From IMG/VR virus record IMGVR_UViG_3300048836_000416: 64,000 bases of DNA; one strand, written 5' to 3'. Source of the stretch: an uncultured virus (IMG/VR IMGVR_UViG_3300048836_000416). Its lineage: Duplodnaviria; Heunggongvirae; Uroviricota; Caudoviricetes. The first letter of the stretch is position 1, and each line of letters starts with the position of its first letter. The position numbers were made by a program, and so were the translations under genes. Shown in pieces: positions 1-64,000 of the stretch. The notes beneath the pieces are model-generated. The model saw only the letters and a program-made list of their open reading frames with translations. It did not search any database and had not been told where the DNA came from.

Positions 1-3000
1 CACTACAGAACTTTGCTACGTTTGGTGGAGATGCTTCTTTTAATTTTAATACTTGTTCTTTTAAAGGTAATCGTATTTATCAGTTTAAAAATCCCAATGG
101 TGCTTGGATTAACTTTAATCAGTGTAAATTCTCTGGTGATGTATTTACGGGTGAGCCTGGAGATACTGTTGAAACTTATCACGATCAATATTTTAGAGCA
201 TTCCTTCATATTATAGGAACCTATCCTGACCGTATCAAAGTTAATCAGTCGCGCTTTGCAGAATTTACTGAAACTAACCCCTATGCTTTCCCTCAAACAG
301 ATGGAAATGGTGTTAGTTTTCCTAATACTATGACTTACTCTTCTTACTGGTTAGACCATTCTTCTGATGGTGAAGAAGTTAAGTATAAAGACTTAGGTTA
401 TCCGGATTATCTTGGGGTACCTTCTGCTTTCCATACTTGGGGCTTTAGTGGAAGAACATTTACAGGTAAGGTTAAGACTACATACAAACATGGTATTGGC
501 CCTGGCGACTTACTGTTATTTAGAGATGGCACCGATTTAATGCCTTGTATGATAACAGAAATTGATGCTGCTGATACAATTACAGCATTATTGATGACAG
601 ATTACATCTACGACAATACAAGTGGTGTATTTACAGGTTATTTAATAGATACTTCGCTTGCTGCGGGTAATGTTTTACATATCTCAAGCAGAAAGTTTCT
701 TAACAAAAGAACAATTACAGGTTCTTTTACTGCGGGTAGTACAACCGTAACTAATGTAAAGTATGTATTAGACAATAGCGATGCTGCTTCTACATTTGAA
801 CAATATACTCCATTACTTAATGCTGATGGTTTATATGAATCTTCTTTGTCTCCTGTGTCTACTGATACTTGGGTAGATAGCGTACTTAGTGCATCTTCTT
901 TGAAACTTAGTGAAGCAGCAACTAGAACAGGTACTTATCCTATACAAAACTGTTATTTTGGTACAACTCCTGATAGAACAATATTACCTGTACAAGAAAT
1001 TGCTTTTGGTAATGGCTATGGCATTAAGAGTGAGGCTGAATTCAATTATGATTCGACCAACAATAGAATAGGACTAAATACTGCTTCTCCAACACGACAA
1101 TTGACCTTAGCCCACAAGGCAGGGATGACAACCACAAATGGTGGTATTTTGATGCCTACTGATGGAACTCTTGATGCAGACCCACAACAACGAATTGAGT
1201 TTACTGCTGTTGGTACAGGCCCATACACACAAAGAGGTTATATTGGATTTGATGGATTTAGTAATGGCGGCGCTACACCTAAAGGACAAGCACTTGTGTT
1301 TGGATTAACTACTGATGGTCAAAGCGTATTAGGTACTACCTCTTTAAGCGAGAATCAACTCGCTGTAAATAATAGTAGCAATTTTACAATTGCTAACAAT
1401 ACTGGAAGACTTAGAATACAAGCAACAAGTGCTGGTATTTATAGTTCCGATGTACCTTGGTTGCTAACCAACTCATCTTATACAACTAATGACGCTACAT
1501 CTAGACTTAAAGTAGTAGGAGCAAGTGCAGATAGTTCTTCTACTAACTATGGTTTGTCTGTGTTTAATGGATTTAACCAAAGAACATTTAGTGTAAGAAA
1601 TGACGGCAACACTATTGTAGGAGGTAGAGCAGTAGCAAGTGAATTACAAATACTTGAGGCTACTGGATCAGGTACTAACTACACAGGATTTAAAGCACAA
1701 GCAATGGCAGGTAACGTAGTTTACACACTACCTGCTGCCTCTGGAACCGCAGGACAACAACTAACTTGGAACTCAAGCAACATATTAACCTGGGAAGATG
1801 CTGGTGGTACACCTACAAATATTTATACTGCGGATGGCGATATTAAAGCAGGGGGTACAATATTAGATGCGAGTGGTAACGATGGTTTATATTTCTTAGT
1901 AGATAACGCTGCTGCTGCTAATGATTATGTAATAAGGATGGCTGCTGATTATGCAGCAGATGATGCTTTTAGCCATTGGTTACACACAACTACCGGCTCT
2001 GACTCGTTAGATATATATTCTTATGATGATGGTTTATATGTGGAATGGGAAGGGACTACTGGAGTTGGAGAAGGATTTACTATTAGTAGCAATACGATAT
2101 TAAATCTTACTGCGGATTCAGTTCGAGTACAGTCACTACCTATAAGAACTACTTTACCATTTATGGTTGGGTTGCAAGGCAATACGTTATCTAAGATAGA
2201 AGGTACAACAGATGGAGAGGTTTTGGTATGGGATGAAACAAATGGAGGCTTTTGGGAGATTGGAACAGCGAGTGGTAGTGATGGGAATATTTATGATAAT
2301 GATGGTAACATAACTGTTCCTTTACGTCAAATGACAATCGACAGTGGTGTGCTAAAAATAGATCAAACCAGAACTATATTTACAGGAGATACTGATTTTA
2401 AATTTGGTAGTTCTCTCGACTTTGGGAATTTAGATGTTGGTTATACTGCAATATCTTCTACCCTTCAAAGAATATCAGACGATACTGATATAAGTGGAAC
2501 ATTACGAGTCGATCCTTCTGGTGTAATCTTGTTCGCTCAATCTTCTCTTGATGGTAGTGCAGCATCTACTTATGTCCAACTCGATACACTTGGATTGTAT
2601 TTTTCAAATGGGTTGAAAACAATATGGTATGAAGAGACAAGTGGAGGAAACTATACAAGTTTTAGATCAGGCAGCATGACTACTAATCTTGAATATATCT
2701 GGCCTACTGATACTCCAGGAGATGGTGAGGTTCTTACGTGGAACACAGGAGATCAATTAAGTTGGGAAACTGCTGGAGGCGGAGGTGGTGGCATATACGG
2801 AGGAAGTGATAATATTGCTTCTGGAGTAACAGCCACCTTATTAGAAGGTGACGAGTTTATATTCGCCTATTTTAATACAAATAGTGCAATATCAATTGAT
2901 GATGATGGCGGCGAGATTTCTTTATATAGCCCAAACAGCAATAATTATTTCCGAATCAATGATAGTAGGGCATTTGTATCAATATTAGACAATACAATAG

Positions 3001-4880
3001 ATATAGATGAAAACAAAATAAGTTTTAGTGCCGATACTGGATTTGTAAGGCTTGTTTTATATGAACCTAATGGTTCTGGTAGCAATTATACAGAGTTTAC
3101 TCAACCAGCAATGGCAACAAGTCAAACTTATATACTACCAAGCGATGCTCCAAATGATGGAGAGGCTTTGGTCTGGAATACTGGCGGAACTCTATCATGG
3201 GAAGCAGCAGGCGGAGCAGATGGAAATGGTATATATGATGGAGACGGTACGCTTCAATCGGGTACAACTAATGCTCTTTTACCTGCCAGTGCAACTTTTA
3301 GGTTAGATTATGATGGAGGAAATCCTGGCATATCTATCAATGATGCACTTGATCAAGCGTATATTTCAGGTCAAAATGGTACATATACAGTATATGCTGA
3401 CAACTCTAATTCAGGACTTACTCATGCTACTGGTGGATGGTTAACTGGTAGCACCTATGCTTTAACAGGATCAGCAAGTGTAGCAAGTACAAATACTGTT
3501 ACTGATCGTTTGGTGATTCAAGGTAATGTTGCATCTACTGTTGCGTCTAATGGATTTGGTAGTGGTATATTGTTTCAAGGAGAATCTTCTACTACTGATA
3601 ATCAGGATATGGCACGGATTAGTGCTGCTTGGACTACCGCTACTCATGCAAATAGAGAGGCAAAGGTTAGTTTTCAAGTTGGCAATAATGCAGGAGCATT
3701 AGCAGAGATAGCAAATTTTAATGTTGACGGAAATGCAGATGGGCAACTATCAATAGGCACATCATCACCAGTTACTATTAATAATAGTTCATTTACTCCT
3801 GGTGCATCATACACAATAGGCGGAACAAGTCAATTAGTCATAGGTGGAGCAAATGGATTGATATTCGTTAGGACAAGTAATACGACAGGGATTAGTATAT
3901 ATCCTACCAATACAACAAATTCAGGTTTTATTGATATTGGAAATTCAACTAACTATGCTAATACATCTGGAAGCAGAAGTATATTAAAACATACTGGAAA
4001 TTTTACTCCGACAAGTGGGACAGCAAATTTAGCATCTGTTGAGTTTTCTGGTACATTAAATCAAACTGGCGGGGCCAATGGTATTACACGTGGAATATAC
4101 CTTAACCAAACCCTAACAGCAGTTACAGATTTCCGAGCATTGGAAATTGCTGCTAATGGTACTAACGGAAAAGCAATTTATCAGACAGGTGCTACAATGA
4201 CTAACAACTTTGTTGGCGGCATTGCAGCAGGTACTACATCTGCTCCTAACGCCAGTGCTCAGATTGACATTGTGAGCACAACTAAAGGTCTTGGTATTCC
4301 AAGTATGACTGACGCACAAAGAGATGCAATCAGTAGCCCAAGGGAAGGTTTAGTGGTTTATACCACTGACCAAGATGCTCTTTCTTTAAGAGATAATGGC
4401 ATTTGGAAACGATTGCCTACTACAAGGACAGTATTGAAAACAGCAGATGAAACAGTAAATAACAGTTCGACGTATCAAACAGACGATGCTTTAACTTTCA
4501 CGGCAAAGGCCAACAAAAAATATGTAGTAAAATACTACATATCGCTGAACGATCCAAATAATGATGTCGCAACAGGAGGTACGAAGTTTAAGGTAACTGC
4601 ATCTGGAGCCACTACCGTGAAGTATTATGCTGAATTATCTAACCTTGTTTTTGGGGCTACATATTCAAATAATCCGCACAGTGATAATGCTGCTGATATT
4701 TACTGTGCCGATGCTTTTGCATCCTATACTGACGATTTTATGTATGTGCAAATGACTGCGTATATTAATCCTGGCGCATCTGATCGAACGGTTAACTTAG
4801 AGTGGGCGCAGATTAATGCAAATGCAAACAACACTAAAATACTTGAGGGTTCGTTCCTCGAATACGAAGAGATTGATTAA
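1..4880 (+). CDS. Tail fibre / receptor-binding protein, 5'-truncated (>1600 aa)
   Basis: Frame is open from position 3 into the 330..4880 ORF. G/T/S/N-rich beta-type sequence with RIGLNTASP and APNASAQIDIVSTTKGLGIPSMT motifs typical of Bacteroidota phage fibres, plus internal repeats; lies next to the tail nozzle gene. Confidence 0.8.
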   Translation, partial: LQNFATFGGDASFNFNTCSFKGNRIYQFKNPNGAWINFNQCKFSGDVFTGEPGDTVETYHDQYFRAFLHIIGTYPDRIKVNQSRFAEFTETNPYAFPQTDGNGVSFPNTMTYSSYWLDHSSDGEEVKYKDLGYPDYLGVPSAFHTWGFSGRTFTGKVKTTYKHGIGPGDLLLFRDGTDLMPCMITEIDAADTITALLMTDYIYDNTSGVFTGYLIDTSLAAGNVLHISSRKFLNKRTITGSFTAGSTTVTNVKYVLDNSDAASTFEQYTPLLNADGLYESSLSPVSTDTWVDSVLSASSLKLSEAATRTGTYPIQNCYFGTTPDRTILPVQEIAFGNGYGIKSEAEFNYDSTNNRIGLNTASPTRQLTLAHKAGMTTTNGGILMPTDGTLDADPQQRIEFTAVGTGPYTQRGYIGFDGFSNGGATPKGQALVFGLTTDGQSVLGTTSLSENQLAVNNSSNFTIANNTGRLRIQATSAGIYSSDVPWLLTNSSYTTNDATSRLKVVGASADSSSTNYGLSVFNGFNQRTFSVRNDGNTIVGGRAVASELQILEATGSGTNYTGFKAQAMAGNVVYTLPAASGTAGQQLTWNSSNILTWEDAGGTPTNIYTADGDIKAGGTILDASGNDGLYFLVDNAAAANDYVIRMAADYAADDAFSHWLHTTTGSDSLDIYSYDDGLYVEWEGTTGVGEGFTISSNTILNLTADSVRVQSLPIRTTLPFMVGLQGNTLSKIEGTTDGEVLVWDETNGGFWEIGTASGSDGNIYDNDGNITVPLRQMTIDSGVLKIDQTRTIFTGDTDFKFGSSLDFGNLDVGYTAISSTLQRISDDTDISGTLRVDPSGVILFAQSSLDGSAASTYVQLDTLGLYFSNGLKTIWYEETSGGNYTSFRSGSMTTNLEYIWPTDTPGDGEVLTWNTGDQLSWETAGGGGGGIYGGSDNIASGVTATLLEGDEFIFAYFNTNSAISIDDDGGEISLYSPNSNNYFRINDSRAFVSILDNTIDIDENKISFSADTGFVRLVLYEPNGSGSNYTEFTQPAMATSQTYILPSDAPNDGEALVWNTGGTLSWEAAGGADGNGIYDGDGTLQSGTTNALLPASATFRLDYDGGNPGISINDALDQAYISGQNGTYTVYADNSNSGLTHATGGWLTGSTYALTGSASVASTNTVTDRLVIQGNVASTVASNGFGSGILFQGESSTTDNQDMARISAAWTTATHANREAKVSFQVGNNAGALAEIANFNVDGNADGQLSIGTSSPVTINNSSFTPGASYTIGGTSQLVIGGANGLIFVRTSNTTGISIYPTNTTNSGFIDIGNSTNYANTSGSRSILKHTGNFTPTSGTANLASVEFSGTLNQTGGANGITRGIYLNQTLTAVTDFRALEIAANGTNGKAIYQTGATMTNNFVGGIAAGTTSAPNASAQIDIVSTTKGLGIPSMTDAQRDAISSPREGLVVYTTDQDALSLRDNGIWKRLPTTRTVLKTADETVNNSSTYQTDDALTFTAKANKKYVVKYYISLNDPNNDVATGGTKFKVTASGATTVKYYAELSNLVFGATYSNNPHSDNAADIYCADAFASYTDDFMYVQMTAYINPGASDRTVNLEWAQINANANNTKILEGSFLEYEEID

Positions 4881-4894
4881 CTAACAATCATATT

Positions 4895-5569
4895 ATGAAA
4901 TCAACATTGCTATTTTTATTGCTCCCGGTTTTCTTGTTCGCGCAGAACGTAAAGTCAAGCCGGGATACCATTATGAACGATGGTGAAAAATTCATTCGGT
5001 TTTCAGAGGTAATCTACGAAGACGGCCGGCGCGTCACCGAAGAAGCGCCCATGGATTCGGTGGAGATTGCCAAGGTGAATGAGAACGAGGTTCGGCGCAT
5101 TGCCAACGAGATCAGTGAACTCAGTATCCGGGGCCTGGAGCGCAAACGGGCCGGTCAGATCATTCAGAACAAAGCCAGGAAAGTCAAAGACGTTTCTGGC
5201 GTTGATGTGCTGGACTCAATTGGGTTTGCCCTGTTTGAGAAAATCGTGGACATTGACTGGCAACTTGTCGGGATTGATACGGCGCCGGTAGAAGTAGACT
5301 TAAACCGGGGTCCCAATAATTTCCGGCTAAATATTCGCGGCCAAAACTTTAAGGTCGTAGTCTATAACGAATATTGGCTGCAAATTGTGGACCTTTATGG
5401 CAAGAACAACGACCTCGATCTATTTCTCTGGAATGGCGCATACGTAAGCCCTGACTACCGGGTGATCATGCAGGCCAAAGGTAAGAAGTCGGAGCGAACC
5501 ACCAGAGAAGTTGCGGCGCCACCGACGAAAACCAAAAAGAAGAACACTACAATTTCAAAAAGGAATTAA
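4895..5569 (+). CDS. Hypothetical protein with Sec signal peptide
   Basis: MKSTLLFLLLPVFLFA|Q N-terminus; tightly packed between neighbouring genes. Confidence 0.7.
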   Translation: MKSTLLFLLLPVFLFAQNVKSSRDTIMNDGEKFIRFSEVIYEDGRRVTEEAPMDSVEIAKVNENEVRRIANEISELSIRGLERKRAGQIIQNKARKVKDVSGVDVLDSIGFALFEKIVDIDWQLVGIDTAPVEVDLNRGPNNFRLNIRGQNFKVVVYNEYWLQIVDLYGKNNDLDLFLWNGAYVSPDYRVIMQAKGKKSERTTREVAAPPTKTKKKNTTISKRN

Positions 5570-8500
5570 ATGCAACTGTCCGGGCAAATATTCACCGGTG
5601 TTCTTGACACCGACAGCGACCCAAGGGTAATCTCCGCAGAGGATTACACCTATGCCATCAATATTTTGAATGGTTACGGGGAAACCCCTGGGTCGCTGAT
5701 ATTTGCCAAGGGCACAGTATCGTATGACCTTGAACTCCCAGGCGGCGATAATAAGTGTATCGGCACCTGTGAAGACAAGCAGAATGCGGCGCTGTTTGCG
5801 TTCGTTTACAACTCCAACGGCGACCACGGTATCTACAAATATTCCCTGATCACCAACTCCCACATTGTAATCGCGCAAGGCGCCTTCCTGGCGTTCCAGG
5901 AGGCGTGGAGAATTAACCACGCCAAGGTTGTCAATGGGTCGCTCCTTTACTGGACCGATGCTGTCACAGACGAAACCACGGTGTCTGGGAACCCGCAAAG
6001 AAAGATCAACGCCATCAAGGCTGATTTGACCAAGGCGGAGTACACGTATGAGTTGTACGCCGACCTTGAGATAAACCTACCATTCGCCAACGGAAACACC
6101 TACTACTTTTCGATCATTGTCGGGAACGACCCGAACAGTGAAACCGAAGTAAACGAATACACGGCCGACGGTACATACGAGGCCGACCCGGCCGGTGGAC
6201 TGGAGTGGTTGCTCACCAACCTTCGGAACGATTACGAACCGGTTGGCCTATCCTTCGAGTCTTGTGATGGATGTAAAATAAAGATCACTATCCCGTCTGA
6301 AACGGGCCGGTTTTTCTTTGAACCATCCGCCACCGACACTTTGATGGTCGGGACGAACCTTTACCCCATTGATCTCGAAGATCATCATATCGACCTCTTA
6401 AAGGTCCCGCCGACGTGCGCTCCTACGGCGACGTACTTCTACGACGCTGAGGTGTCCACCAACAACGTCACACGATTGTGCGCCCAGTTCCGGGTTAGAT
6501 ACATCTATGACGACTACGAACGCTCCGCCTGGGGGCCTGTGTCGAACATTGCCCTGAATACCGGAGTAGACGGAGAGGTGATCTCATTGCTGAATGCCAT
6601 CAAGATAGTGTTCACTGACGAGAAATTCACCGACCCTTCTTGGATGACAATGATCCGCCAGGTAGAGTTGGCTTTCCGCGATGGTAACGCAAACGATTGG
6701 CGCCTGGTGGGAAGATTCGATGCTTGCGAGATCGGAATAACGACTCAAGAGATTTACTTTTACAACGACAAGCAGTATTCGGTCTTGGCGTCAGATGACT
6801 TATCCACGCCGGCTACACTACAAGTTCTCAAGCCATTCGACTTCCTTCCGATCAGGAGTCTATGTTTGGAGGCCACGGCAAACGCCGAAGGAAACACCCT
6901 TTTGTTCCTGGGCGCCAACCAGGAGAATTACGAAAACCCTGACTGCATTGACCTATCTGTTGAACCGGTAGAGTTTGAGGAGGATTGCTTGATTGATATT
7001 ATTGGGACGGTCGAAATTGTAAACGACGCCAATTTTTCCGATGCTGACCCAGATTTCAGCGCATACCCGCTTGGCGGGATTGTAGTTTATTTGGCTGGCA
7101 CTCCGTACTACGGAATCTCGAATAACCCGGCTGATGGAAGCGGCGATGGTGGATTTATCATCAAAGGCGTTCCACGCGGCCGGTACATAATGCGAGCCGC
7201 TTCATACAAGTGCTCCTTCACCAATGACCTATCGCCGCGCTACAATCTCGCTAATGGCCTGGAGTGGCAGCGTACCTCTGCCCCGGTGATTGACATGGCC
7301 GGCGCCGTCGCAAACGGGCTGTGCCAATATGAGCGCGAAATAGACCTTGGTTTATTTACTGATCCGGTGTTCGATTTGGATACCGAGACAGATTACGGAA
7401 CGATCCAAATTGCCAACGCGCACGAAACGGAAAAACTGCTTTACGTTGGGGAGTCGCAGGACCATGACCCGGCAATTGTTTTCCTTGAGGTGTACCTGCT
7501 CGATAACGCAGAAACGTATGACACTCAGGACAAAAGAATTGGCGCCATATCGGTGGAGCGACAAGACCTTACCTTTACACTTGTCTCCCCAGACACCGCC
7601 CTGGCAACCGAAAAGACAGACCACAATGGGTACTGTTGGTATCGGGCATTTGAAGATGAAGACGAGACGAACAGCACCCCGTTTGGATTTAAGGTGAACG
7701 GAGTGTTGGTTGACACTACCCCAGCCGATAACCCGCTTTGGCCCGGGGATTATTTGCAGATGTACGACGACTCGCTTGCGTTCGCCGTAAACCCAAATAC
7801 CTTGTATTACACCGCCGCATACCAAACTGAAAACCGGTTCATTTTCAACGACGGGAACTTTAGCATCATTGGCCCCATCCAGATCACTTGCCAAGCAGTT
7901 GCAGACGATGCAACTACCGGAGTTGATGGGGTGATATTTACATACACTCGTACCGGCCGGACTGCGATTGCAGGATTCGATGGGTCCGCGCAGATTGCTA
8001 TTTACGTTCCTCCGCTTGAGGTGCCGTTCGTTGTAAGAACCAGGGACAATGACAATATCATTGCTCTTTATTTGCCCGATTTTTGTCACGATGGGTATCC
8101 TGATCCTGACTACGAAAATGTAATCGTCACAGAAAACGACACCTCTCCAGTTACAGGCCCTACTTTCCAGTTTTTACTGGACGACATGGACTTCGCCACC
8201 GGCCGGTTCTTGAAAGGCGGCGGTGAGTATTCCTTTGGAATCGTGTATGAAGATCGCGGGAACCGAACCCCTGGCGCGATATTTGGATCGAAACTAAAAA
8301 TACCAGTCCACGTTGACGGATTGACCAAGTGGCAAATGCAGTGGTCGATCAATAGCATACCTCCGGATTGGGCTACACACTACCGGATCGTGCGGCTGAA
8401 AAACGCCATCCATTCAGTGTATGTCCAGTGGACCGTTCCCGAGGTTATCTATGCCCGGATACCTTCGCAACTTGAGAACCCTATCCCCACCACCTTCGCG

Positions 8501-10180
8501 GCCGGGGACTACACACATATACTTTTAAAGTTATATTCTCCGATCACAGTTGATCCGGATGCCGATCCGGCCACTACTCTGTTCTTTGACCAGGACGGCC
8601 AATCTGGCTACCTTCCTCAAAACGGGGACAAGATTCGTCTCATACTTGATGACGCGGCGAATGGAATAAACACGGCAGCCAGGACATACGAAGGTGATAT
8701 CATTGGGCTTTACGTAGATGGCGCCGACCAGTATGCTATTGTGCCGGCAGTTTTCGGGACCCTCGAAGTTAAGCCTGGATTCTTGATCGAATACTTCACC
8801 CCTGTCACCGGAGAAGCGGAGATATACTACGAAGGTGGTGAGGACTGCTATGAGATAGGTGATCCGGGCACCGAAGGAAGATACCACAAGGGTCCCATCC
8901 AAGACCAAGTTCCTGGTGGTGATCCGGCTACCGGGAAATACACCGGTGGTGATACATACTGGCGTCGTCAGCGGTACACCGAAACTGGCATATACCAGAC
9001 TGAGCACCAGTCCCCGAACCGGCTTATCACAGACCGGTGTGAAGATATTGGCCGGCCGTTTGCTTTGTCTACGGACATCCAGGCTGAGTCCTATAACTCC
9101 AGGGTACGGGTATCGGGCGCGTTTATTCCAAAAAGTTCAATCAACAACCTATCGAGTTGGTCGTCGCTTGACTACAAAGACATCAACGGCCAATGGGGCA
9201 CGATAATGTTCCTTGGTTTCTCGAATAACACCTTGCTTGCGATATGCAAGTTCAAGGTGCAGCCGATCTATGTGAGCAAAGGAGAACTGCTCTACCTGTC
9301 CGGACAAACCAACGTCGGAAGGAGTGATCAGATCATGGAGATTGCTGACGAGTCGGTAACTGATTACGGCACCCACAACCCTGAGTCGGTAATTATTGAA
9401 GGGTCGTATGTGTATTTCTGGGACAAGTTTCAAGGCGCCGTTTGCCGGTACGCCCAGAATGGAGTTGTTCCGATCACGACAAAAATGATCAACCACTTCA
9501 ACGCTATTGGCAAGGAGCGGTTGGCGTTGGCCAGCGGGGACTTGGCGATTGGCGGGTATGACCGGGAGCATCAAATGTATTTCCTATCCTTCTCTGGAGA
9601 AGGCGATACGATAGAGACTATTTCCTATGACGAATTAAAGGGTGGGTGGGGATCGTACTGGTCCTTTAACCCTGGCGCATACGGCAGGATTGGGCAGATG
9701 ATGATCTCGTTTGACCAGTCTGGTGGAATGTGGAAACATTATGAGTCTGAAACCAGATCGAATTTTTATGGAGAACAATACAAGCCGCAGATCACATTCG
9801 TCATTAATGAAGCGCCGGCGCAAGTTAAACGGTTCAAATCCATCCGAGTCATGGCTAACCGTAAGTTCGTGTGCCCCACGATCTCGGTTCCGTTCAACTA
9901 TGATTATTCGAGTGGTCAGGCAAGCAAATTACTTGCGAATCACTTCGGTAATTACGAAGGCCAATGGATGGCAGACTTTTTGAGGGATATGAATGACACC
10001 GACGCCCAGTTCGATGCAATAACCCCGCTGGCGACCAAGCAAGCAAGCGCAATGTTACGCGGCCGGGAACTACGGGGCGAGTTGATGTTCGTTACACTTG
10101 AGGCAGAAGACGGATCACTGTCAACTGTTTTGACCAGGGCGGATGTTTATTTTATCCCGTCGATGGTATCGCATCCATAA
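5570..10180 (+). CDS. Tail nozzle/muzzle (stabilization) protein, crAss-like
   Basis: 1536 aa; N-terminal FTGVLDTDSDPRVI..DYTYAINI and C-terminal beta-propeller-like region (YGTHNPES, YFWD, SYDE..GW.SYWSF.P) resemble crAss/P22 gp10-like nozzle proteins; precedes the ejection genes. Confidence 0.75.
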   Translation: MQLSGQIFTGVLDTDSDPRVISAEDYTYAINILNGYGETPGSLIFAKGTVSYDLELPGGDNKCIGTCEDKQNAALFAFVYNSNGDHGIYKYSLITNSHIVIAQGAFLAFQEAWRINHAKVVNGSLLYWTDAVTDETTVSGNPQRKINAIKADLTKAEYTYELYADLEINLPFANGNTYYFSIIVGNDPNSETEVNEYTADGTYEADPAGGLEWLLTNLRNDYEPVGLSFESCDGCKIKITIPSETGRFFFEPSATDTLMVGTNLYPIDLEDHHIDLLKVPPTCAPTATYFYDAEVSTNNVTRLCAQFRVRYIYDDYERSAWGPVSNIALNTGVDGEVISLLNAIKIVFTDEKFTDPSWMTMIRQVELAFRDGNANDWRLVGRFDACEIGITTQEIYFYNDKQYSVLASDDLSTPATLQVLKPFDFLPIRSLCLEATANAEGNTLLFLGANQENYENPDCIDLSVEPVEFEEDCLIDIIGTVEIVNDANFSDADPDFSAYPLGGIVVYLAGTPYYGISNNPADGSGDGGFIIKGVPRGRYIMRAASYKCSFTNDLSPRYNLANGLEWQRTSAPVIDMAGAVANGLCQYEREIDLGLFTDPVFDLDTETDYGTIQIANAHETEKLLYVGESQDHDPAIVFLEVYLLDNAETYDTQDKRIGAISVERQDLTFTLVSPDTALATEKTDHNGYCWYRAFEDEDETNSTPFGFKVNGVLVDTTPADNPLWPGDYLQMYDDSLAFAVNPNTLYYTAAYQTENRFIFNDGNFSIIGPIQITCQAVADDATTGVDGVIFTYTRTGRTAIAGFDGSAQIAIYVPPLEVPFVVRTRDNDNIIALYLPDFCHDGYPDPDYENVIVTENDTSPVTGPTFQFLLDDMDFATGRFLKGGGEYSFGIVYEDRGNRTPGAIFGSKLKIPVHVDGLTKWQMQWSINSIPPDWATHYRIVRLKNAIHSVYVQWTVPEVIYARIPSQLENPIPTTFAAGDYTHILLKLYSPITVDPDADPATTLFFDQDGQSGYLPQNGDKIRLILDDAANGINTAARTYEGDIIGLYVDGADQYAIVPAVFGTLEVKPGFLIEYFTPVTGEAEIYYEGGEDCYEIGDPGTEGRYHKGPIQDQVPGGDPATGKYTGGDTYWRRQRYTETGIYQTEHQSPNRLITDRCEDIGRPFALSTDIQAESYNSRVRVSGAFIPKSSINNLSSWSSLDYKDINGQWGTIMFLGFSNNTLLAICKFKVQPIYVSKGELLYLSGQTNVGRSDQIMEIADESVTDYGTHNPESVIIEGSYVYFWDKFQGAVCRYAQNGVVPITTKMINHFNAIGKERLALASGDLAIGGYDREHQMYFLSFSGEGDTIETISYDELKGGWGSYWSFNPGAYGRIGQMMISFDQSGGMWKHYESETRSNFYGEQYKPQITFVINEAPAQVKRFKSIRVMANRKFVCPTISVPFNYDYSSGQASKLLANHFGNYEGQWMADFLRDMNDTDAQFDAITPLATKQASAMLRGRELRGELMFVTLEAEDGSLSTVLTRADVYFIPSMVSHP

Positions 10181-10186
10181 AAACCA

Positions 10187-10213
10187 TACTTTTGTACCTA
10201 AATAAAAATAACA
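10187..10213 (+). promoter_or_regulatory. Bacteroidota-type -7 box TACTTTTG plus leader AATAAAAATAACA
   Basis: Matches TAnnTTTG; same leader as at 25990 and 53889. Confidence 0.55.
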
Positions 10214-10216
10214 TAA

Positions 10217-11002
10217 ATGCCGCTTCCTCTTGCACTTATCCCTGCCTTATTTCAAGCCGGTGTTGGCATAGCCCAACAGATGGATGCGAAAGATGCAGCC
10301 AAAAATAATGTGCGGCCTGAGTACAAGACTCCGCAGGAGTTACTCACCGCGCTCAGCCTGTCGAAATCCCAGTTCTCTGATCCCCGATTTGCAGGGCAGG
10401 CGCAACTTGAGGCGTCGGTTGGCCAAAACCTTTCGCAGTCTCTTGAGGCTGCCCAGAGCCGGGGGAATGGTATGCAGCAAGTGGCCGGCATTGCAGCAGC
10501 AGGAAACCAGGCAAGCCAGGATATCGCTGCCGAACAGGCGCGACAACAGCAGAATGATCTGGGTAATTACCAGAACATGCTCAAGATCATTGCCGGGTCA
10601 AAAGACCAGGAGTGGCAATTGAACAAGTTCGCGCCATACTCGGACAAATACAATGAGATGCGCGAGATGAAAGGTGCCGGGCAGCAAAACCTATTCAGCG
10701 CACTTGATTCAATGGCCGCTATCACAGGCCGCTTCTCAAGCGCCGGCGCCGGAAACCAACCGGTAAACATTCCAGCAGTGGCAAGCAGCGCCGCTGCCGC
10801 CAACCAAACCTCGCAGCAACAAAGCAAATACGTTGATGTACTGTTGGCGAAGCAGATGTCGCAATGGGCGCAACTTGGACAGCAATTTAGCGGAATGAGG
10901 TACGGCCAGGATCAGTATACCCCAAGAGACTCAAACACTCCATTTATGAATCGCAACTCCGACTCTTATTTCCCCGGAGAGGCAGACACATATTACAAAT
11001 AA
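10217..11002 (+). CDS. Putative internal virion (ejection/pilot) protein
   Basis: A/Q/G-rich helical protein with hydrophobic N-terminus directly after the nozzle gene, the usual podovirus position. Confidence 0.6.
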   Translation: MPLPLALIPALFQAGVGIAQQMDAKDAAKNNVRPEYKTPQELLTALSLSKSQFSDPRFAGQAQLEASVGQNLSQSLEAAQSRGNGMQQVAGIAAAGNQASQDIAAEQARQQQNDLGNYQNMLKIIAGSKDQEWQLNKFAPYSDKYNEMREMKGAGQQNLFSALDSMAAITGRFSSAGAGNQPVNIPAVASSAAAANQTSQQQSKYVDVLLAKQMSQWAQLGQQFSGMRYGQDQYTPRDSNTPFMNRNSDSYFPGEADTYYK

Positions 11003-11003
11003 T

Positions 11004-12608
11004 ATGCTCGGATCAAATATAGGCAGCGTCCACAAGCAGCGCCAGGGAACTGGCTATGCCACCATCCTTCAAAGCGACAATCTCGCATTGAAGGATTTCC
11101 TATTGCAGGACGACCGCGAGCAAGCGGCCAAAGCAGCAGCGGGCGCCGCAAAAGCAAAGGCGGCTCAAGACGCCATGAAAGGGCTCACCGATTTTAACCC
11201 AGAGCGGTGGCTCAAGCACGACAAGGCAATCCAATCCAGAATGGACGAGTGGGTGTCTAAGGGAGCCCAGATCATTTCCGCTGGCGGAAACCCTAACAAC
11301 GGAATGGACCCAGCCTCGATAGAGTGGCGCCGGAATAAAGCAGAGATCGAAGCAGCAAGCAAGGCGTCGATGCAGATGAAGGATATGTACACCGCGACCC
11401 GGGGAAAAATAGACGGGAGTGAAAATGACAAGTATGATCCGGAGTCTTTAATGCAGATGCAACAATACTTTGACCTTCCGATTGATCGCGTTGTAAAAGA
11501 AGGCATCCTTCCTCCGCCACTCCTCCAGGCCAAGCCGAGTCTTAACCTACAAAAGACCTGGACCTCGCTCTCGAAGGACTTATACGACGCTAAAAAAGAC
11601 AAGCCAATCACTGACACAGAGAAGTGGGATTTTGTTCGCGCTTCTATGGCCAATGACCCTGGTGTTTCGGAAGCGGCAGCATCCTACCTGCATAACCTGC
11701 CCAAGGCAGAGCGTGACCGGTACGCAGAGATGGAAAAGAAAACTGGCCGCTCGCAGATTGAATTGGTGAACTACGACTTTATGACCCGGTACGAGCCTGG
11801 AAAGGAGCCGTTTGATCTGAACACGTACATCCAAAAAGGCGTTGACGCTATTGACGTTCCTTATGCAGAATATACTACACCGGACAAGTTCGGCAAGTAT
11901 GTGAAGAAAGACGAGTTCAAGAAGAGCGCCACCGAGAAGGCCCAGTTGATGCTAACGGACCCGCAGGCCACGGTCGAATACCAGAAAATACTCCCAATGA
12001 ACCCGGGCGAAACTGAGGGAGTCTACCGGGCAAGGGCCGTCGCCGACCTGTCAAAGCGAATGATGGACATGAAGGCCAAGGATACGCGCTCGGGAATCAC
12101 CGATAAGGGTGAGGGCGCGAAAAAACAGCAAGTAAGCGCAGAAGAGTGGTTGCGTGACATAAAATCAGGCGACAAGGACAAGCAAGCGCGTTCTGCAAAC
12201 TTCTTGTTTGAATCAAAAGGTGTTCTTGGGAATATGAATATAACTCAAGCCGAAGTGCTTGACGACTTTGCAACCCAAACGCTTAATGCGGCTGATGATG
12301 CCCCGATGGCAGGCACTAAATACCTTCGACTAACCCTCGAAGGTGCGCCAAGTCTCCAGAAAATAGAAGAACAAGTTGTAGAGGCAGGGTACAGCAAAAA
12401 AGATATTAAATTTGAAACAATGGGCACAAACTCTACGTTAATTTTGCCCGTTAATGACAATACCGAGAACGCTCTTTTACGCCTACACGACAAGGCATAC
12501 AAAACCGGGGAACGTGCATACGACCCAACCCCGCAAACCTGGAGCGCAGACACCATATTGAAAGGCGCCGCAGCGCCGGCACCAAATAAAGTAAAAAGTC
12601 AATTCTAA
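11004..12608 (+). CDS. Putative internal virion protein
   Basis: 534 aa, helical and charged; lies between the pilot-like gene and the giant gene. Confidence 0.55.
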   Translation: MLGSNIGSVHKQRQGTGYATILQSDNLALKDFLLQDDREQAAKAAAGAAKAKAAQDAMKGLTDFNPERWLKHDKAIQSRMDEWVSKGAQIISAGGNPNNGMDPASIEWRRNKAEIEAASKASMQMKDMYTATRGKIDGSENDKYDPESLMQMQQYFDLPIDRVVKEGILPPPLLQAKPSLNLQKTWTSLSKDLYDAKKDKPITDTEKWDFVRASMANDPGVSEAAASYLHNLPKAERDRYAEMEKKTGRSQIELVNYDFMTRYEPGKEPFDLNTYIQKGVDAIDVPYAEYTTPDKFGKYVKKDEFKKSATEKAQLMLTDPQATVEYQKILPMNPGETEGVYRARAVADLSKRMMDMKAKDTRSGITDKGEGAKKQQVSAEEWLRDIKSGDKDKQARSANFLFESKGVLGNMNITQAEVLDDFATQTLNAADDAPMAGTKYLRLTLEGAPSLQKIEEQVVEAGYSKKDIKFETMGTNSTLILPVNDNTENALLRLHDKAYKTGERAYDPTPQTWSADTILKGAAAPAPNKVKSQF

Positions 12609-15600
12609 TGCCTGATCCAATAAAGGAGTTACACAATAACATGGTCAATTCGGAACTCCTGACGGGGCCGAATATGGATTACAATACATTTGTGTCGAAC
12701 CTCGCCAACGAGGAGGGCCGGCAGAAACTTTACCAAGTCCTCCAGGACAATGGTAAGGTTCAAGCGGATTACAAAACCTTCTCGGAAGGGTACTTCGCCA
12801 ACTTCGACCAAACTTTAGCAGCCGCCCAGGCTGAAAAAAAAAAGATGGTGGAGCCTGGTCAAGAATCAAGCGATGGCTTATTGGACCAGACAAGTGCCCC
12901 TGCTGCGGATGCCGCCTTTGAGTCGCCTTTCAACGACCTGACCTACCCAAAGGATGACCCTTTCACGCGGCCGGATATGCCGCCAGTGGAACTATCTACG
13001 CCCAACACAACTCTTGGCCAGCGCCTTAATGAGGCCCAGGTAGGGAGCGAATCAACGGCCGTAAACATGCCGCTCAAGTCTTTGCCGGAAATGAATATCA
13101 CCGGCGAGGAAAATCCTTTGCAAGCAGGGACCGAGATGTACTCGAAACTCGATGAAGGGTTTGAGTTCAAAGAGCGCCGCGCTGCAAAATCTCCATGGCG
13201 CCAAGGCGTTCGTGATATGGAGAAGGTGCAGTTTTTCGCAGACAAAGCAGCCAAGCAGACTGAGTTCGCCGCCTTCCACCTGAAAGAGAAATTTGGCCCA
13301 ACATGGATGGAGGATGTCACGACGTTGACACAAGAACTACAAAGCCCTGCCGCATCCCTCCGGCCTGACGAGATCATTGAAAAGCAGGCCCGGCTAAATC
13401 AAATAAAAAACGATCCGATTTACGATAAATGGTTGGGGGGTATTACCGCCCAACAAAAGTCTTTCGAGGAGTATAAGGCTATTGGGAAAAAGAACCCCGA
13501 GTTTTTACGCGAACAGGCCAACCAAGAACTTGCCCGCCAATTGGCTGACGAGTCTCCGGTATTTAAAGCCGCTTCCTTCGGCGCCCAGGTCACACTCCCA
13601 GTGGTGGCCGGCATCGCCACTCTTCCTCGCACCCTCCTCGGCGCCGTTGGCCTCCAGGAGGTGCCGATTATTGACCAGATCGCAGACTGGGGTGATAAGC
13701 AGACCGAATTTATTGAAACCAAAACATCGCTCGGGTCAAAAGCAGACCGGTCATTGTGGCAGGATATGACCTCGTTTGAGGGTATGCAGGTCCAGGTGGA
13801 CATGAACAAGCGCCCGGTCGCCGCGTACAAGAATGGATTAAAAATAGATATGACTCCTGAACAGGTGAAAAAATTCACCGATACCGGCGCAGGAGCCAAT
13901 GCCAAATTGTCATACACTGGTTGGGAAAATGCCGGGTGGACCACGGCCAAGCAATTGGCCAACTTATATTTGATGCGTTCCCTCGGAGGAGGCACTGAGA
14001 TTGGGGCCGGCGCGACAGCGTTTATTACCACCTACAACGACCTCTACAACGAGGCGCTAAGTAACTTCGGTTATGGGCCGGCCGATGCAGCACAGTATGC
14101 AATTGCAAACGCCGGCGTCCAAGCAGCAGCCGAAGCGTACCTCGGAAAGATTGATGTGGCCCCAATGAAACTCCAGTTCGCCCGCACAGTGGGGCTGAAT
14201 GAAGCAAAGGCGCTGGCCGGTAAGATGACCGCCAAGGAAGTTGGCAAGGCCGCAGGCAAGGCAATGATGAAAGAAGTGATGGGAGAGAACGCGGAGGAAC
14301 TGGTACAAACCGCTACCGACCACTTGGCCACGGCGATGTTCAACGCAAAGACCGGTGGCGACATCAGGCGCGACTTCGACTTGCAGCAGATGGCTGAAAC
14401 GATCCTGATCACCACCGCTACGACTATCCTCGCTGGCGGGGCCGATGTACCCAGGGCGGTAAAGGGTCAGATGCAAATGGATGCTTTACTCGCTGCCGCA
14501 GTTAATCCGACTTCGGTGGCGCCGGCAGTAGATCAACTGGTGGCTGCCGGGCAACTCACCGAGGAAGAAGGCAAGAAAACAATGGCCCGGGCGCAAGCAC
14601 TTGGCCAGATAAATGCCGTCCTTCCGGAAGATATGGAGGACGCCGCCCGGGCACAAGTGTTGGCGCTTGAGTTGGATAAGATTCAAAAGTCGGAAGGCGT
14701 CAAGCCGGACTCTCCGCAGGTTGTGAAGGATGAAGTCAAAGATGAGATCAAGCAGATCGACGAACAGATCGAGGCTATAAAACACCCCGAACCTCCGAAG
14801 GAAGGAGAGGCGCCGGTAGAAACACCAACCGTCCAAGCCGATCCGACAACTGAGACGCCGGCAGTTACAGAGGTCGCAGATATGCCGCAGGCGGTAGTGA
14901 ACGATGCGCCAGTTATCGAATCAACGGAAACAGAACAAACCGCTGATCCAATTTCACTTATAAGTGAAGATATTGCCCCCTTCTTAGATGCCTCTGACAA
15001 AGAGAATGTCCAGAACTGGGTCGATGACAATATAAATGATCCAGAAGTTCTTGCCCAATACCCCAACAAAACCGAAGCCGTTAAGGACTTGGTGAAGGAG
15101 TACGAGGAGAATGTGCTCCAAAATAAATATGCCGGGCGCACTAATCTGGTGGTAGAGCCGACAGCAAAAGCGGATGTCGCCAGGGCCGGTGAAGTAGTGG
15201 CGAACTTGGATGACGAGAAAGTTGCAGCAACTCAGGCGTTTGTCAAGCAATACGAAACCACCGGTGGGTTTGACATAGATAAACTTGAAAAAGACATCGC
15301 CGATGGGGTAGAAATCCCGGAAGCAGTAAAACAAATACTCGATGAACAAGAACTCGCAGGAGGCGTTGAATCGGATCAACGTAACGAAATCCCTGACGGC
15401 ACTGTTGAGGGCCCGCAGAGCCAAGAACAAAACAGCGGGGTCAACACCACCGAAACAGGGAACACTGATGTCCCTAAGGGCGGCAAAAAAGAAACTACTG
15501 AACAGAAAAAGAAGAGGGTAGATGCCGGCTTGAAAAAAGCCAAACTGCCTCCGGTTGATGATGATGTGTTGCAAGAGATGGCCAACGATGGCCTAATCGA

Positions 15601-18600
15601 CAGCGACACTTTCTTCGATGCCCACAACTATCTTAAAGGCGATATCAACGAGAAGACCGCCAAGGCTTTTAACCAGGCACTCGATGCCCGGGAAGGATTG
15701 CGTAACGTCCCTCCCAGAACACCGATCGTAGTAAACGACGATATCCAGGTGTTTCGCCGCGAATCCGATGGCGTCCTGGAAGTCTCCGGCGATGCAGCCA
15801 GTTCGTATGGCCTAAAGTTCTTTGGCGGAAAGTATAACCCCGCCACTCGCAAGTGGGAACTGAAAGGAGAAGGCGCCGTAAATGCGCTCGATCACATCGT
15901 AGAATCAAACGCCCCGGTCGTAGAGCAATCTGACGGCGGGGCCATGGGCAACCAACTCGTAGAGGCGCTCAAGGCCCCTGGCGCGGTGATTAATGCGAAG
16001 CGCCGGCGCAACCGGTACAAGGCCGCATCTTCTTTCGGGGAGCGCGTACAGATAGCCTCAGTAGAGCATGGCACCCGCCCGGAAGTTGCAGACCCAAAGA
16101 AAGTGCAAAAGGTCCTGGCGCAACTCCAGAAGTCGATGCCCGGAGTAGAAGTAGTAACAGACCAGGCCGAGGTAACGGCAAAGATAAACGAGGTTGCCGC
16201 CGCCAAAGGGTTAACCGTCGAAGTTCGTGACGGTATCCCAGGTTTCTTGATGGAGGACGGCCGATGGGAAGCGCCGGTGGCGTTTGAATCCGATGGGATA
16301 GTGTATGTCAATCCACGCATCGCCCACGTTGATGCACTGATCCACGAATTTGGGCATATCTGGAACTCATGGCTACGCAAGAATAACCCGACCGAACACG
16401 CTAAAGGTATCGCCCTGGCCAAGGAGTCGGACTATATGGATGCCGTAAAGGACCACCCGCTTTACTCGGACCTCCCAGAGGAGCAGCAAGCCGAGGAAGC
16501 CCTGGCGTATGCCATTGGCGATGCCGGGCGCCGCATCACAGAGATGGGGCCGTTCATGCGCTTCCGCGTGTGGCTTGCGGATATGTGGCGAGAGGTGACA
16601 CGAATGACCGGTGTTGGCCGGCCGGCAGAGATGACTCTCTTGCAGTGGGCGAACTACCACGCCGAAACATTGCTGAGCGGAAACGAGGCGACCAAGAAAA
16701 CCGGGCAACAAATTGTTAGTGAAGAGCAACAAATTGTTCAACAACAACGCGCTCAGGCCATGGAACGCGCCGGGTATTTCCCGGAAGATATTTACGCTGC
16801 TACCGGGTGGAAACGCGCCGATGGCGGCGACTGGTATTTTGACGCCCTTGAGGTCAAGCCGAAATTCGACACCACCACCGAGTTTCAATTCGGCGAAACG
16901 ATGCCGATCACTGACGTACTTACTGTGCCGGCACTGGCAGGGCGGGCAGATGTCATGGTCCGTATCGAAAGTGGAGTCAAGGCTCCACGTATGGATGGGA
17001 ATACGATTGTGATGTCCCCGGTGATGGATAAGGCTTACCTGCAAAAAGCGGTGGCCCTGGCCCAGGGAACATTGGTCACAGAAAAACTTGACGATAAGCC
17101 GGTCGATCAGAACCCTCCGGCCCGGTTTATGATGGACACTCCGCAAGGAAACGCTACCCAGGGCTCTACCCCTCAGGCCGCTCGCATCCAATCTGCCAAA
17201 CAGATTATACGGATCGAAATGCAAAACGAGGGGATGAAAGACTACGAGGCAAAGACTCGTCAACTTGCCAAGGCCCTCGGGCTTCGGTACGAAGATGTTC
17301 TGAAAGTGTGGCAGGACGAAGCGAGCCGCGCACAGTTCGGCCGTGTAACGGTGGCCCTGGGCGATGCAAAAGCAATGGGCGCCGGCCAATGGGCGCAGAT
17401 TGTTGAAGCCGCTTCGGTCAAAAAAGAAATCGTTACCGAGTCGCTTTCTATTTGGTTCCGCAGGTACTTCACTGTTAAGGGGTTATTCCCGGCAGAGATC
17501 AAGCACTTGGCTGATCAAGCAGGCGACCGCATTGCCGGAAGACTCCGTGGTGCCCGGTTCTTGATGGCCGACTTGAATGCTGCCATGAAAGCCGAATACG
17601 GCAAAGGATTGACTGAGGCGCACTGGCGTTTGGTTGATAATGTGATGCGCGGGGAAGGGCAGTGGGATGTTTTACCGGACAGTATCGTTGGCCCGGCAAA
17701 AGCGATGCGCGACTTTACCGACGCGCTCTCCCAGGAGTTGATTACTTCCGGCGCCACCAACTCTAAAATGATAATCACGATCTTGAATAACTCCGGCGTC
17801 GCCGCCACCGAGGAGAACATGAAGGATTGGCAGGGCGCCAACTTGTTTGAGGCGCTCGATAAATTACCATACGAGCGCACCGCCCACGAAGAGGCGGCAA
17901 TCAAAGACTTCCTGCGGGCAAATAACAAAATGCTCGGTTCGTATTTCTACCGGTCGTACAGAAAACACAAAGACAAGAGTTGGGCGAAGCGCGTCCCTCC
18001 TGCGGTATTGCAGGACGCAAGGGAGTTCTTGCACCAACAAATCTCTTCTCGAATAGCGCTGCTTGAGCGGGCCCGGGACGCGAAGGTGGAAGATATTGAA
18101 ATGCAGATCGAAGATGTCTACGATGCAATCAATGCAGTAACCGATGGGATCGCATTGGACTTGGCCAACTCAAAAGACCCGGCAGACATCCAGAAGTGGA
18201 TGGACGAAACCAAAGACGCCAAGGCAGTAACGCAGGCCGACATTGAAATCATCATGGCCCTCACCGAAGTAGATAAGGGCGCATACTCGGACCGCGTGTG
18301 GGCTATAATTGAAGCCAGAAAAATGCTGTCCGACTTGCAAGACTTGCAAGACGCTGCGGTGAATTTCAACGAGGCTGAGATTGACAACCTTTCGCGCATA
18401 CTCAGCATACCATTCGGCGCCAAGCAGGGCGGGATTGACGGGATCATTTACAATGAAATCCTGGCGGTTGAAGAAACCGAAGCCGGCATGGTATCGAACG
18501 CTAACCTCGGATCAAAAGACTTGGCGTTTTTGAAGCGTCGGAAAAACATACCCGAGCCGATCAGGGAGTTGATGGGCGAATACCATGACGCTCGATTGAA

Positions 18601-20407
18601 CTTCGCCTCCTCTGTGATGCGAATGATCAGCGTTGTGGAAAACCAACAACTCCTGATCTCAATGCGGAAGGAATTTGAAGGCAAGTATTTCTGGCCCCCA
18701 GAGATGAAGGATATGGGAGTTGAACTGGCGGCAGTTGGCACAGCATCCATGGACCCGCTGAATGGGTGGCACACGACCAAGGAGATTGCGATGGCGTTCA
18801 AGGACTTCCATGGCAAGGCTTCGCAGATGCCGTTCCCTATCAGGGTCCTGAGAGGATTTGCGGACATGGTGAAGTACGGGAAGACTATCGTCTCTCCGGT
18901 CACGCACTTCCGGAACTTCTTCTCCAATATGTACTTCGCCGCGCAAAATGGATATAGCCCGAAGGCAATGAAAAACGCTTGGGTCGGTTTCCACAATGCC
19001 TGGTCGAAAAACTCGGACCCGGAGCGTAGAGCGTATATCGAAAAACTCGTATCGCTCGGGATCATGGGTGAAGGCGCCTGGAGCGGAGACTTGCGCTCTT
19101 TGATGGAGCGAATCAACGGCGATGCGGTTGATCAGTTAATGGTTTCAGGGAACCTGTTGACCACGGCGAACCGGTTCTTACAACAAACATACCAAGCAGA
19201 GGATGATTTTTGGAGGGTGCTTGGTTTCGAGACAGAGAAGGCGCGTTACGCCAAGAACATTTACGGCCGGCCGTTTGAGCAACTCGATCCAGAACAGCAG
19301 GCAGATGTGGAACGCAATGCAGCCGACATCGTTTCGGAGACAATGCCGACCTATTCCAAGGTTCCAAAGTTTGCCCAGGCGCTCCGCGAGATTCCAATCT
19401 TCGGTACCTTCATCGCCTTTCCGGCTGAGATGTTCCGGATCACCGCCAATCAAGTGAAGCGCGTAAACAAAGAACGCCGCGACCCTCGTACCCGGGGCAC
19501 GGCAATGGTTCGTTTGCTCGGGATGGGATTAGCGCAAGGATTGCCGTATGCAGCAGTCAAAATATTCCAACACATCGTCGGCGTTTCGCCCGAGGAAGAA
19601 GACGCCGCTCGTTACTTTGTGCCGGAGTGGCAAAAGAACTCGCCATGGGTATGGGACACCTTCACTCCAGGGAAAGAGTTTTCATTCCGGAACCTTGGAT
19701 ACTCAGACCCATACTCTTTCTACAAGAAGCCCATCATTACGATGCTGGCCAACAACGGAAAGGATATGCCAGCACGGCTTGCTGAGGCGGCCTACGGGCT
19801 CCTTCAACCGTTCATTGATGTGGAACTCACCACTGGAACAATCTTGGCGCTGGCGTACAATAAGGACCCGCGCACCGGTGAGGATATTTATGTTCCCGGA
19901 AAAGGCTTGTCATCTGACTGGAGAAGCACCGCAGAGTTCACTACACGGCAATTGCAGCCAGGGGTCGTGAAGTTTGGGTATGATGTTGCCGAGGCCGCTA
20001 CCGGAGTAGGGAAGTATGGCCGGCCACCAAAACAGTGGGATGACATCGCCTTGAACATGGTTGGATACCAGACAGAGAAGACGAACGTTGAAAAAGCAGT
20101 TCGCCAAAAAGTATTCGCCGCTAAAAAAGAACTTGATTACAGCCGCGAATACTTCCTGAAATACAGATACAAGTTCGCCAACAACCCGGAAGGTCTTGAC
20201 GAACACTATGAAAGAGCGGCCACCATGTACCGCGAATCTCTAAAAACATTATCTTTGTGTGTCCGCAATGCGGAAATAATCGGAATGCCCCCCCAGGCAG
20301 TAAATGAGATCGTAACAGGTTCGAGCCGATCCTTCTCTAACAGTGAGTTGGAAGCAGCGAGGTCAGGTGCGCTTCTTATGCCTACTTTTAAAGGCTATAA
20401 CAAATAA
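12608..20407 (+). CDS. Large polyvalent virion/ejection protein (zincin-like HExxH, LPD23-like segment)
   Basis: 2599 aa; LIHEFGHIW...EEALA metallopeptidase-like motif near 16343; IYAATGWKRADGGDWYF near 16790; helical C-terminal region typical of ejection proteins. Confidence 0.7.
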   Translation: MPDPIKELHNNMVNSELLTGPNMDYNTFVSNLANEEGRQKLYQVLQDNGKVQADYKTFSEGYFANFDQTLAAAQAEKKKMVEPGQESSDGLLDQTSAPAADAAFESPFNDLTYPKDDPFTRPDMPPVELSTPNTTLGQRLNEAQVGSESTAVNMPLKSLPEMNITGEENPLQAGTEMYSKLDEGFEFKERRAAKSPWRQGVRDMEKVQFFADKAAKQTEFAAFHLKEKFGPTWMEDVTTLTQELQSPAASLRPDEIIEKQARLNQIKNDPIYDKWLGGITAQQKSFEEYKAIGKKNPEFLREQANQELARQLADESPVFKAASFGAQVTLPVVAGIATLPRTLLGAVGLQEVPIIDQIADWGDKQTEFIETKTSLGSKADRSLWQDMTSFEGMQVQVDMNKRPVAAYKNGLKIDMTPEQVKKFTDTGAGANAKLSYTGWENAGWTTAKQLANLYLMRSLGGGTEIGAGATAFITTYNDLYNEALSNFGYGPADAAQYAIANAGVQAAAEAYLGKIDVAPMKLQFARTVGLNEAKALAGKMTAKEVGKAAGKAMMKEVMGENAEELVQTATDHLATAMFNAKTGGDIRRDFDLQQMAETILITTATTILAGGADVPRAVKGQMQMDALLAAAVNPTSVAPAVDQLVAAGQLTEEEGKKTMARAQALGQINAVLPEDMEDAARAQVLALELDKIQKSEGVKPDSPQVVKDEVKDEIKQIDEQIEAIKHPEPPKEGEAPVETPTVQADPTTETPAVTEVADMPQAVVNDAPVIESTETEQTADPISLISEDIAPFLDASDKENVQNWVDDNINDPEVLAQYPNKTEAVKDLVKEYEENVLQNKYAGRTNLVVEPTAKADVARAGEVVANLDDEKVAATQAFVKQYETTGGFDIDKLEKDIADGVEIPEAVKQILDEQELAGGVESDQRNEIPDGTVEGPQSQEQNSGVNTTETGNTDVPKGGKKETTEQKKKRVDAGLKKAKLPPVDDDVLQEMANDGLIDSDTFFDAHNYLKGDINEKTAKAFNQALDAREGLRNVPPRTPIVVNDDIQVFRRESDGVLEVSGDAASSYGLKFFGGKYNPATRKWELKGEGAVNALDHIVESNAPVVEQSDGGAMGNQLVEALKAPGAVINAKRRRNRYKAASSFGERVQIASVEHGTRPEVADPKKVQKVLAQLQKSMPGVEVVTDQAEVTAKINEVAAAKGLTVEVRDGIPGFLMEDGRWEAPVAFESDGIVYVNPRIAHVDALIHEFGHIWNSWLRKNNPTEHAKGIALAKESDYMDAVKDHPLYSDLPEEQQAEEALAYAIGDAGRRITEMGPFMRFRVWLADMWREVTRMTGVGRPAEMTLLQWANYHAETLLSGNEATKKTGQQIVSEEQQIVQQQRAQAMERAGYFPEDIYAATGWKRADGGDWYFDALEVKPKFDTTTEFQFGETMPITDVLTVPALAGRADVMVRIESGVKAPRMDGNTIVMSPVMDKAYLQKAVALAQGTLVTEKLDDKPVDQNPPARFMMDTPQGNATQGSTPQAARIQSAKQIIRIEMQNEGMKDYEAKTRQLAKALGLRYEDVLKVWQDEASRAQFGRVTVALGDAKAMGAGQWAQIVEAASVKKEIVTESLSIWFRRYFTVKGLFPAEIKHLADQAGDRIAGRLRGARFLMADLNAAMKAEYGKGLTEAHWRLVDNVMRGEGQWDVLPDSIVGPAKAMRDFTDALSQELITSGATNSKMIITILNNSGVAATEENMKDWQGANLFEALDKLPYERTAHEEAAIKDFLRANNKMLGSYFYRSYRKHKDKSWAKRVPPAVLQDAREFLHQQISSRIALLERARDAKVEDIEMQIEDVYDAINAVTDGIALDLANSKDPADIQKWMDETKDAKAVTQADIEIIMALTEVDKGAYSDRVWAIIEARKMLSDLQDLQDAAVNFNEAEIDNLSRILSIPFGAKQGGIDGIIYNEILAVEETEAGMVSNANLGSKDLAFLKRRKNIPEPIRELMGEYHDARLNFASSVMRMISVVENQQLLISMRKEFEGKYFWPPEMKDMGVELAAVGTASMDPLNGWHTTKEIAMAFKDFHGKASQMPFPIRVLRGFADMVKYGKTIVSPVTHFRNFFSNMYFAAQNGYSPKAMKNAWVGFHNAWSKNSDPERRAYIEKLVSLGIMGEGAWSGDLRSLMERINGDAVDQLMVSGNLLTTANRFLQQTYQAEDDFWRVLGFETEKARYAKNIYGRPFEQLDPEQQADVERNAADIVSETMPTYSKVPKFAQALREIPIFGTFIAFPAEMFRITANQVKRVNKERRDPRTRGTAMVRLLGMGLAQGLPYAAVKIFQHIVGVSPEEEDAARYFVPEWQKNSPWVWDTFTPGKEFSFRNLGYSDPYSFYKKPIITMLANNGKDMPARLAEAAYGLLQPFIDVELTTGTILALAYNKDPRTGEDIYVPGKGLSSDWRSTAEFTTRQLQPGVVKFGYDVAEAATGVGKYGRPPKQWDDIALNMVGYQTEKTNVEKAVRQKVFAAKKELDYSREYFLKYRYKFANNPEGLDEHYERAATMYRESLKTLSLCVRNAEIIGMPPQAVNEIVTGSSRSFSNSELEAARSGALLMPTFKGYNK

Positions 20408-20415
20408 AATCGCTA

Positions 20416-20781
20416 ATGACCCTGTTATTTCAGGTGGTCGACTCGGTGAAGGTAGTTGAGAGAGCCTTCCAGATCGACCCTACGAATGTGATCCAATTTT
20501 TAGTCGGGGGGCTAATATTAATCGTATTGGCTCTTTGCGCTACGTTGGCTTTCCTATTCAAGTATTTTACGGCAAGATTGCTGGATCGGGAAAAGCGGCT
20601 TGAGGAGTTGACAACATCCATAACCTCGGTGGCAGTTAATGCGACTTCGGTTCTGGATGCTTTGGTTCATTCTGTTGATAAATTGCCGGCGCATATTGAT
20701 GCCCACAAGGGCGAGATTCGCCAGGCAATAAAAGACTCGGAAAATGCAATCATACGCATCGTTGACAGACTCAAAAAGTAA
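20416..20781 (+). CDS. Holin-like membrane protein
   Basis: One long TM segment followed by a coiled coil; immediately after the virion module. Confidence 0.45.
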   Translation: MTLLFQVVDSVKVVERAFQIDPTNVIQFLVGGLILIVLALCATLAFLFKYFTARLLDREKRLEELTTSITSVAVNATSVLDALVHSVDKLPAHIDAHKGEIRQAIKDSENAIIRIVDRLKK

Positions 20782-21073
20782 ACTTGAGCAAGCCATCTCC
20801 GACTTCAAAGAGAAGATCACCTCGATAACTGGGGGATATTCTACGCTTGGTCCAAATGGATTTTGGCGCCGGTTCTTCCCGCCAGGAAAGTCGTATGTAG
20901 CAAAAAGAACATTTGATGAACGCATCCGGGTAGCCTCCGGGTGCGTTAGCATTTATGAGCGAAATCATGTTCATTGGCTCAGACATGGCGATGCCGTTAC
21001 AATTCCAAAGGACACAGAGTATGAAATTGTCCCATTCGACGGTGGCGCACATATTGAATTTAAATTTATGTGA
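20744..21073 (+). CDS. Small cupin-like protein
   Basis: ERIRVASG...WLRHGDAVTIPKDTEYEI resembles cupin motifs 1 and 2 without the metal-binding His residues. Confidence 0.45.
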   Translation: MQSYASLTDSKSKLEQAISDFKEKITSITGGYSTLGPNGFWRRFFPPGKSYVAKRTFDERIRVASGCVSIYERNHVHWLRHGDAVTIPKDTEYEIVPFDGGAHIEFKFM

Positions 21074-21146
21074 TGATATTTTAGGAAGTTAGTAAAAATA
21101 TCACACATCTTTGTGCCATCAAATTTTTTCACGAAATTTCTCAAAG

Positions 21147-21497
21147 ATGAAACAGATATTATTGCTCCTCCTCCTCGCCTTTTTCGCCTCATGCTCCCCG
21201 GACGAGGCGCCCAATCCAATCCAAGACGATTGGAAAACTCTCGATGGCGACTCTACTCCCATAAAGTATGAATTTTTCGTTGACGGTCAGATGTGCGAAA
21301 CCATCGACGACTCCAACCCTTACTGCGGTATGCGGTGGGAGGCTGATGGCAACTCGCGCTATTTAATTTACCGTGACGGTGAACTTGACGCCACTTGGTA
21401 TGTAGAGTTTCTTGGTGGGTACTATGTATGCCGTATTGATGTATTTCCTGCCGCCCCTGGCTCTCCGGCCTCAACGTTTTACATGGAGCGGCTATGA
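21147..21497 (+). CDS. Putative lipoprotein
   Basis: MKQILLLLLLAFFAS|C lipobox; CATCTTTG promoter-like box upstream at 21106. Confidence 0.65.
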   Translation: MKQILLLLLLAFFASCSPDEAPNPIQDDWKTLDGDSTPIKYEFFVDGQMCETIDDSNPYCGMRWEADGNSRYLIYRDGELDATWYVEFLGGYYVCRIDVFPAAPGSPASTFYMERL

Positions 21498-21835
21498 CTT
21501 ACGAGGAACTTCAAGACAATATAATTGCCCGCTTAGAACATGCCCATCAACGGTATTTAGGCGCGTACGATTCCCATATAGAGCGAGTCAAAAACGCAAT
21601 GTCTTGGATTGGCACATTTGCTTACCAAGAATACCCGTATTCTGAAAACGGAGAAAATACCTTGGTGAATGCCAGAATTAGTGACCCTGGTCGGCTAAAC
21701 GGGGCGCTGTGCGTTATTACACATATTGACTTCCGGGGGGCACCATATTTCAATGCAGATATCCGACTCACTCCGTATGACTCAATAGCCGATATCGGAG
21801 AAGGGTGCGGGATGTCTATCACCAAATCGTTTTAA
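21494..21835 (+). CDS. Hypothetical protein
   Basis: ATGA overlap with the upstream gene. Confidence 0.6.
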   Translation: MTYEELQDNIIARLEHAHQRYLGAYDSHIERVKNAMSWIGTFAYQEYPYSENGENTLVNARISDPGRLNGALCVITHIDFRGAPYFNADIRLTPYDSIADIGEGCGMSITKSF

Positions 21836-21841
21836 ATACTC

Positions 21842-22402
21842 ATGCTTTACGTATCATTAGACATCGAAACTACCGGGCTTGACCCGGAGCGCCACCAAAT
21901 CCTCCAGATAGGAGCCATCGTAGAGGACACCAACAATCCGCTCGACTACGATCAAATACCCAAATTTGAGCGCCTGATCCGGCACAAAGACATCGTTGGC
22001 CAACCATACGCGCTCAACATGAATGCCGGCTTGATCGCAAAACTGGCCGAGTCAGATGCGTATGGAATATCTGCCGAGGCAGCGGTACTGGACCTGTATG
22101 ACTGGCTGCTCACCCACCTTGGCGTTCCGCTCACTGGGAAACTGCGCCCAACCTGGGCTGGCGCAAATATTGCTGACTTCGATATCCGGTTCTTGGAAAA
22201 GATTCCAAACTGGAGCACGTACTTTATGAACGCCGGCCGAGTGCTTGATCCGTCAATCTTATACATGAACTGGAAGACAGACACGAAACTACCGTCGTTG
22301 CAAAAGTGTCTGGACGCTGCCGGCATTGTGAAGACAGTCAAGCACGACGCGCTGGAAGACGCCTGGGATGTGATCTGCCTCCTGAGAAAACAGTACACTT
22401 AA
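21842..22402 (+). CDS. DEDDh 3'-5' exonuclease (DnaQ-like)
   Basis: ExoI LDIETTG, ExoII GANIADFD, ExoIII HDALED. Confidence 0.9.
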   Translation: MLYVSLDIETTGLDPERHQILQIGAIVEDTNNPLDYDQIPKFERLIRHKDIVGQPYALNMNAGLIAKLAESDAYGISAEAAVLDLYDWLLTHLGVPLTGKLRPTWAGANIADFDIRFLEKIPNWSTYFMNAGRVLDPSILYMNWKTDTKLPSLQKCLDAAGIVKTVKHDALEDAWDVICLLRKQYT

Positions 22403-22414
22403 AATCTCCTACTC

Positions 22415-23092
22415 ATGCAATTGGAGCAACAAGCAATCGACTTGGTACTGCGCCTTGCCTCGGCGCCTGACCCGTCGAATTTGACGGAGTTCTGGATGGA
22501 GGCTGTCGCGCTGTCGCCAAAGTTGTCGAGAAAAGAACCGAAGCCTACCAATCTTGAGATTGACGCCTTCAACTTCTTTCGCCTTACCTACAAACGCCTC
22601 GCCCCAGTTAAAGGGTGCATGGTAGAACTCAAGTGCTTCACAAAGCATAAGGATTGGCGAGACATCCTTCCGATGCTCCAGCACTCCATTGATCGGCAAA
22701 TAAACGAGCGCCGGGCCCTGGCCGACTCAGGGGGGTTTGTGGCGCCCTGGCCAATGCTTTCTACCTACTTGAATCAGCGCCGGTGGGAGATGATTTATTA
22801 CGACCTGGGCGACCAGGTGAAGACCGACCTCCCCGAGAAGTATGTCTCCTGGCTCAGGAAGTACATTGGGAAAAACCTACCATTGGCCGAGATAATCTCA
22901 AAAGCGCTGACCCTGCAACAATGCGAGGATTGGCAAACAAAAACTGGTATCTTCGCCGGCCTTGACCGGTCAATGTCCACTCAACGTATGGCAGAATTTT
23001 TCAATGAATTTCATACAAATTACTTCACCTCGGTAACAACCCGGACTGCCTGGGGAAGTGTGGCCGAATACTACCAACATTTAAAGAAATGA
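22415..23092 (+). CDS. Hypothetical protein with replisome-organizer-like motif
   Basis: PMLSTYLNQRRWE resembles the C-terminal motif of phage replication organizers. Confidence 0.5.
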   Translation: MQLEQQAIDLVLRLASAPDPSNLTEFWMEAVALSPKLSRKEPKPTNLEIDAFNFFRLTYKRLAPVKGCMVELKCFTKHKDWRDILPMLQHSIDRQINERRALADSGGFVAPWPMLSTYLNQRRWEMIYYDLGDQVKTDLPEKYVSWLRKYIGKNLPLAEIISKALTLQQCEDWQTKTGIFAGLDRSMSTQRMAEFFNEFHTNYFTSVTTRTAWGSVAEYYQHLKK

Positions 23093-23979
23093 ACCTTCGT
23101 CAACTTTCCGCCGACAAGCCGCTTGTCAAAAAAATCCAAGAGTGCCTCACTCTTGCCGGGTATCTCGATCCGGAGTTCCTCGTAAACAAAGACCTCACCG
23201 TAGGTTACAAGCCAGCAGACGGGATACTGGGGCCCAACACCGAGGCTGCGCTCCATTCCTATTTTCAGGTTGTGCATGACCGGGACTTCCTTGGTTTTAA
23301 TAACGACGAAATTTACGACACCCTCCTTCGGCATAACTTAACGTTAAGCAATGAAGGGAGTGTGGCAGAAAAAATACTCTTCGCAATGAAGGAGCGCGGC
23401 TACTACATTAGCCGCAACCCGGGCACCTACAATATCGTTTACCTCGAAGGGGTGACTCGTCTCGAGGATGGGACCTTTCAGTTAAACGATAACGCCGTGG
23501 ACGGATGGAATGACCTGCGGATGCTGATCAACATCGACCATGATGGGTGTCCCCAAATATCTGGATGCTGGCAGGCCACCACCGGCCCTGGCAAACCGTA
23601 CATCGACAACCCAATGAATCCCGATGGCGCCGCCAGGATTAAATTCGGGCAATACAAGGCGTGGATTTACGGCAAACACAAAGGTACTCAGACGGCTCTC
23701 CAACAAAACGGCCCGATCGTTGTATGTCGGGACCTGAACAAGGATGGCCAACGCGAGGGCGACCGGGAATTTCTCTCGATGGTAACAATCAATCAGCACA
23801 CGACATCGTACCACTTCAACGGCGAGAAGGTTGGCCCGCATTCGGCCGGCTGCCTCGTCGGTCGCTTTTACCATGAGCACCACAATTTTATGACAGATAT
23901 ACGCGAAGATTCGCGCTACCAACGCAACAACGCATACCAATTCATTACCACGGTAATGGATGGAAAATGGATTTTTTAA
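23089..23979 (+). CDS. Endolysin (peptidoglycan-binding domain plus Cys/His catalytic domain)
   Basis: ADGILGPNTEAAL PG-binding motif; ATTGPG...INQH...HSAGCLV catalytic domain. Confidence 0.75.
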   Translation: MNLRQLSADKPLVKKIQECLTLAGYLDPEFLVNKDLTVGYKPADGILGPNTEAALHSYFQVVHDRDFLGFNNDEIYDTLLRHNLTLSNEGSVAEKILFAMKERGYYISRNPGTYNIVYLEGVTRLEDGTFQLNDNAVDGWNDLRMLINIDHDGCPQISGCWQATTGPGKPYIDNPMNPDGAARIKFGQYKAWIYGKHKGTQTALQQNGPIVVCRDLNKDGQREGDREFLSMVTINQHTTSYHFNGEKVGPHSAGCLVGRFYHEHHNFMTDIREDSRYQRNNAYQFITTVMDGKWIF

Positions 23980-24000
23980 AGGTCGAACCATACAATCATT

Positions 24001-24030
24001 GCCGGGGCAATACCTGTCCCGGCTTTTTTA
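24001..24030 (+). terminator. Rho-independent terminator
   Basis: GCCGGGGCA-atacc-TGTCCCGGC followed by T6. Confidence 0.75.
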
Positions 24031-24062
24031 TCTTTCGCCTTCACCCGTAAAATAATCCGAAT

Positions 24063-25940
24063 ATGTTCAAGTTCGACCTTGAATCTTACATCGCTTCCGG
24101 GTTAATCCCGATGCCTATCACCATGCCGGACAAGGCCCCGGCCGGTGGATTTTCTCACCAAAAGTGGAACAAAGAACGCCCAACACCTGACGATATCAGG
24201 GCAGTGTGGGCGCGGTTCGGTCCTTATGCCGATGGTGTGGCGCTTTTGTGCGGCCACGGCCTTGAGATGTTAGACGTGGACCTCCAGGCCGACCCTGCCA
24301 AGGATATCAACTCGCGCTTTTACGACGCGATGATGGAAGAAATGCCCAACACCATGGAAAAGATGGTGATGGAGAAATCTTTCTCCGGTGGGATGCACTT
24401 CTGGTATCGGCTCCCTCAAGGGTACGAGTTTCCGTCAACCAAACTCGCTCGGATACCATACACCGAGGTTGACACTTTCATCCTGGGGCCAAAGTACGAT
24501 GGAAAGAAATTCGGCGCCATCCTTGAAACAAGGGGCCGGGGCGGATATGGCGCCTGCGCTCCTACTCAAGGGTATGAGTTGATGATGTCGGACTTCTTGA
24601 ACCTCAAGACGCTCACCGAAGACGAGCACGAAAAAATGTGGCAGATCGCCAGGTCATTCAACACGTATGTTGAGCCGCAAACATACATTCCAAACGAGAT
24701 CAGCAACGGCGCTGCCCGCCCGGGAGAGGATTACTCTGCCCGCATCTCCGTCCAGGAGTTCACTGATATGCTGGAGTCGGAAGGATGGCGGGTTATTGCT
24801 TCCAGGGGCGATTACGTTTACCTTAACCGCCCAGGAGCGAAGCACTCGAAACGCACCGATGCGGTCATTGTTCAATCAAAAAAACTTTTTGTTCCGTATT
24901 CCACTTCGATACCACAATTTGAGTCAGAGAAAGGTTACTCTCCTTTCAGGACATACGCGCTGATCAAGTGCGGTGGGGACTTCAAAAGGGCAGCGAAAGA
25001 ACTGACCGGCTCAGGGTATGGGGAACAAAAAAAAGAAGCAGTGTCAATGACTCCGGCCATTCCAGTAAACGAGGTGTTGGCCAAATACGACGAGTCCAGA
25101 ATCAAACTCAGCAACCGGCCGGCGCTTGACTTCAACCTGCATGTGATAAAAGAACCGGAAACGCCTTACTCAGCGCCGGAGATGTTTGGTGTTGCATTCC
25201 CTGGCGCCCTGATTGGGATGGTAGGTAAGTCGAAGTCCAGAAAGACAACTGTCCTGACCGCGACAATTGCTTCGGCGCTGCGCGGGGAAACGGTGTGTGG
25301 ATTCAACTACAAAACCGAGGGCAATGTTCTTTGGATCGACACTGAGCAGCCGGACTTCTACGCCTGGCTGACTTGCTGGCGAATCTTGGTCCAGGCCGGT
25401 GGTCAGAATGACCGGCTCCACTTTTACTCCTTCTTCAAGTTGTCGAAAAAAGAGATGAAGGACGCTATTAACGCCTTGATCCTGGCGTTAAAGCCGACAA
25501 TCGTTGTGATCGACGGCATCGCTGATTTGGTTGGCTCCATAAACAAGGAGGAGGATTCATTCGATTTTGTAACCGGCTGGCTCCGGCCGCTCACCTTTAT
25601 CTGCAACTCCACGATCTTCGCGGTACTCCACTTGAACAAGTCCGATGGCCAGATGTCAGGATGGATCGGGACCGTTCTGAGTAAAAAAGCTGACGGCACT
25701 ATGCAGGTGGACCACGTTGATGACTTTTCGGTGGATGTGTCCATGAGGGAAGCCAGGGCTGAGAGGTTCCCTGCATACCGTTTGTACACCGAGAAAGGGA
25801 TGCACGGCATCCTATATAAGGACAAGAAACCTAATTACAACTACACAATTGGGTACGAAAACGAAAAAAATATTGCCATCGCGGCAGAGAATCAGTTTGA
25901 ATTAGAGGAGGTTATAGATTACGAAGATATTCCATTCTAA
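24063..25940 (+). CDS. Primase-helicase (Prim-Pol domain plus RecA-like AAA helicase)
   Basis: MLDVD and SGGMHFWY AEP motifs; Walker A GKSKSRKT, IDTEQ, VVIDGIAD, VLHLNK. Confidence 0.85.
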   Translation: MFKFDLESYIASGLIPMPITMPDKAPAGGFSHQKWNKERPTPDDIRAVWARFGPYADGVALLCGHGLEMLDVDLQADPAKDINSRFYDAMMEEMPNTMEKMVMEKSFSGGMHFWYRLPQGYEFPSTKLARIPYTEVDTFILGPKYDGKKFGAILETRGRGGYGACAPTQGYELMMSDFLNLKTLTEDEHEKMWQIARSFNTYVEPQTYIPNEISNGAARPGEDYSARISVQEFTDMLESEGWRVIASRGDYVYLNRPGAKHSKRTDAVIVQSKKLFVPYSTSIPQFESEKGYSPFRTYALIKCGGDFKRAAKELTGSGYGEQKKEAVSMTPAIPVNEVLAKYDESRIKLSNRPALDFNLHVIKEPETPYSAPEMFGVAFPGALIGMVGKSKSRKTTVLTATIASALRGETVCGFNYKTEGNVLWIDTEQPDFYAWLTCWRILVQAGGQNDRLHFYSFFKLSKKEMKDAINALILALKPTIVVIDGIADLVGSINKEEDSFDFVTGWLRPLTFICNSTIFAVLHLNKSDGQMSGWIGTVLSKKADGTMQVDHVDDFSVDVSMREARAERFPAYRLYTEKGMHGILYKDKKPNYNYTIGYENEKNIAIAAENQFELEEVIDYEDIPF

Positions 25941-25988
25941 ATTAGGTTACAAAATAGTTGCGTGTAACCTAATGTTATTTTAACTTTG
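25941..25988 (+). promoter_or_regulatory. Promoter (TTG ... TAACTTTG) overlapped by an 11-bp inverted repeat
   Basis: ATTAGGTTACA-N11-TGTAACCTAAT; -7 box at 25981-25988. Confidence 0.65.
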
Positions 25989-26004
25989 CAATAAAAATAA
26001 CAGA

Positions 26005-26250
26005 ATGGAAGGACTTGACTTGTACCGATTTTTACATGAACACGACATTGCAATGCGATGGGATGACGAACAACTGTCAACCTGGGTTTCACATTGGCAC
26101 CTCGAAGACTTCGCCAAACTGATAGGCTCCTCGCTGGAAGAAGGTGGCCGAAATGCACACCTTTGTTCGGACGGTTCAATCTGGATAGACTTAGTTCCTA
26201 TCTGTGAATACTATGGAATTGAACCTGAAAAAATATTCCCGAAAACATGA
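26005..26250 (+). CDS. Hypothetical protein
   Basis: 81-aa ORF directly after the promoter and leader. Confidence 0.65.
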   Translation: MEGLDLYRFLHEHDIAMRWDDEQLSTWVSHWHLEDFAKLIGSSLEEGGRNAHLCSDGSIWIDLVPICEYYGIEPEKIFPKT

Positions 26251-26897
26251 AGAAGAAACGCGAGATACGCGGGTGGAATGACCCGGAAGGGGAAGAGTAT
26301 TACATCTGGGACACCATCGCCCGGATTGACGGTGCCCCGGTGGCGAATATGTACCACTTTGTAGCCGACGCCAAGGACTTAATCATTATCCCAGAGCGGA
26401 AGCGGCCTTGTATAACCCTGGAAGACGGGGTAAAAATCACCGAGACAGACCTCCGGTTCGCCACTCCGCAGATCACACTTCCTGATCACGAATCCGGCGA
26501 CTGGAGAAGTTTCGGAGAGAAGGTATGGATATGGCGCATGTCGCCGGCGTACACGATTGAGTCGTGGTTGGAGGAAGTTAAGCGCGGCGGAGAGATAGTA
26601 TGCTGGACCACCCAAAAATGGGTTGTGTCCTGGGTGAAGCGAAAATTCACTCCGTATGTCTTAGTGGCCCATGAACTTCCTATCAAAACCCCGGTGGGGG
26701 TGATCTTCGCTGCATTCAGGCCGAAACTGGTCTACTACCCATACGACGACTCCAGTGACCCCAAACACCTGGCGCAGATCGACAAGTACAGTGGCGGCAT
26801 GGCTGAGCGAAAGATACGGGTCGCAAACACAATGGTGTGGACCAATCACGAAAAGACGGAGTTCCGGCCGTTAGCAACAAAGATCATTCACTTTTAA
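26247..26897 (+). CDS. Hypothetical protein
   Basis: 216-aa ORF with ATGA overlap. Confidence 0.7.
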   Translation: MKKKREIRGWNDPEGEEYYIWDTIARIDGAPVANMYHFVADAKDLIIIPERKRPCITLEDGVKITETDLRFATPQITLPDHESGDWRSFGEKVWIWRMSPAYTIESWLEEVKRGGEIVCWTTQKWVVSWVKRKFTPYVLVAHELPIKTPVGVIFAAFRPKLVYYPYDDSSDPKHLAQIDKYSGGMAERKIRVANTMVWTNHEKTEFRPLATKIIHF

Positions 26898-26966
26898 GAT
26901 ATAACAGGGCGTGGTCGTAACTCACATTCAGTTCTCAAGGCTGTTCCGCGTCCTGTTTTTTTACTC

Positions 26967-27233
26967 ATGCCAGTAATAAGAATAACAAATCGTATCGCAA
27001 AGAAAAAGCATCTGTGCAACGCATGTCTTTTTCTTTTTGAGTCAGACTACCGTAGTCTGGGCGCCACCATCTCTGAATACCGGCAGATAATTGCCGCTAA
27101 GAGGGAGAATGGTTATATCCGCCCTGGAGAAGCGTACCAAGAAGTTGTCACTAACGACGAGGGCATGTTCTCATTTAGGCAGAAACCTGCTATTGACCAA
27201 ATTTGCAGAAAATACGACTTATACCCAGACTAA
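26967..27233 (+). CDS. Small Cys-containing hypothetical protein
   Basis: AKKKHLCNAC...IRPGEAY...C pattern; TAATG-coupled to the recombinase. Confidence 0.65.
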   Translation: MPVIRITNRIAKKKHLCNACLFLFESDYRSLGATISEYRQIIAAKRENGYIRPGEAYQEVVTNDEGMFSFRQKPAIDQICRKYDLYPD

Positions 27234-28042
27234 TGTTCAATATACACAAATCAGACAAGAACGCTCCGATCCGTTCTGCCCGGGTTCTTGGATCAAGAAA
27301 GACCAGGTGTGTCCCGTTTGAAGACATCCAAAAGGTCTTGGGTATCTTTGAGAGAGAAGCGTCCTTGTCAAAAAAAGACCGGGCACTGCTATACCAGGAA
27401 CTTTACCCGGAGTGGAAGGATCGCTCCTATGAGACGTATAAAAACCGATGTCGCATCAAAACCGCAGTTGGGTCATGGAGGCTCCTGCTTATGATTGCGC
27501 TCCCCCTGTACACTGGCTTCCGCAGAAGCGACGTGATAAAATTGAAATGGAGCGACCTGCTCTACTTCGGCGCCAACCAGGAACTCGCCGTTCGGCCGCA
27601 GTTCACGATCCTGGAGCAGAAAACCCAACGGTATCGCCGGCCAAGAACTATCCCCCTCGGGGCAGACATTGGGTTTTACATTATGAAGTTTTACGCCCAG
27701 GTAAAGCCTCGGGACCTGGATACCTATATTTTCATCGCAAAAACCAAGTCAAAGACACCTCATATTACGGGCCCCGGGTACTGTGTCAAGATCAACGACG
27801 CCTTTGCCCGGTTCGACATCTTCGACGGCGACGGGAAGGTGGCGCCTCACTCCCTCAGAAAGTCTTACTGCCAGTACATATTCAAGGAATTTGGCTCAAA
27901 CTTTGACGCACTCCTTAAACTCCAAAAAATCCTGGGGCACTCCACAATTGAGATCACCATTAAATACCTGGACGTTGACATCTCCGAATCCACAACCGTA
28001 CATAATGCAATCTCCTTTAGAGGCACAGGCCCTCGTCCTTAA
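27233..28042 (+). CDS. Tyrosine recombinase (mostly catalytic domain)
   Basis: TGFRRSD, EQKT, HSLRK, LGHS and KYL supply the R-K-H-R-H-Y residues; short N-terminus; no obvious IntI-specific insertion. Confidence 0.92.
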   Translation: MFNIHKSDKNAPIRSARVLGSRKTRCVPFEDIQKVLGIFEREASLSKKDRALLYQELYPEWKDRSYETYKNRCRIKTAVGSWRLLLMIALPLYTGFRRSDVIKLKWSDLLYFGANQELAVRPQFTILEQKTQRYRRPRTIPLGADIGFYIMKFYAQVKPRDLDTYIFIAKTKSKTPHITGPGYCVKINDAFARFDIFDGDGKVAPHSLRKSYCQYIFKEFGSNFDALLKLQKILGHSTIEITIKYLDVDISESTTVHNAISFRGTGPRP

Positions 28043-28400
28043 TATCAACTTGCAAAACTTCGAGGCAAGCCTTGACAAGTTCACTGAGATGACTCACAAG
28101 GCCGCTGTTGCAGGCAATCCGCAAGTAGATCGCTACCGGCGCCTCGCGCACATGCGTGCCGTGTTGGACACCATGAAAGATTTCCCGGCCATTATGATTA
28201 TGACGGCTAAGGGAGATGACGACACCGCCGCGTGGATGCTCGAAGAGTTCCAGGCAAGGATCACTCCTGACTTCATCTCGTCGGTGGAGGAGTGCAAAAA
28301 CATTTTCTCACAAACCTGGTCCAACGCAGATATGGCCCCGCTCGGGCTGATCTGGTGGGTCGCAAACGACTGCATTAAATCTTATGGAAAGACTGACTGA
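28005..28400 (+). CDS. Hypothetical protein
   Basis: Probable start MQSPLEAQ; overlaps the recombinase 3' end. Confidence 0.55.
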   Translation: MQSPLEAQALVLNINLQNFEASLDKFTEMTHKAAVAGNPQVDRYRRLAHMRAVLDTMKDFPAIMIMTAKGDDDTAAWMLEEFQARITPDFISSVEECKNIFSQTWSNADMAPLGLIWWVANDCIKSYGKTD

Positions 28401-28563
28401 CGAATCAATTATGCCATGGGGTATCCACGCCGGCAAAAAAATGGAGGACGTTCCAGACTCGTACCTCCTTTGGCTTTATGAGGTACGAAAGGTTGGCGGC
28501 TCGGTTGGCGCCTATATTGTTGAAAACTTAGACGCCATAAGGCAAAACGTAAATGGCAAATAG
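28384..28563 (+). CDS. 59-aa DUF3820-like protein (absent from the ORF track)
   Basis: Hand translation MERLTDESIMPWGIHAGKKMEDVPDSYLLWLY matches the MPFGKHKG..DVP.SYL.WL pattern. Confidence 0.75.
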   Translation: MERLTDESIMPWGIHAGKKMEDVPDSYLLWLYEVRKVGGSVGAYIVENLDAIRQNVNGK

Positions 28564-28981
28564 GGGCTTCGGGAAATGGACCAAGAAGACTGTAAAAGGC
28601 TTGAGCAAGATGACTGCCGCCGACTTCAAAAAAAAGAAGGATGTGTCGAAGCCTAAAGGCCGACATCTCACCAAGGATGGGCGCCAAGACTTTTGCAAAG
28701 AATGCGTGGAGCGCGGACTCCCTTGCCCGGTCCCCGAGTATAAGCCGTTCATCGAGACACTTGGACGGAAGCATTCGGTAGACTTCGCTTTCTTCCTGGG
28801 CGCCAAGAAGTTGGCGCTGGAGGTAGAAGGGTGGGGCCACCGGACCACTGCCAGATACAACAGTGATCTTTTTAAGTATAACGAACTGAGCCAGCACGGA
28901 TTCCATATTTTTCGGGTTAAACCAAAGACGCTTTACTCAGAAGACACATACGCTTACATTAAAAAATTCTTTAATTTATAG
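28553..28981 (+). CDS. PD-(D/E)XK endonuclease (DUF559/Vsr-like)
   Basis: PEYKP...VDFA...LALEVEG.GH...D..KYN.L...GFHIFR. Confidence 0.8.
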   Translation: MANRGFGKWTKKTVKGLSKMTAADFKKKKDVSKPKGRHLTKDGRQDFCKECVERGLPCPVPEYKPFIETLGRKHSVDFAFFLGAKKLALEVEGWGHRTTARYNSDLFKYNELSQHGFHIFRVKPKTLYSEDTYAYIKKFFNL

Positions 28982-28983
28982 TT

Positions 28984-29277
28984 ATGCACTACGTTTCGAC
29001 ACTCACTCACTTCCGACAAACTCCTGGCCGCAGAACAGGAAACACGACAAGGATTTCCGACATGGCCATCCAACTATTGTTCGAGGGAAAGAATGTTCTT
29101 TGCCGGGATCACCATGAATGGGGCGCCAACTTTGATGCAAACAGAAGGCTGTTTGATATTGTGATGCGGAGATTGCACCAAGAGCACCAAGGGCTTATTG
29201 TTGACAAGAAGTTTATAGCCGACAAGAATGCGCTTATGATATCAATATCGGGAGACTTAAAAAGAGACGGAGAATGA
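28984..29277 (+). CDS. Hypothetical protein
   Basis: 97-aa ORF with GRRTGNTTR motif, in operon context. Confidence 0.6.
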   Translation: MHYVSTLTHFRQTPGRRTGNTTRISDMAIQLLFEGKNVLCRDHHEWGANFDANRRLFDIVMRRLHQEHQGLIVDKKFIADKNALMISISGDLKRDGE

Positions 29278-29549
29278 CCGCTGAGTTCATATACGTCGTC
29301 TGGTGGTCATTCTACCTCCAGTTCCAGATCGTAGACGCCCTGATCTACGCATCCTGTTTTGGGCAGACGCCACCAAGCGGCATAGTGCTGACGACTCAGC
29401 ATACCTTCGATGGAAACCACATCTACCTGTCGATGCCTGGGTGGATAGCGCTCTTAGTAGGAGCAATCATTGACGCGCAAATACTACTGTTGTTCGCGGC
29501 GATATTAGATGTGGCCGTAAAGAAAAGGATAGATACCTTGGATACGTAA
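29274..29549 (+). CDS. Small membrane protein
   Basis: Two hydrophobic segments; ATGA overlap. Confidence 0.55.
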   Translation: MTAEFIYVVWWSFYLQFQIVDALIYASCFGQTPPSGIVLTTQHTFDGNHIYLSMPGWIALLVGAIIDAQILLLFAAILDVAVKKRIDTLDT

Positions 29550-29587
29550 AAATGGCCCGCAGGTTTCGATCTGCGGGCCCTTTTTTA
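29549..29587. terminator. Terminator between convergent genes, likely bidirectional
   Basis: GGCCCGCAG-loop-CTGCGGGCC flanked by A and T tracts. Confidence 0.75.
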
Positions 29588-30016
29588 TTCAGCCGGGGTG
29601 GCCCATTTTTTCAGGGTCTTGTTGCTGAACCGGAGCCGGCGCTTCACGTTGTCTGCCTCAGCGGTCTTTTCGACCCGGGAAACGTGGACGGAGACAACCT
29701 TGTTTCCGAGCGCTTTGATTTGAAGGCCGTAGCACGGCGCCTCACCTGGGACTGCAACCACTTTGCCAGCGACGTACAGATCGTCAGCAACCTTTACAAA
29801 TACGGTGTCGTCTGGAGCGATGTCGCGGTCGGCGAACTCGTCAACTACTGCGGCGAACTCTTCGATAGCCGGCTCGTCTTCTTCGGCGGGATCTTCGACC
29901 TCGGGTTCGTCAATAACTTCTTCGGTGGGAGCGAACCCGTCGTAGCCCTCGATATCATTCACGAGATCGGGACCGCCAAATTCAAGTGGATCAACATTTT
30001 TATTCTTCTTTGCCAT
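29585..30016 (-). CDS. Acidic hypothetical protein
   Basis: 143 aa, D/E-rich N-terminal half; ends at the terminator. Confidence 0.7.
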   Translation of the reverse strand: MAKKNKNVDPLEFGGPDLVNDIEGYDGFAPTEEVIDEPEVEDPAEEDEPAIEEFAAVVDEFADRDIAPDDTVFVKVADDLYVAGKVVAVPGEAPCYGLQIKALGNKVVSVHVSRVEKTAEADNVKRRLRFSNKTLKKWATPAE

Positions 30017-30025
30017 GGTATTTAT

Positions 30026-30277
30026 TTATTCGCCGAACACGGCGATGTTTAATGAATCTTGGTTAAGTGCTCCAAAGTACCGTTGCTCGGGCCACTGTAT
30101 GTTTAAGATTTCGCCTGACTGATTGGCTCCGTATGACCTTAATTCCTGAATATTGGCTGCCGAAACGCCTTTCTCTCGGCACATCCGGTCGAATCTGATC
30201 CTGGAGGCTTCGAGGTCGCGCTTTGTTTCCTCAACTGATTTCTTTTTTTCGTTTTGCATGACGATAATTTTAGCCAC
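30026..30277 (-). CDS. Hypothetical protein
   Basis: 83-aa ORF co-oriented with 29585..30016. Confidence 0.55.
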   Translation of the reverse strand: MAKIIVMQNEKKKSVEETKRDLEASRIRFDRMCREKGVSAANIQELRSYGANQSGEILNIQWPEQRYFGALNQDSLNIAVFGE

Positions 30278-30397
30278 AAATATAAATAAAGCCGCCCGGC
30301 TTTACAACTGGGCGGCTCAAAAATTACTCATGCAAAGTAAAAACGAAAAAACCCGAAAAAACATTGCTGTAATTCCGGGCTTATTCTTACATTTGCG

Positions 30398-31345
30398 ATG
30401 TCAAGCACAAACATGGGACAAAAGTACACCATACCAGTGAAACTCCTAAATTTTTTTTTAGGACATCCAAAAAGAGGGGTCATCCTCTCGGCAATGAGGT
30501 TATTTTTTTACATAAAAATAAACTTCGGCGCTTATCTCGCTGGCCGTTCCCGAAAAAAACTCCTCATTCATTTCTCCCAATACGAGTTAAACAAGTACCT
30601 AAAGTGGTTAGACGACCGAGGGTACATTGAAATTGACAGTTCAGGCGGTATTCGCCCAATGTCAACTGAAAACTTTTTGCGGTTCGTTTTCCCCAACGAT
30701 TACAACCGCAAGGGAATCACATTTAAAAAGATCGACCTTCCAAGTAGTGTACTTAAAAATTCCCATGACTGGAAATCATGGGTAAAGGGCCATGGCATTG
30801 CCTGGCTCACCGTAAGTTTACGCTCCGGCGAAACGAAACAAAAGGCCCGCCACTTTGCGGCAGATAATACTGGCATCAACAAAGAAGAGTTAATTATACT
30901 CTCGCCAGGCAGAACCGTATCTGAGCACACCAAAGTAGCACAAGGGCTTTCTTGTTCGTTAATCCAGCGTAGATTCGGTATCGCAAAATCAACCGCATCT
31001 GTTTGGCGGGAACGTGGGCAAATCTTCGGTTATAAGACCGTAAGGGTTGCCAGGAAGATCAAACTACACACGTACCCACAAACCATTGAGTCAGACGACG
31101 AGGCTATTGTTCTCCTCTGGAGAAGCATCTACCGGCTAAGGTCGCAGGAGTCGCCATACATGGGCGCGGCGCCTGTGCAAACGCTTTGGAAAAAGCGGGC
31201 AGAGATTGGCTTATCCAGAAAAAACAGTGAGTCAGGGTTTATGCAGGATGCAGGTATTTTGTACTGCCGAAACGGTTTTGTTGTCGAGGAGCAGCCGGCT
31301 TTAATAGTGTTCAATCGGCAAAAATCTTCTTTTTGGGTGTCTTGA
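30398..31345 (+). CDS. Basic putative DNA-binding protein (possible replication initiator)
   Basis: wHTH-like KYLKWLDDRGYIE and HTH-like LSCSLIQRRFGIAKSTASVW; AT-rich tract follows the gene. Confidence 0.5.
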   Translation: MSSTNMGQKYTIPVKLLNFFLGHPKRGVILSAMRLFFYIKINFGAYLAGRSRKKLLIHFSQYELNKYLKWLDDRGYIEIDSSGGIRPMSTENFLRFVFPNDYNRKGITFKKIDLPSSVLKNSHDWKSWVKGHGIAWLTVSLRSGETKQKARHFAADNTGINKEELIILSPGRTVSEHTKVAQGLSCSLIQRRFGIAKSTASVWRERGQIFGYKTVRVARKIKLHTYPQTIESDDEAIVLLWRSIYRLRSQESPYMGAAPVQTLWKKRAEIGLSRKNSESGFMQDAGILYCRNGFVVEEQPALIVFNRQKSSFWVS

Positions 31346-31475
31346 AAAAAGTCCGAACCAATATATTCTGGCTTGGATTTTATCCATCCAATCTGTTTAT
31401 AAATCTACTTATGAATATATCAATTCTTATATAGATTCTTATATATATTAAAAGCGCAAAAAAAAATCGAAAAAA

Positions 31476-31874
31476 ATGATGAATCTTAACCAGTTATCGT
31501 ACACTATTTTCCAAGGAAACAAGGAAAAAGGATTTTGGGACCAGGAGCGAAACATTGGCGAACTGTTGATGCTTGTGACAACCGAACTGGCCGAGGCCCT
31601 GGAGGCTCACCGGAAAGGCCGCATGTGCCTGGTAAACCCCAGGAATATTTTGCCGCCGTCAATCCCTGATATGAATGCTCCGGCCACAAGCGATCCTGAT
31701 TACGCCATCCAGTTCGCTGCGACAATCAAAGACACTTTCGAGGATGAAATTGCCGACGCCATTATCCGGCTCCTGGATATGTGCGGCGGACTCAATATTG
31801 ACATTGACGCCCATATTCAGGCGAAGATGAAATACAACCGCACCCGTCCACGCTTACACGGAAAGGCGTATTAA
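31476..31874 (+). CDS. MazG-like nucleotide pyrophosphohydrolase
   Basis: LMLVTTELAEALEAHRK ... EDEIADAIIRLLD ... KMKYNRTR. Confidence 0.9.
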   Translation: MMNLNQLSYTIFQGNKEKGFWDQERNIGELLMLVTTELAEALEAHRKGRMCLVNPRNILPPSIPDMNAPATSDPDYAIQFAATIKDTFEDEIADAIIRLLDMCGGLNIDIDAHIQAKMKYNRTRPRLHGKAY

Positions 31875-31928
31875 AAAACTTGCCGCCACCGAATAATATT
31901 TTTACCTTTGCGTAAAAATATAAAAACA

Positions 31929-32339
31929 ATGGTAGCATTAAACAAATTGGATTTGACGGAAAACGTTAGATACTGCCTGGAGAAACTGGCAGACGGGACC
32001 GTGGAGGGGAAAGTGATTGAGTTTCTTTACAGCATCGATCTGATTGACGGCCAGGTAAAGAAGGGCCATCACAAAGAGGCGGATATGAACGCGCTCCAGA
32101 AGGCGCAAACGACGGTGGACCTTGAACACACTGAATATAATTCCCGGGAACTCACCGAGATTCTTGGGATCGAGTGGACCAATTGCTCCAATATCATCAC
32201 CCGGCTCCAGAAGCGGGGGATAGCCGTTCGCCGCACTGACGGACGCAAGCGGTACGTCTCCCTCAAGTGGGAGATTGTTCAACAGTTACACGAGGCCATC
32301 ACCAACGGGCGCATAGTCCCGGCAAAAGAACTCACATGA
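31929..32339 (+). CDS. Winged-helix (MarR-like) transcription regulator
   Basis: ELTEILGIEWTNCSNIITRLQKRGIAVRRTDGRKRYV; TACCTTTG promoter at 31903. Confidence 0.75.
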   Translation: MVALNKLDLTENVRYCLEKLADGTVEGKVIEFLYSIDLIDGQVKKGHHKEADMNALQKAQTTVDLEHTEYNSRELTEILGIEWTNCSNIITRLQKRGIAVRRTDGRKRYVSLKWEIVQQLHEAITNGRIVPAKELT

Positions 32340-32521
32340 GCAATCCGATCCTTTTTACACCAGAAGATTTCCGCCTGGCCGAGGCAGAACAGGCGATCCG
32401 CGACCGCCTAAAGGTCCGACAACCGGAACACACCCCGGAGCCGCCAGAGGTTAAATGCCCCAGGTGTGGCGCCAATGTGATATGTATCCCACTGACCTGT
32501 AAGAGTAACCAATCCCAATAA
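32336..32521 (+). CDS. Small Cys-rich protein
   Basis: CPRCG...C...C motif; stop codon lies 7 nt before attC-like site 1. Confidence 0.55.
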   Translation: MSNPILFTPEDFRLAEAEQAIRDRLKVRQPEHTPEPPEVKCPRCGANVICIPLTCKSNQSQ

Positions 32522-32527
32522 TTATTG

Positions 32528-32595
32528 AAGATAACTGCGGCTTGTACGTCGCGCCGGCGCATAGCCGGTCGGTGTACGGGCAAGCAGGGTTAGCC
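32528..32595 (+). repeat. attC-like hairpin 1
   Basis: AAGATAAC ... imperfect inverted repeat (GCTTG/CAAGC, GTAC/GTAC, CCGGC/GCCGG) ... GTTAGCC. Confidence 0.65.
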
Positions 32596-33040
32596 GAATA
32601 TTCAAATTTAAAACACATCCAACATGAAGAATTTGAAAGTAATAAAACTCGACTCTGATTCGATTGAGTTTGACAACGGCGTGAAGTTGTATTCAAATCA
32701 CGAACAAGATTGCTGCGAAAACCATTATTTAAGCCTTGATGACTTAACGTTAGGGGATTTTGAGGGGCTTGAATTTGACTTAACCAGTGATGATTTTTTT
32801 GAACGAATTGACGGCTACGGAATAGCCCTAAAACCAATTAGTGGACACCCCGTCCGCATTCCAGGATACGGTTCAAACAACGGCTATTATTTATCACACT
32901 TAGACCTAATCGTGACCGATGGGAAGGGCTACGAAAAAACCTATGACATTTCAGAGTGTCAAGTGGTATCCGATTAAGTTTTGGCTAACCATAAACCTTC
33001 CGATGCTGAGCGATTAGCGAAATTAGTCGGAAGGGTGCAG
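32590..33040 (+). mobile_element. Integron-like single-gene cassette (451 bp)
   Basis: Starts at G|TTAGCC; AT-rich ORF is followed by GGCTAAC, the exact complement, then a hairpin ending G|TTATCTT. Confidence 0.6.
32624..32977 (+). CDS. Acidic phage protein with HEQDCCE / GSNNGYY motifs (cassette cargo)
   Basis: 117 aa; motif pair common in phage hypothetical proteins; visibly more AT-rich than the flanks. Confidence 0.8.
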   Translation: MKNLKVIKLDSDSIEFDNGVKLYSNHEQDCCENHYLSLDDLTLGDFEGLEFDLTSDDFFERIDGYGIALKPISGHPVRIPGYGSNNGYYLSHLDLIVTDGKGYEKTYDISECQVVSD

Positions 33041-33047
33041 TTATCTT
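32983..33047 (+). repeat. attC-like hairpin 2
   Basis: GGCTAAC ... ACCTTCCGA / TCGGAAGGGT ... GTTATCTT. Confidence 0.65.
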
Positions 33048-33060
33048 TTAAGTAAAAACA

Positions 33061-33543
33061 ATGGCACGAATAACAGAATCTTTTGTGCGCGAGATTAAGG
33101 CCTTACAGTATCGAGGCGAGATATCCTACTCCAGGATGGTCGATATGTTAAATGAGAAGGCCGCAGAACCAGAATTTTTCAACCAACAACATAAAAATAT
33201 GAAAGGAACAGAGTTTGATCTGGGCGATTTGTCCCAGGCAATTGTACAGCAGGCCGGCCCCGAAATCCTGGCGACAATCAGCAACGAGAAAAAGTTGGAG
33301 AAGGTCGTCAAGTTTATCCTCGAACTGGTCCCTGGTTCGGTATCCACCGCGCTTGTTGAGAACAAGCGGATTGAGTGGGCCGGCCTCGGAGTGTTGGAAC
33401 TTACGCCAACCGCAGCAGGAGTCGGCAAGAACTTCGCCACCGGCGACCCGATCCCATTCCCGGCCGGAAACAAGGTTAAGTTCCGCACGGCAAAGCGGAT
33501 GAAGGAAGCCATCACTCAGCGTACTGGTAAACCGACCAAGTAA
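33061..33543 (+). CDS. HU/IHF-family DNA-binding protein with N-terminal extension
   Basis: RIEWAGLGVLE...GKNFATGDPIPFPAGNKVKFRTAKRMKEAI; alternative start at 33199. Confidence 0.85.
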   Translation: MARITESFVREIKALQYRGEISYSRMVDMLNEKAAEPEFFNQQHKNMKGTEFDLGDLSQAIVQQAGPEILATISNEKKLEKVVKFILELVPGSVSTALVENKRIEWAGLGVLELTPTAAGVGKNFATGDPIPFPAGNKVKFRTAKRMKEAITQRTGKPTK

Positions 33544-33619
33544 AATTGTAAGGAGTCGCAGGTTTAAATCCTGCCGGTGGCGCCTGGCCCCGAAGCGAGA
33601 GGTCTGACTGGCACCTTAT

Positions 33620-33657
33620 AAAAAAAGCCCGCAGCAATTACTCGCTGCGGGCTTTTT
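33620..33657. terminator. Bidirectional terminator
   Basis: AAAAAAGCCCGCAGC-loop-GCTGCGGGCTTTTT at the strand convergence. Confidence 0.85.
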
Positions 33658-33671
33658 CATTTTATATTACT

Positions 33672-34145
33672 TTATCGTGTTGCCATTCCCCCGCCCGGGG
33701 CGATGGCCATAAATCGCTGGCCCAATTCATCCAGGACCTTTGCTGGCATAATTCCGAGCATCTCCTCCCTCATTGCCCAGGCCCGGTTGAAGTAATCCCG
33801 GTTTAGTTTCGGTGATTGGTCTTTACAGCCGCACTCCTCCATAAATATTTTCCAGGCTTCCGCTTTTTTGTAATGCCCTCCTACATCGTAGGTCATTAAA
33901 ACGATTGTGGAGAGTTGGGCTGCGGCATTGGTCCCGGCCTGTTCGTCTACGCGGATGACTGTGGCGTTGTAGTCGTACATAACCATGAGTCCGTCCCCTT
34001 GGTAGGCTGTAACAGGACCGTGACCTGTGTTGACCGTGACAGAAGTTTGGGCTGTTGCCTCAACGGCAAAAATGAGAGTAAGGAGTCCAAGCCAAAGGCC
34101 GGCAATAAAACCCTCGTAAAGTTTTGTTTCTCTGCTTTTTCGCAT
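33672..34145 (-). CDS. Putative exported protein
   Basis: Probable start MRKSRE; hydrophobic stretch ending ATA|Q. Confidence 0.6.
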   Translation of the reverse strand: MRKSRETKLYEGFIAGLWLGLLTLIFAVEATAQTSVTVNTGHGPVTAYQGDGLMVMYDYNATVIRVDEQAGTNAAAQLSTIVLMTYDVGGHYKKAEAWKIFMEECGCKDQSPKLNRDYFNRAWAMREEMLGIMPAKVLDELGQRFMAIAPGGGMATR

Positions 34146-34206
34146 GGCGATTTTTTTAGAGATGAAACTTTCCCGGTGTCGCCGGGTATCGAGGGGGGTG
34201 TTTGGA

Positions 34207-35256
34207 TTATTTAACAAACTGAGGGGAAAGAATGCCTTCGTAGTGATCGCCAAAAAATAAGATTGGGGCGGTCCTTTCTTTGAACTGGAAATTGTCAGCG
34301 AGAGCCAACTGCTTTCCAAGGAAACTGGAAGAAAACAACGCGCCCCAATCAGGCCCCCCAGGAGGGATAGGCAAAGATCGTACCATTTGGCGTCCACCCA
34401 TGGTTTCCTTGAAAGAAACGGTCACAAACCCACCGGCCGCGCTAACGTCAATCGTAGAGTGACCGAAGGTAGACTCCATGGAGGATACGATGGCCTTGAG
34501 TTGTTTGCAACTCACCACGGCATCGAAGTACCCGGGTATTTCTTTTTGGCGAGAGAAGAAGTCAAGGAACGGAGCGCATGTGGTAGCCGGCTGATTCAGG
34601 GTGAAGTCCACCCACTCCGCCTGGAAGATGGCGGAAGATGGCGTTTTTGCAACTTGGAAGTCGCCGCCGAAGCGAAGTAGTTTCACAACTTTGTTGGCCA
34701 TCTCCTTCGAGATGCCGGCCATAAAATCGGCGCCATCGCTTTCATACAGCGACCGGCCGATTGAATTGTACCCTCCAGCGTACACGGCGCCAGATGCGTT
34801 GTCAATCCAGACGTGCTGGAACATCGCGTTAGGCGCCCCGGCGTCGGCAAGGGGCAAGACAGTAGCGATGGCGTCAGCGATCACATTGCCATCCAGCAGT
34901 AATGTACCACGCTCCGGGACTCGGAACTCCGGGTAATTGTCTTCGGTCTGCCCAAAGGTAAGTTTGCCACCACTCCAAACCAGGCTATCCTTCTTGACGG
35001 TAATCTGAGTGTCAAGCCCATCGATGGCGGACAACACCAGGGCAGCCGGCAGCAACACATCGCCGCCACCACCCAATGCCTCCGGGTCGATCCCAACTTT
35101 TACGCTGAGTTCGCCACCTATCCCGGTAACGTAGCCAATCCTGCCCATCACTTCGAGTTTGACGTACTCTTGAACGGGCTCCATAGCCACGTTTGGTAGA
35201 GCGGACGCTGCCAACTGCATGGCCTGTCTTAAAACTTTAGAGTTGATTTGTATCAT
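34207..35256 (-). CDS. DNA sliding clamp (Pol III beta-like), divergent
   Basis: 349 aa; MIQINSKVLRQAMQLA, G.VLLPA, DNYPEF and terminal YEGILSP match the three-domain DnaN layout. Confidence 0.75.
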   Translation of the reverse strand: MIQINSKVLRQAMQLAASALPNVAMEPVQEYVKLEVMGRIGYVTGIGGELSVKVGIDPEALGGGGDVLLPAALVLSAIDGLDTQITVKKDSLVWSGGKLTFGQTEDNYPEFRVPERGTLLLDGNVIADAIATVLPLADAGAPNAMFQHVWIDNASGAVYAGGYNSIGRSLYESDGADFMAGISKEMANKVVKLLRFGGDFQVAKTPSSAIFQAEWVDFTLNQPATTCAPFLDFFSRQKEIPGYFDAVVSCKQLKAIVSSMESTFGHSTIDVSAAGGFVTVSFKETMGGRQMVRSLPIPPGGPDWGALFSSSFLGKQLALADNFQFKERTAPILFFGDHYEGILSPQFVK

Positions 35257-35477
35257 ATCGCAATATTTATTGCCCAGCAGGCGATCATAAAACAGAGGAA
35301 AAGAAAATCTTTCATTTCGAGAAGTGCATTAAAACGGTGAGAAGAATAACCACCAACACTAAGACCCAGGCGAACCATGGCATCTTCGGTGGCGGCTCTG
35401 TTGGTAGGTAAGGGGGTAATTGTTTTTTGGTGTTTAATAGGTGAGTGGCAAATAGTTTTTTCAGTTTACGTGCCATA

Positions 35478-35780
35478 TCAAAGGTGTTTGAATCCTCTAA
35501 TAACTTTCGGTTTCTCAGGCTCTGGTTCTACCTCAGGTGGCTCAGGCTCCGGGATTACGTCTCGGACCATATCAACCTTCGCCAGGGGATGTATGCCCGC
35601 CTGAGCACGTAAGAACATCGTAGCCTTATGCACAAAATCAACTTGAAGTTGTACATACTGCCATTTTTGGGACTGGTACATCGACTTGACGGTGGCGAAG
35701 CCGTAAAACTCTGCCACAAACGGGTCTTCAATGCCCATATCCTCTAATATCTTAACAAACTCAGGCGGACGTAAGTACAT
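35478..35780 (-). CDS. Hypothetical protein
   Basis: 100-aa ORF in the minus-strand operon. Confidence 0.6.
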   Translation of the reverse strand: MYLRPPEFVKILEDMGIEDPFVAEFYGFATVKSMYQSQKWQYVQLQVDFVHKATMFLRAQAGIHPLAKVDMVRDVIPEPEPPEVEPEPEKPKVIRGFKHL

Positions 35781-35797
35781 CTATACAATCTTTTTGG

Positions 35798-36739
35798 CTA
35801 AAAAGGAAGTTCCCCGTCGTCTACCTTAGAACTTGCGTTCTCAACGGGTGGCTGTGCTTGCTCCCATGACCCATCCATTTTGATGTGGCCGTATGGTAGA
35901 ACCCCGGACTGCAACCCAACGTTGGTGCAGTGAGCGGCGAACATACGGAAGTCTCCACCGGTAGCATTATTCGCCGTCAAGGCAGCAAAGGCTTTTCCTA
36001 CCGTTTCGATAAACACCTTCCCTTCGCCCAACTCTTTCGTCAAAAAGGCTTTCGCCTTGTCAACGATGGAAAGCCCGGCAGGAGGAGTAACGGGAGGCGG
36101 AGGCGTTTCGGAAAGTGACAAGCCAAGTGCGGCTGGCGCCGGCATAGGAATGGAAGCGCCATCGGCTCCAACTACATTGCCACCAGTAGCCTTGCACAGT
36201 GTATGTGCGACGGACAGCCAGAAGGTGTCAGCCAGCGCCAGGTCGGTCGGGACTCCTTCGTAGAACCGGCCATTCTCATTCCACGGAAACTTGTTCGGCA
36301 AAAAGTCGCCGCGTGTTTCGGACTTGAATGCGGATGCGGTGGGCAGATCGTCTTTGCCTTGCCGGGGTTTGCGAGCGGTCCATAGGATCATAAAGCGGTT
36401 CTCCGGGTCCTCCCATGCAGGCATATCCATTGCCCCGGCGATACCGTTCATAAGGTTCGGGACAATCGGAGACTTCCAGTGCGACGATAACTGGATTTGG
36501 TAGGGGCGCATCGAAGTGTCTGTGTCAGATTTCGTGGTCACAATCATATTGATGTGCCAGCGGTCCGGGATGCGCCCAATAGCGGGCTTGAACTCCAGGT
36601 CAATGCGATCCAGGTAAACAGACAGGGATTGCGTCGTACTTCCGTCCTGGAATTTGAAGTTGCCGTTTTCGGCGTCGAGGGTGATGTAGCCAACGCTCGC
36701 TCCGGAGCGGGGGCCAACTCGTGATTCGTCACGTGCCAT
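35798..36739 (-). CDS. Putative ssDNA-binding protein
   Basis: Acidic C-terminal tail DDGELPF; own TACATTTG promoter at 36781-36788; upstream of the clamp. Confidence 0.55.
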   Translation of the reverse strand: MARDESRVGPRSGASVGYITLDAENGNFKFQDGSTTQSLSVYLDRIDLEFKPAIGRIPDRWHINMIVTTKSDTDTSMRPYQIQLSSHWKSPIVPNLMNGIAGAMDMPAWEDPENRFMILWTARKPRQGKDDLPTASAFKSETRGDFLPNKFPWNENGRFYEGVPTDLALADTFWLSVAHTLCKATGGNVVGADGASIPMPAPAALGLSLSETPPPPVTPPAGLSIVDKAKAFLTKELGEGKVFIETVGKAFAALTANNATGGDFRMFAAHCTNVGLQSGVLPYGHIKMDGSWEQAQPPVENASSKVDDGELPF

Positions 36740-37608
36740 AATACTGAGTTTGTTTAAAGGTGAACTGTTAAAAGGCGATGCAAATGTAATGATATTTTTA
36801 CTTACAAGCAAAAATATAACTATCATTTACCGAATACCGGCTGCACGCCGGCAGCGTCAAACTTTGAGTTATTTGGGAATAAAAACAAAGTCATCTTCGG
36901 TTACGTCTACATCGTGACTACTATCACCGTCTGCGACGTATGCAACCAATTCGCCGCCTTCCGCATCCGCACCGCTTGCGGTTTCGTCACCGTCTTCTAA
37001 CTCCCCTATATTCACAATCGCGCCTTTTGGAAAGGCGAGTATGTCCGGTGCAGTAATTCGTGCTCTGCCTAATTCTATCATGGCATTATATTTAATTCGT
37101 AATAATCAAGCAACAAGCCCGCCAATCAGGGCGATGAAAGGGTTTGCGTCCCAGTCACGGATTTCACCATCTACCAGGCAGTAATAGTTTCCACCCTTGG
37201 TGCGGTCAACCCAGACCTCTGAATGGTAGCCTTTAATAACCGCCTCGTCGAGCGCATTCATGGCGTCAATACATTCAGGATCGTCGGACCAGCCCTCGAA
37301 TCCTTCGTGTTCCATGGCCATTACAGCGGCCACCAGGAGAGCCAGGACTGGATTAGGAGACTTGCCTACTTCGGCGCCTTTGATCCAGGCTGAATAGGTC
37401 TTGTCTGGGTTCTGGAAGACGGACACTTTCTTGTCGGCCAGGTACGCGACAACGGCCGGGATTTTGTTCTTGAGTGTTTCATACTGTTCCATTGCCTCTG
37501 GGTCACAGATAGCCCGCAGTGTAGGGATAGCCCGGCCGTCGTGAAGGCGAAAGAAGTCCCCGTCTGGGATGGCCATGAAAGATTGGCCATTGTCTTTGAT
37601 AAAATGTG

Positions 37609-38109
37609 TCATACAAAGGTAGGTTTTGGTAGCACCTCCCGAATAAGGGTAGCGCAGAGTTTAAGATTATTTTTACGCGCCTCCGCCGCCTCCGACCCCG
37701 CCGCCCACGCCGCCTCCGACCCCGCCGCCCACGCCGCCTCCGCCGCCGCCGCCCACGCCGCCTCCGCCGCCGCCGCCCACGCCGCCGCCTCCGCCGCCGC
37801 CGCCGCCCACGCCGCCTCCGCCGCCTCCGCTAATTGTTTTTCATTAATCTTCCCTTCGGCAAAATCAAAAGCGGCTTGAAGCGCATCGAGACTTCGCTTG
37901 TCACGCATCAAATGCTTAACGGTTTCGGCGCACTTTGCTTTTGCGAGGGTAAATGTGCGTAGGTCGCACAAGTTGCCTTCTTTAATTAGCCATAGCATCC
38001 AGTCCCCGCGCTCGCACGTTTCCCACGCGGTAGCGAAGTCCATATCGCCCACCCATTCTCTCGCAGGTTTGCAGGCATCAAGTTCGATTAATTTTTCTTT
38101 GAGTGTCAT
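37609..38109 (-). CDS. Protein with Ala-rich tandem repeat
   Basis: LDACKPAREW...RGDWMLWL N-terminus, then (EAAWAAAA/EAAWAAGS)n encoded by a GCC-rich repeat at 37679-37830. Confidence 0.75.
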   Translation of the reverse strand: MTLKEKLIELDACKPAREWVGDMDFATAWETCERGDWMLWLIKEGNLCDLRTFTLAKAKCAETVKHLMRDKRSLDALQAAFDFAEGKINEKQLAEAAEAAWAAAAAEAAAWAAAAEAAWAAAAEAAWAAGSEAAWAAGSEAAEARKNNLKLCATLIREVLPKPTFV

Positions 38110-39037
38110 TTCGATTGAGTGTTTTCAGGTGAAAAAACAAGTTGCTCCTCCGGCTGCATAAAATCCAGGTCCCGGATGCGGTTATAGATAACATCCCACC
38201 CTTGCTTGGCGATCACTTCTTTGAGGAGTTTGGAACACTCCTCTTTCCAGAACGAGGCTCCCTTGTTTTCGGGCATGGCGTCGATGGCGTACTCCGAAGA
38301 GCCGACGTATTTTTCCACGTCGTAATCGGAGAAGTGGCTCAACACCTGGGGAATGGTGCATTCCTTTGCAACGTGTTCGAGCATACACTGCTCCCCGTCG
38401 AACCCGAGCATACCAACTCGCTCCAGGGACAAAAGAATTTCGTCGTCGGACAACTCCCTCGACTTATGGCGCGACACCAGTTCGGCGCAAAGCACCTCGT
38501 TTGTTACGGCCCGGAATACCGGATGATCGTCAAGAAGAACCGGACCCGGCTCCAATATGGTGATCTCTTCCAGTTTTTGGCGTTCATGGGAGAACCAAAG
38601 GTCCCCGGTTTGAAGAGCGTCATTGGGCTCCAGCAAAAGCATGAGTTTCATAATGAGTAAGATTTTAAGAACCGATCCGCCAACCAAGTTTGCGGAGCCG
38701 TTCAAGTAGAGATGATAGGTTCATTTTTTATACTTTAAAATGTCTTTGATTGTGTCAGCCAGGGCGCAAAGTTTTTCACCCTCAATTTCCTCCAGGTCAA
38801 ACCAACGCTCCCCTTCAAACTGAACCGTGCCGAACACCCCGAGGAAAGTAGAATCTTTCCCATCGAAACGAGCAGCCTCATAGGTGTCATCAATGTACGG
38901 ACGGTGGCCGGTAAATTCAATCTCCCAGTCAATGCCTTTGAGGTATTCTACCGCTTCGGCGATAATGGCTTCGGTAGCGGCGCGGAATTTTTCAGCAAAA
39001 CTTTCCATGAGTAATCTTTTTATTGGTGTAAAGATGT

Positions 39038-39094
39038 TTGCGCGGCAGGTGTCGAACCTGCTAACTCATGCCGCATCACACTAATCACGCGCAA
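39038..39094 (-). ncRNA. tRNA-like element (acceptor stem plus T-arm)
   Basis: Minus strand TTGCGCG-N26-GCAGG TTCGACA CCTGC-CGCGCAA. Confidence 0.5.
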
Positions 39095-39599
39095 CCTACC
39101 CGGCCTCATACCGGCTGCCAATTTAGGCGTTTCTTTATACCTCGTCCAGGTCAACAATAGGCTCCGGATTCCACACATGAGGGCATCCAGTGGCCACCCA
39201 GTCACGGACAATAGCCTCCCAGTCAATGCGGCATTCCGGCTGGGCCTCGACAACTTCCCCGGTCACGTCATTACGTCTGATTTTGGGAGCAATTTTGGCG
39301 TATTTGTTCAGCCCGTTTTGGGGGACCTCGACTTCGGCCTGGTAAGATTTCAGCATTGGTGGGAATTTACGGGCCACCAATTCGGAAATTTCGGTATTGC
39401 AGTGAGTTGAGGTGCCGGAGAAGTACCCGTCACACTTATCAGCAGGCAAGTGCGGCACTCCGGACTCTTCGCGGGCTTGGTCAAGGAAGTCAAGGCCAAC
39501 AAACTGGGATGGGATGTAAATTGCGCTTCCTTTGTGGGAGCGGAAATTAACTTGGAAGTTCATAATAATAGTTAGTTAAAGAGTGAAAGAATATTGGTG

Positions 39600-39652
39600 T
39601 AAAGATACGGCCCCTGATATTTTAATGCAAGGGCTAAAACGTCAATTGTCGG
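39600..39652 (-). promoter_or_regulatory. Early promoter copy A
   Basis: Near-duplicate of 43381-43432; -7 box TATCTTTA with upstream TTG. Confidence 0.65.
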
Positions 39653-40803
39653 ATACTGGCAAAACTGGTGATATTTTAACGGACAATCCTAACTTTCCAA
39701 ACGGTAGCGGCGTCTTCCTTCGCCGCCATGCGCTACCCTCCCTTATATGGTGTAGTGTTTGCACTTTCCGTAGTTGCCGAAGCCAGCAGGTACAGGCAGC
39801 CTGGGACCCGGAAAAATTGGCCTCGAAAAGGTGCCCGGTAACGGACACATTTAACGTTGATCGTGCCATGCTCCCTGGATTTGTGCCTCACGAAGGAAGC
39901 GGTGAACAATATACGGAGCAAGGTTCCGCCACCCCATTTTGCGGCCCCGGACAGATGGGGTATGGCCAATAAATTCACTAAGGTTTGGCGATGGCGCAAA
40001 CGGGTACGGCTCTTTCGATACCCAGTGCGCTGTGTACTTAACCAGGCGCCCCAAAGGCCGCACGTTGTAGGTAAAGACATAGCCGCTGTCTACCTCAACG
40101 ACCTGGGCCACTGTGCGCGGTTTTACGCTTTCATTGTACGAGCGCCGGTAAGTGTCTTGCACGGCCTGGGGTAAAGATTCAAACGGGACCCGCTTACCTA
40201 AGTGTTTGAAAGAAACGCGGCCCCGGCTCATGGTGTTAACGGCGGCAATTTCGCCGTGTTGCCAAAATCCCATCGGCCACAATGGGTCCTGAGATGAGCC
40301 AATGTACCAAAATACGCGGCCCCGCTCGTTTGTTTTCCCGTATATCAGGGTATAGCGGTCAAACGTTTCGCCGCCGTTGTCAAAACAAAGTGGTGTCTTT
40401 TTCATATAGCGCTATTATTTAAAGTGAATGTCGTTTATTGTTCCGTTGTACATGGGGTGCGTTTGGATGTCGGCCAAGAACTGCACAAACGGGTCCGTCT
40501 CAGCCGCACGGCGTTCGGCATCCAATTGCTCATATATTGCATCTTCGTGCCGCTCAGGGTCGGTTGCTTTCATCTCGTCAATTGCGCCCCAATTTGTTTT
40601 GTGCATATTGATTTCGTCACGGTCATAAACCGAAGCGGTCCCGTTTCCCACAAGTATGCAGGCAACGAACGGGAATTTTTTGGCGTAGGCGTCTTTGAGG
40701 TCGGCCACCAGGCTATTAACCTCAATGGTAAACCGGTCCTGAAATCTTGAGTTAAGTTCTTCCATGTAAGACATAGCGGTAAATTTTAATATGTTTAAGG
40801 TGG

Positions 40804-40854
40804 CTGGCTATTGGCGGCAAACTTCGCCGTGCCCGGTTGTACGGGTATAGCCAG
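40804..40854 (-). ncRNA. Three-way-junction motif copy A
   Basis: Three nested stems; loops conserved with copy B. Confidence 0.55.
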
Positions 40855-43032
40855 GGGTATTTTATGCGGAACGTTTTTGGCCTTCGATTTTGATCGGCTT
40901 ACCGTCCCACTCTTCGCCGTTCAGGTAGAGTGCCCAGTTTTTTTGTGTGACGGAAACACCCCATAAAGCGTTAAGGCGGTCGCGTGTTGTTACCGTACCC
41001 CAACCGCAGGTAATTATCCAAAGGTCGCCCGCCTCGTCCCACCAGGCGATTTTGTTACCGTGCAAATACATGGCGGTTCCGTCTGTTTCGGTGTTGCCCA
41101 TTTTTGCGCTTCGCCCGTTCAGGAAAGCAGATGATACCATTTTAGTTACTTTTCGCATGAGTAAATATTTTAATGGTTAAACTTTAATTCGTTTTATCGA
41201 TGGCCGGCCCTGACTTATCCACTCCTCAAAATCTTTGTAGGGAAATACAAAATCTTTGCCGGCCCCGCACTTACATTCGGCCCCAATATGGAATTCATTT
41301 TCGTGGTGTTCCCAGGACGCCATTTTGCGCCCCGCCTCGAATGCTTTTTGTAAGTCTTCTAAAGTGTACATGAGTAAAGAAGTTTTAATCCCCGGCCACC
41401 ACTAAAAAATATATGGTGGCCGGGAATGGTGAGTTAAAGACAGTCAGAGGATGAGAATTGGAACGCCATCGAATATTTGCCGGCCCCTACGGCTTCGCCC
41501 AAAAGATAGGCAAGCCCTTGAGTAGCGGAAAGAAAACGATCCATGCCGATAGCGCCGGAACTGAAAATGTATTTGTGCATGGAGCGGTCGCGGTCTTGGT
41601 TGGACATGCCGCAAATTTTTGCTCCAGCGGGCGACCACGGCCAAAAACGTTCGGCGCGGCCCTCGTCATTTACAAAGTAAAGATCGAACCAATGCCGCCC
41701 CGTCTCAAGGCCACCGCGCGGCGATTTTTGCAGGACAAAGAAAACACTGCGGCCCGCTTTGATAGCGGTAAGGAGGTGTTGAATGGTCCCTGCCAAACGT
41801 GAAAAATCGGGGTCATTTTCGGTATCGGATTTTGAGAATTTTTGGCCGGTGGCGCGTTCAGTAATGACGGACAAAATAGCCTCTACGGTTGGGACGGAAA
41901 ATTCTTTGTTGGTGTACATATAGCGTTTAAAATTGAATGATGAAAAAATGATAGAACAAAGATGCGGCCCCGGATACCGCAAAACAAGCGGGAAAATGAG
42001 TTATGTCGGAATGCGACAAAACTAATCCTTTACATTAAAAACGCGCACACCTTCTTTGCCTCCCTTCCATTCGTCTACCCATCCATCGGGGTAGCGTTCG
42101 TTTTTATACTTTTCATGCGCGGCTAAAACGGCGGCTTTTGCGTCATCAAATGACAGGCCAATGTATAGCGTATAAAGTTGGTAATCGTCATACTGGTCGT
42201 GCTCGTATTGGGCGCAATAAACAACTGGATCGAGCGCATTACATACGGCGGACAAGTCCCCGTTTGGTATCTCCAAAATTGCCGCATCGCTGGCAGCACC
42301 TTTTGAGGTTACGGGGTTTAAAGAAGTGTACCCGGCCGGGACTGAATGTATTTCAATACCAGACATTTTGCCCATACCGTTGCGGCCGCGATAGGCCGCC
42401 GGGGTTTGATCGGAGAAAAGTATTTTTTTCATATCGTTTAAATATTGAATGTGTTAAATTTTATATATGTTCAGCGTTACCCATCATAAAGGGAAAAACC
42501 CAATGACCCGGAACCTTTGAACCAGGCCAAAGGGACAACGCTATGTATTTAGATGTTAAGCAGGTCACGCTTTTTGCAACCCTCGACTTTATTGGTACGT
42601 AGAATGATACCGGCATCTTTGACCGTCCACAAGGCGCCGTCTATTTTAACGCCCAGCACTCGCAAGGCGTCACGGGTAACGCCAAGGTAATGATCCCCAT
42701 ACCCGTATTGGAACGGGAGCAAAAACCGGTAACTATCCGGCATGCCAAAATTTACGGTCACGGACGCGCTAAAGTAAGAATTACCGTTTACCCGGTCAAA
42801 CCATTCGTTTGCATTTACGTCGATTGTTTTTACCTCCTCAGGGAACGGACGAGGTGTAAAAATGCCCGTACCAGGTTGCCGGCCTTGTTTGGGAAACAAC
42901 TGCCAAGTACCAGGGAGTAAAATGTAGTGCCCATCGACTAAGCAAAAGCCTGAAATATTGGTTTTGCGGTTATACGGCTTAAAGGTCAAATTTTTCATGT
43001 GATAGCGTTAAGTTGGTGGATGAAAATTTAGG

Positions 43033-43080
43033 GCCCGTACCCAAGCAAAATTTTGGGAGTCCGTTTGTACGGATACGGGC
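43033..43080 (-). ncRNA. Three-way-junction motif copy B
   Basis: Same topology and loops as copy A, different stem sequences. Confidence 0.55.
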
Positions 43081-43380
43081 AAATATTTAATTGTATGGGT
43101 AAAACGTGACAGGGTAACGACAATGGTTTTTCCCTTGGTGGTGGTAAATGCCGTTATTAATTACGGGCACGGAACAATTTTTGCTAAAATCGTTTCCATC
43201 TAAATAAACGATTTTAAAAAAAGTGGCTGCAAAGGGTAGGTTAATATTCAGCCTGTTTCTGTGCTGGCGTTCGTTTATACGGTGGTGGATTGATAGCGTA
43301 AAATAGTACGCAGTCCGGCCGTTTTTTAGTTTAGGTTGCATGAGTATAGCGTTTAAAATTATTAAGGTGAAACAATGGTT

Positions 43381-43432
43381 CAAAGATACGGACATTGATA
43401 TTTTAAGTCAAGACTAAAAACGTCAAATGTCG
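43381..43432 (-). promoter_or_regulatory. Early promoter copy B
   Basis: -7 box TATCTTTG with upstream TTG, matching the Bacteroidota sigma-A consensus. Confidence 0.7.
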
Positions 43433-44003
43433 CCTACTTTACAAAACTATCCGGGACACAAAAAGCACGGCTTAGATTTTTCAGCCGTTCCCCGACCAAC
43501 CTACCCCAAAGGGTAGGGTTTTGAGTTTAGGATATGGGAACAAAGCGCCCTAAATTGTCGCGTTTGTACGTCGTTTCGGCCGTCGTCCATTGGTACTCCA
43601 TTTCGGCAACGTCGTTTCTTTCCGGGTACTTTTCCGCAAAAGCAGCGTGTACCATATCTGCCCGCTTTTTTAATTCGGCCAAACATTCATTTGCGCTCAT
43701 GTCGCAAGGGTGTAACGGAGAAGGAAAGTGGACATTTACAACTTCGTTGTTACGCTGGAACCGAATATTGCCACCCGAAAAAATGCCGGCCTCTGTTTCT
43801 GTCGTTGTTTCGGTCATAAGCCGCGAAACCTGGTACTTGCGGTTTAAAAACTCCTCCCCGTTAATGGTAAAGGCAAAATCAGGCGTTTTGCCAACTTTCG
43901 CGGAAATTTTCAAAGTAACTTGCATAAGTTAAAAATTTAAGGTGTGAAAAATTGCGCCCGCCGGTGCAATCGAAACACCGTACAACCATTACGGGCAACC
44001 AGG

Positions 44004-44270
44004 TTATTTATGTGCTTCGACGTGTTGCCAGCAAACCCCATCTTTGCCCGCCGGCCGGGCGCAAGTCTTCCCTGCTTTTGTTGTGCCCGTACAACGGGGA
44101 GTATTGGCGCTATGTACCCGGCACTTTTGATCGGGCATTGTGGCCGTTTTGGTGCATTGTGTAGCGGCCTTTGTTGTGGCCGTACAAAGTACCTTTGCCG
44201 GTTTGTCGGTCGTTTGCGCTCCAGCGAGAGCACAAACAAGGAAGAAAATAAGAAAAGCAAATGTGCGCAT
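44004..44270 (-). CDS. Exported protein with two C-x-x-TTK-x4-C...C-x-x-H repeats
   Basis: Signal peptide ...ALAGA|Q; CTATTKAATQC...CRVH and CTGTTKAGKTC...CWQH. Confidence 0.75.
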   Translation of the reverse strand: MRTFAFLIFFLVCALAGAQTTDKPAKVLCTATTKAATQCTKTATMPDQKCRVHSANTPRCTGTTKAGKTCARPAGKDGVCWQHVEAHK

Positions 44271-44702
44271 GGTATTTTATTTAAGTGGTGAAAAATGCTG
44301 CTTAATGTAAGGAACGGTTAAAACCATCATTTTGTGGGGATTGTCATTATCAACAATCCCATCACGCCACAAAACGCAGGTATTACCTTCCTTTGCGGTT
44401 ATTACCCATTTAGTATAGGATTTTTTGTGCTCGAAAGAATCATTTATTTGCATGGTATCTTTTTTTGAAGGTGAAACAAGGTAAAAAGCGCTCCATGTTT
44501 CGCCTAAATAGGCGTCTACGTCATTGTAGGCGAAGGTGGCTATTTCTTCGCCCGGTACCCAATAGCCAGGACCGTGATTTTTTTTCACGTCATCAAAGAA
44601 CGCATTAAGCGCAATTTTTTCGTGTTCATTTATGCCGGTTTTATCGTCGTTCGCAATAACCGGAATAACCCAAGCGGGCACAGTAAATTCTATTTTTTGC
44701 AT

Positions 44703-45841
44703 AGCGTTTAAATTAGAGGAGTTAAAAAATGATTAGATAAATAGTTTGTAGGCCTGTCGGTGGCGGCTACAAATAAGACAGGAAAAAACAGCCGTCTTTG
44801 TCGGCCAATATTTCAACCCGTTTGCCGTCCTTTGTTGCCGTTCCGTAAAATTTAGCCGTTTGCGAATATTGGATAGGAGCAACTAAATTTATGTTTTCAA
44901 GTCGAGCACATTTAAGGAACTTTTCCATTTTGATGTTATTTTAGTGATTCAATTAAATTAATAAGACAAAGGTGCAAACGTTATTTTTATTAAACAACTA
45001 AAATAACGCAAATGTAAGATTGGCGACAAATTTTTTTACAAACAAATTAGCAAATAGTTTAATATCAACGGCTATTTAGATATATTGAATTATTTTATAT
45101 ATATGAGATAGGCTGTTAATTGTCAGTGAGTTATGTATTAGAATAGTTAATTAACTGTCTGTCCTTTATGCTTTTTTAACTAAAATACACCCCAAAATTA
45201 TTTTAGTTATCAGGTATAAATAAGGGAATGACGGCGAAACGGGGAAATAGTGCATAACTCGTTGATTTTCAGCATCTACGGCCCATTTTTGGGGCGAATA
45301 ACAAATACTATATTTTGTAACGCACACAAACGCACTTTTCGACCTTGTTTGTGGTGTGTTGATCGGCCTACCTTTGCGCCGTTTTTAGGCAAATAGCCTT
45401 TTTTAACCTGCTTTTTGTCAGTTTGAGCCGCTTTCCGGAAAAAATTAAGACGGACAACCGGTGAAAATCGGAACCGGGTGGGGGTTTGAAACGAAAACCA
45501 CATTTGCCGGCGTCACCCCCACCCCCATACCATCAAACCCCACGCATACACTCAGAGAGAATCCATGCCCAACCCCCTGATTATCGTTATTTTAGCAACT
45601 TAGTAAAAATAAAGTTGGCTAAATGCTTGACATTCAGAACAGGCTTGCATTACCTTTGTCGCGGTGAAAGAATGAAGGGGTGGTGGCCGGGCCATTACTG
45701 GCTGCAACACCGGCGCCGCCCCTCTCCACCGACAATTCTATGGGACGAGGGGGGAGATAATCACAAGGAAGTGCCGGCCTGAACCTTGGGTTGCACAACC
45801 TCCCCCCGAGGCCCGCCACCGACAGTTCTAAAAACGATCCA
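44703..45841. other. Divergent non-coding control region (candidate origin, terminus or pac region)
   Basis: Strand switch, very AT-rich core, palindromes, G/C tracts; promoter boxes CACCTTTG (minus, about 44967-44974) and TACCTTTG (plus, 45651-45658). Confidence 0.55.
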
Positions 45842-46114
45842 ATGAGAAACATACAGTCGTTACCAAGGTGGGCCCAGGAGAAGATTCTTCGACTGACAAA
45901 CGAGCATGTTGAGATGCAGCATCAATTGGCTGCGGCTAAATCGGCAAACGAGATATGCTCCAAGATGGAATGGTCTGCTATTGGCAACCGGGTCATGTGT
46001 ACGGAGAATCGCAAGTTGTTCCTTTTGGACAAAGATGTTGCGACCTGGGTTTGTACGATTGGTCCCGACGATGTTCTTTTGCTTGGCCGGCGTCCCGCCA
46101 CCGACAATTCGTAG
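45842..46114 (+). CDS. Hypothetical protein
   Basis: Start MRNIQSLPRWAQ, a common phage N-terminal motif. Confidence 0.6.
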   Translation: MRNIQSLPRWAQEKILRLTNEHVEMQHQLAAAKSANEICSKMEWSAIGNRVMCTENRKLFLLDKDVATWVCTIGPDDVLLLGRRPATDNS

Positions 46115-46190
46115 ACACATACCAACGGCGGGCCGGAACGATCAACCCATTTACCCAGTTCTGGTCCGCCACACTCTAAAATAAGCACTC

Positions 46191-47579
46191 ATGCAAGACA
46201 TTCTTTTACCGCTCCTCGTCCTTAACCTTCTCCTAACCTTTTGGCTTCTCCGCCAGCACATCCTCCGCCAGGGCAGCCGCCACCGACGGCGCGACCGAAT
46301 TGACCATTGGCTTCATAGTCTCCAGTTGCAGGCCAATAGCCACGACAAAGCGCTTCTCGATCACGGCGAGATATTCCTTGAGCACAGGTCAGCAATGGCT
46401 GCGATTACCAAAGATCATTACGCGATTAACGAAAGGCTTGACGGCATCTCCGTTTACGACATAAAGGCCATCCTTGCGGGCCAGGAGCGGTTACAGATGC
46501 TTGAGTCCGACATTGAAGCCATCAAGGATATTATTAATCCGCATAGGGAGAAGATAAGTTACCTGGAGTCAATTGTCCATACCGCGAAAGTTCACGACAA
46601 CTTCTCAGGCCGGCCTATTTGGGATGTGGCTTCTTTGACTTCGGCTGTTGGTGATCTCCGGAAGGATTTTTTAAGGCTTGAGCGCGACCTTACTGTGATC
46701 AGTCAATCTAATTTGTCGGTCAATGATCGCACATGTAAATTAGAGTCTTCTATCACGTCAATTGAAACCACCTTTGATGACTTCGGGCGCCGTTTCAATG
46801 ACTTATGGGCCCTCTCAAACTATCGCAAAGAGTGGGAATTAAAAGTCGAGCGTTATATGGAAGCCGCAAAAGAAGTTCGGCAGTCTCAAGAAAATTTGAT
46901 TGGAGATATGGTAGATCGCGTAAAGGGTGTTGAGTCTACCCTTGCTGACCAGGTAGAGTACCACTTTAAGATTGCGCTGGCAGAGCACCTTGAGAAGGTT
47001 AACGGATTTTCGCACAGCATTGCACTTGCTCAATCCAATCTCCGCAACTCCCATGAGATGCTTGCCGCCACCGTCGAGACATTAAGGATACAACACTTTG
47101 GCTTGGCCGACAACTTTTTTCAAACAGTTGGTAAGATTGACGCCGATGTTATCCTGGTCAAAAACGAACTTGATGCGATACGCCCCCGGATTGCAGGGCT
47201 TGAGAAGGCCCAGATAAGTGATGCTGATTGGCAGGTTTTGCAGCGGGCGCACGAAAGTATTGATGTAGATATAAAGCAAATTAAGGCGAGCCACGACAGT
47301 TTTGTTGATGATGTTGTTTCTGAAATGGAGGCGCTCAGATCGAAAGTTGCTGAGACTGCTAATTCTCTGGAGGATCACAAATCTATGACATTGGGCGCGG
47401 CAGAAAACCTTGACAACCGCGTTGTTGATTTAGAGAACGGCGCTAATCCATTTAACCCAGACACTTTGATTGACTCCCTTGAGTCCGACCGCCAGGAAGA
47501 GACAGCCGATCCGGTTGGCTACCTTGAACGGTTAAAGAAGAAGCCAAACACCGATTACACTCACGATATTATACCTTAG
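46191..47579 (+). CDS. Membrane-anchored long coiled-coil protein
   Basis: N-terminal TM segment followed by heptad-rich sequence. Confidence 0.7.
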   Translation: MQDILLPLLVLNLLLTFWLLRQHILRQGSRHRRRDRIDHWLHSLQLQANSHDKALLDHGEIFLEHRSAMAAITKDHYAINERLDGISVYDIKAILAGQERLQMLESDIEAIKDIINPHREKISYLESIVHTAKVHDNFSGRPIWDVASLTSAVGDLRKDFLRLERDLTVISQSNLSVNDRTCKLESSITSIETTFDDFGRRFNDLWALSNYRKEWELKVERYMEAAKEVRQSQENLIGDMVDRVKGVESTLADQVEYHFKIALAEHLEKVNGFSHSIALAQSNLRNSHEMLAATVETLRIQHFGLADNFFQTVGKIDADVILVKNELDAIRPRIAGLEKAQISDADWQVLQRAHESIDVDIKQIKASHDSFVDDVVSEMEALRSKVAETANSLEDHKSMTLGAAENLDNRVVDLENGANPFNPDTLIDSLESDRQEETADPVGYLERLKKKPNTDYTHDIIP

Positions 47580-47581
47580 CC

Positions 47582-47890
47582 ATGAAAACATCCAATTTAT
47601 TTTCGCTTACCCTTCTTTTGCTCTGGGTATCCTATGTCGCCATCTTCCATGCTTGCCATAAGCCCTCCTACGATCTCACTGGAGATTGGTCCAGGGGTTC
47701 GGTTGTTTACTCCTTCTTTGATGACTCACGCTTCAAGCAGAGCGATCTGAGTGGGCAGTGGGTGTGGCAACTCAAAGGCGACATTTTGTACCTTTATGGG
47801 CAGCCTGACCGGGAAATGAAGGTTGAATGGGTTTCCAGTGATGAGGTTAAAATGATCGAGGTTGACACTTTTAATTTGATCCGGCTATGA
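47582..47890 (+). CDS. Putative lipoprotein (lipocalin-like)
   Basis: Hydrophobic leader ending FHA|C; LTGDW...SGQW pattern. Confidence 0.55.
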   Translation: MKTSNLFSLTLLLLWVSYVAIFHACHKPSYDLTGDWSRGSVVYSFFDDSRFKQSDLSGQWVWQLKGDILYLYGQPDREMKVEWVSSDEVKMIEVDTFNLIRL

Positions 47891-48186
47891 GCGAAGTTTT
47901 AAAGAAGCGAAATGTCCGGTTCAATCTTGGCGATGTGGTTTCGTACACCACCCCTGGCAGAAATGGGAAGGGTTTGACGAAGGTTGGTACGATTGCTGTT
48001 GTTATCCCTGCTGGGAAGCCTCGTGATCCTTACCGTTTACCTTCTTGGGAGTATGACCACTTTGGGTGGATGCAGAACCCGCCGCCCCGGGGAAGGGAGA
48101 GTTACTTTGTAGTTGTGGCTACCGACAAAAAGCCTCGTGTTTACCACCCGTTTAATTCACAGTTAAGAAAATTGCAGATATGGTAG
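47887..48186 (+). CDS. SH3/KOW-like small protein
   Basis: FNLGDVV...KVGTIAVVIPAG...SYFV...YHP. Confidence 0.6.
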   Translation: MSEVLKKRNVRFNLGDVVSYTTPGRNGKGLTKVGTIAVVIPAGKPRDPYRLPSWEYDHFGWMQNPPPRGRESYFVVVATDKKPRVYHPFNSQLRKLQIW

Positions 48187-48488
48187 CCTACTACACTGAA
48201 TACCCGGAAGGCCCTTTGATTAAATCTCCCCGGCCGCTGGAGGGAAATTGCCGCAGGATTGACGCCCAGTTATGTTACTCGCGGCAGAGAATGCGGGCTG
48301 ACGACGGGACCGGTAAAAAGCCCTGGGGGTGGCGCACAAAAATTTGTCAGACCCTTTGGTGTGCCGAGGTCCACGTTTTCTACCAAGGCAAAATGCTCCG
48401 GATATGGGACGCTGCGATTGGTGGCTTCCGGCCTGGCGTGACTGACTTTGTTCCGAATCCGAATCTTAAATCTTTCAATAAGAAATGA
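48180..48488 (+). CDS. Hypothetical protein
   Basis: Overlapping operon ORF. Confidence 0.55.
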   Translation: MVAYYTEYPEGPLIKSPRPLEGNCRRIDAQLCYSRQRMRADDGTGKKPWGWRTKICQTLWCAEVHVFYQGKMLRIWDAAIGGFRPGVTDFVPNPNLKSFNKK

Positions 48489-48733
48489 ATCACGAAGACA
48501 GAGAGAATCTTTACGTCAAGATGATGACTACCTATCAAGACAGTCTTGATGATTCTTTTTTTGGACTTTCGCCTGAGGCTAAGTCCTGCATAACCCAAGA
48601 TATTGCAGAAGGGAATATCACTTTGGCCGCAAACGCCATGGCTCCTTTTCCGCGCTGTATCCCATTTATTATCCGCGCTGAGCATCAAATAATGATGATA
48701 CAGCGGCAAAGAAACGAATTGCTACATGGCTAA
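48485..48733 (+). CDS. Hypothetical protein
   Basis: ATGA overlap. Confidence 0.55.
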   Translation: MNHEDRENLYVKMMTTYQDSLDDSFFGLSPEAKSCITQDIAEGNITLAANAMAPFPRCIPFIIRAEHQIMMIQRQRNELLHG

Positions 48734-49340
48734 CTTCCTTCGCTCCGTTTGCGCCTTCTTCCGTATGTTATTCACCGGGAAGGCTCGTCAAAATCACAAA
48801 CTCTCAAAAGAGGAACTTGATCTCATATTCAAGGACATTGCAGCGGAGGTTGCCAAAGATGGCCTATACTCCAAGCGGAACTACACCGCTATCCGGCCGC
48901 ACAAAGACGGCCCCGAGGCGCCTGAATTTACCATCCGCACTCGTTTATCCTCCTCGCCAAACACAATCCGTGAACACCGGTTAATGAGCCAGTATTCCAA
49001 GCGGGCGCTGTCCGAAACGCCGGCGAAGCATTATGAAGAGAAGCACGGCCTTTTCACTTCTGACCTGGAGTTTGAGGTTGGCGATGTGGTAGAGTGGGGC
49101 AGCCAGAGTAAAGGCACCTTCGCCTACAAGCAGGGGATTATCATCGCTGTGGTCCCAGAGGGAGTCGAGAAGTGGGATGTGCTTAAAATGCACGGCCTGG
49201 TCAGCGACGAGTACGGCTTGGACCGGATCGGGAAAGGCGGCACTCGTAAGCATCCGTCTTACCTGGTAGAAGTCGAAGGCGTTACCGGGCAGAAAAAAAT
49301 TTATCACCCGCGTGTAGCGGATTTATCCTTTCCAAAATAA
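48726..49340 (+). CDS. Protein with C-terminal SH3/KOW-like domain (paralog of 47887..48186)
   Basis: FEVGDVV...KQGIIIAVVPEG...SYLV...YHP. Confidence 0.65.
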   Translation: MANFLRSVCAFFRMLFTGKARQNHKLSKEELDLIFKDIAAEVAKDGLYSKRNYTAIRPHKDGPEAPEFTIRTRLSSSPNTIREHRLMSQYSKRALSETPAKHYEEKHGLFTSDLEFEVGDVVEWGSQSKGTFAYKQGIIIAVVPEGVEKWDVLKMHGLVSDEYGLDRIGKGGTRKHPSYLVEVEGVTGQKKIYHPRVADLSFPK

Positions 49341-49582
49341 TGGCAAACTTATCTTTGATTATCAAATCGGTACTTGGCGAAAAAGGCGTGGAGAATCACA
49401 TCATTGGCCAAGTGAAAGGCGCCCCGAAGGCTGCCCACATTGTTTCCCGGAAATTTGCGCAGTCCGGCCTCGTCGAGCAATCGCAAGAAGTTGACGCCAA
49501 TGGCATCACCAAGATCGGCACCAATGACGACGGACAATCCGTTGCTTTCTCCAGCGTATTAAGAATGGGTTATGAGTATTGA
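49340..49582 (+). CDS. Hypothetical protein
   Basis: TAATG coupling with the upstream gene. Confidence 0.6.
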   Translation: MANLSLIIKSVLGEKGVENHIIGQVKGAPKAAHIVSRKFAQSGLVEQSQEVDANGITKIGTNDDGQSVAFSSVLRMGYEY

Positions 49583-49919
49583 GGAAACAAAAATCCCGGT
49601 ATGGCCGATGGAGCGCGTTATATTTGCTACCCCGGAAGAGTCCGATGGGAACAACCTATCCAAGTGTGATCACGGTTGGTCCCGGGACTCATGTCCTCAT
49701 TGCTCACCTGTCACAATCAAAAAAAAGAAAAAGCATGTGCAAAAAGTGCAGTAACTTACTTTGCTTCGGTTGCAAAAAGCCAGAACCGGCTCCTCCGTCT
49801 CCAGATGAACTTGCTCGCCTTAAAGAGCAAGCCAAGAAAGCGGTTGAGGATGGCGACAAGTACATGAACGCCTGGGAGAAGGTTGCAAACAAAAGTCCGT
49901 TCAACTCAAACTTTGGAAG

Positions 49920-50546
49920 ATGAAAAATGAACTCGGAGACGATCCGCGTCTCATTAACGACGGCTCTTTGAAGGCCCACAACAAAATGAAGTGGCAGATG
50001 CGCGGCGCCATATTGCTTGTTGCGCTATGCCTTGCCGCAATTATTACCCTGATCCTATTGGCCTCTTGCGCTCCTCCACGCAACCAATTCAAGTGGGGCG
50101 CCACCGGTGGAACCAAGATCGAAGCGATCAAATACTTCATCACCGCAGAAGGTGGAATTTACCCAGACATCGAACTTTCTCCCCGCGTCCGGTGGCTTAC
50201 TACCGACACTATCTATCCTCCGGTTTTTGAGTTCACCACCGTCTCGCAGTTCCTTGTCTTCTCAGACACAATTGAGGAGTACCACATGAATCAGCGCGTC
50301 GTCGGGATTAAAGGCCGGATAACATTGACTTCCGCCGCCGAATCTTGCCAGCCGGCATCTTTCCCGATTGACGTCTGGAAACAAGTAAATGACTCTACGA
50401 TTGTGGGCGCCTCTGCCCATTGCCGGGCCGAGTGGCAGCGAAGATTTGGTGAAGATGCTGTTCGGGTAGATTTCGTTGACCCACTTCGCGGCCCTGCTTA
50501 TTACATTGCCTTTGAACACTGGCGAGACACTTCAATGGTCCGATGA
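49920..50546 (+). CDS. Putative lipoprotein
   Basis: Hydrophobic stretch ending LLAS|C. Confidence 0.55.
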   Translation: MKNELGDDPRLINDGSLKAHNKMKWQMRGAILLVALCLAAIITLILLASCAPPRNQFKWGATGGTKIEAIKYFITAEGGIYPDIELSPRVRWLTTDTIYPPVFEFTTVSQFLVFSDTIEEYHMNQRVVGIKGRITLTSAAESCQPASFPIDVWKQVNDSTIVGASAHCRAEWQRRFGEDAVRVDFVDPLRGPAYYIAFEHWRDTSMVR

Positions 50547-50977
50547 ATCCATACCCAAAGCAAGAAAAACGAATCACCCGGGAAGAGGCCCTTAAACTGG
50601 CAGATGGAGAGTTCTCGCTTATGATGCGGGCTTACCACTCCGTAGAAGGTTTTGTGACCTGTTGTACGTGTGGGCTACGTATCGAGTGGAAGGGAACTGG
50701 TACGGCTCACTGGGGGCACTACAAGAACAGAGGGTATATGTGGACCCGGTGGGACCCCAACAACGGAGGCCCTCAGTGTGAAGGCTGTAACTCTTTCGGC
50801 GATGGGATGGAAGATCAAATGAGGAAGTATTTGGTTTCGATGCACAGCGAAGCCGAAGTTGTCCGGATCGAGACTGAATATAAGAGGCTTTTGCAGGCCA
50901 ATGTTTATGATATCATTGACTTGGCCGACAAATTTAGAGAGAAGAAAAACGAAATTATAATTGAGAAAAAACTTTAA
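50543..50977 (+). CDS. NinG/Rap-like recombination endonuclease
   Basis: AD.EFS..R...CCTCG...HWGHY..R..TRWDPNN..QC..CN. Confidence 0.85.
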   Translation: MNPYPKQEKRITREEALKLADGEFSLMMRAYHSVEGFVTCCTCGLRIEWKGTGTAHWGHYKNRGYMWTRWDPNNGGPQCEGCNSFGDGMEDQMRKYLVSMHSEAEVVRIETEYKRLLQANVYDIIDLADKFREKKNEIIIEKKL

Positions 50978-50978
50978 T

Positions 50979-51236
50979 ATGCAAACTTATTACATCGACA
51001 ACACCTCCGGCTCTATCCGCAACCTCCTCCTGATCCAAAAGTATTTATCCTCTGGAGCACTTGAGGTTGTGGACTTTGACTTGACTGCGCCGCTACCTTG
51101 GTTTACCGGAACAAAGGAAACGGCAGAATCGCTTGTAGATTTCTTGGCTACACAAACTTCCGACAGCATTTACATATACGACGACGAGGCCAATATTATC
51201 GCTTCCACAAGAAAGACGGGCACCGACAAGATATGA
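50979..51236 (+). CDS. Hypothetical protein
   Basis: ORF coupled to the methyltransferase start. Confidence 0.55.
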   Translation: MQTYYIDNTSGSIRNLLLIQKYLSSGALEVVDFDLTAPLPWFTGTKETAESLVDFLATQTSDSIYIYDDEANIIASTRKTGTDKI

Positions 51237-52618
51237 GGTACGCAACCTTTTGCTCCGGGATTGAGGCGCCAAGTGTGGCTTGGCACTCATTAGGTTGGGA
51301 GCCGGCGTTCTTCTCTGAGATCGAACCATTCCCTTCGGCCGTATTGGCCCATCATTACCAAAACACCCCGAACGTCGGGGATATGAACCTGTTTTATGAA
51401 AGAGCAAAACACGATGCAGGATATGTGGAAAGCCTTGGGCATATCGACCTCGTATGCGCTGGCACCCCCTGCCAATCATTCTCCCTCGCCGGACTCCGCA
51501 AAGGACTGGACGACCCTCGTGGGAACCTGGCGCTTGTCTATCTGGGAATTGTTGAGAGAATTAAGCCGACATGGGTCGTTTGGGAAAATGTCCCCGGGGT
51601 GCTTAGTTCATGGTCAGCCGTTGGCGAGGCGGATGAAAATGGTGAATGGGAAGAAACAAACGATTTCACAACCTTCCTTGCAGCGCTTGGGGAACTCGGG
51701 TATGGGTATGCGTGGAGAATCTTGGACGCTCAGCACTTCGGAGTCCCACAGCGCCGTCGTAGAGTCTTTGTTGTCGGATATCTTGGAGACTGGAGACGTG
51801 CCGCAGCAGTATTATTTGAGCGCGAAAGCGTGTCAAGGTATCCTTCGCCGGGCAAACGCTCGGGGAAGGCAGTTGCCGCGCTTACTGCAAATGGAGTTGG
51901 AACGTGTGGCGCAGATGACACACAGTGCCAGTCAGGACATATTATGATTGCCGCTGGCCAGTCTAATGCTGAAATATCGGAGGACGCCAGTTCAACGCTT
52001 AATTGCAACCATGAAGCGCCGATTATCTTTGATTCAAAACAATCCGTAACCCAACGCTCTGTCCCTGGTCCGTTGTCCAACACTCTTGATACAGACGCCG
52101 GATCATTGGCGGTTATGGTGGACTTCCAGAACAATGCGATTGATGATGTTTCGCAAACCCTTCAATCGCAAAACAAATCCTACTCACTTAACTCACTTCC
52201 TTCTGTGATGTGTCTCCAGTCTGGAGATGGGATTGCGCCAACACTTACGGCGCCCAATACTACAAAATCAGTGGTCGATGGGAAGCGCCAGGATGGTTCG
52301 AGGCAAGATAAACAGCCGATTGTCTTTCAGGACAAAGCGAGTACCCTGACGGCAGGGTACTCGAAGAACTGGAACGATGGAATGAGCGAGTCAATGCTTG
52401 TGTCAAGCAAAAGCAACCTTCGTCGCATCACCCCAGTCGAGGCAGAGCGGCTACAAGGTTTCCCTGACAATTACACACTGATCCCGTTCAAGAAAAAGAA
52501 AGCCGCCGACGGGCCCCGGTATAAGGCAATTGGAAACTCAATGGCCGTCCCTGTGATGAAGTGGCTTGGTGAACGCATCCAATTAGTTCAAGACTTAATC
52601 GACAACAAAGAGATATGA
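51233..52618 (+). CDS. DNA cytosine-C5 methyltransferase
   Basis: Motifs I FCSGIEA, IV GTPCQSFS, VI ENV, VIII QRRRRVF, IX RRITPVEAERLQGFP, X YKAIGNSM. Confidence 0.95.
   Translation: MRYATFCSGIEAPSVAWHSLGWEPAFFSEIEPFPSAVLAHHYQNTPNVGDMNLFYERAKHDAGYVESLGHIDLVCAGTPCQSFSLAGLRKGLDDPRGNLALVYLGIVERIKPTWVVWENVPGVLSSWSAVGEADENGEWEETNDFTTFLAALGELGYGYAWRILDAQHFGVPQRRRRVFVVGYLGDWRRAAAVLFERESVSRYPSPGKRSGKAVAALTANGVGTCGADDTQCQSGHIMIAAGQSNAEISEDASSTLNCNHEAPIIFDSKQSVTQRSVPGPLSNTLDTDAGSLAVMVDFQNNAIDDVSQTLQSQNKSYSLNSLPSVMCLQSGDGIAPTLTAPNTTKSVVDGKRQDGSRQDKQPIVFQDKASTLTAGYSKNWNDGMSESMLVSSKSNLRRITPVEAERLQGFPDNYTLIPFKKKKAADGPRYKAIGNSMAVPVMKWLGERIQLVQDLIDNKEI
51588..51947 (+). CDS. Nested +1-frame ORF, putative second methyltransferase polypeptide
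   Basis: LSDILETGDVPQQYYLSAKACQGILRRA is MTase-like sequence in the alternative frame; frame open from 51396; start codon uncertain. Confidence 0.65.
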   Translation: MSPGCLVHGQPLARRMKMVNGKKQTISQPSLQRLGNSGMGMRGESWTLSTSESHSAVVESLLSDILETGDVPQQYYLSAKACQGILRRANARGRQLPRLLQMELERVAQMTHSASQDIL

Positions 52619-52944
52619 ACCAACAAGAAATGGATCAAACCCTCGCCCGGCAGAAACACCTGAAAGAGAAAGGCTTGCTGGAGAACGAGATCATGGGCGA
52701 CTACTCCACCGACATTGCCGGTAAACGAAAAACTCAGGGCTGCTTTTGCGGAGACTGCAAATACTTCAAGTCCGGCAGGGTTTTTGAGAATAAAGAAGTT
52801 GTCGCGTATGAGATATCAGGTAAGTGCTCAAACTCACTTTCCGAAGAACAAGAAGTAATGGCCGATATTGGCCGCGATTGTCCACACTTTAAAGAACGCC
52901 GAATATGGAAAAAAACATCGTTACCCAATTCATCACCCCGGTAG
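52615..52944 (+). CDS. Cys-cluster hypothetical protein
   Basis: CGDCKYF...GKC...CPHF. Confidence 0.6.
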   Translation: MNQQEMDQTLARQKHLKEKGLLENEIMGDYSTDIAGKRKTQGCFCGDCKYFKSGRVFENKEVVAYEISGKCSNSLSEEQEVMADIGRDCPHFKERRIWKKTSLPNSSPR

Positions 52945-53128
52945 AGGACCCATCTATCCCTTCCGACAAAGTAGTTTGCCGCGATTGCGGTGTACAAGTC
53001 CCTGCAACTTTTATCGAAATGACCACCCATCAACAGAACGAAGGGACCTATCCTGCTGACACTGTTGCAGGATTCAAACAAAAACCGTAATTTTGCTCAC
53101 TCTTTTTGTTAACAAAACAATTTTTTAA

Positions 53129-53605
53129 ATGAAACACCTGCTTTGCTTGGCCCTGACCTTGTTCCTGGCCGTCACGCTTTCCGCCCAAAGCGGTTCGGCG
53201 TTTTACCACAACCATACGGACACGAATGATACGCTCGGCGCTAATTCTACGTTCACGTATGACTTCAACACCCTGACCACTTTGTTCGGCGTATCGGCCG
53301 GCTCCCGCGACATCACGGATACGTGGTCGTATTCCGTCACCGTAGAGGCCGACTCGCTGAGTGGCGCCGCTGCCGACAGTTCGACGGTCTTTCTCCAGGT
53401 TTCCAACTCCCCGGTCACTGACGCTAACCCGGTTTGGGTAAGTATCGAAGATGATGAAATCGACGGAACCACTACCCAAGTTTTCCATTATACTGGAGAC
53501 ATCGTGGAGCCGCGAATGCGCCTGCTCATTTACTCCAAGTCCGGCACTAAAGCCATTGCGCTCCGCTCGTACATTACCGTAAAGCGGAAGTATAAAACCC
53601 GGTAA
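53129..53605 (+). CDS. Exported beta-rich protein in a stand-alone transcription unit
   Basis: Signal peptide ...VTLSA|Q; TAATTTTG at 53088; terminator at 53635. Confidence 0.75.
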   Translation: MKHLLCLALTLFLAVTLSAQSGSAFYHNHTDTNDTLGANSTFTYDFNTLTTLFGVSAGSRDITDTWSYSVTVEADSLSGAAADSSTVFLQVSNSPVTDANPVWVSIEDDEIDGTTTQVFHYTGDIVEPRMRLLIYSKSGTKAIALRSYITVKRKYKTR

Positions 53606-53634
53606 ACGGAAAAAGATAATCAAGAACCGATCAG

Positions 53635-53670
53635 AAAGGGCGACACGAGGCGGTGTTGCCCTTTTGTTTT
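53635..53670 (+). terminator. Rho-independent terminator
   Basis: AAAGGGCGACAC-loop-GTGTTGCCCTTT followed by TGTTTT. Confidence 0.75.
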
Positions 53671-53674
53671 AAAT

Positions 53675-53893
53675 ATGGATACACTCTACTTCCTTTTCCC
53701 TCTTTCATTTATGCTGATCTGGTGCGGCTTCAAGTTGCTTGACATTGCACTTGTTGATCTCGCAATCAGTTTATCCCGGCCCCTGTCTTGGGAGTTCTGG
53801 GATATGGTAATTCAACTCTTATATGGGGTGTTTTATTTATTAACCGGATCGGCGATATTGTTTTTCTCGCTAAACGTTTTACCTTTGCAATAA
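53675..53893 (+). CDS. Small two-TM membrane protein
   Basis: 72 aa, hydrophobic. Confidence 0.5.
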   Translation: MDTLYFLFPLSFMLIWCGFKLLDIALVDLAISLSRPLSWEFWDMVIQLLYGVFYLLTGSAILFFSLNVLPLQ

Positions 53894-53905
53894 AAATAAC
53901 ATTGC

Positions 53906-55615
53906 ATGAATAAAGAAGTATTAAACTACGACGCAAAGCGTCTTGATGCTGTTACCGATATCGCCTCCCTTGTTGCCACCACCGCAGGCCCCTATGGGCA
54001 GAACGTGGAATTTATTGGCGGCGAATCCCCGTTGATGATCCGTGACGGATACAAGGTGCTCCAGAAATTCTCTCCGGCCGACGACCTTATGCTTGGCCTC
54101 AAATTCAGAATGCAGGAAGCAGCCTACCGGACTGTCCGTGCTGCCGGTGACGGCTCCACTACCACCACCATCTTAATGAGGTGGATTTACGAAAATGCGA
54201 TTGACTGGATTCACGAACAAAAGGCAGAAGAGAATAACTCCCCGTTCCCTGTCTCTCGCCGGGACATCGCCAATGGTATCCGCCATGCCGGTAAAATCTG
54301 CGTGGAAGCGCTGGAGAACGCCGACAAGATCGACATTACGACCGACAAAGGCAAGAGCCTCCTCCGCATGGTCGCCACCCTGGCCGGCTCCAACGACGCG
54401 CAGATCGGTAACGCCATCGCCGAAATTATCATCGCTATCGGGAAAGACGGTTACGTAATGACCGAGTACGACCCCAACATTAAGGAGATGTCGTATGAGA
54501 TCAAAAGCGGATACACAATGCCGTATGGCCTGATCCACAATACCATGCTTCCTCGCGGGCGGAAAGACATCACGATCCAGGACGCCTATGTTGCCGTCTG
54601 CAAAGACCTGATCAGCACGGTTGATACTCTCCGGCCAATAATTATGGCCTGGAAGGAATACTGTCAGAGGGAACAATCCATCTTCCCCTTGGTGCTGATT
54701 GTCCCCGGTATCGACGCCGACGCCATGGCTACTATTCTGAATCGGAGTATGACCGAGGACCGCAAAGGTTGGGAGAATCCAATCTGGTCCCTGCTTCCAG
54801 GCATACGCCTGCCCTGGTTCTGCGTAAAAGTCCAAGCGGTAAATGAAGTGTGGGAGGATATCGAGGCCATTACAGGGGCCAAAGTATTCTCCTCCCGGGA
54901 AAACCGGAGCGTGAAATACTTCAAACCAGACTCCGGGATCGTGATGCCTTCCATCGTTTTGTCGATGGAGCAATCTGTCCTTCACATCAACACCGAAGCG
55001 CTGGAAACCTCCGGCATCGTGAGCCGACTGAAAGAATCCCTGGAAGGCGCTGAGGACCGCCAGGCGCTCGAATCACGCATCGCCCGGCTTGAGGGCCGCG
55101 TTGGTGTAGTTCGTATTCCTGTCCACTCTCAGGCGAAACGCTCCTGGACCGCCGAGGTATTTGAAGATGCTTACTTGGCCGCAATATCGGCCATCGAAAA
55201 AGGAATCGTGCCCGGCGCCGGGAAGAAACTGATCTCGCTCGGCGAGAAAGTGGGGGCTACCCGTTTCAAAGCAGTCTCGCCTTCTTATGCTGCCGGACTC
55301 GCCGCAGTAGGCGCTTCGCTGTCTAACATCTTTCGGACCCTGCTGGAGAACGGAGGTGTGCCGGTGAATCGTATTGAAGGTATTGTTAATGTGTTGTCCC
55401 AAAAAGATGACTGGTCAACCATATCATTAAACGACTCCATGCTGTCGAACCTCTGCGGAGAAGTACCTATCCAGGCGATGCTCGAAGATGGCCGCAAGAC
55501 TGGGGTCATTGACTCCGCCGCCGCTGTTTCTGCTGCTATCTCCTCTGCCTGCGAAGAGGTTGCAGACTGGGTAGAGACAAGCAAGTGTGTTGTTCCCGCT
55601 TCTTACCGGGGATAG
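53906..55615 (+). CDS. groEL: Phage chaperonin GroEL-like (divergent)
   Basis: TAGPYGQNV, IRDGYKV, AGDGSTTTT, RIARLEG, GIVPGAG, GVIDS. Confidence 0.9.
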   Translation: MNKEVLNYDAKRLDAVTDIASLVATTAGPYGQNVEFIGGESPLMIRDGYKVLQKFSPADDLMLGLKFRMQEAAYRTVRAAGDGSTTTTILMRWIYENAIDWIHEQKAEENNSPFPVSRRDIANGIRHAGKICVEALENADKIDITTDKGKSLLRMVATLAGSNDAQIGNAIAEIIIAIGKDGYVMTEYDPNIKEMSYEIKSGYTMPYGLIHNTMLPRGRKDITIQDAYVAVCKDLISTVDTLRPIIMAWKEYCQREQSIFPLVLIVPGIDADAMATILNRSMTEDRKGWENPIWSLLPGIRLPWFCVKVQAVNEVWEDIEAITGAKVFSSRENRSVKYFKPDSGIVMPSIVLSMEQSVLHINTEALETSGIVSRLKESLEGAEDRQALESRIARLEGRVGVVRIPVHSQAKRSWTAEVFEDAYLAAISAIEKGIVPGAGKKLISLGEKVGATRFKAVSPSYAAGLAAVGASLSNIFRTLLENGGVPVNRIEGIVNVLSQKDDWSTISLNDSMLSNLCGEVPIQAMLEDGRKTGVIDSAAAVSAAISSACEEVADWVETSKCVVPASYRG

Positions 55616-55656
55616 ACTCCAAGTATTCGCTCACCATTATCAAATATTTTCTAATT

Positions 55657-55881
55657 ATGGAAGAATTGACCTTTGGCCAAAAGGCGGTTGGCCGCAATTT
55701 CAATCCGTCGAACGACCCATTTGTTGACAAAATGAAACAGCATTACGCTGACATCATTGATCAACTGAATGAACTCCGCAATCAGACGCAGAACGAGGGA
55801 GTAAGGCGTCATGCTGAGCAAGCCATCATTATGGCAGAAGATGCTCAAATGCGAGCCGTTAAGGCTATCACCTGGAAATAA
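55657..55881 (+). CDS. Acb2/Tad1-like helical-hairpin protein (putative anti-defence)
   Basis: TFGQKAVG.NFNPS ... RHAEQAIIMAEDAQMRAVKAITW; family resemblance recalled, not searched. Confidence 0.55.
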   Translation: MEELTFGQKAVGRNFNPSNDPFVDKMKQHYADIIDQLNELRNQTQNEGVRRHAEQAIIMAEDAQMRAVKAITWK

Positions 55882-55890
55882 CCAGGTGTC

Positions 55891-55961
55891 GCGGATCAAA
55901 GTAGTGTGGCTCTACTCCTGTCTACTAAGCAGGCAACACGGTTCGATTCCGGATTTCCGCG
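55891..55961 (+). tRNA. Atypical or pseudo tRNA, anticodon ACT
   Basis: Acceptor GCGGA/TCCGC, D-stem GTAG/CTAC, anticodon arm CCTGT-CTACTAA-GCAGG, T-loop GGTTCGATTCC; acceptor and T stems have mismatches. Confidence 0.55.
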
Positions 55962-55974
55962 CAAAATTGTTGAA

Positions 55975-56265
55975 ATGTTCTACGCAAAAAAATCAGTACC
56001 CATGCCCGGGCGCCTGCTCGTCGAAGTCATCCAATCGGACGGCACAGACGACACCCTCGGGATCATACTACCTCACGCGCCTGCCGATACCGTGATGGCA
56101 AGGATTGTTCGGTCGTCGGATGAAGAGAAATTTCCTACCGGTTCGGTTGTGATGTACGACCGGCTTCACGGAAAGGAAATTACGCTCCTTGACGACGCCG
56201 GTGATCCGGTGAAGTACAAGGTCATCCAAACGGTTGACATCTCATTGATCCTTTCCGATGATTAA
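55975..56265 (+). CDS. groES: Co-chaperonin GroES-like
   Basis: PMPGRLLVE...GIILP...G.VVMY..G.EI...YKVI...DI; 96 aa from the ATG at 55975. Confidence 0.8.
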   Translation: MFYAKKSVPMPGRLLVEVIQSDGTDDTLGIILPHAPADTVMARIVRSSDEEKFPTGSVVMYDRLHGKEITLLDDAGDPVKYKVIQTVDISLILSDD

Positions 56266-56884
56266 GATGCCACCCAACAAGGTCCTTGTTCGCCGCCTCG
56301 GCCTACAAGACTCGTTTGAAGGCATCCAGGCTTCCGACCATGAAGACCGGGAACACTGGATGCTTTCAAATGTTGGTGTTGTAGAGGCTGTCTGCGACTC
56401 GCTACACTTCACCAGAGACGAGGTGATGTGGCTCAAGCATATTGGCCGGCCGGCGCGAGAGATTGCGGAGGCCACCAGGGCATCGTGCCTTTTCAACGCC
56501 CACGTCGAAGCGAAGGTTGGCGACTTGGTAATCTTTCGCCGGGTGAATAATGTCAACGCCGACGAGGTGTTCGAGAAAGACCGGTTGGTTGTTCCGCACG
56601 ATGACTTGATTGCCCGGGTAAACCCAGATGGGTCCTTGTATCCGCTATGTGGTAATGTGATCATCGAGGATCGCCAGGAAGCCATCACAAAAGTAATCGC
56701 CGCTGGCAAACCGCTGCTTGGGTACTTTGACTTCCTTGGATACGCCGATCCGGACGTTGACCTGGTTGGCAAAACCGTCGCCCTGAATCACCGCCAGTCG
56801 GCGCCGGTATCCGATAATGTATTCTCTGACTTCAAACTATTGGCCTACATCAAGCGCCGCCACATCTTACTGACTGTCGAATGA
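56258..56884 (+). CDS. Tandem GroES-like domain protein
   Basis: PPNKVLVRR...GVVEAV...VEAKVGDLVIF...DLIA, then PLCGNVIIE...VIAAG...VG..V...HIL. Confidence 0.65.
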   Translation: MIKMPPNKVLVRRLGLQDSFEGIQASDHEDREHWMLSNVGVVEAVCDSLHFTRDEVMWLKHIGRPAREIAEATRASCLFNAHVEAKVGDLVIFRRVNNVNADEVFEKDRLVVPHDDLIARVNPDGSLYPLCGNVIIEDRQEAITKVIAAGKPLLGYFDFLGYADPDVDLVGKTVALNHRQSAPVSDNVFSDFKLLAYIKRRHILLTVE

Positions 56885-57198
56885 TAAAAGAACTGATCCG
56901 CCGCCACAAAAAGAAAGTCGAACTTTTGATCCAGGAAATCGAGCGCCCAGTCCCGTACCGTAAAAAGTATTCTCCGGTTATTGCGCTGTATTCTTTCTTC
57001 GGCCTATTCGTTACGTATGTGCCCATAAAAAGAACTGATAATGGCTTTATGAAGCCAGAAACTGCTATCGCGTTCCACTGCTTTACCTCTGACGAGGTTG
57101 ATACAGTTGAGGAGGCTACGGAACTTGGTGTGGAGTTTATGGAATGGTGGGATCAAAAACTTGCCTATTACGAGCGAAGGAGGTTCGTCAATAAATGA
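56881..57198 (+). CDS. Hypothetical protein
   Basis: ATGA overlaps at both ends. Confidence 0.6.
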   Translation: MIKELIRRHKKKVELLIQEIERPVPYRKKYSPVIALYSFFGLFVTYVPIKRTDNGFMKPETAIAFHCFTSDEVDTVEEATELGVEFMEWWDQKLAYYERRRFVNK

Positions 57199-57827
57199 GA
57201 CACAATCCAGAGGCAGTCCCAGATGGGATGAAGATATGGGAATACTTCTCTGAGTTTCGGCAGCGCCCGGAACTCTGTGGGAGCGATACGATTGGGTGGC
57301 AAGAAGGAGAAAGATATGTTTCCCCGGACGATGACGACTTTGATCAGATGGTCCGGTTTGTGGTGTATATGGCAAGCCAAGAATCCCCGCACTATTTTGT
57401 CTCTGACTACAAATCGAGGGTAAAGGTCTGCCTTAACGCGGCAAATATTAAACAAAACGGTTATGTATCTGAATTGATCATTAACCACCATTGGTGGTAT
57501 CGCCGGACATTAATGGTCTACCTCCAGACCTTTGCGCCGACTGAGTTTTCGGACTGGTTGGTTTCCAAGGCGATGATTTATAACATGATGGAGATCATCA
57601 TGGAGCGCCCCCCTACCGATGGCACAGACCGAAAAGGGTACGTTAAGGCCCAGGCAGACGCCTCCTCGGAGGTAGAGAACCTGAGAAGCAAAATCACCCG
57701 GCTTGAGGCAATCCTGTTTCCGGTGGATGAAATGCGCCAAGCGGTCGCTACCCAGGTTATGTTTGATGAAGTGAACACTGCGGAGTCTTATGCCCGCGAT
57801 TTTGATAACAATGAAAAATTTGTGTGA
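57195..57827 (+). CDS. Putative terminase small subunit
   Basis: Helical 210-aa protein just upstream of terL; call is mainly positional. Confidence 0.4.
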   Translation: MRHNPEAVPDGMKIWEYFSEFRQRPELCGSDTIGWQEGERYVSPDDDDFDQMVRFVVYMASQESPHYFVSDYKSRVKVCLNAANIKQNGYVSELIINHHWWYRRTLMVYLQTFAPTEFSDWLVSKAMIYNMMEIIMERPPTDGTDRKGYVKAQADASSEVENLRSKITRLEAILFPVDEMRQAVATQVMFDEVNTAESYARDFDNNEKFV

Positions 57828-58031
57828 TGCAACTATGGGACAACATAAATAAACAGTGGCTAACGATTATGTGGTTATTCCTTGACGATGACGGCAACCT
57901 ATTCCATGTACGCGCAAAAGTCCCTGGCGAATCTCCTCTTGACCACGGTTGGTTCGACTTCAATGACGAGAAACTTGAGCACATCTCCATAAACGGCGCA
58001 ATAAGCCACAACCCCAACATGGCGCCAAGGA

Positions 58032-60104
58032 ATGCCTAAACTATATACCGCCACATATGAGACTAATCTCCGGGTCGAGAACGTAAATACCGAGATACTG
58101 ATCCTGCTTCCGGATATGCCACCGGAAAGCGAGATGTATAATTACGGGCTACCCGAAGAAGATCAAGTATGGAAGGCGGTAAAAATCCCACCTGATTATC
58201 GCAGATGGCCATGGCAAAAGAAAAAGGAATGGGCGGATGAAATGTGGCACCGCCGATGGAATGGGGAGTGGTGGCTGATCAAAGGTAAACCGGTCTACCT
58301 TACCGGGACCGCGTTTCTGTTTTTCAACTTCTGGAAACTCAGCAAGTCGAAACTGCCTGACTTCAAGATGCAGTGCGTGTGGTGGTTCCAGGTGATGCGC
58401 CACGTCGAACTGGATATTAATGTGTTTGGCTGCATGGAGATAAAGCCTCGTCGCGCACATGCCACTGAGATGTCTCTGTGCTGGATGTGGGACACGGTGA
58501 CAAAGTATCGGGACTCCAAGGGCGGGATAATGTCAAAAGCCGATGACGAGGCAGAGAGCGCGTTTGACAGGCTTGTATTCAGCGCAATGGAGATGCACCC
58601 CATCTTCAAGCCAAAGAACACCGGCTCTGACCGGCCGCAGGCTCAGATCGAATACCAGTACCCGGCCAGGAAGATCGGAACAAGGAATGTGAACGAGGTC
58701 CACGAAGATCACGACACCCCGGCGCTCCATTCAAAGATATGGTTTGAGCCCACCGTGGAAGGAAAGTTCGACGGCGAGAAAATGCGGGCGCTTGTGTTTG
58801 ACGAACTTGGGAAGATCAAAGTATCGAAGATGAACGTCAAGTATCAGTGGGGCATTATGCGCGAATGTTTGTCATTGGACGTGATGACCAATATCATTGG
58901 CAAGGCCATCCTCCCGTCCACCATCGAGGAGATGGATGATGGCAAGTCGATTGCGATTGTTCAAGACTTCTGGGATGAATCAAACCCGAAGCGGTTGGAT
59001 AAAGTAGGGAGAACTCAGTCCGGGCTGATCAGGATGTTCCGCTCGTATTGGCAGATAGCCAAGCCTGATAAGTGGGGATACCCGGATGCAGATGATGCTC
59101 GCCGGGTCCGAAACGCCCAATTGCAGGCGCTTGAGGAAGCCGGGAAACACGAAGAAGCGGCCGACCTTCGGCGTAAATTTCCAGAGACAGTAGAAGAAGC
59201 CCTGGCGCCACCGGCCACCGAAGCCTCTATTCCGACCGAGTTAATTGACAAGGCCAGGAAATATTTGGAAGAGGCTCCAAAGAATCTTTCTACCCGGGCG
59301 ATTCAAGGGACCCTGCATTGGCAAGGCGGCGAGTTTGGCGGTAATGTAATGTGGACCCCGGACCCTAACGGCAAGTGGTTCATATCACGACACCCAGACA
59401 AGCCAAATAACCGGATCATATTACAGAACAACAAAGCGGCCCCAGGAAACACCGGCGAGTTTGCGATGGGCGCCGACCCAATTGACTCTGTGAAGCCAAG
59501 GAAGGGCGGATCGGATGGCGCTTTTTGTGTAGGGATTATGCACGACTTTGTGCGTGACGCTGATATGCAGTTCGATGCCGACGACGTATTGCTTGACCAC
59601 GGAATGTACACAGATGCTTGCGCCTGCGACTACGCCTCCAGGCCGAAGATGCCGGAGGAGTTTTACGAGGACGCCTTGATGACTGCCATTTACTTTGGGT
59701 GCCAGATGCTTGTCGAGACAAACAAACCCGGCTTGGTGAACTGGGGATTTGAGAAAGGCTTCGGCGCGTACTTCTCTCAGAAACCGGTCAATGCCGACGT
59801 GAAGTGGATGTCTCGAATGAGAAGCGACACCATAGGAATCAGCGCCGTTGGGGCGACTATTGACAACTACTACCGGCATTTGAAGTCCCACGTAATTCGC
59901 CGCTGGCGGAACTACACTCACCCGAGACTGTTGGCAGACCTAAGGAAGTTGACGCCGGATAACCGTACGGAGCGAGATTTATCTGTAGCCTGGGGATGGT
60001 GCCTGACCTTGATGTATGGCCTTGCGCTCAAGAAGAAGCGCGACCGATCCAAGCCCGATATAGGCGCCTCAAGGAAATCATTTCCGCTGTCTACGTATAA
60101 GTAG
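58032..60104 (+). CDS. terL: Terminase large subunit
   Basis: KPRRAHAT Walker-A variant, VFDELGK Walker B, GADPID, VETNKPG, DLSVAWG. Confidence 0.9.
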   Translation: MPKLYTATYETNLRVENVNTEILILLPDMPPESEMYNYGLPEEDQVWKAVKIPPDYRRWPWQKKKEWADEMWHRRWNGEWWLIKGKPVYLTGTAFLFFNFWKLSKSKLPDFKMQCVWWFQVMRHVELDINVFGCMEIKPRRAHATEMSLCWMWDTVTKYRDSKGGIMSKADDEAESAFDRLVFSAMEMHPIFKPKNTGSDRPQAQIEYQYPARKIGTRNVNEVHEDHDTPALHSKIWFEPTVEGKFDGEKMRALVFDELGKIKVSKMNVKYQWGIMRECLSLDVMTNIIGKAILPSTIEEMDDGKSIAIVQDFWDESNPKRLDKVGRTQSGLIRMFRSYWQIAKPDKWGYPDADDARRVRNAQLQALEEAGKHEEAADLRRKFPETVEEALAPPATEASIPTELIDKARKYLEEAPKNLSTRAIQGTLHWQGGEFGGNVMWTPDPNGKWFISRHPDKPNNRIILQNNKAAPGNTGEFAMGADPIDSVKPRKGGSDGAFCVGIMHDFVRDADMQFDADDVLLDHGMYTDACACDYASRPKMPEEFYEDALMTAIYFGCQMLVETNKPGLVNWGFEKGFGAYFSQKPVNADVKWMSRMRSDTIGISAVGATIDNYYRHLKSHVIRRWRNYTHPRLLADLRKLTPDNRTERDLSVAWGWCLTLMYGLALKKKRDRSKPDIGASRKSFPLSTYK

Positions 60105-60576
60105 CCTCGAACTCTTTCGAGATCATATTCTTGAACACCTCGGCTTCGAGTTGGTTCTTGATTACGTGCCGGTGACTGACACCATGGCAGTTGTACCTCA
60201 CAATATACTTGCCGCCGCCGAAATACATTATCCCTTCCGTTCTTGTCTTGCGCTCGGTGTTCATCTTGCGAACGAAATTCTCCTTTGGCGTTATCCAGGA
60301 TAAGTTCGACAACTCAAGGTTCGTTTCGGACCCATCAACGGTCGCCGCAATGAGTTGGCCGGCAGGCTTTTGTAAAAACTGTTCGGCAATAATTTTCTTG
60401 AGAAGGGATACCCGGCCTTGCTTGGTTGTGATCTTAACCTGGCTGTATTCGTACTCCATTGAGAGCATTTTCTCCCATCCAAATCCATATTTATGATGGG
60501 CATTTAGCCACTTAGATGCAAAATCGTCTACCGATACCACACAATTTGTGGTGGAAACTGGTATTTTTACGACCAT
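60091..60576 (-). CDS. Degenerate HNH homing-endonuclease-like protein
   Basis: VDD N-terminus, L.K.IAEQFL.KP, ATVDGSETNLELSNLSWITPKEN (HNH scaffold without His), AP2-like tail. Confidence 0.6.
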   Translation of the reverse strand: MVVKIPVSTTNCVVSVDDFASKWLNAHHKYGFGWEKMLSMEYEYSQVKITTKQGRVSLLKKIIAEQFLQKPAGQLIAATVDGSETNLELSNLSWITPKENFVRKMNTERKTRTEGIMYFGGGKYIVRYNCHGVSHRHVIKNQLEAEVFKNMISKEFEATYT

Positions 60577-60591
60577 GTTAAAACTTTTTTG

Positions 60592-60621
60592 CAAAGTTAT
60601 TGCCAATTTGGCATAACTTTG
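60592..60621. promoter_or_regulatory. Palindrome carrying two outward-facing TAACTTTG boxes
   Basis: CAAAGTTA-T-TGCCAA-T-TTGGCA-TAACTTTG. Confidence 0.65.
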
Positions 60622-60637
60622 GGGCGAATATTTCCGT

Positions 60638-62968
60638 ATGGCAGTAAAAGATTTTCTCCCACCGCAGAACTCTGCGACGCAGCCCTCGGCTATTGTGCCG
60701 GAGGTCATGGATAATGCGTGGTTTTTGCAGTGGGCAAAGTGGATGTATGGCCGGTGGAGGGGCAATGGGTGTATGGTTAATTACGATGGCCGGCCGCACA
60801 ACTCGGAAGAAACAATCGAGCAATTAAGAGCCTACGGAAGAGGTCGCCAGGATGTCCGCAAGTACCGCCAGATACTTGACAAGGAAATCAAACTGGATGA
60901 CAACCAGTCAGCAATGCTCCTGAATATCTCCTGGCGCCTTCCGCAAGTGTTTCCTACTTACCGGGAAAGAATCATTGACCGGTTGATGGAGATGCGGTAC
61001 GAGCCGGCAGTTGTCGCCATCGACGAACCATCCATCAAGAAAAAAGACTTGATGTATCTGCGCGACACTATCGCCGCCTCCCCTGGTGGCCGGCAGATGA
61101 TCCAGAACGCAGGAATTACGCCAACCAATATCACCGACAATGCGTTGGTGATGGACGAGATTGAACTCGAACAATACAAGGCCCTCGGCGGCTACCAGTT
61201 AGCCGCAGAAATAGCACTGTCGGAAGCCGTCATGGCGACCGTTGATTTGTGCAAATTATTCCCTTCGGTTTATCGGCAGACGCTTGAGGATTTATTCGAC
61301 CTAGGCCATGCCCACATGGAGATTCGCCATAACCCCGGCGACCGGATGCAAAGTGTAGAATACATCGACCCAGAGTATGCGGTTGTCCCGAATAGCCAGT
61401 ATGATGACGGCCGGGACATTACTTGGGGCGGATACCTTCGCCCTACCACAATCCAGGCAGTACGCATGGAGAGTGGGTTTGGTGAAGCGCAAATGGCCCA
61501 GATTGCCAAGGCTTATGGCACCAGAATGGGCAACGAGAAATACGCTGGGATGGGCAATGGGTATGGCGAACGCGCTCAGTTCTCCTCTGGCGGACAGGTA
61601 TGGGACCCGTTTGAGTGCATGGTATTTACTGGGTACTTTGTAGCATCGAAAGTTGAATCCCACATTGTTGGCGTTCACGACTCCGGTTCCCGGGTGATGA
61701 CGCCAGTAAAGTATGGCACCCAGATTTCCGAGCAATCAAAGAAGAAGGGCTTTTCTGTAAACAACGCTGCCATCCAGTGTGTATATAAATTCAACTGGGT
61801 CATAGGCACCGATATCGTTTACTCCTGCGGCGAAGATTCGGTTGTTACCCGCGACGGAGTTCCCGGCGCCATGAAAGCGCTTATCCCTATCGTTACATTC
61901 AGAACAAGCAAAATGTCTGTCACCGAATCCTGCTTGGGAGTTATCGACGACATTGCTATCAATGTATTCAAGAAGCGGCACATTATTTCAAAGATGCCAC
62001 CGGCGCCAAATATTCAGGTTGACCCGGCAGCGCTGGAGAATGTGACCCACCTGGGGAACATGCGCTTGATGCCGCAGGACCTTCTTGACATCTATACGGT
62101 CAGGGGCATCCTGTTTGCCACCTCTGCCAAGGACTACGACGACTCCTTCCCGGGGCAAGCGTCACCGCCGAGAGTTATTACAGAACTTCCTAATACGACA
62201 CTTGACCAACTCCGGACTATTCAGATTGATCTGGAGATGTCGATGCAGCAATTGATGGCCATCACTGGCACCAATGAGATTGCTGACGGCTTGGCGAATC
62301 CGACCAATGTAGTATCAGGAGTTGCGGACATCGCATCGAAAGCGTCGAACCGGGCCCTGTCCTGGCTGTACACCGCGAACGAATCAATTCAGACGAACAT
62401 ATACACATTACTTGCCAAGCGTTACCAGGCGATAGCAAGCAAAGGCGAAATGAGTATCAAGTGGCTACCTATTGGCCTTGATACTGTTCGCGTGGTTACG
62501 CTTAACCCTGAGGTGTCATTATCTGACTTCATGGTGATGATCAAGCCCGGTATCGATGGCCTTGCCAAGCAGGCGCTTATCAACAGCGTCACGACATATA
62601 AGCAAGGTGGCCAGATATCGCCGGCCGACGAGATGGCCGTGATCAACATGATCGCCAGGGCCCAATACAAAAAGGCCCAGTTCTACTTGAGTACGGCAGT
62701 GGCTCGGAAGATGAAGCAGGACGCGATGATAAGCCAGGCGAACTCTCAGGCACAGGCACAGGCCCAAGGACAGGCCGGCGTCGCGGTGGAGCAAGCCAAG
62801 CAGCAGGCGGAGGCGATGCGGATCAATGGTGAGAAAGAATTATTGACCCTCGAATATCAACTCAAGAATAATTTTGCTGACCTCGATGCGGATCGGAAGA
62901 TTCGGATTGCGGCTGCAACGAAAGCAACAGATACCTTAATTCAAAATGCCACGGAAGTGGCTGCTTAA
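60638..62968 (+). CDS. Portal protein
   Basis: 776 aa after terL; LRAYGRGRQ...LLNISW, AIDE.S, YIDP, ITG.NE..DG and a Q-rich barrel tail as in crAss-like portals. Confidence 0.85.
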   Translation: MAVKDFLPPQNSATQPSAIVPEVMDNAWFLQWAKWMYGRWRGNGCMVNYDGRPHNSEETIEQLRAYGRGRQDVRKYRQILDKEIKLDDNQSAMLLNISWRLPQVFPTYRERIIDRLMEMRYEPAVVAIDEPSIKKKDLMYLRDTIAASPGGRQMIQNAGITPTNITDNALVMDEIELEQYKALGGYQLAAEIALSEAVMATVDLCKLFPSVYRQTLEDLFDLGHAHMEIRHNPGDRMQSVEYIDPEYAVVPNSQYDDGRDITWGGYLRPTTIQAVRMESGFGEAQMAQIAKAYGTRMGNEKYAGMGNGYGERAQFSSGGQVWDPFECMVFTGYFVASKVESHIVGVHDSGSRVMTPVKYGTQISEQSKKKGFSVNNAAIQCVYKFNWVIGTDIVYSCGEDSVVTRDGVPGAMKALIPIVTFRTSKMSVTESCLGVIDDIAINVFKKRHIISKMPPAPNIQVDPAALENVTHLGNMRLMPQDLLDIYTVRGILFATSAKDYDDSFPGQASPPRVITELPNTTLDQLRTIQIDLEMSMQQLMAITGTNEIADGLANPTNVVSGVADIASKASNRALSWLYTANESIQTNIYTLLAKRYQAIASKGEMSIKWLPIGLDTVRVVTLNPEVSLSDFMVMIKPGIDGLAKQALINSVTTYKQGGQISPADEMAVINMIARAQYKKAQFYLSTAVARKMKQDAMISQANSQAQAQAQGQAGVAVEQAKQQAEAMRINGEKELLTLEYQLKNNFADLDADRKIRIAAATKATDTLIQNATEVAA

Positions 62969-62971
62969 CGT

Positions 62972-64000
62972 ATGGAAGAAAACTTAGATCAAAACTTAGC
63001 CGCTGCCCAGGTAGGGCCGGATACTCTAATCAATGCAGTTCTTGGCAACAAGGCTCCCGAGTTGGGAAACCAAGCGCCACCTCCTGCGGCGGTAGAAAAA
63101 TACGGTGATATCCCGGTAACGGATTTTATGCCCGCATTCAAGGCGGCAACAGGATTTGAAACTATTGACGAGGTTATAGGACTTCGTGAACAGATTGCAC
63201 AAGCAGAACAGTGGAAGGCGAAGGCTGCCGAGTTGGAAGCCAAAGTAACCTCCGCCCCTGGATTTGCAAGTCCGTTCGTGGAAAAACTTAACGCAGTTGT
63301 AGCCTCTGGCGCTGATCACGCCAAACTCAACGCCTGGTGGTCGCTGGCCAACACCGACTTGTCGCAGAAAAGCGACATCGAAGTATTGGTAATGCAAAAA
63401 CAATTGCAGCACCCGAGCATGTCCCCGGATATGCTAAAAGCCTACGTTCTTTCAGAGATGGGTATCGAAGCCGATGGCGAAATAGACCTCGCCTCTTTGC
63501 CGGCCCACAAGGTTGCCAAACTTCAAATTGACGCTGCTGGAGCCCGCGCCGCACTTGACGCCGAGAAGGCGAAGATTGAAACGGTGAGTGCCCCGCAAGC
63601 CCAAGTTGATACCGGAGCCGCTGAAATGAAGAAAGTAGAGTCGCAGCAATCTGTGAACTTCTGGGGCCAGTTCCTCGGAGCCGTACCTGCGGTGATCCCT
63701 TTCAGTATCGAAGATGCGGAAAAGGGTATTCCAAAGTACGACTTCTCTTTTAACCCAAAACCAGAGGCCATCGCAGGCGTGAAAAACGAAATCCTCGCGG
63801 CCATTGCACAGAATCCAAACTTGTTCCCTAAAACAGAGGAAGGGGCCCGGCAATTGCAGGACACCTTTAACCAAATGTTGCAGGCAAGGAGTATGGCAGA
63901 TTTCCAGCGGGCTATGTTCCTGGATGTCTACAACGCAATGAAGCAGGAGTTTGTCGCCAAAAACGCAGGCCAAATTCCAACTCAAACCACACAACCTCAA
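62972..64000 (+). CDS. Putative scaffold protein, 3'-truncated (absent from the ORF track)
   Basis: ATG at 62972 (MEENLDQNLAAAQ); frame appears open to the window end; acidic and helical; follows the portal. Confidence 0.65.
   Translation, partial: MEENLDQNLAAAQVGPDTLINAVLGNKAPELGNQAPPPAAVEKYGDIPVTDFMPAFKAATGFETIDEVIGLREQIAQAEQWKAKAAELEAKVTSAPGFASPFVEKLNAVVASGADHAKLNAWWSLANTDLSQKSDIEVLVMQKQLQHPSMSPDMLKAYVLSEMGIEADGEIDLASLPAHKVAKLQIDAAGARAALDAEKAKIETVSAPQAQVDTGAAEMKKVESQQSVNFWGQFLGAVPAVIPFSIEDAEKGIPKYDFSFNPKPEAIAGVKNEILAAIAQNPNLFPKTEEGARQLQDTFNQMLQARSMADFQRAMFLDVYNAMKQEFVAKNAGQIPTQTTQPQ

Follow-up and report, generated by a model that had tools for sequence, protein, structure and literature searches.

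The region 32531-32988 of the window (the whole 64-kb stretch of viral DNA that was analysed) is probably a mobile cassette, which consists of a hairpin site and an ORF of the DUF7448 family and has been inserted in the foot of a resident hairpin site. We consider that the element works like an integron cassette, because comparisons with other contigs reveal its junctions, an empty site, alternative cargo, complementary arms and arrays. The same comparisons define its anatomy and boundaries and place its sites in a covarying family, and it is from the comparative evidence, and only from that, that the reality of the feature follows; taken alone, the sequence of the window makes a weak case.

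Table 1. Features of the cassette locus and related elements in the window.
Feature	Position	Strand	Remark
Tyrosine recombinase of the phage, candidate enzyme only	27203..28042	+	PF00589, 46.6 bits
Resident upstream gene, 84 aa, no family	32267..32521	+	gene end lies 7 nt 5' of the left arm
Hairpin site 1 (type A), part of the cassette	32526..32598	+	model R2, 60.7 bits
Left outer arm AAGATAAC, 5' foot of the resident site, split from that site by the cassette	32528..32535	+	
Probable mobile unit (hairpin 1, ORF and end arm)	about 32531..32988	+	delimited by comparison
Cassette start arm GTTAGCCGAA	32589..32598	+	9/10 complementary to 32980-32989
Cargo ORF, 117 aa, DUF7448	32624..32977	+	match to PF24240
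Cassette end arm TTTGGCTAAC	32980..32989	+	right junction 32988/32989
Hairpin site 2 (type B), resident docking site	32980..33049	+	model R2, 25.8 bits, E 1.2e-4
Right outer arm GTTATCTT, 3' foot of the resident site	33040..33047	+	inverted-repeat partner of the left outer arm
Resident downstream gene, HU-like DNA-binding protein	33061..33543	+	PF00216, E 5.7e-13
Third, lone site of the same hairpin-site family, between two minus-strand genes	36817..36871	-	model R2, 24.7 bits, E 2.5e-4

Organization of the locus

The features listed in the initial annotation of this region are all present where it had placed them. The outer arms are complementary as claimed there, and their inverted repeat extends 3 bp beyond the 8 noted (32528-32538 and 33037-33047, 11/11). 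Nested inside this pair are the inner arms (32588-32598 and 32980-32990), complementary at 10 of 11 positions; together with the 9/10 of the cassette arms they bear out the crosswise match of the cores. Each of the two stretches of approximately 65 nt has ..TAAC at its start and GTTA.. at its end (site 1, 32529-32595, 67 bp; site 2, 32983-33046, 64 bp), the two hairpin sites being co-oriented and 450 bp apart in a window without IntI.

The cargo ORF is AT-rich, with the GC content of 0.345-0.435 vs 0.56-0.59 in the flanks, and, as had been proposed, it has no recognisable promoter: the stretch 32528-32623 yielded no sigma-70-like promoter call, and the hairpins, no promoter-like site. The 84-aa gene upstream of the cassette also adjoins the empty site in the contig of a relative (X3 record 16, see below). 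On the other side, no complementary arm was found 3' of the stop codon of the HU-like gene, and therefore this gene is not a cassette. No partner arms were found around the third site (36817-36871), and no further copies of the arm motifs besides the pair were found in the window. Among the TAAC...GTTA hairpins retrieved by a scan of the window only hairpin 1 was convincing, and an array scan showed a single cassette and no array.

A blastn search of GenBank phages with 31400-34400 gave no close relative of the window's phage, the sole match being the ORF itself in Winogradskyella phage Peternella_1 (69%). Relatives of the HU-like neighbour were found at one distant locus in viral contigs and at none in metagenome contigs. 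The sites of the window and of the contigs L003, L005 and L011 matched no Rfam family. Apart from that, the Rfam search returned only weak, chance-level matches, plus leader- or terminator-like ones at the terminator at 33622-33657.

Hairpins and repeats in the window sequence

Folded as single-stranded DNA, hairpin 1 has z-scores relative to shuffles of -1.43 (plus strand) and -0.68 (minus strand), and hairpin 2, of -2.23 and -1.74, respectively; hence the hairpins fold only slightly, and not significantly, better than shuffled sequences. Hairpin 2 has a perfect 8-bp stem (32996-33003/33027-33034) with asymmetric spacers of 6 and 5 nt and no single-base bulge, and in its minimum-energy fold AAC and GTT are unpaired. 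Hairpin 1 has several bulges, to none of which the role of an extrahelical base could be assigned; no integron-type pair of extrahelical bases (T-N6-G type) was assignable in the window hairpins. AAC and GTT are both present at both sites. The degenerate positions of RYYYAAC fit at 2 of 4 in AGATAAC and at 3 of 4 in GGCTAAC, those of GTTRRRY, at 3 of 4 in GTTAGCC and at 2 of 4 in GTTATCT.

As a chance test, 300 dinucleotide-type shuffles of 32400-33200 were made, of which 13 contained a perfect 11-mer inverted repeat and one, a nested pair; allowing for looking everywhere, roughly 0.3 nested pairs are expected by chance per 64-kb window. Pairs of the form GTTA+N6 ... N6'+TAAC are not enriched in the whole window (9 vs 11.2 expected).

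By definition, a moron brings its own promoter and terminator; it lacks defined recombination sites. The locus could be an ordinary moron, that is, a horizontally acquired AT-rich gene with terminator-like flanking hairpins and with inverted repeats formed by chance: it is one extra gene of deviant composition between two resident genes, its hairpins do not fold significantly well, about 0.3 nested repeats per window are expected by chance, and the window holds no array. Nevertheless, this is extremely improbable, as it is already contradicted by recurrent boundaries (the same in L003, the contig with the empty site and 20 further contigs), by complementary arms around 18 of 22 cassettes, and by the score of hairpin 2 with a model built on sites of other phages. 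Unlike those of a moron, the junctions here are precise and recurrent.

Junctions, shared cassette and empty site

The cassette recurs in L003, a contig of a distantly related phage, in an HSP of 471 bp (32532-33002) with 98.7% identity to the window; otherwise the two share only a 58-bp stretch, and elsewhere their proteins are 30-57% identical. The near-identity extends from the TAAC at 32532 to the TAAC at 32989. The downstream hairpin of L003 differs from hairpin 2, with compensatory changes in the stem and with the same geometry, AAC, 6 nt, 8-bp stem, loop, 8-bp stem, 5 nt, GTTA.

The empty site that the initial annotation advised to look for in relatives is present in one assembled metagenome contig (Logan contig X3 record 16, 1151 nt, depth 7.5), which comes from a relative of approximately 92% identity and skips exactly 32531-32988. 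It matches 32136-32530, continues with five other letters and resumes at 32989-33174, with 458 bp absent; the site is not letter-perfect, having GCAAC where ATAA was expected and one extra C. Another contig (X1 record 1) tracks the window to 32535 (..AAGATAAC) and then diverges. The left junction is located within 32531-32535 and the right one at 32988/32989, both inside TAAC.

Since the breakpoints are at the TAAC feet, the unit consists of hairpin 1 and the ORF and comprises 458 bp. Crossovers had been proposed at G|TT on the plus strand, at 32589 and 33040; instead, the breakpoints are at 32531/32532 and 32988/32989, equal by symmetry to G|TTA on the minus strand. The predicted circle of 451 bp is arithmetically correct for 32590-33040, yet the ORF with hairpin 2 is not the unit that moves, as 458 bp are skipped; judging from both L003 and the empty-site contig, hairpin 2 stays behind when the unit moves.

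In two metagenomes the core of hairpin 1 (32532-32585) was assembled as a separate contig with a depth approximately twice that of the flanks (64 vs 33 and 19.9 vs 7.5), and beyond 32596-32602 it continues into at least four different sequences. The window cassette, which has a type A hairpin, sits in a type B site, and little more than TAAC is common at the left junction.

Transposition of the IS200/IS605 kind is hairpin-guided and strand-specific, with junctions adjacent to a tetranucleotide and without target duplication; IS608 inserts 3' of a tetranucleotide. The junctions considered here likewise adjoin a tetranucleotide and a hairpin without target duplication: each coincides with a TAAC that precedes an imperfect hairpin on the 5' side. 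The element is also of small size, with breakpoints that look strand-specific. Hence one could consider single-strand 'peel and paste', as happens with IS200/IS605 elements and the palindromic, non-autonomous elements derived from them, in which an HUH/Y1-type enzyme would recognise the hairpin and cut at the TAAC next to it, the element being inserted 3' of TAAC. We find it very unlikely. No TnpA or other Y1/HUH transposase accompanies the unit, whose ORF matches DUF7448 only; elsewhere, the cassette cargo consists of small, unrelated ORFs and of methyltransferases. Instead of two subterminal hairpins the unit has a single one, and its ends are mutually complementary, whereas such a mechanism predicts neither a right-end hairpin outside the unit nor a 10-bp complementarity of ends 400 bp apart. 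Further, IntI1, a tyrosine recombinase, has recombined one site of such architecture (section 3.4 of PMC9892861; the link between the sites was made by eye, see below).

Pool of cassettes with hairpin 1 and the GC-type site family

A 25-nt piece of hairpin 1 was found at 24 loci in 20 distinct contigs besides the window, the type A hairpin thus being identical over at least 25 nt in 20 contigs; the same 5' half is present in 23 of the 25 rows, the window counted. The upstream flanks of these loci differ right up to (T)AAC, and 18 different sequences follow downstream. Of 22 cassettes examined, 18 have, within a few nucleotides of the stop codon, an end arm that corresponds to the reverse complement of their start (two mismatches or fewer in 10 positions); another site of approximately 70 nt then follows.

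The site and the downstream ORF remain constant with a changed upstream flank in four pairs of loci (window/L003, L079/L091, L086/L100 and G002/G003) and only partially so in L103/L105. Other combinations were also observed: L080/L095 have a common cassette and different hairpin loops; L079/L093 have the last 15 nt of the upstream flank and the loop in common and differ in the downstream cassettes; and one 48-nt hairpin is present four times with different arms on both sides. The hairpin is therefore not always tied to the downstream ORF. The breakpoint in the homologue pair L011/L013 is at the ATG, and several pairs break away from the feet.

The GC-type sites (n = 17) show compensatory changes in 9 of 16 predicted pairs. 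From these sites, all from other contigs, the covariance model R2 was built (73 aligned columns). It scored hairpin 1 at 60.7 bits on the plus strand and 13.7 on the minus strand, with similar sites in the training set; hairpin 2, which is outside the training set, was recognised on the same strand as hairpin 1 with 25.8 bits (E 1.2e-4).

Arrays in AT-rich phages

Arrays were sought in AT-rich viral contigs holding homologues of the cargo ORF, and arrays of 6 to 13 cassettes were observed. With 1.75 perfect pairs expected per contig, G001 has 6 consecutive perfect cassettes, and G002 has 10 perfect ones in the array and one isolated perfect pair elsewhere. The G001 array is located directly 3' of the genes for DUF1351, RecT and a metallo-beta-lactamase-fold protein. 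The feet of the AT-type sites, TAACG and TGTTA, are invariant (24/24), and compensatory changes were seen in 10 of the 16 predicted pairs.

The arms were compared in 26 AT-type cassettes with 24 distinct arms. Own pairs had on average 0.31 mismatches of 6, vs 3.75 of 6 in cross pairs; all 26 cassettes had at most one mismatch in the six variable arm positions, and the complementarity stops sharply, never extending past 10 bp. The feet of the window sites (TAACT/GGTTA and TAACC/AGTTA) are unlike the AT-type ones, and the model R1, built on AT-type array sites, does not recognise the window sites, which score 7.8 bits (E about 1) and 4.6 bits (E about 5) in a search of 2.5 kb. R1 does recognise the sites of Winogradskyella phage Peternella_1, a cultured phage that carries the DUF7448 cassette together with a second one.

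Both complementary arms are present in 13 of 56 loci with homologues of the cargo ORF, in agreement with the expectation that homologues would have flanking AAC/GTT hairpins. Along with the empty site and the L003 copy, these arms uphold the earlier suggestion of a mobile single-gene cassette bounded by attC-like hairpins.

In Polaribacter phage P12002L, a methyltransferase gene between arms of the cassette kind forms one clear cassette; complementary arm pairs overall are not in excess in this phage, nor are they, by the 10-bp criterion, in Tetrasphaera phage TJE1 (29 vs 28.8 expected), a published phage CALIN. The two sites flanking the P12002L gene correspond, as matched by eye, to attC1 and attC2 of Qi et al., and IntI1 recombined attC2 according to section 3.4 of that paper (PMC9892861).

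The hairpins of approximately 60 nt could alternatively be conserved linkers (possibly terminators or processing sites) between which genes are swapped by general recombination or by phage single-strand annealing of the RecT/Erf type, in the way suggested for the PeSL (promoter-early stem-loop) motifs of T4-type phages, the breakpoints at the feet being mere ends of homology. Type A is long and conserved enough for that, with at least 25 nt identical in 20 contigs; RecT is encoded directly 5' of the G001 array; the cassettes have no dedicated recombinase travelling with them; the loops of L080/L095 were exchanged independently of the cassette; and some breakpoints are away from the feet. On the other hand, such swapping does not need the first 10 bp to be complementary to the last, yet they match in 26 of 26 AT-type and 18 of 22 GC-type cassettes; a type A cassette sits in a type B site with little beyond TAAC common at the left junction; and the stems covary rather than keep their sequence. 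We regard this explanation as rather unlikely.

As in the accounts of PeSLs in PMC2839356 and PMC4122927, stem-loop motifs here border small, uncharacterised ORFs in variable parts of phage genomes, and repeated intergenic motifs coincide with the boundaries of insertions, deletions and replacements. However, PeSLs are described there as promoter-terminator motifs acting by homology, whereas here the sequence varies, and the structure and the feet of 4-5 nt are kept. As each cassette has private complementary arms, unlike PeSLs, the data point to a mechanism based on a folded site.

Cargo protein

The cargo ORF belongs to DUF7448 (PF24240, E 7.7e-7, 29.9 bits with the cut-off of 27). The alignment and the predicted model (pLDDT 92.1) indicate a small, all-beta protein with conserved His/Cys positions. 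PHROGs gave only a weak match, to a family of unknown function. No solved fold relative was found by a Foldseek comparison of the model with PDB (best E 0.34), and the best Z-score of VIA-align against 48,161 chains was 3.8; these missing fold matches do not show that the fold is new.

Candidate recombinases

The only tyrosine recombinase of the window is encoded 4.5 kb from the cassette. The initial annotation had named it among the possible enzymes; it has no match to the integron-integrase model TIGR02249 and only a generic one to PF00589, its best NCBIfam score being 39 bits vs the cut-off of 220. The protein is a generic tyrosine recombinase and no more than a candidate enzyme for the cassette.

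Neither the window nor any of the 13 related cassette-bearing viral contigs yielded an integron integrase. PF00589 is present in one of these 13 contigs, most of which are fragments, and in neither of the two that are at least 90% complete. This lone protein is Xer-like, with the TIGR02249 score of 153.9 vs the cut-off of 265, and falls below every curated cut-off. The recombinase of the window shares 21% identity with the enzyme adjacent to the G003 array. None of the contigs examined shows a dedicated recombinase that moves together with the cassettes.

Comparison with integrons

The attC site is described in PMC3053210 as an imperfect palindrome of 57-141 bp with the inverse core RYYYAAC and the core GTTRRRY. 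In the usage of Qi et al. 2023 (PMC9892861), a CALIN is at least two attC sites close together without IntI. That paper reports attC clusters without an integrase in virulent phages, 17 small clusters among 10,705 phage genomes, and recombination by IntI1 of 5 of 6 tested phage attC sites. Since attC clusters in phages were published in 2023, the locus is a variant of a known phenomenon and not the 'undescribed system' it had been taken for. The idea of attC-like capture thus holds as regards the mobility of the cassette; the proposed limits and the undescribed status do not.

As far as these accounts go, the locus resembles attC sites and CALINs in having an imperfect palindrome in the 57-141 bp range between ..AAC and GTT.., and it resembles integron cassettes in that the cassette start is complementary to the inverse core at the far end. 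Also as in integrons, a cassette carries one small, mostly promoterless ORF, arrays are co-oriented, methyltransferases occur among the cargo, the crossover is at one foot only, and the empty site is left self-complementary. The arms of the P12002L cassette are arranged by an equal logic, and IntI1 recombined one of the sites of this cassette.

Several features differ. Unlike in a complete integron, there is no IntI in the window or in the 13 related viral contigs. Compared with attC sites as described, the foot pairs over 10 bp (GTTA+N6) instead of 7, the RYYY/RRRY positions fit in part, and no T-N6-G extrahelical bases are assignable. Finally, the breakpoints place the site before the ORF on the coding strand, so that the ORF is oriented opposite to that of an ordinary integron cassette.

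Proposed mechanism

Under the integron-like reading, the cassette consists of a structured recombination site of approximately 60 nt (hairpin 1) followed by a promoter-poor, AT-rich ORF, and is drawn from a pool of single-gene cassettes moving among unrelated phages. Each cassette starts with GTTA+N6 and has the complementary N6'+TAAC at its end. In a free circular form, the existence of which we infer, the two ends would flank the hairpin and pair as a duplex foot of approximately 10 bp. As in integrons, the folded single strand would be recognised by a recombinase (most likely one of the tyrosine type, from the phage or the host), and strands would be exchanged between the cassette site and the resident site at AA|C of the 5' foot. 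In the window, the insertion point is TAA|C in the 5' foot of hairpin 2, between the 84-aa gene and the HU-like gene, and insertion or excision would leave all else unchanged. The strand bearing the crossover would be the coding strand; a crossover on that strand would put the site before the ORF, the reverse of the usual integron layout.

More tentatively, and with considerable doubt, phages may run their own integron-like cassette exchange without IntI, among unrelated lytic phages, using a recombinase of the phage or the host, for example, a Xer-like enzyme such as that beside the G003 array. Such exchange would span marine-type contigs of approximately 31% GC and wastewater-type ones of approximately 50% GC, would dock cassettes at hairpin sites in the region of the replication module and build arrays of up to 13, and would be marked by a folded hairpin site with AAC/GTT feet at the head of each cassette, by a private 10-bp arm pair and by the orientation opposite to that in bacterial integrons.

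Implications

The arrays, the empty site and the presence of one cassette in two phages suggest that the phenomenon is more active and widespread than in the 2023 record. If accessory genes of phages, such as DNA methyltransferases and small ORFs without known function, move as precise cassettes from one phage to an unrelated one, a part of phage mosaicism would be site-specific and predictable rather than accidental. This would provide means to identify the genes that phages exchange, a pool in which functions of host takeover and counter-defence are likely abundant, and natural docking sites for the laboratory addition of genes to phages; and it would link phage genomes and bacterial integrons as one market of cassettes.

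The mobile unit and its resident site

Taken alone, the sequence of the window goes scarcely beyond chance, and the case is built on comparison. As single-stranded DNA, the hairpin preceding the ORF (hairpin 1, type A) had folding z-scores of -1.4 and -0.7, and the hairpin following it (hairpin 2, type B) of -2.2 and -1.7. Shuffling the 801-bp region 300 times produced a nested repeat pair like that of the window once (about 0.3 per 64 kb), and pairs of the form GTTA+N6 ... N6'+TAAC showed no excess over the whole window (9 found, 11.2 expected).

The window, which comes from a large phage-like genome, codes for a primase-polymerase/helicase, a tyrosine recombinase, a sliding-clamp homologue, a GroEL-like chaperonin, a C5 methylase and proteins of 1,500 to 2,600 aa. 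The initial annotation described 32528-33047 as an ORF between two hairpins with crosswise-matching cores, which agrees with the sequence as read: the outer arms are complementary at 11 of 11 positions and the inner arms at 10 of 11. The GC content of the ORF is 0.345-0.435, compared with 0.56-0.59 in its surroundings. Another very AT-rich stretch (GC 0.27), the intergenic region 31300-31475, lies between a 315-aa ORF (30398-31345; low GC too, no family) and a MazG-like pyrophosphatase gene, and may be another acquired segment.

Features of the cassette region and of related cassette-bearing contigs
Feature	Position	Strand	Context
84-aa gene	stop at 32521		left neighbour of the cassette region
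AAGATAAC, GC-rich imperfect hairpin (hairpin 1), GTTAGCCGAA	32526-32598 (hairpin)		between the 84-aa gene and the ORF
AT-rich ORF, 117 aa	32624-32977		DUF7448 member
TTTGGCTAAC, hairpin 2 with perfect 8-bp stem, GTTATCTT	32980-33049 (hairpin)		3' of the ORF
HU-like gene			right neighbour, after GTTATCTT; PF00216
Third site, TAAC-TCAAAG ... TGATA-GTTA	36817-36871	-	between and co-oriented with minus-strand genes 36869-37081 and 35798-36826
G001 array	L062 17207-20166 = G001 37207-40166		AT-rich viral contig
G002 array	L064 6461-11945		AT-rich viral contig
Xer-like tyrosine recombinase, 269 aa	L066 3631-4440 = L059 1213-2022 (G003)		about 50 nt past the last array cassette

With the ORF as a query, 56 loci were retrieved from viral contigs. 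The locus L003, from a distantly related phage contig (38.5 kb, about 51% GC), is 98.7% identical to the window over a 471-bp HSP (32532-33002), the near-identity stopping at 32989; the rest of the contig has one 58-bp DNA stretch in common with the window, and its proteins are 30-57% identical. The identity thus extends from the TAAC of hairpin 1 to the TAAC preceding hairpin 2. The downstream hairpin of L003 has another sequence in an unchanged arrangement (AAC, 6 nt, 8-bp stem, loop of about 22 nt, 8-bp stem, 5 nt, GTTA), with the stem changed on both sides. Hence, hairpin 1 moves with the ORF, and hairpin 2 stays. The 58-bp stretch (window 33555-33612; 84% identical to 28413-28470 of G006, locus L075, part of the L003 contig) is located after the HU-like gene, just before a strong terminator (33622-33657).

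We compared Logan contigs from four public sequencing runs with window 32000-33700. An empty site in relatives, proposed as a check in the initial annotation, is represented by a single assembled, not letter-perfect, contig of run X3 (1,151 nt, depth 7.5, flanks about 92% identical to the window). It matches 32136-32530, continues with five other letters and resumes at 32989-33174, so that exactly 32531-32988 is missing; the contig retains hairpin 2 as well as the 84-aa and HU-like genes. A contig of run X1 agrees with the window up to 32535 and differs afterwards; in two runs the hairpin 1 core (32532-32585) forms a separate contig, roughly double its flanks in depth, and at least four different continuations follow it beyond 32596-32602.

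The empty site settles the limits: the mobile unit spans about 32531-32988, the resident site being hairpin 2 with its own feet AAGATAAC and GTTATCTT. The mobile cassette of the initial annotation was real and right in kind but wrongly delimited, and these limits replace the earlier ones. In a contig of run X20, 74 other letters stand in place of 32500-33113, that is, the end of the 84-aa gene, the cassette, hairpin 2 and the start of the HU-like gene. The HU-like gene also has a variable spot in its N-terminal part, at 33174-33176, where relatives' contigs of two runs have 140 extra letters and contigs of other runs break.

Homologues of the cargo protein, DUF7448, are common among phage contigs. 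Their alignment has nearly invariant His26, Cys30, Cys31, Glu32, His34, Cys112 and Gln113, and the conserved His, Cys, Glu and Gln residues suggest a metal site. The structure model is all-beta and of high confidence (pLDDT 92.1), with no convincing solved relatives (best Foldseek E 0.34, best VIA-align Z 3.8).

GC-type sites related to the window hairpins

A 25-nt segment of hairpin 1 was found, letter for letter, at 4 viral and 20 metagenome loci (20 distinct contigs after removal of four duplicates). The 5' half of the hairpin is identical in 23 of 25 rows, the window included; of the other two, one is ended by the contig edge and one has no 5' half. The upstream flanks differ in every context up to (T)AAC, and the downstream side has 18 different sequences, which part 4-5 nt past GTTAGCC. 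In 18 of 22 cassettes examined, only a few bases at most separate the ORF stop from an arm matching the reverse complement of the cassette's first 10 bases (at most 2 mismatches), and another site of about 70 nt comes after this arm. Among the four non-matching cassettes, two have fewer than 225 nt remaining, the other two 310 and 503 nt.

The sites following these cassettes belong to a few types. One, TAAC-TCCAAG ... CGACA-GTTA, includes the L003 hairpin and, more distantly, hairpin 2 of the window. A covariance model was built from 17 such sites, all from other contigs, aligned over 73 columns, with compensatory changes in 9 of 16 predicted pairs. Hairpin 1 scored 60.7 bits, as expected given its close relatives among the model's sequences; hairpin 2, which is not in the model, scored 25.8 bits on the same strand (E 1.2e-4 over 317 kb), and the third, lone site of the window 24.7 bits. 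No cassette arms were found near the latter, which may be an unoccupied docking site. Phage genes lie next to the GC-type sites (DnaB-type helicases, a GH108 lysin, a phage replication-protein domain), with no integrase among them, and the cargo includes N6/N4 methyltransferases.

Cassette arrays of AT-rich phage contigs

Flanking arms were present on both sides of the ORF homologue at 13 of the 56 loci and on one side at two more, varying from cassette to cassette. We scanned contigs for GTTA+N6 followed by the complementary N6'+TAAC, with at most 1.75 perfect pairs expected per contig. The complete 46-kb contig G001 has six consecutive perfect pairs, G002 (29 kb) ten in the array and one isolated elsewhere (thirteen if one mismatch is allowed), and G003 about seven consecutive pairs. 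Each array cassette carries one small plus-strand ORF. All 24 inter-cassette sites start with TAACG and end with TGTTA, and 10 of 16 predicted pairs of these AT-type sites have compensatory changes. In a set of 26 cassettes, among which 24 arms are distinct, the two arms of a cassette differ on average at 0.31 of 6 positions, versus 3.75 between cassettes, and complementarity stops by 10 bp in all 26.

The AT-type model detected more sites in L004, L013, L025 and L028 (Winogradskyella phage Peternella_1). The hairpin sites of the window, which it did not recognize, are GC-type relatives outside the AT-type subfamily.

A nearly identical 48-nt hairpin (TAAC to GTTA) occurs at L064 9148-9189, 9969-10010 and 11178-11219 and at L066 1227-1268. 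It separates four different cassette pairs, with differing arms on both sides; hence, hairpins can uncouple from both neighbours or are homogenised in arrays. At about 575-600 of L106, a homologue of the cassette G002 8727-9148 lacks the hairpin before its start, and the end arm almost abuts the start arm (..GCGTATAAG-TGC-TGTTATACGC..); this looks like a site with the hairpin lost.

Position of the crossover

The arm pattern by itself is symmetric and does not assign a hairpin to a cassette, but comparisons do. In window/L003, L079/L091, L086/L100 and G002/G003, the ORF keeps its preceding hairpin while the upstream flank differs; in L103/L105 the hairpin is retained with the ORF in its outer stem, again with a differing upstream flank. 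All these pairs, and L025/L028 as well, have a sharp right-hand boundary at TAAC. Such recurrent boundaries exclude a combination of chance and terminators, which we consider extremely improbable.

There are exceptions: L080/L095 have the cassette in common and a different hairpin loop, L079/L093 have a common loop and last 15 nt of the upstream flank with different cassettes, the 48-nt hairpin described above is tied to no one cassette pair, and in some homologue pairs the break is at ATG or within the gene. Swaps between similar hairpins, or a second point of crossover, may account for these cases. Loose breakpoints of this kind would suit homology-based exchange via conserved hairpins, a route proposed for the PeSL motifs of T4-type phages (PMC2839356, PMC4122927), as would the RecT gene adjoining the G001 array and the fact that no recombinase accompanies the cassettes. 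However, homology exchange leaves unexplained both the exact 10-bp complementary arms and why a type A hairpin should enter a type B site, and we regard it as unlikely. RecT-family single-strand-annealing proteins are encoded near cassettes at L003 5037-5888 and L062 15619-16413 (assigned by Pfam for G001 and by sequence judgement only for L003).

Relation to known systems and a probable mechanism

The initial annotation saw here a candidate for an undescribed system and was wrong in this claim of novelty: phage attC clusters have been published. A screen of 10,705 phage genomes (Qi et al. 2023, PMC9892861) reports three integrons, one lone integrase and 17 integrase-free attC clusters, each holding two or more predicted attC sites; 5 of 6 attC sites of three virulent phages were recombined by IntI1, P12002L_attC2 being recombined and P12002L_attC1 not. 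In Polaribacter phage P12002L, the methyltransferase gene gp35 lies between arms GTTAGGCACA and AGTGCCTAAC (L060 29237-30011), and the listed attC1/attC2 primers match, by eye, the two sites beside it. Thus, the architecture seen here overlaps with what phage attC already covers. We found no mention in that paper of long arrays, of one cassette shared by two unrelated phages, of an empty site, of 10-bp arms, of a subfamily whose TAACG/TGTTA feet are invariant, or of a site placed before its ORF. Literature searches on phage attC, CALIN or integron-like elements, bioRxiv supplements excepted, yielded no other description. The element is akin to integron-type cassettes and phage attC clusters, although, with the integrase absent and no pair of extrahelical bases assignable in the hairpins, it is not a proven member.

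As for the enzyme, the window recombinase (27203-28042) is a generic tyrosine recombinase. PF00589 was found in one of 13 related cassette-bearing viral contigs and in neither of the two that are at least 90% complete; G001, rated 100% complete, has no tyrosine recombinase. The one enzyme found is the Xer-like recombinase of G003, with a DnaB-type helicase gene further downstream. Its closest solved structure is archaeal XerA (4a8e); it scores 153.9, below the integron-integrase cut-off of 265, and is 21% identical to the window enzyme. A single-strand HUH mechanism would suit the TAAC junctions, but there is no enzyme for it and the unit has one hairpin only, so that this variant seems very improbable.

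PMC3053210 describes attC sites as imperfect palindromes, 57-141 bp long, with an RYYYAAC inverse core on one side and a GTTRRRY core on the other; integron integrases bind the folded bottom strand, guided by two extrahelical bases, and a single strand is exchanged. The element of the window matches the anatomy of an integron cassette, and the attC bottom strand has the same topology as the coding strand here (..TAA|C-hairpin-GTTA.., broken at its 5' foot). We therefore judge site-specific recombination between folded hairpins to be the best explanation and probably the correct one, its circle, folding and enzyme being presumed. In the free circular cassette, the N6'+TAA end would meet C-hairpin-GTTA+N6 and the two arms would pair, which would be why every cassette keeps a private complementary arm pair.
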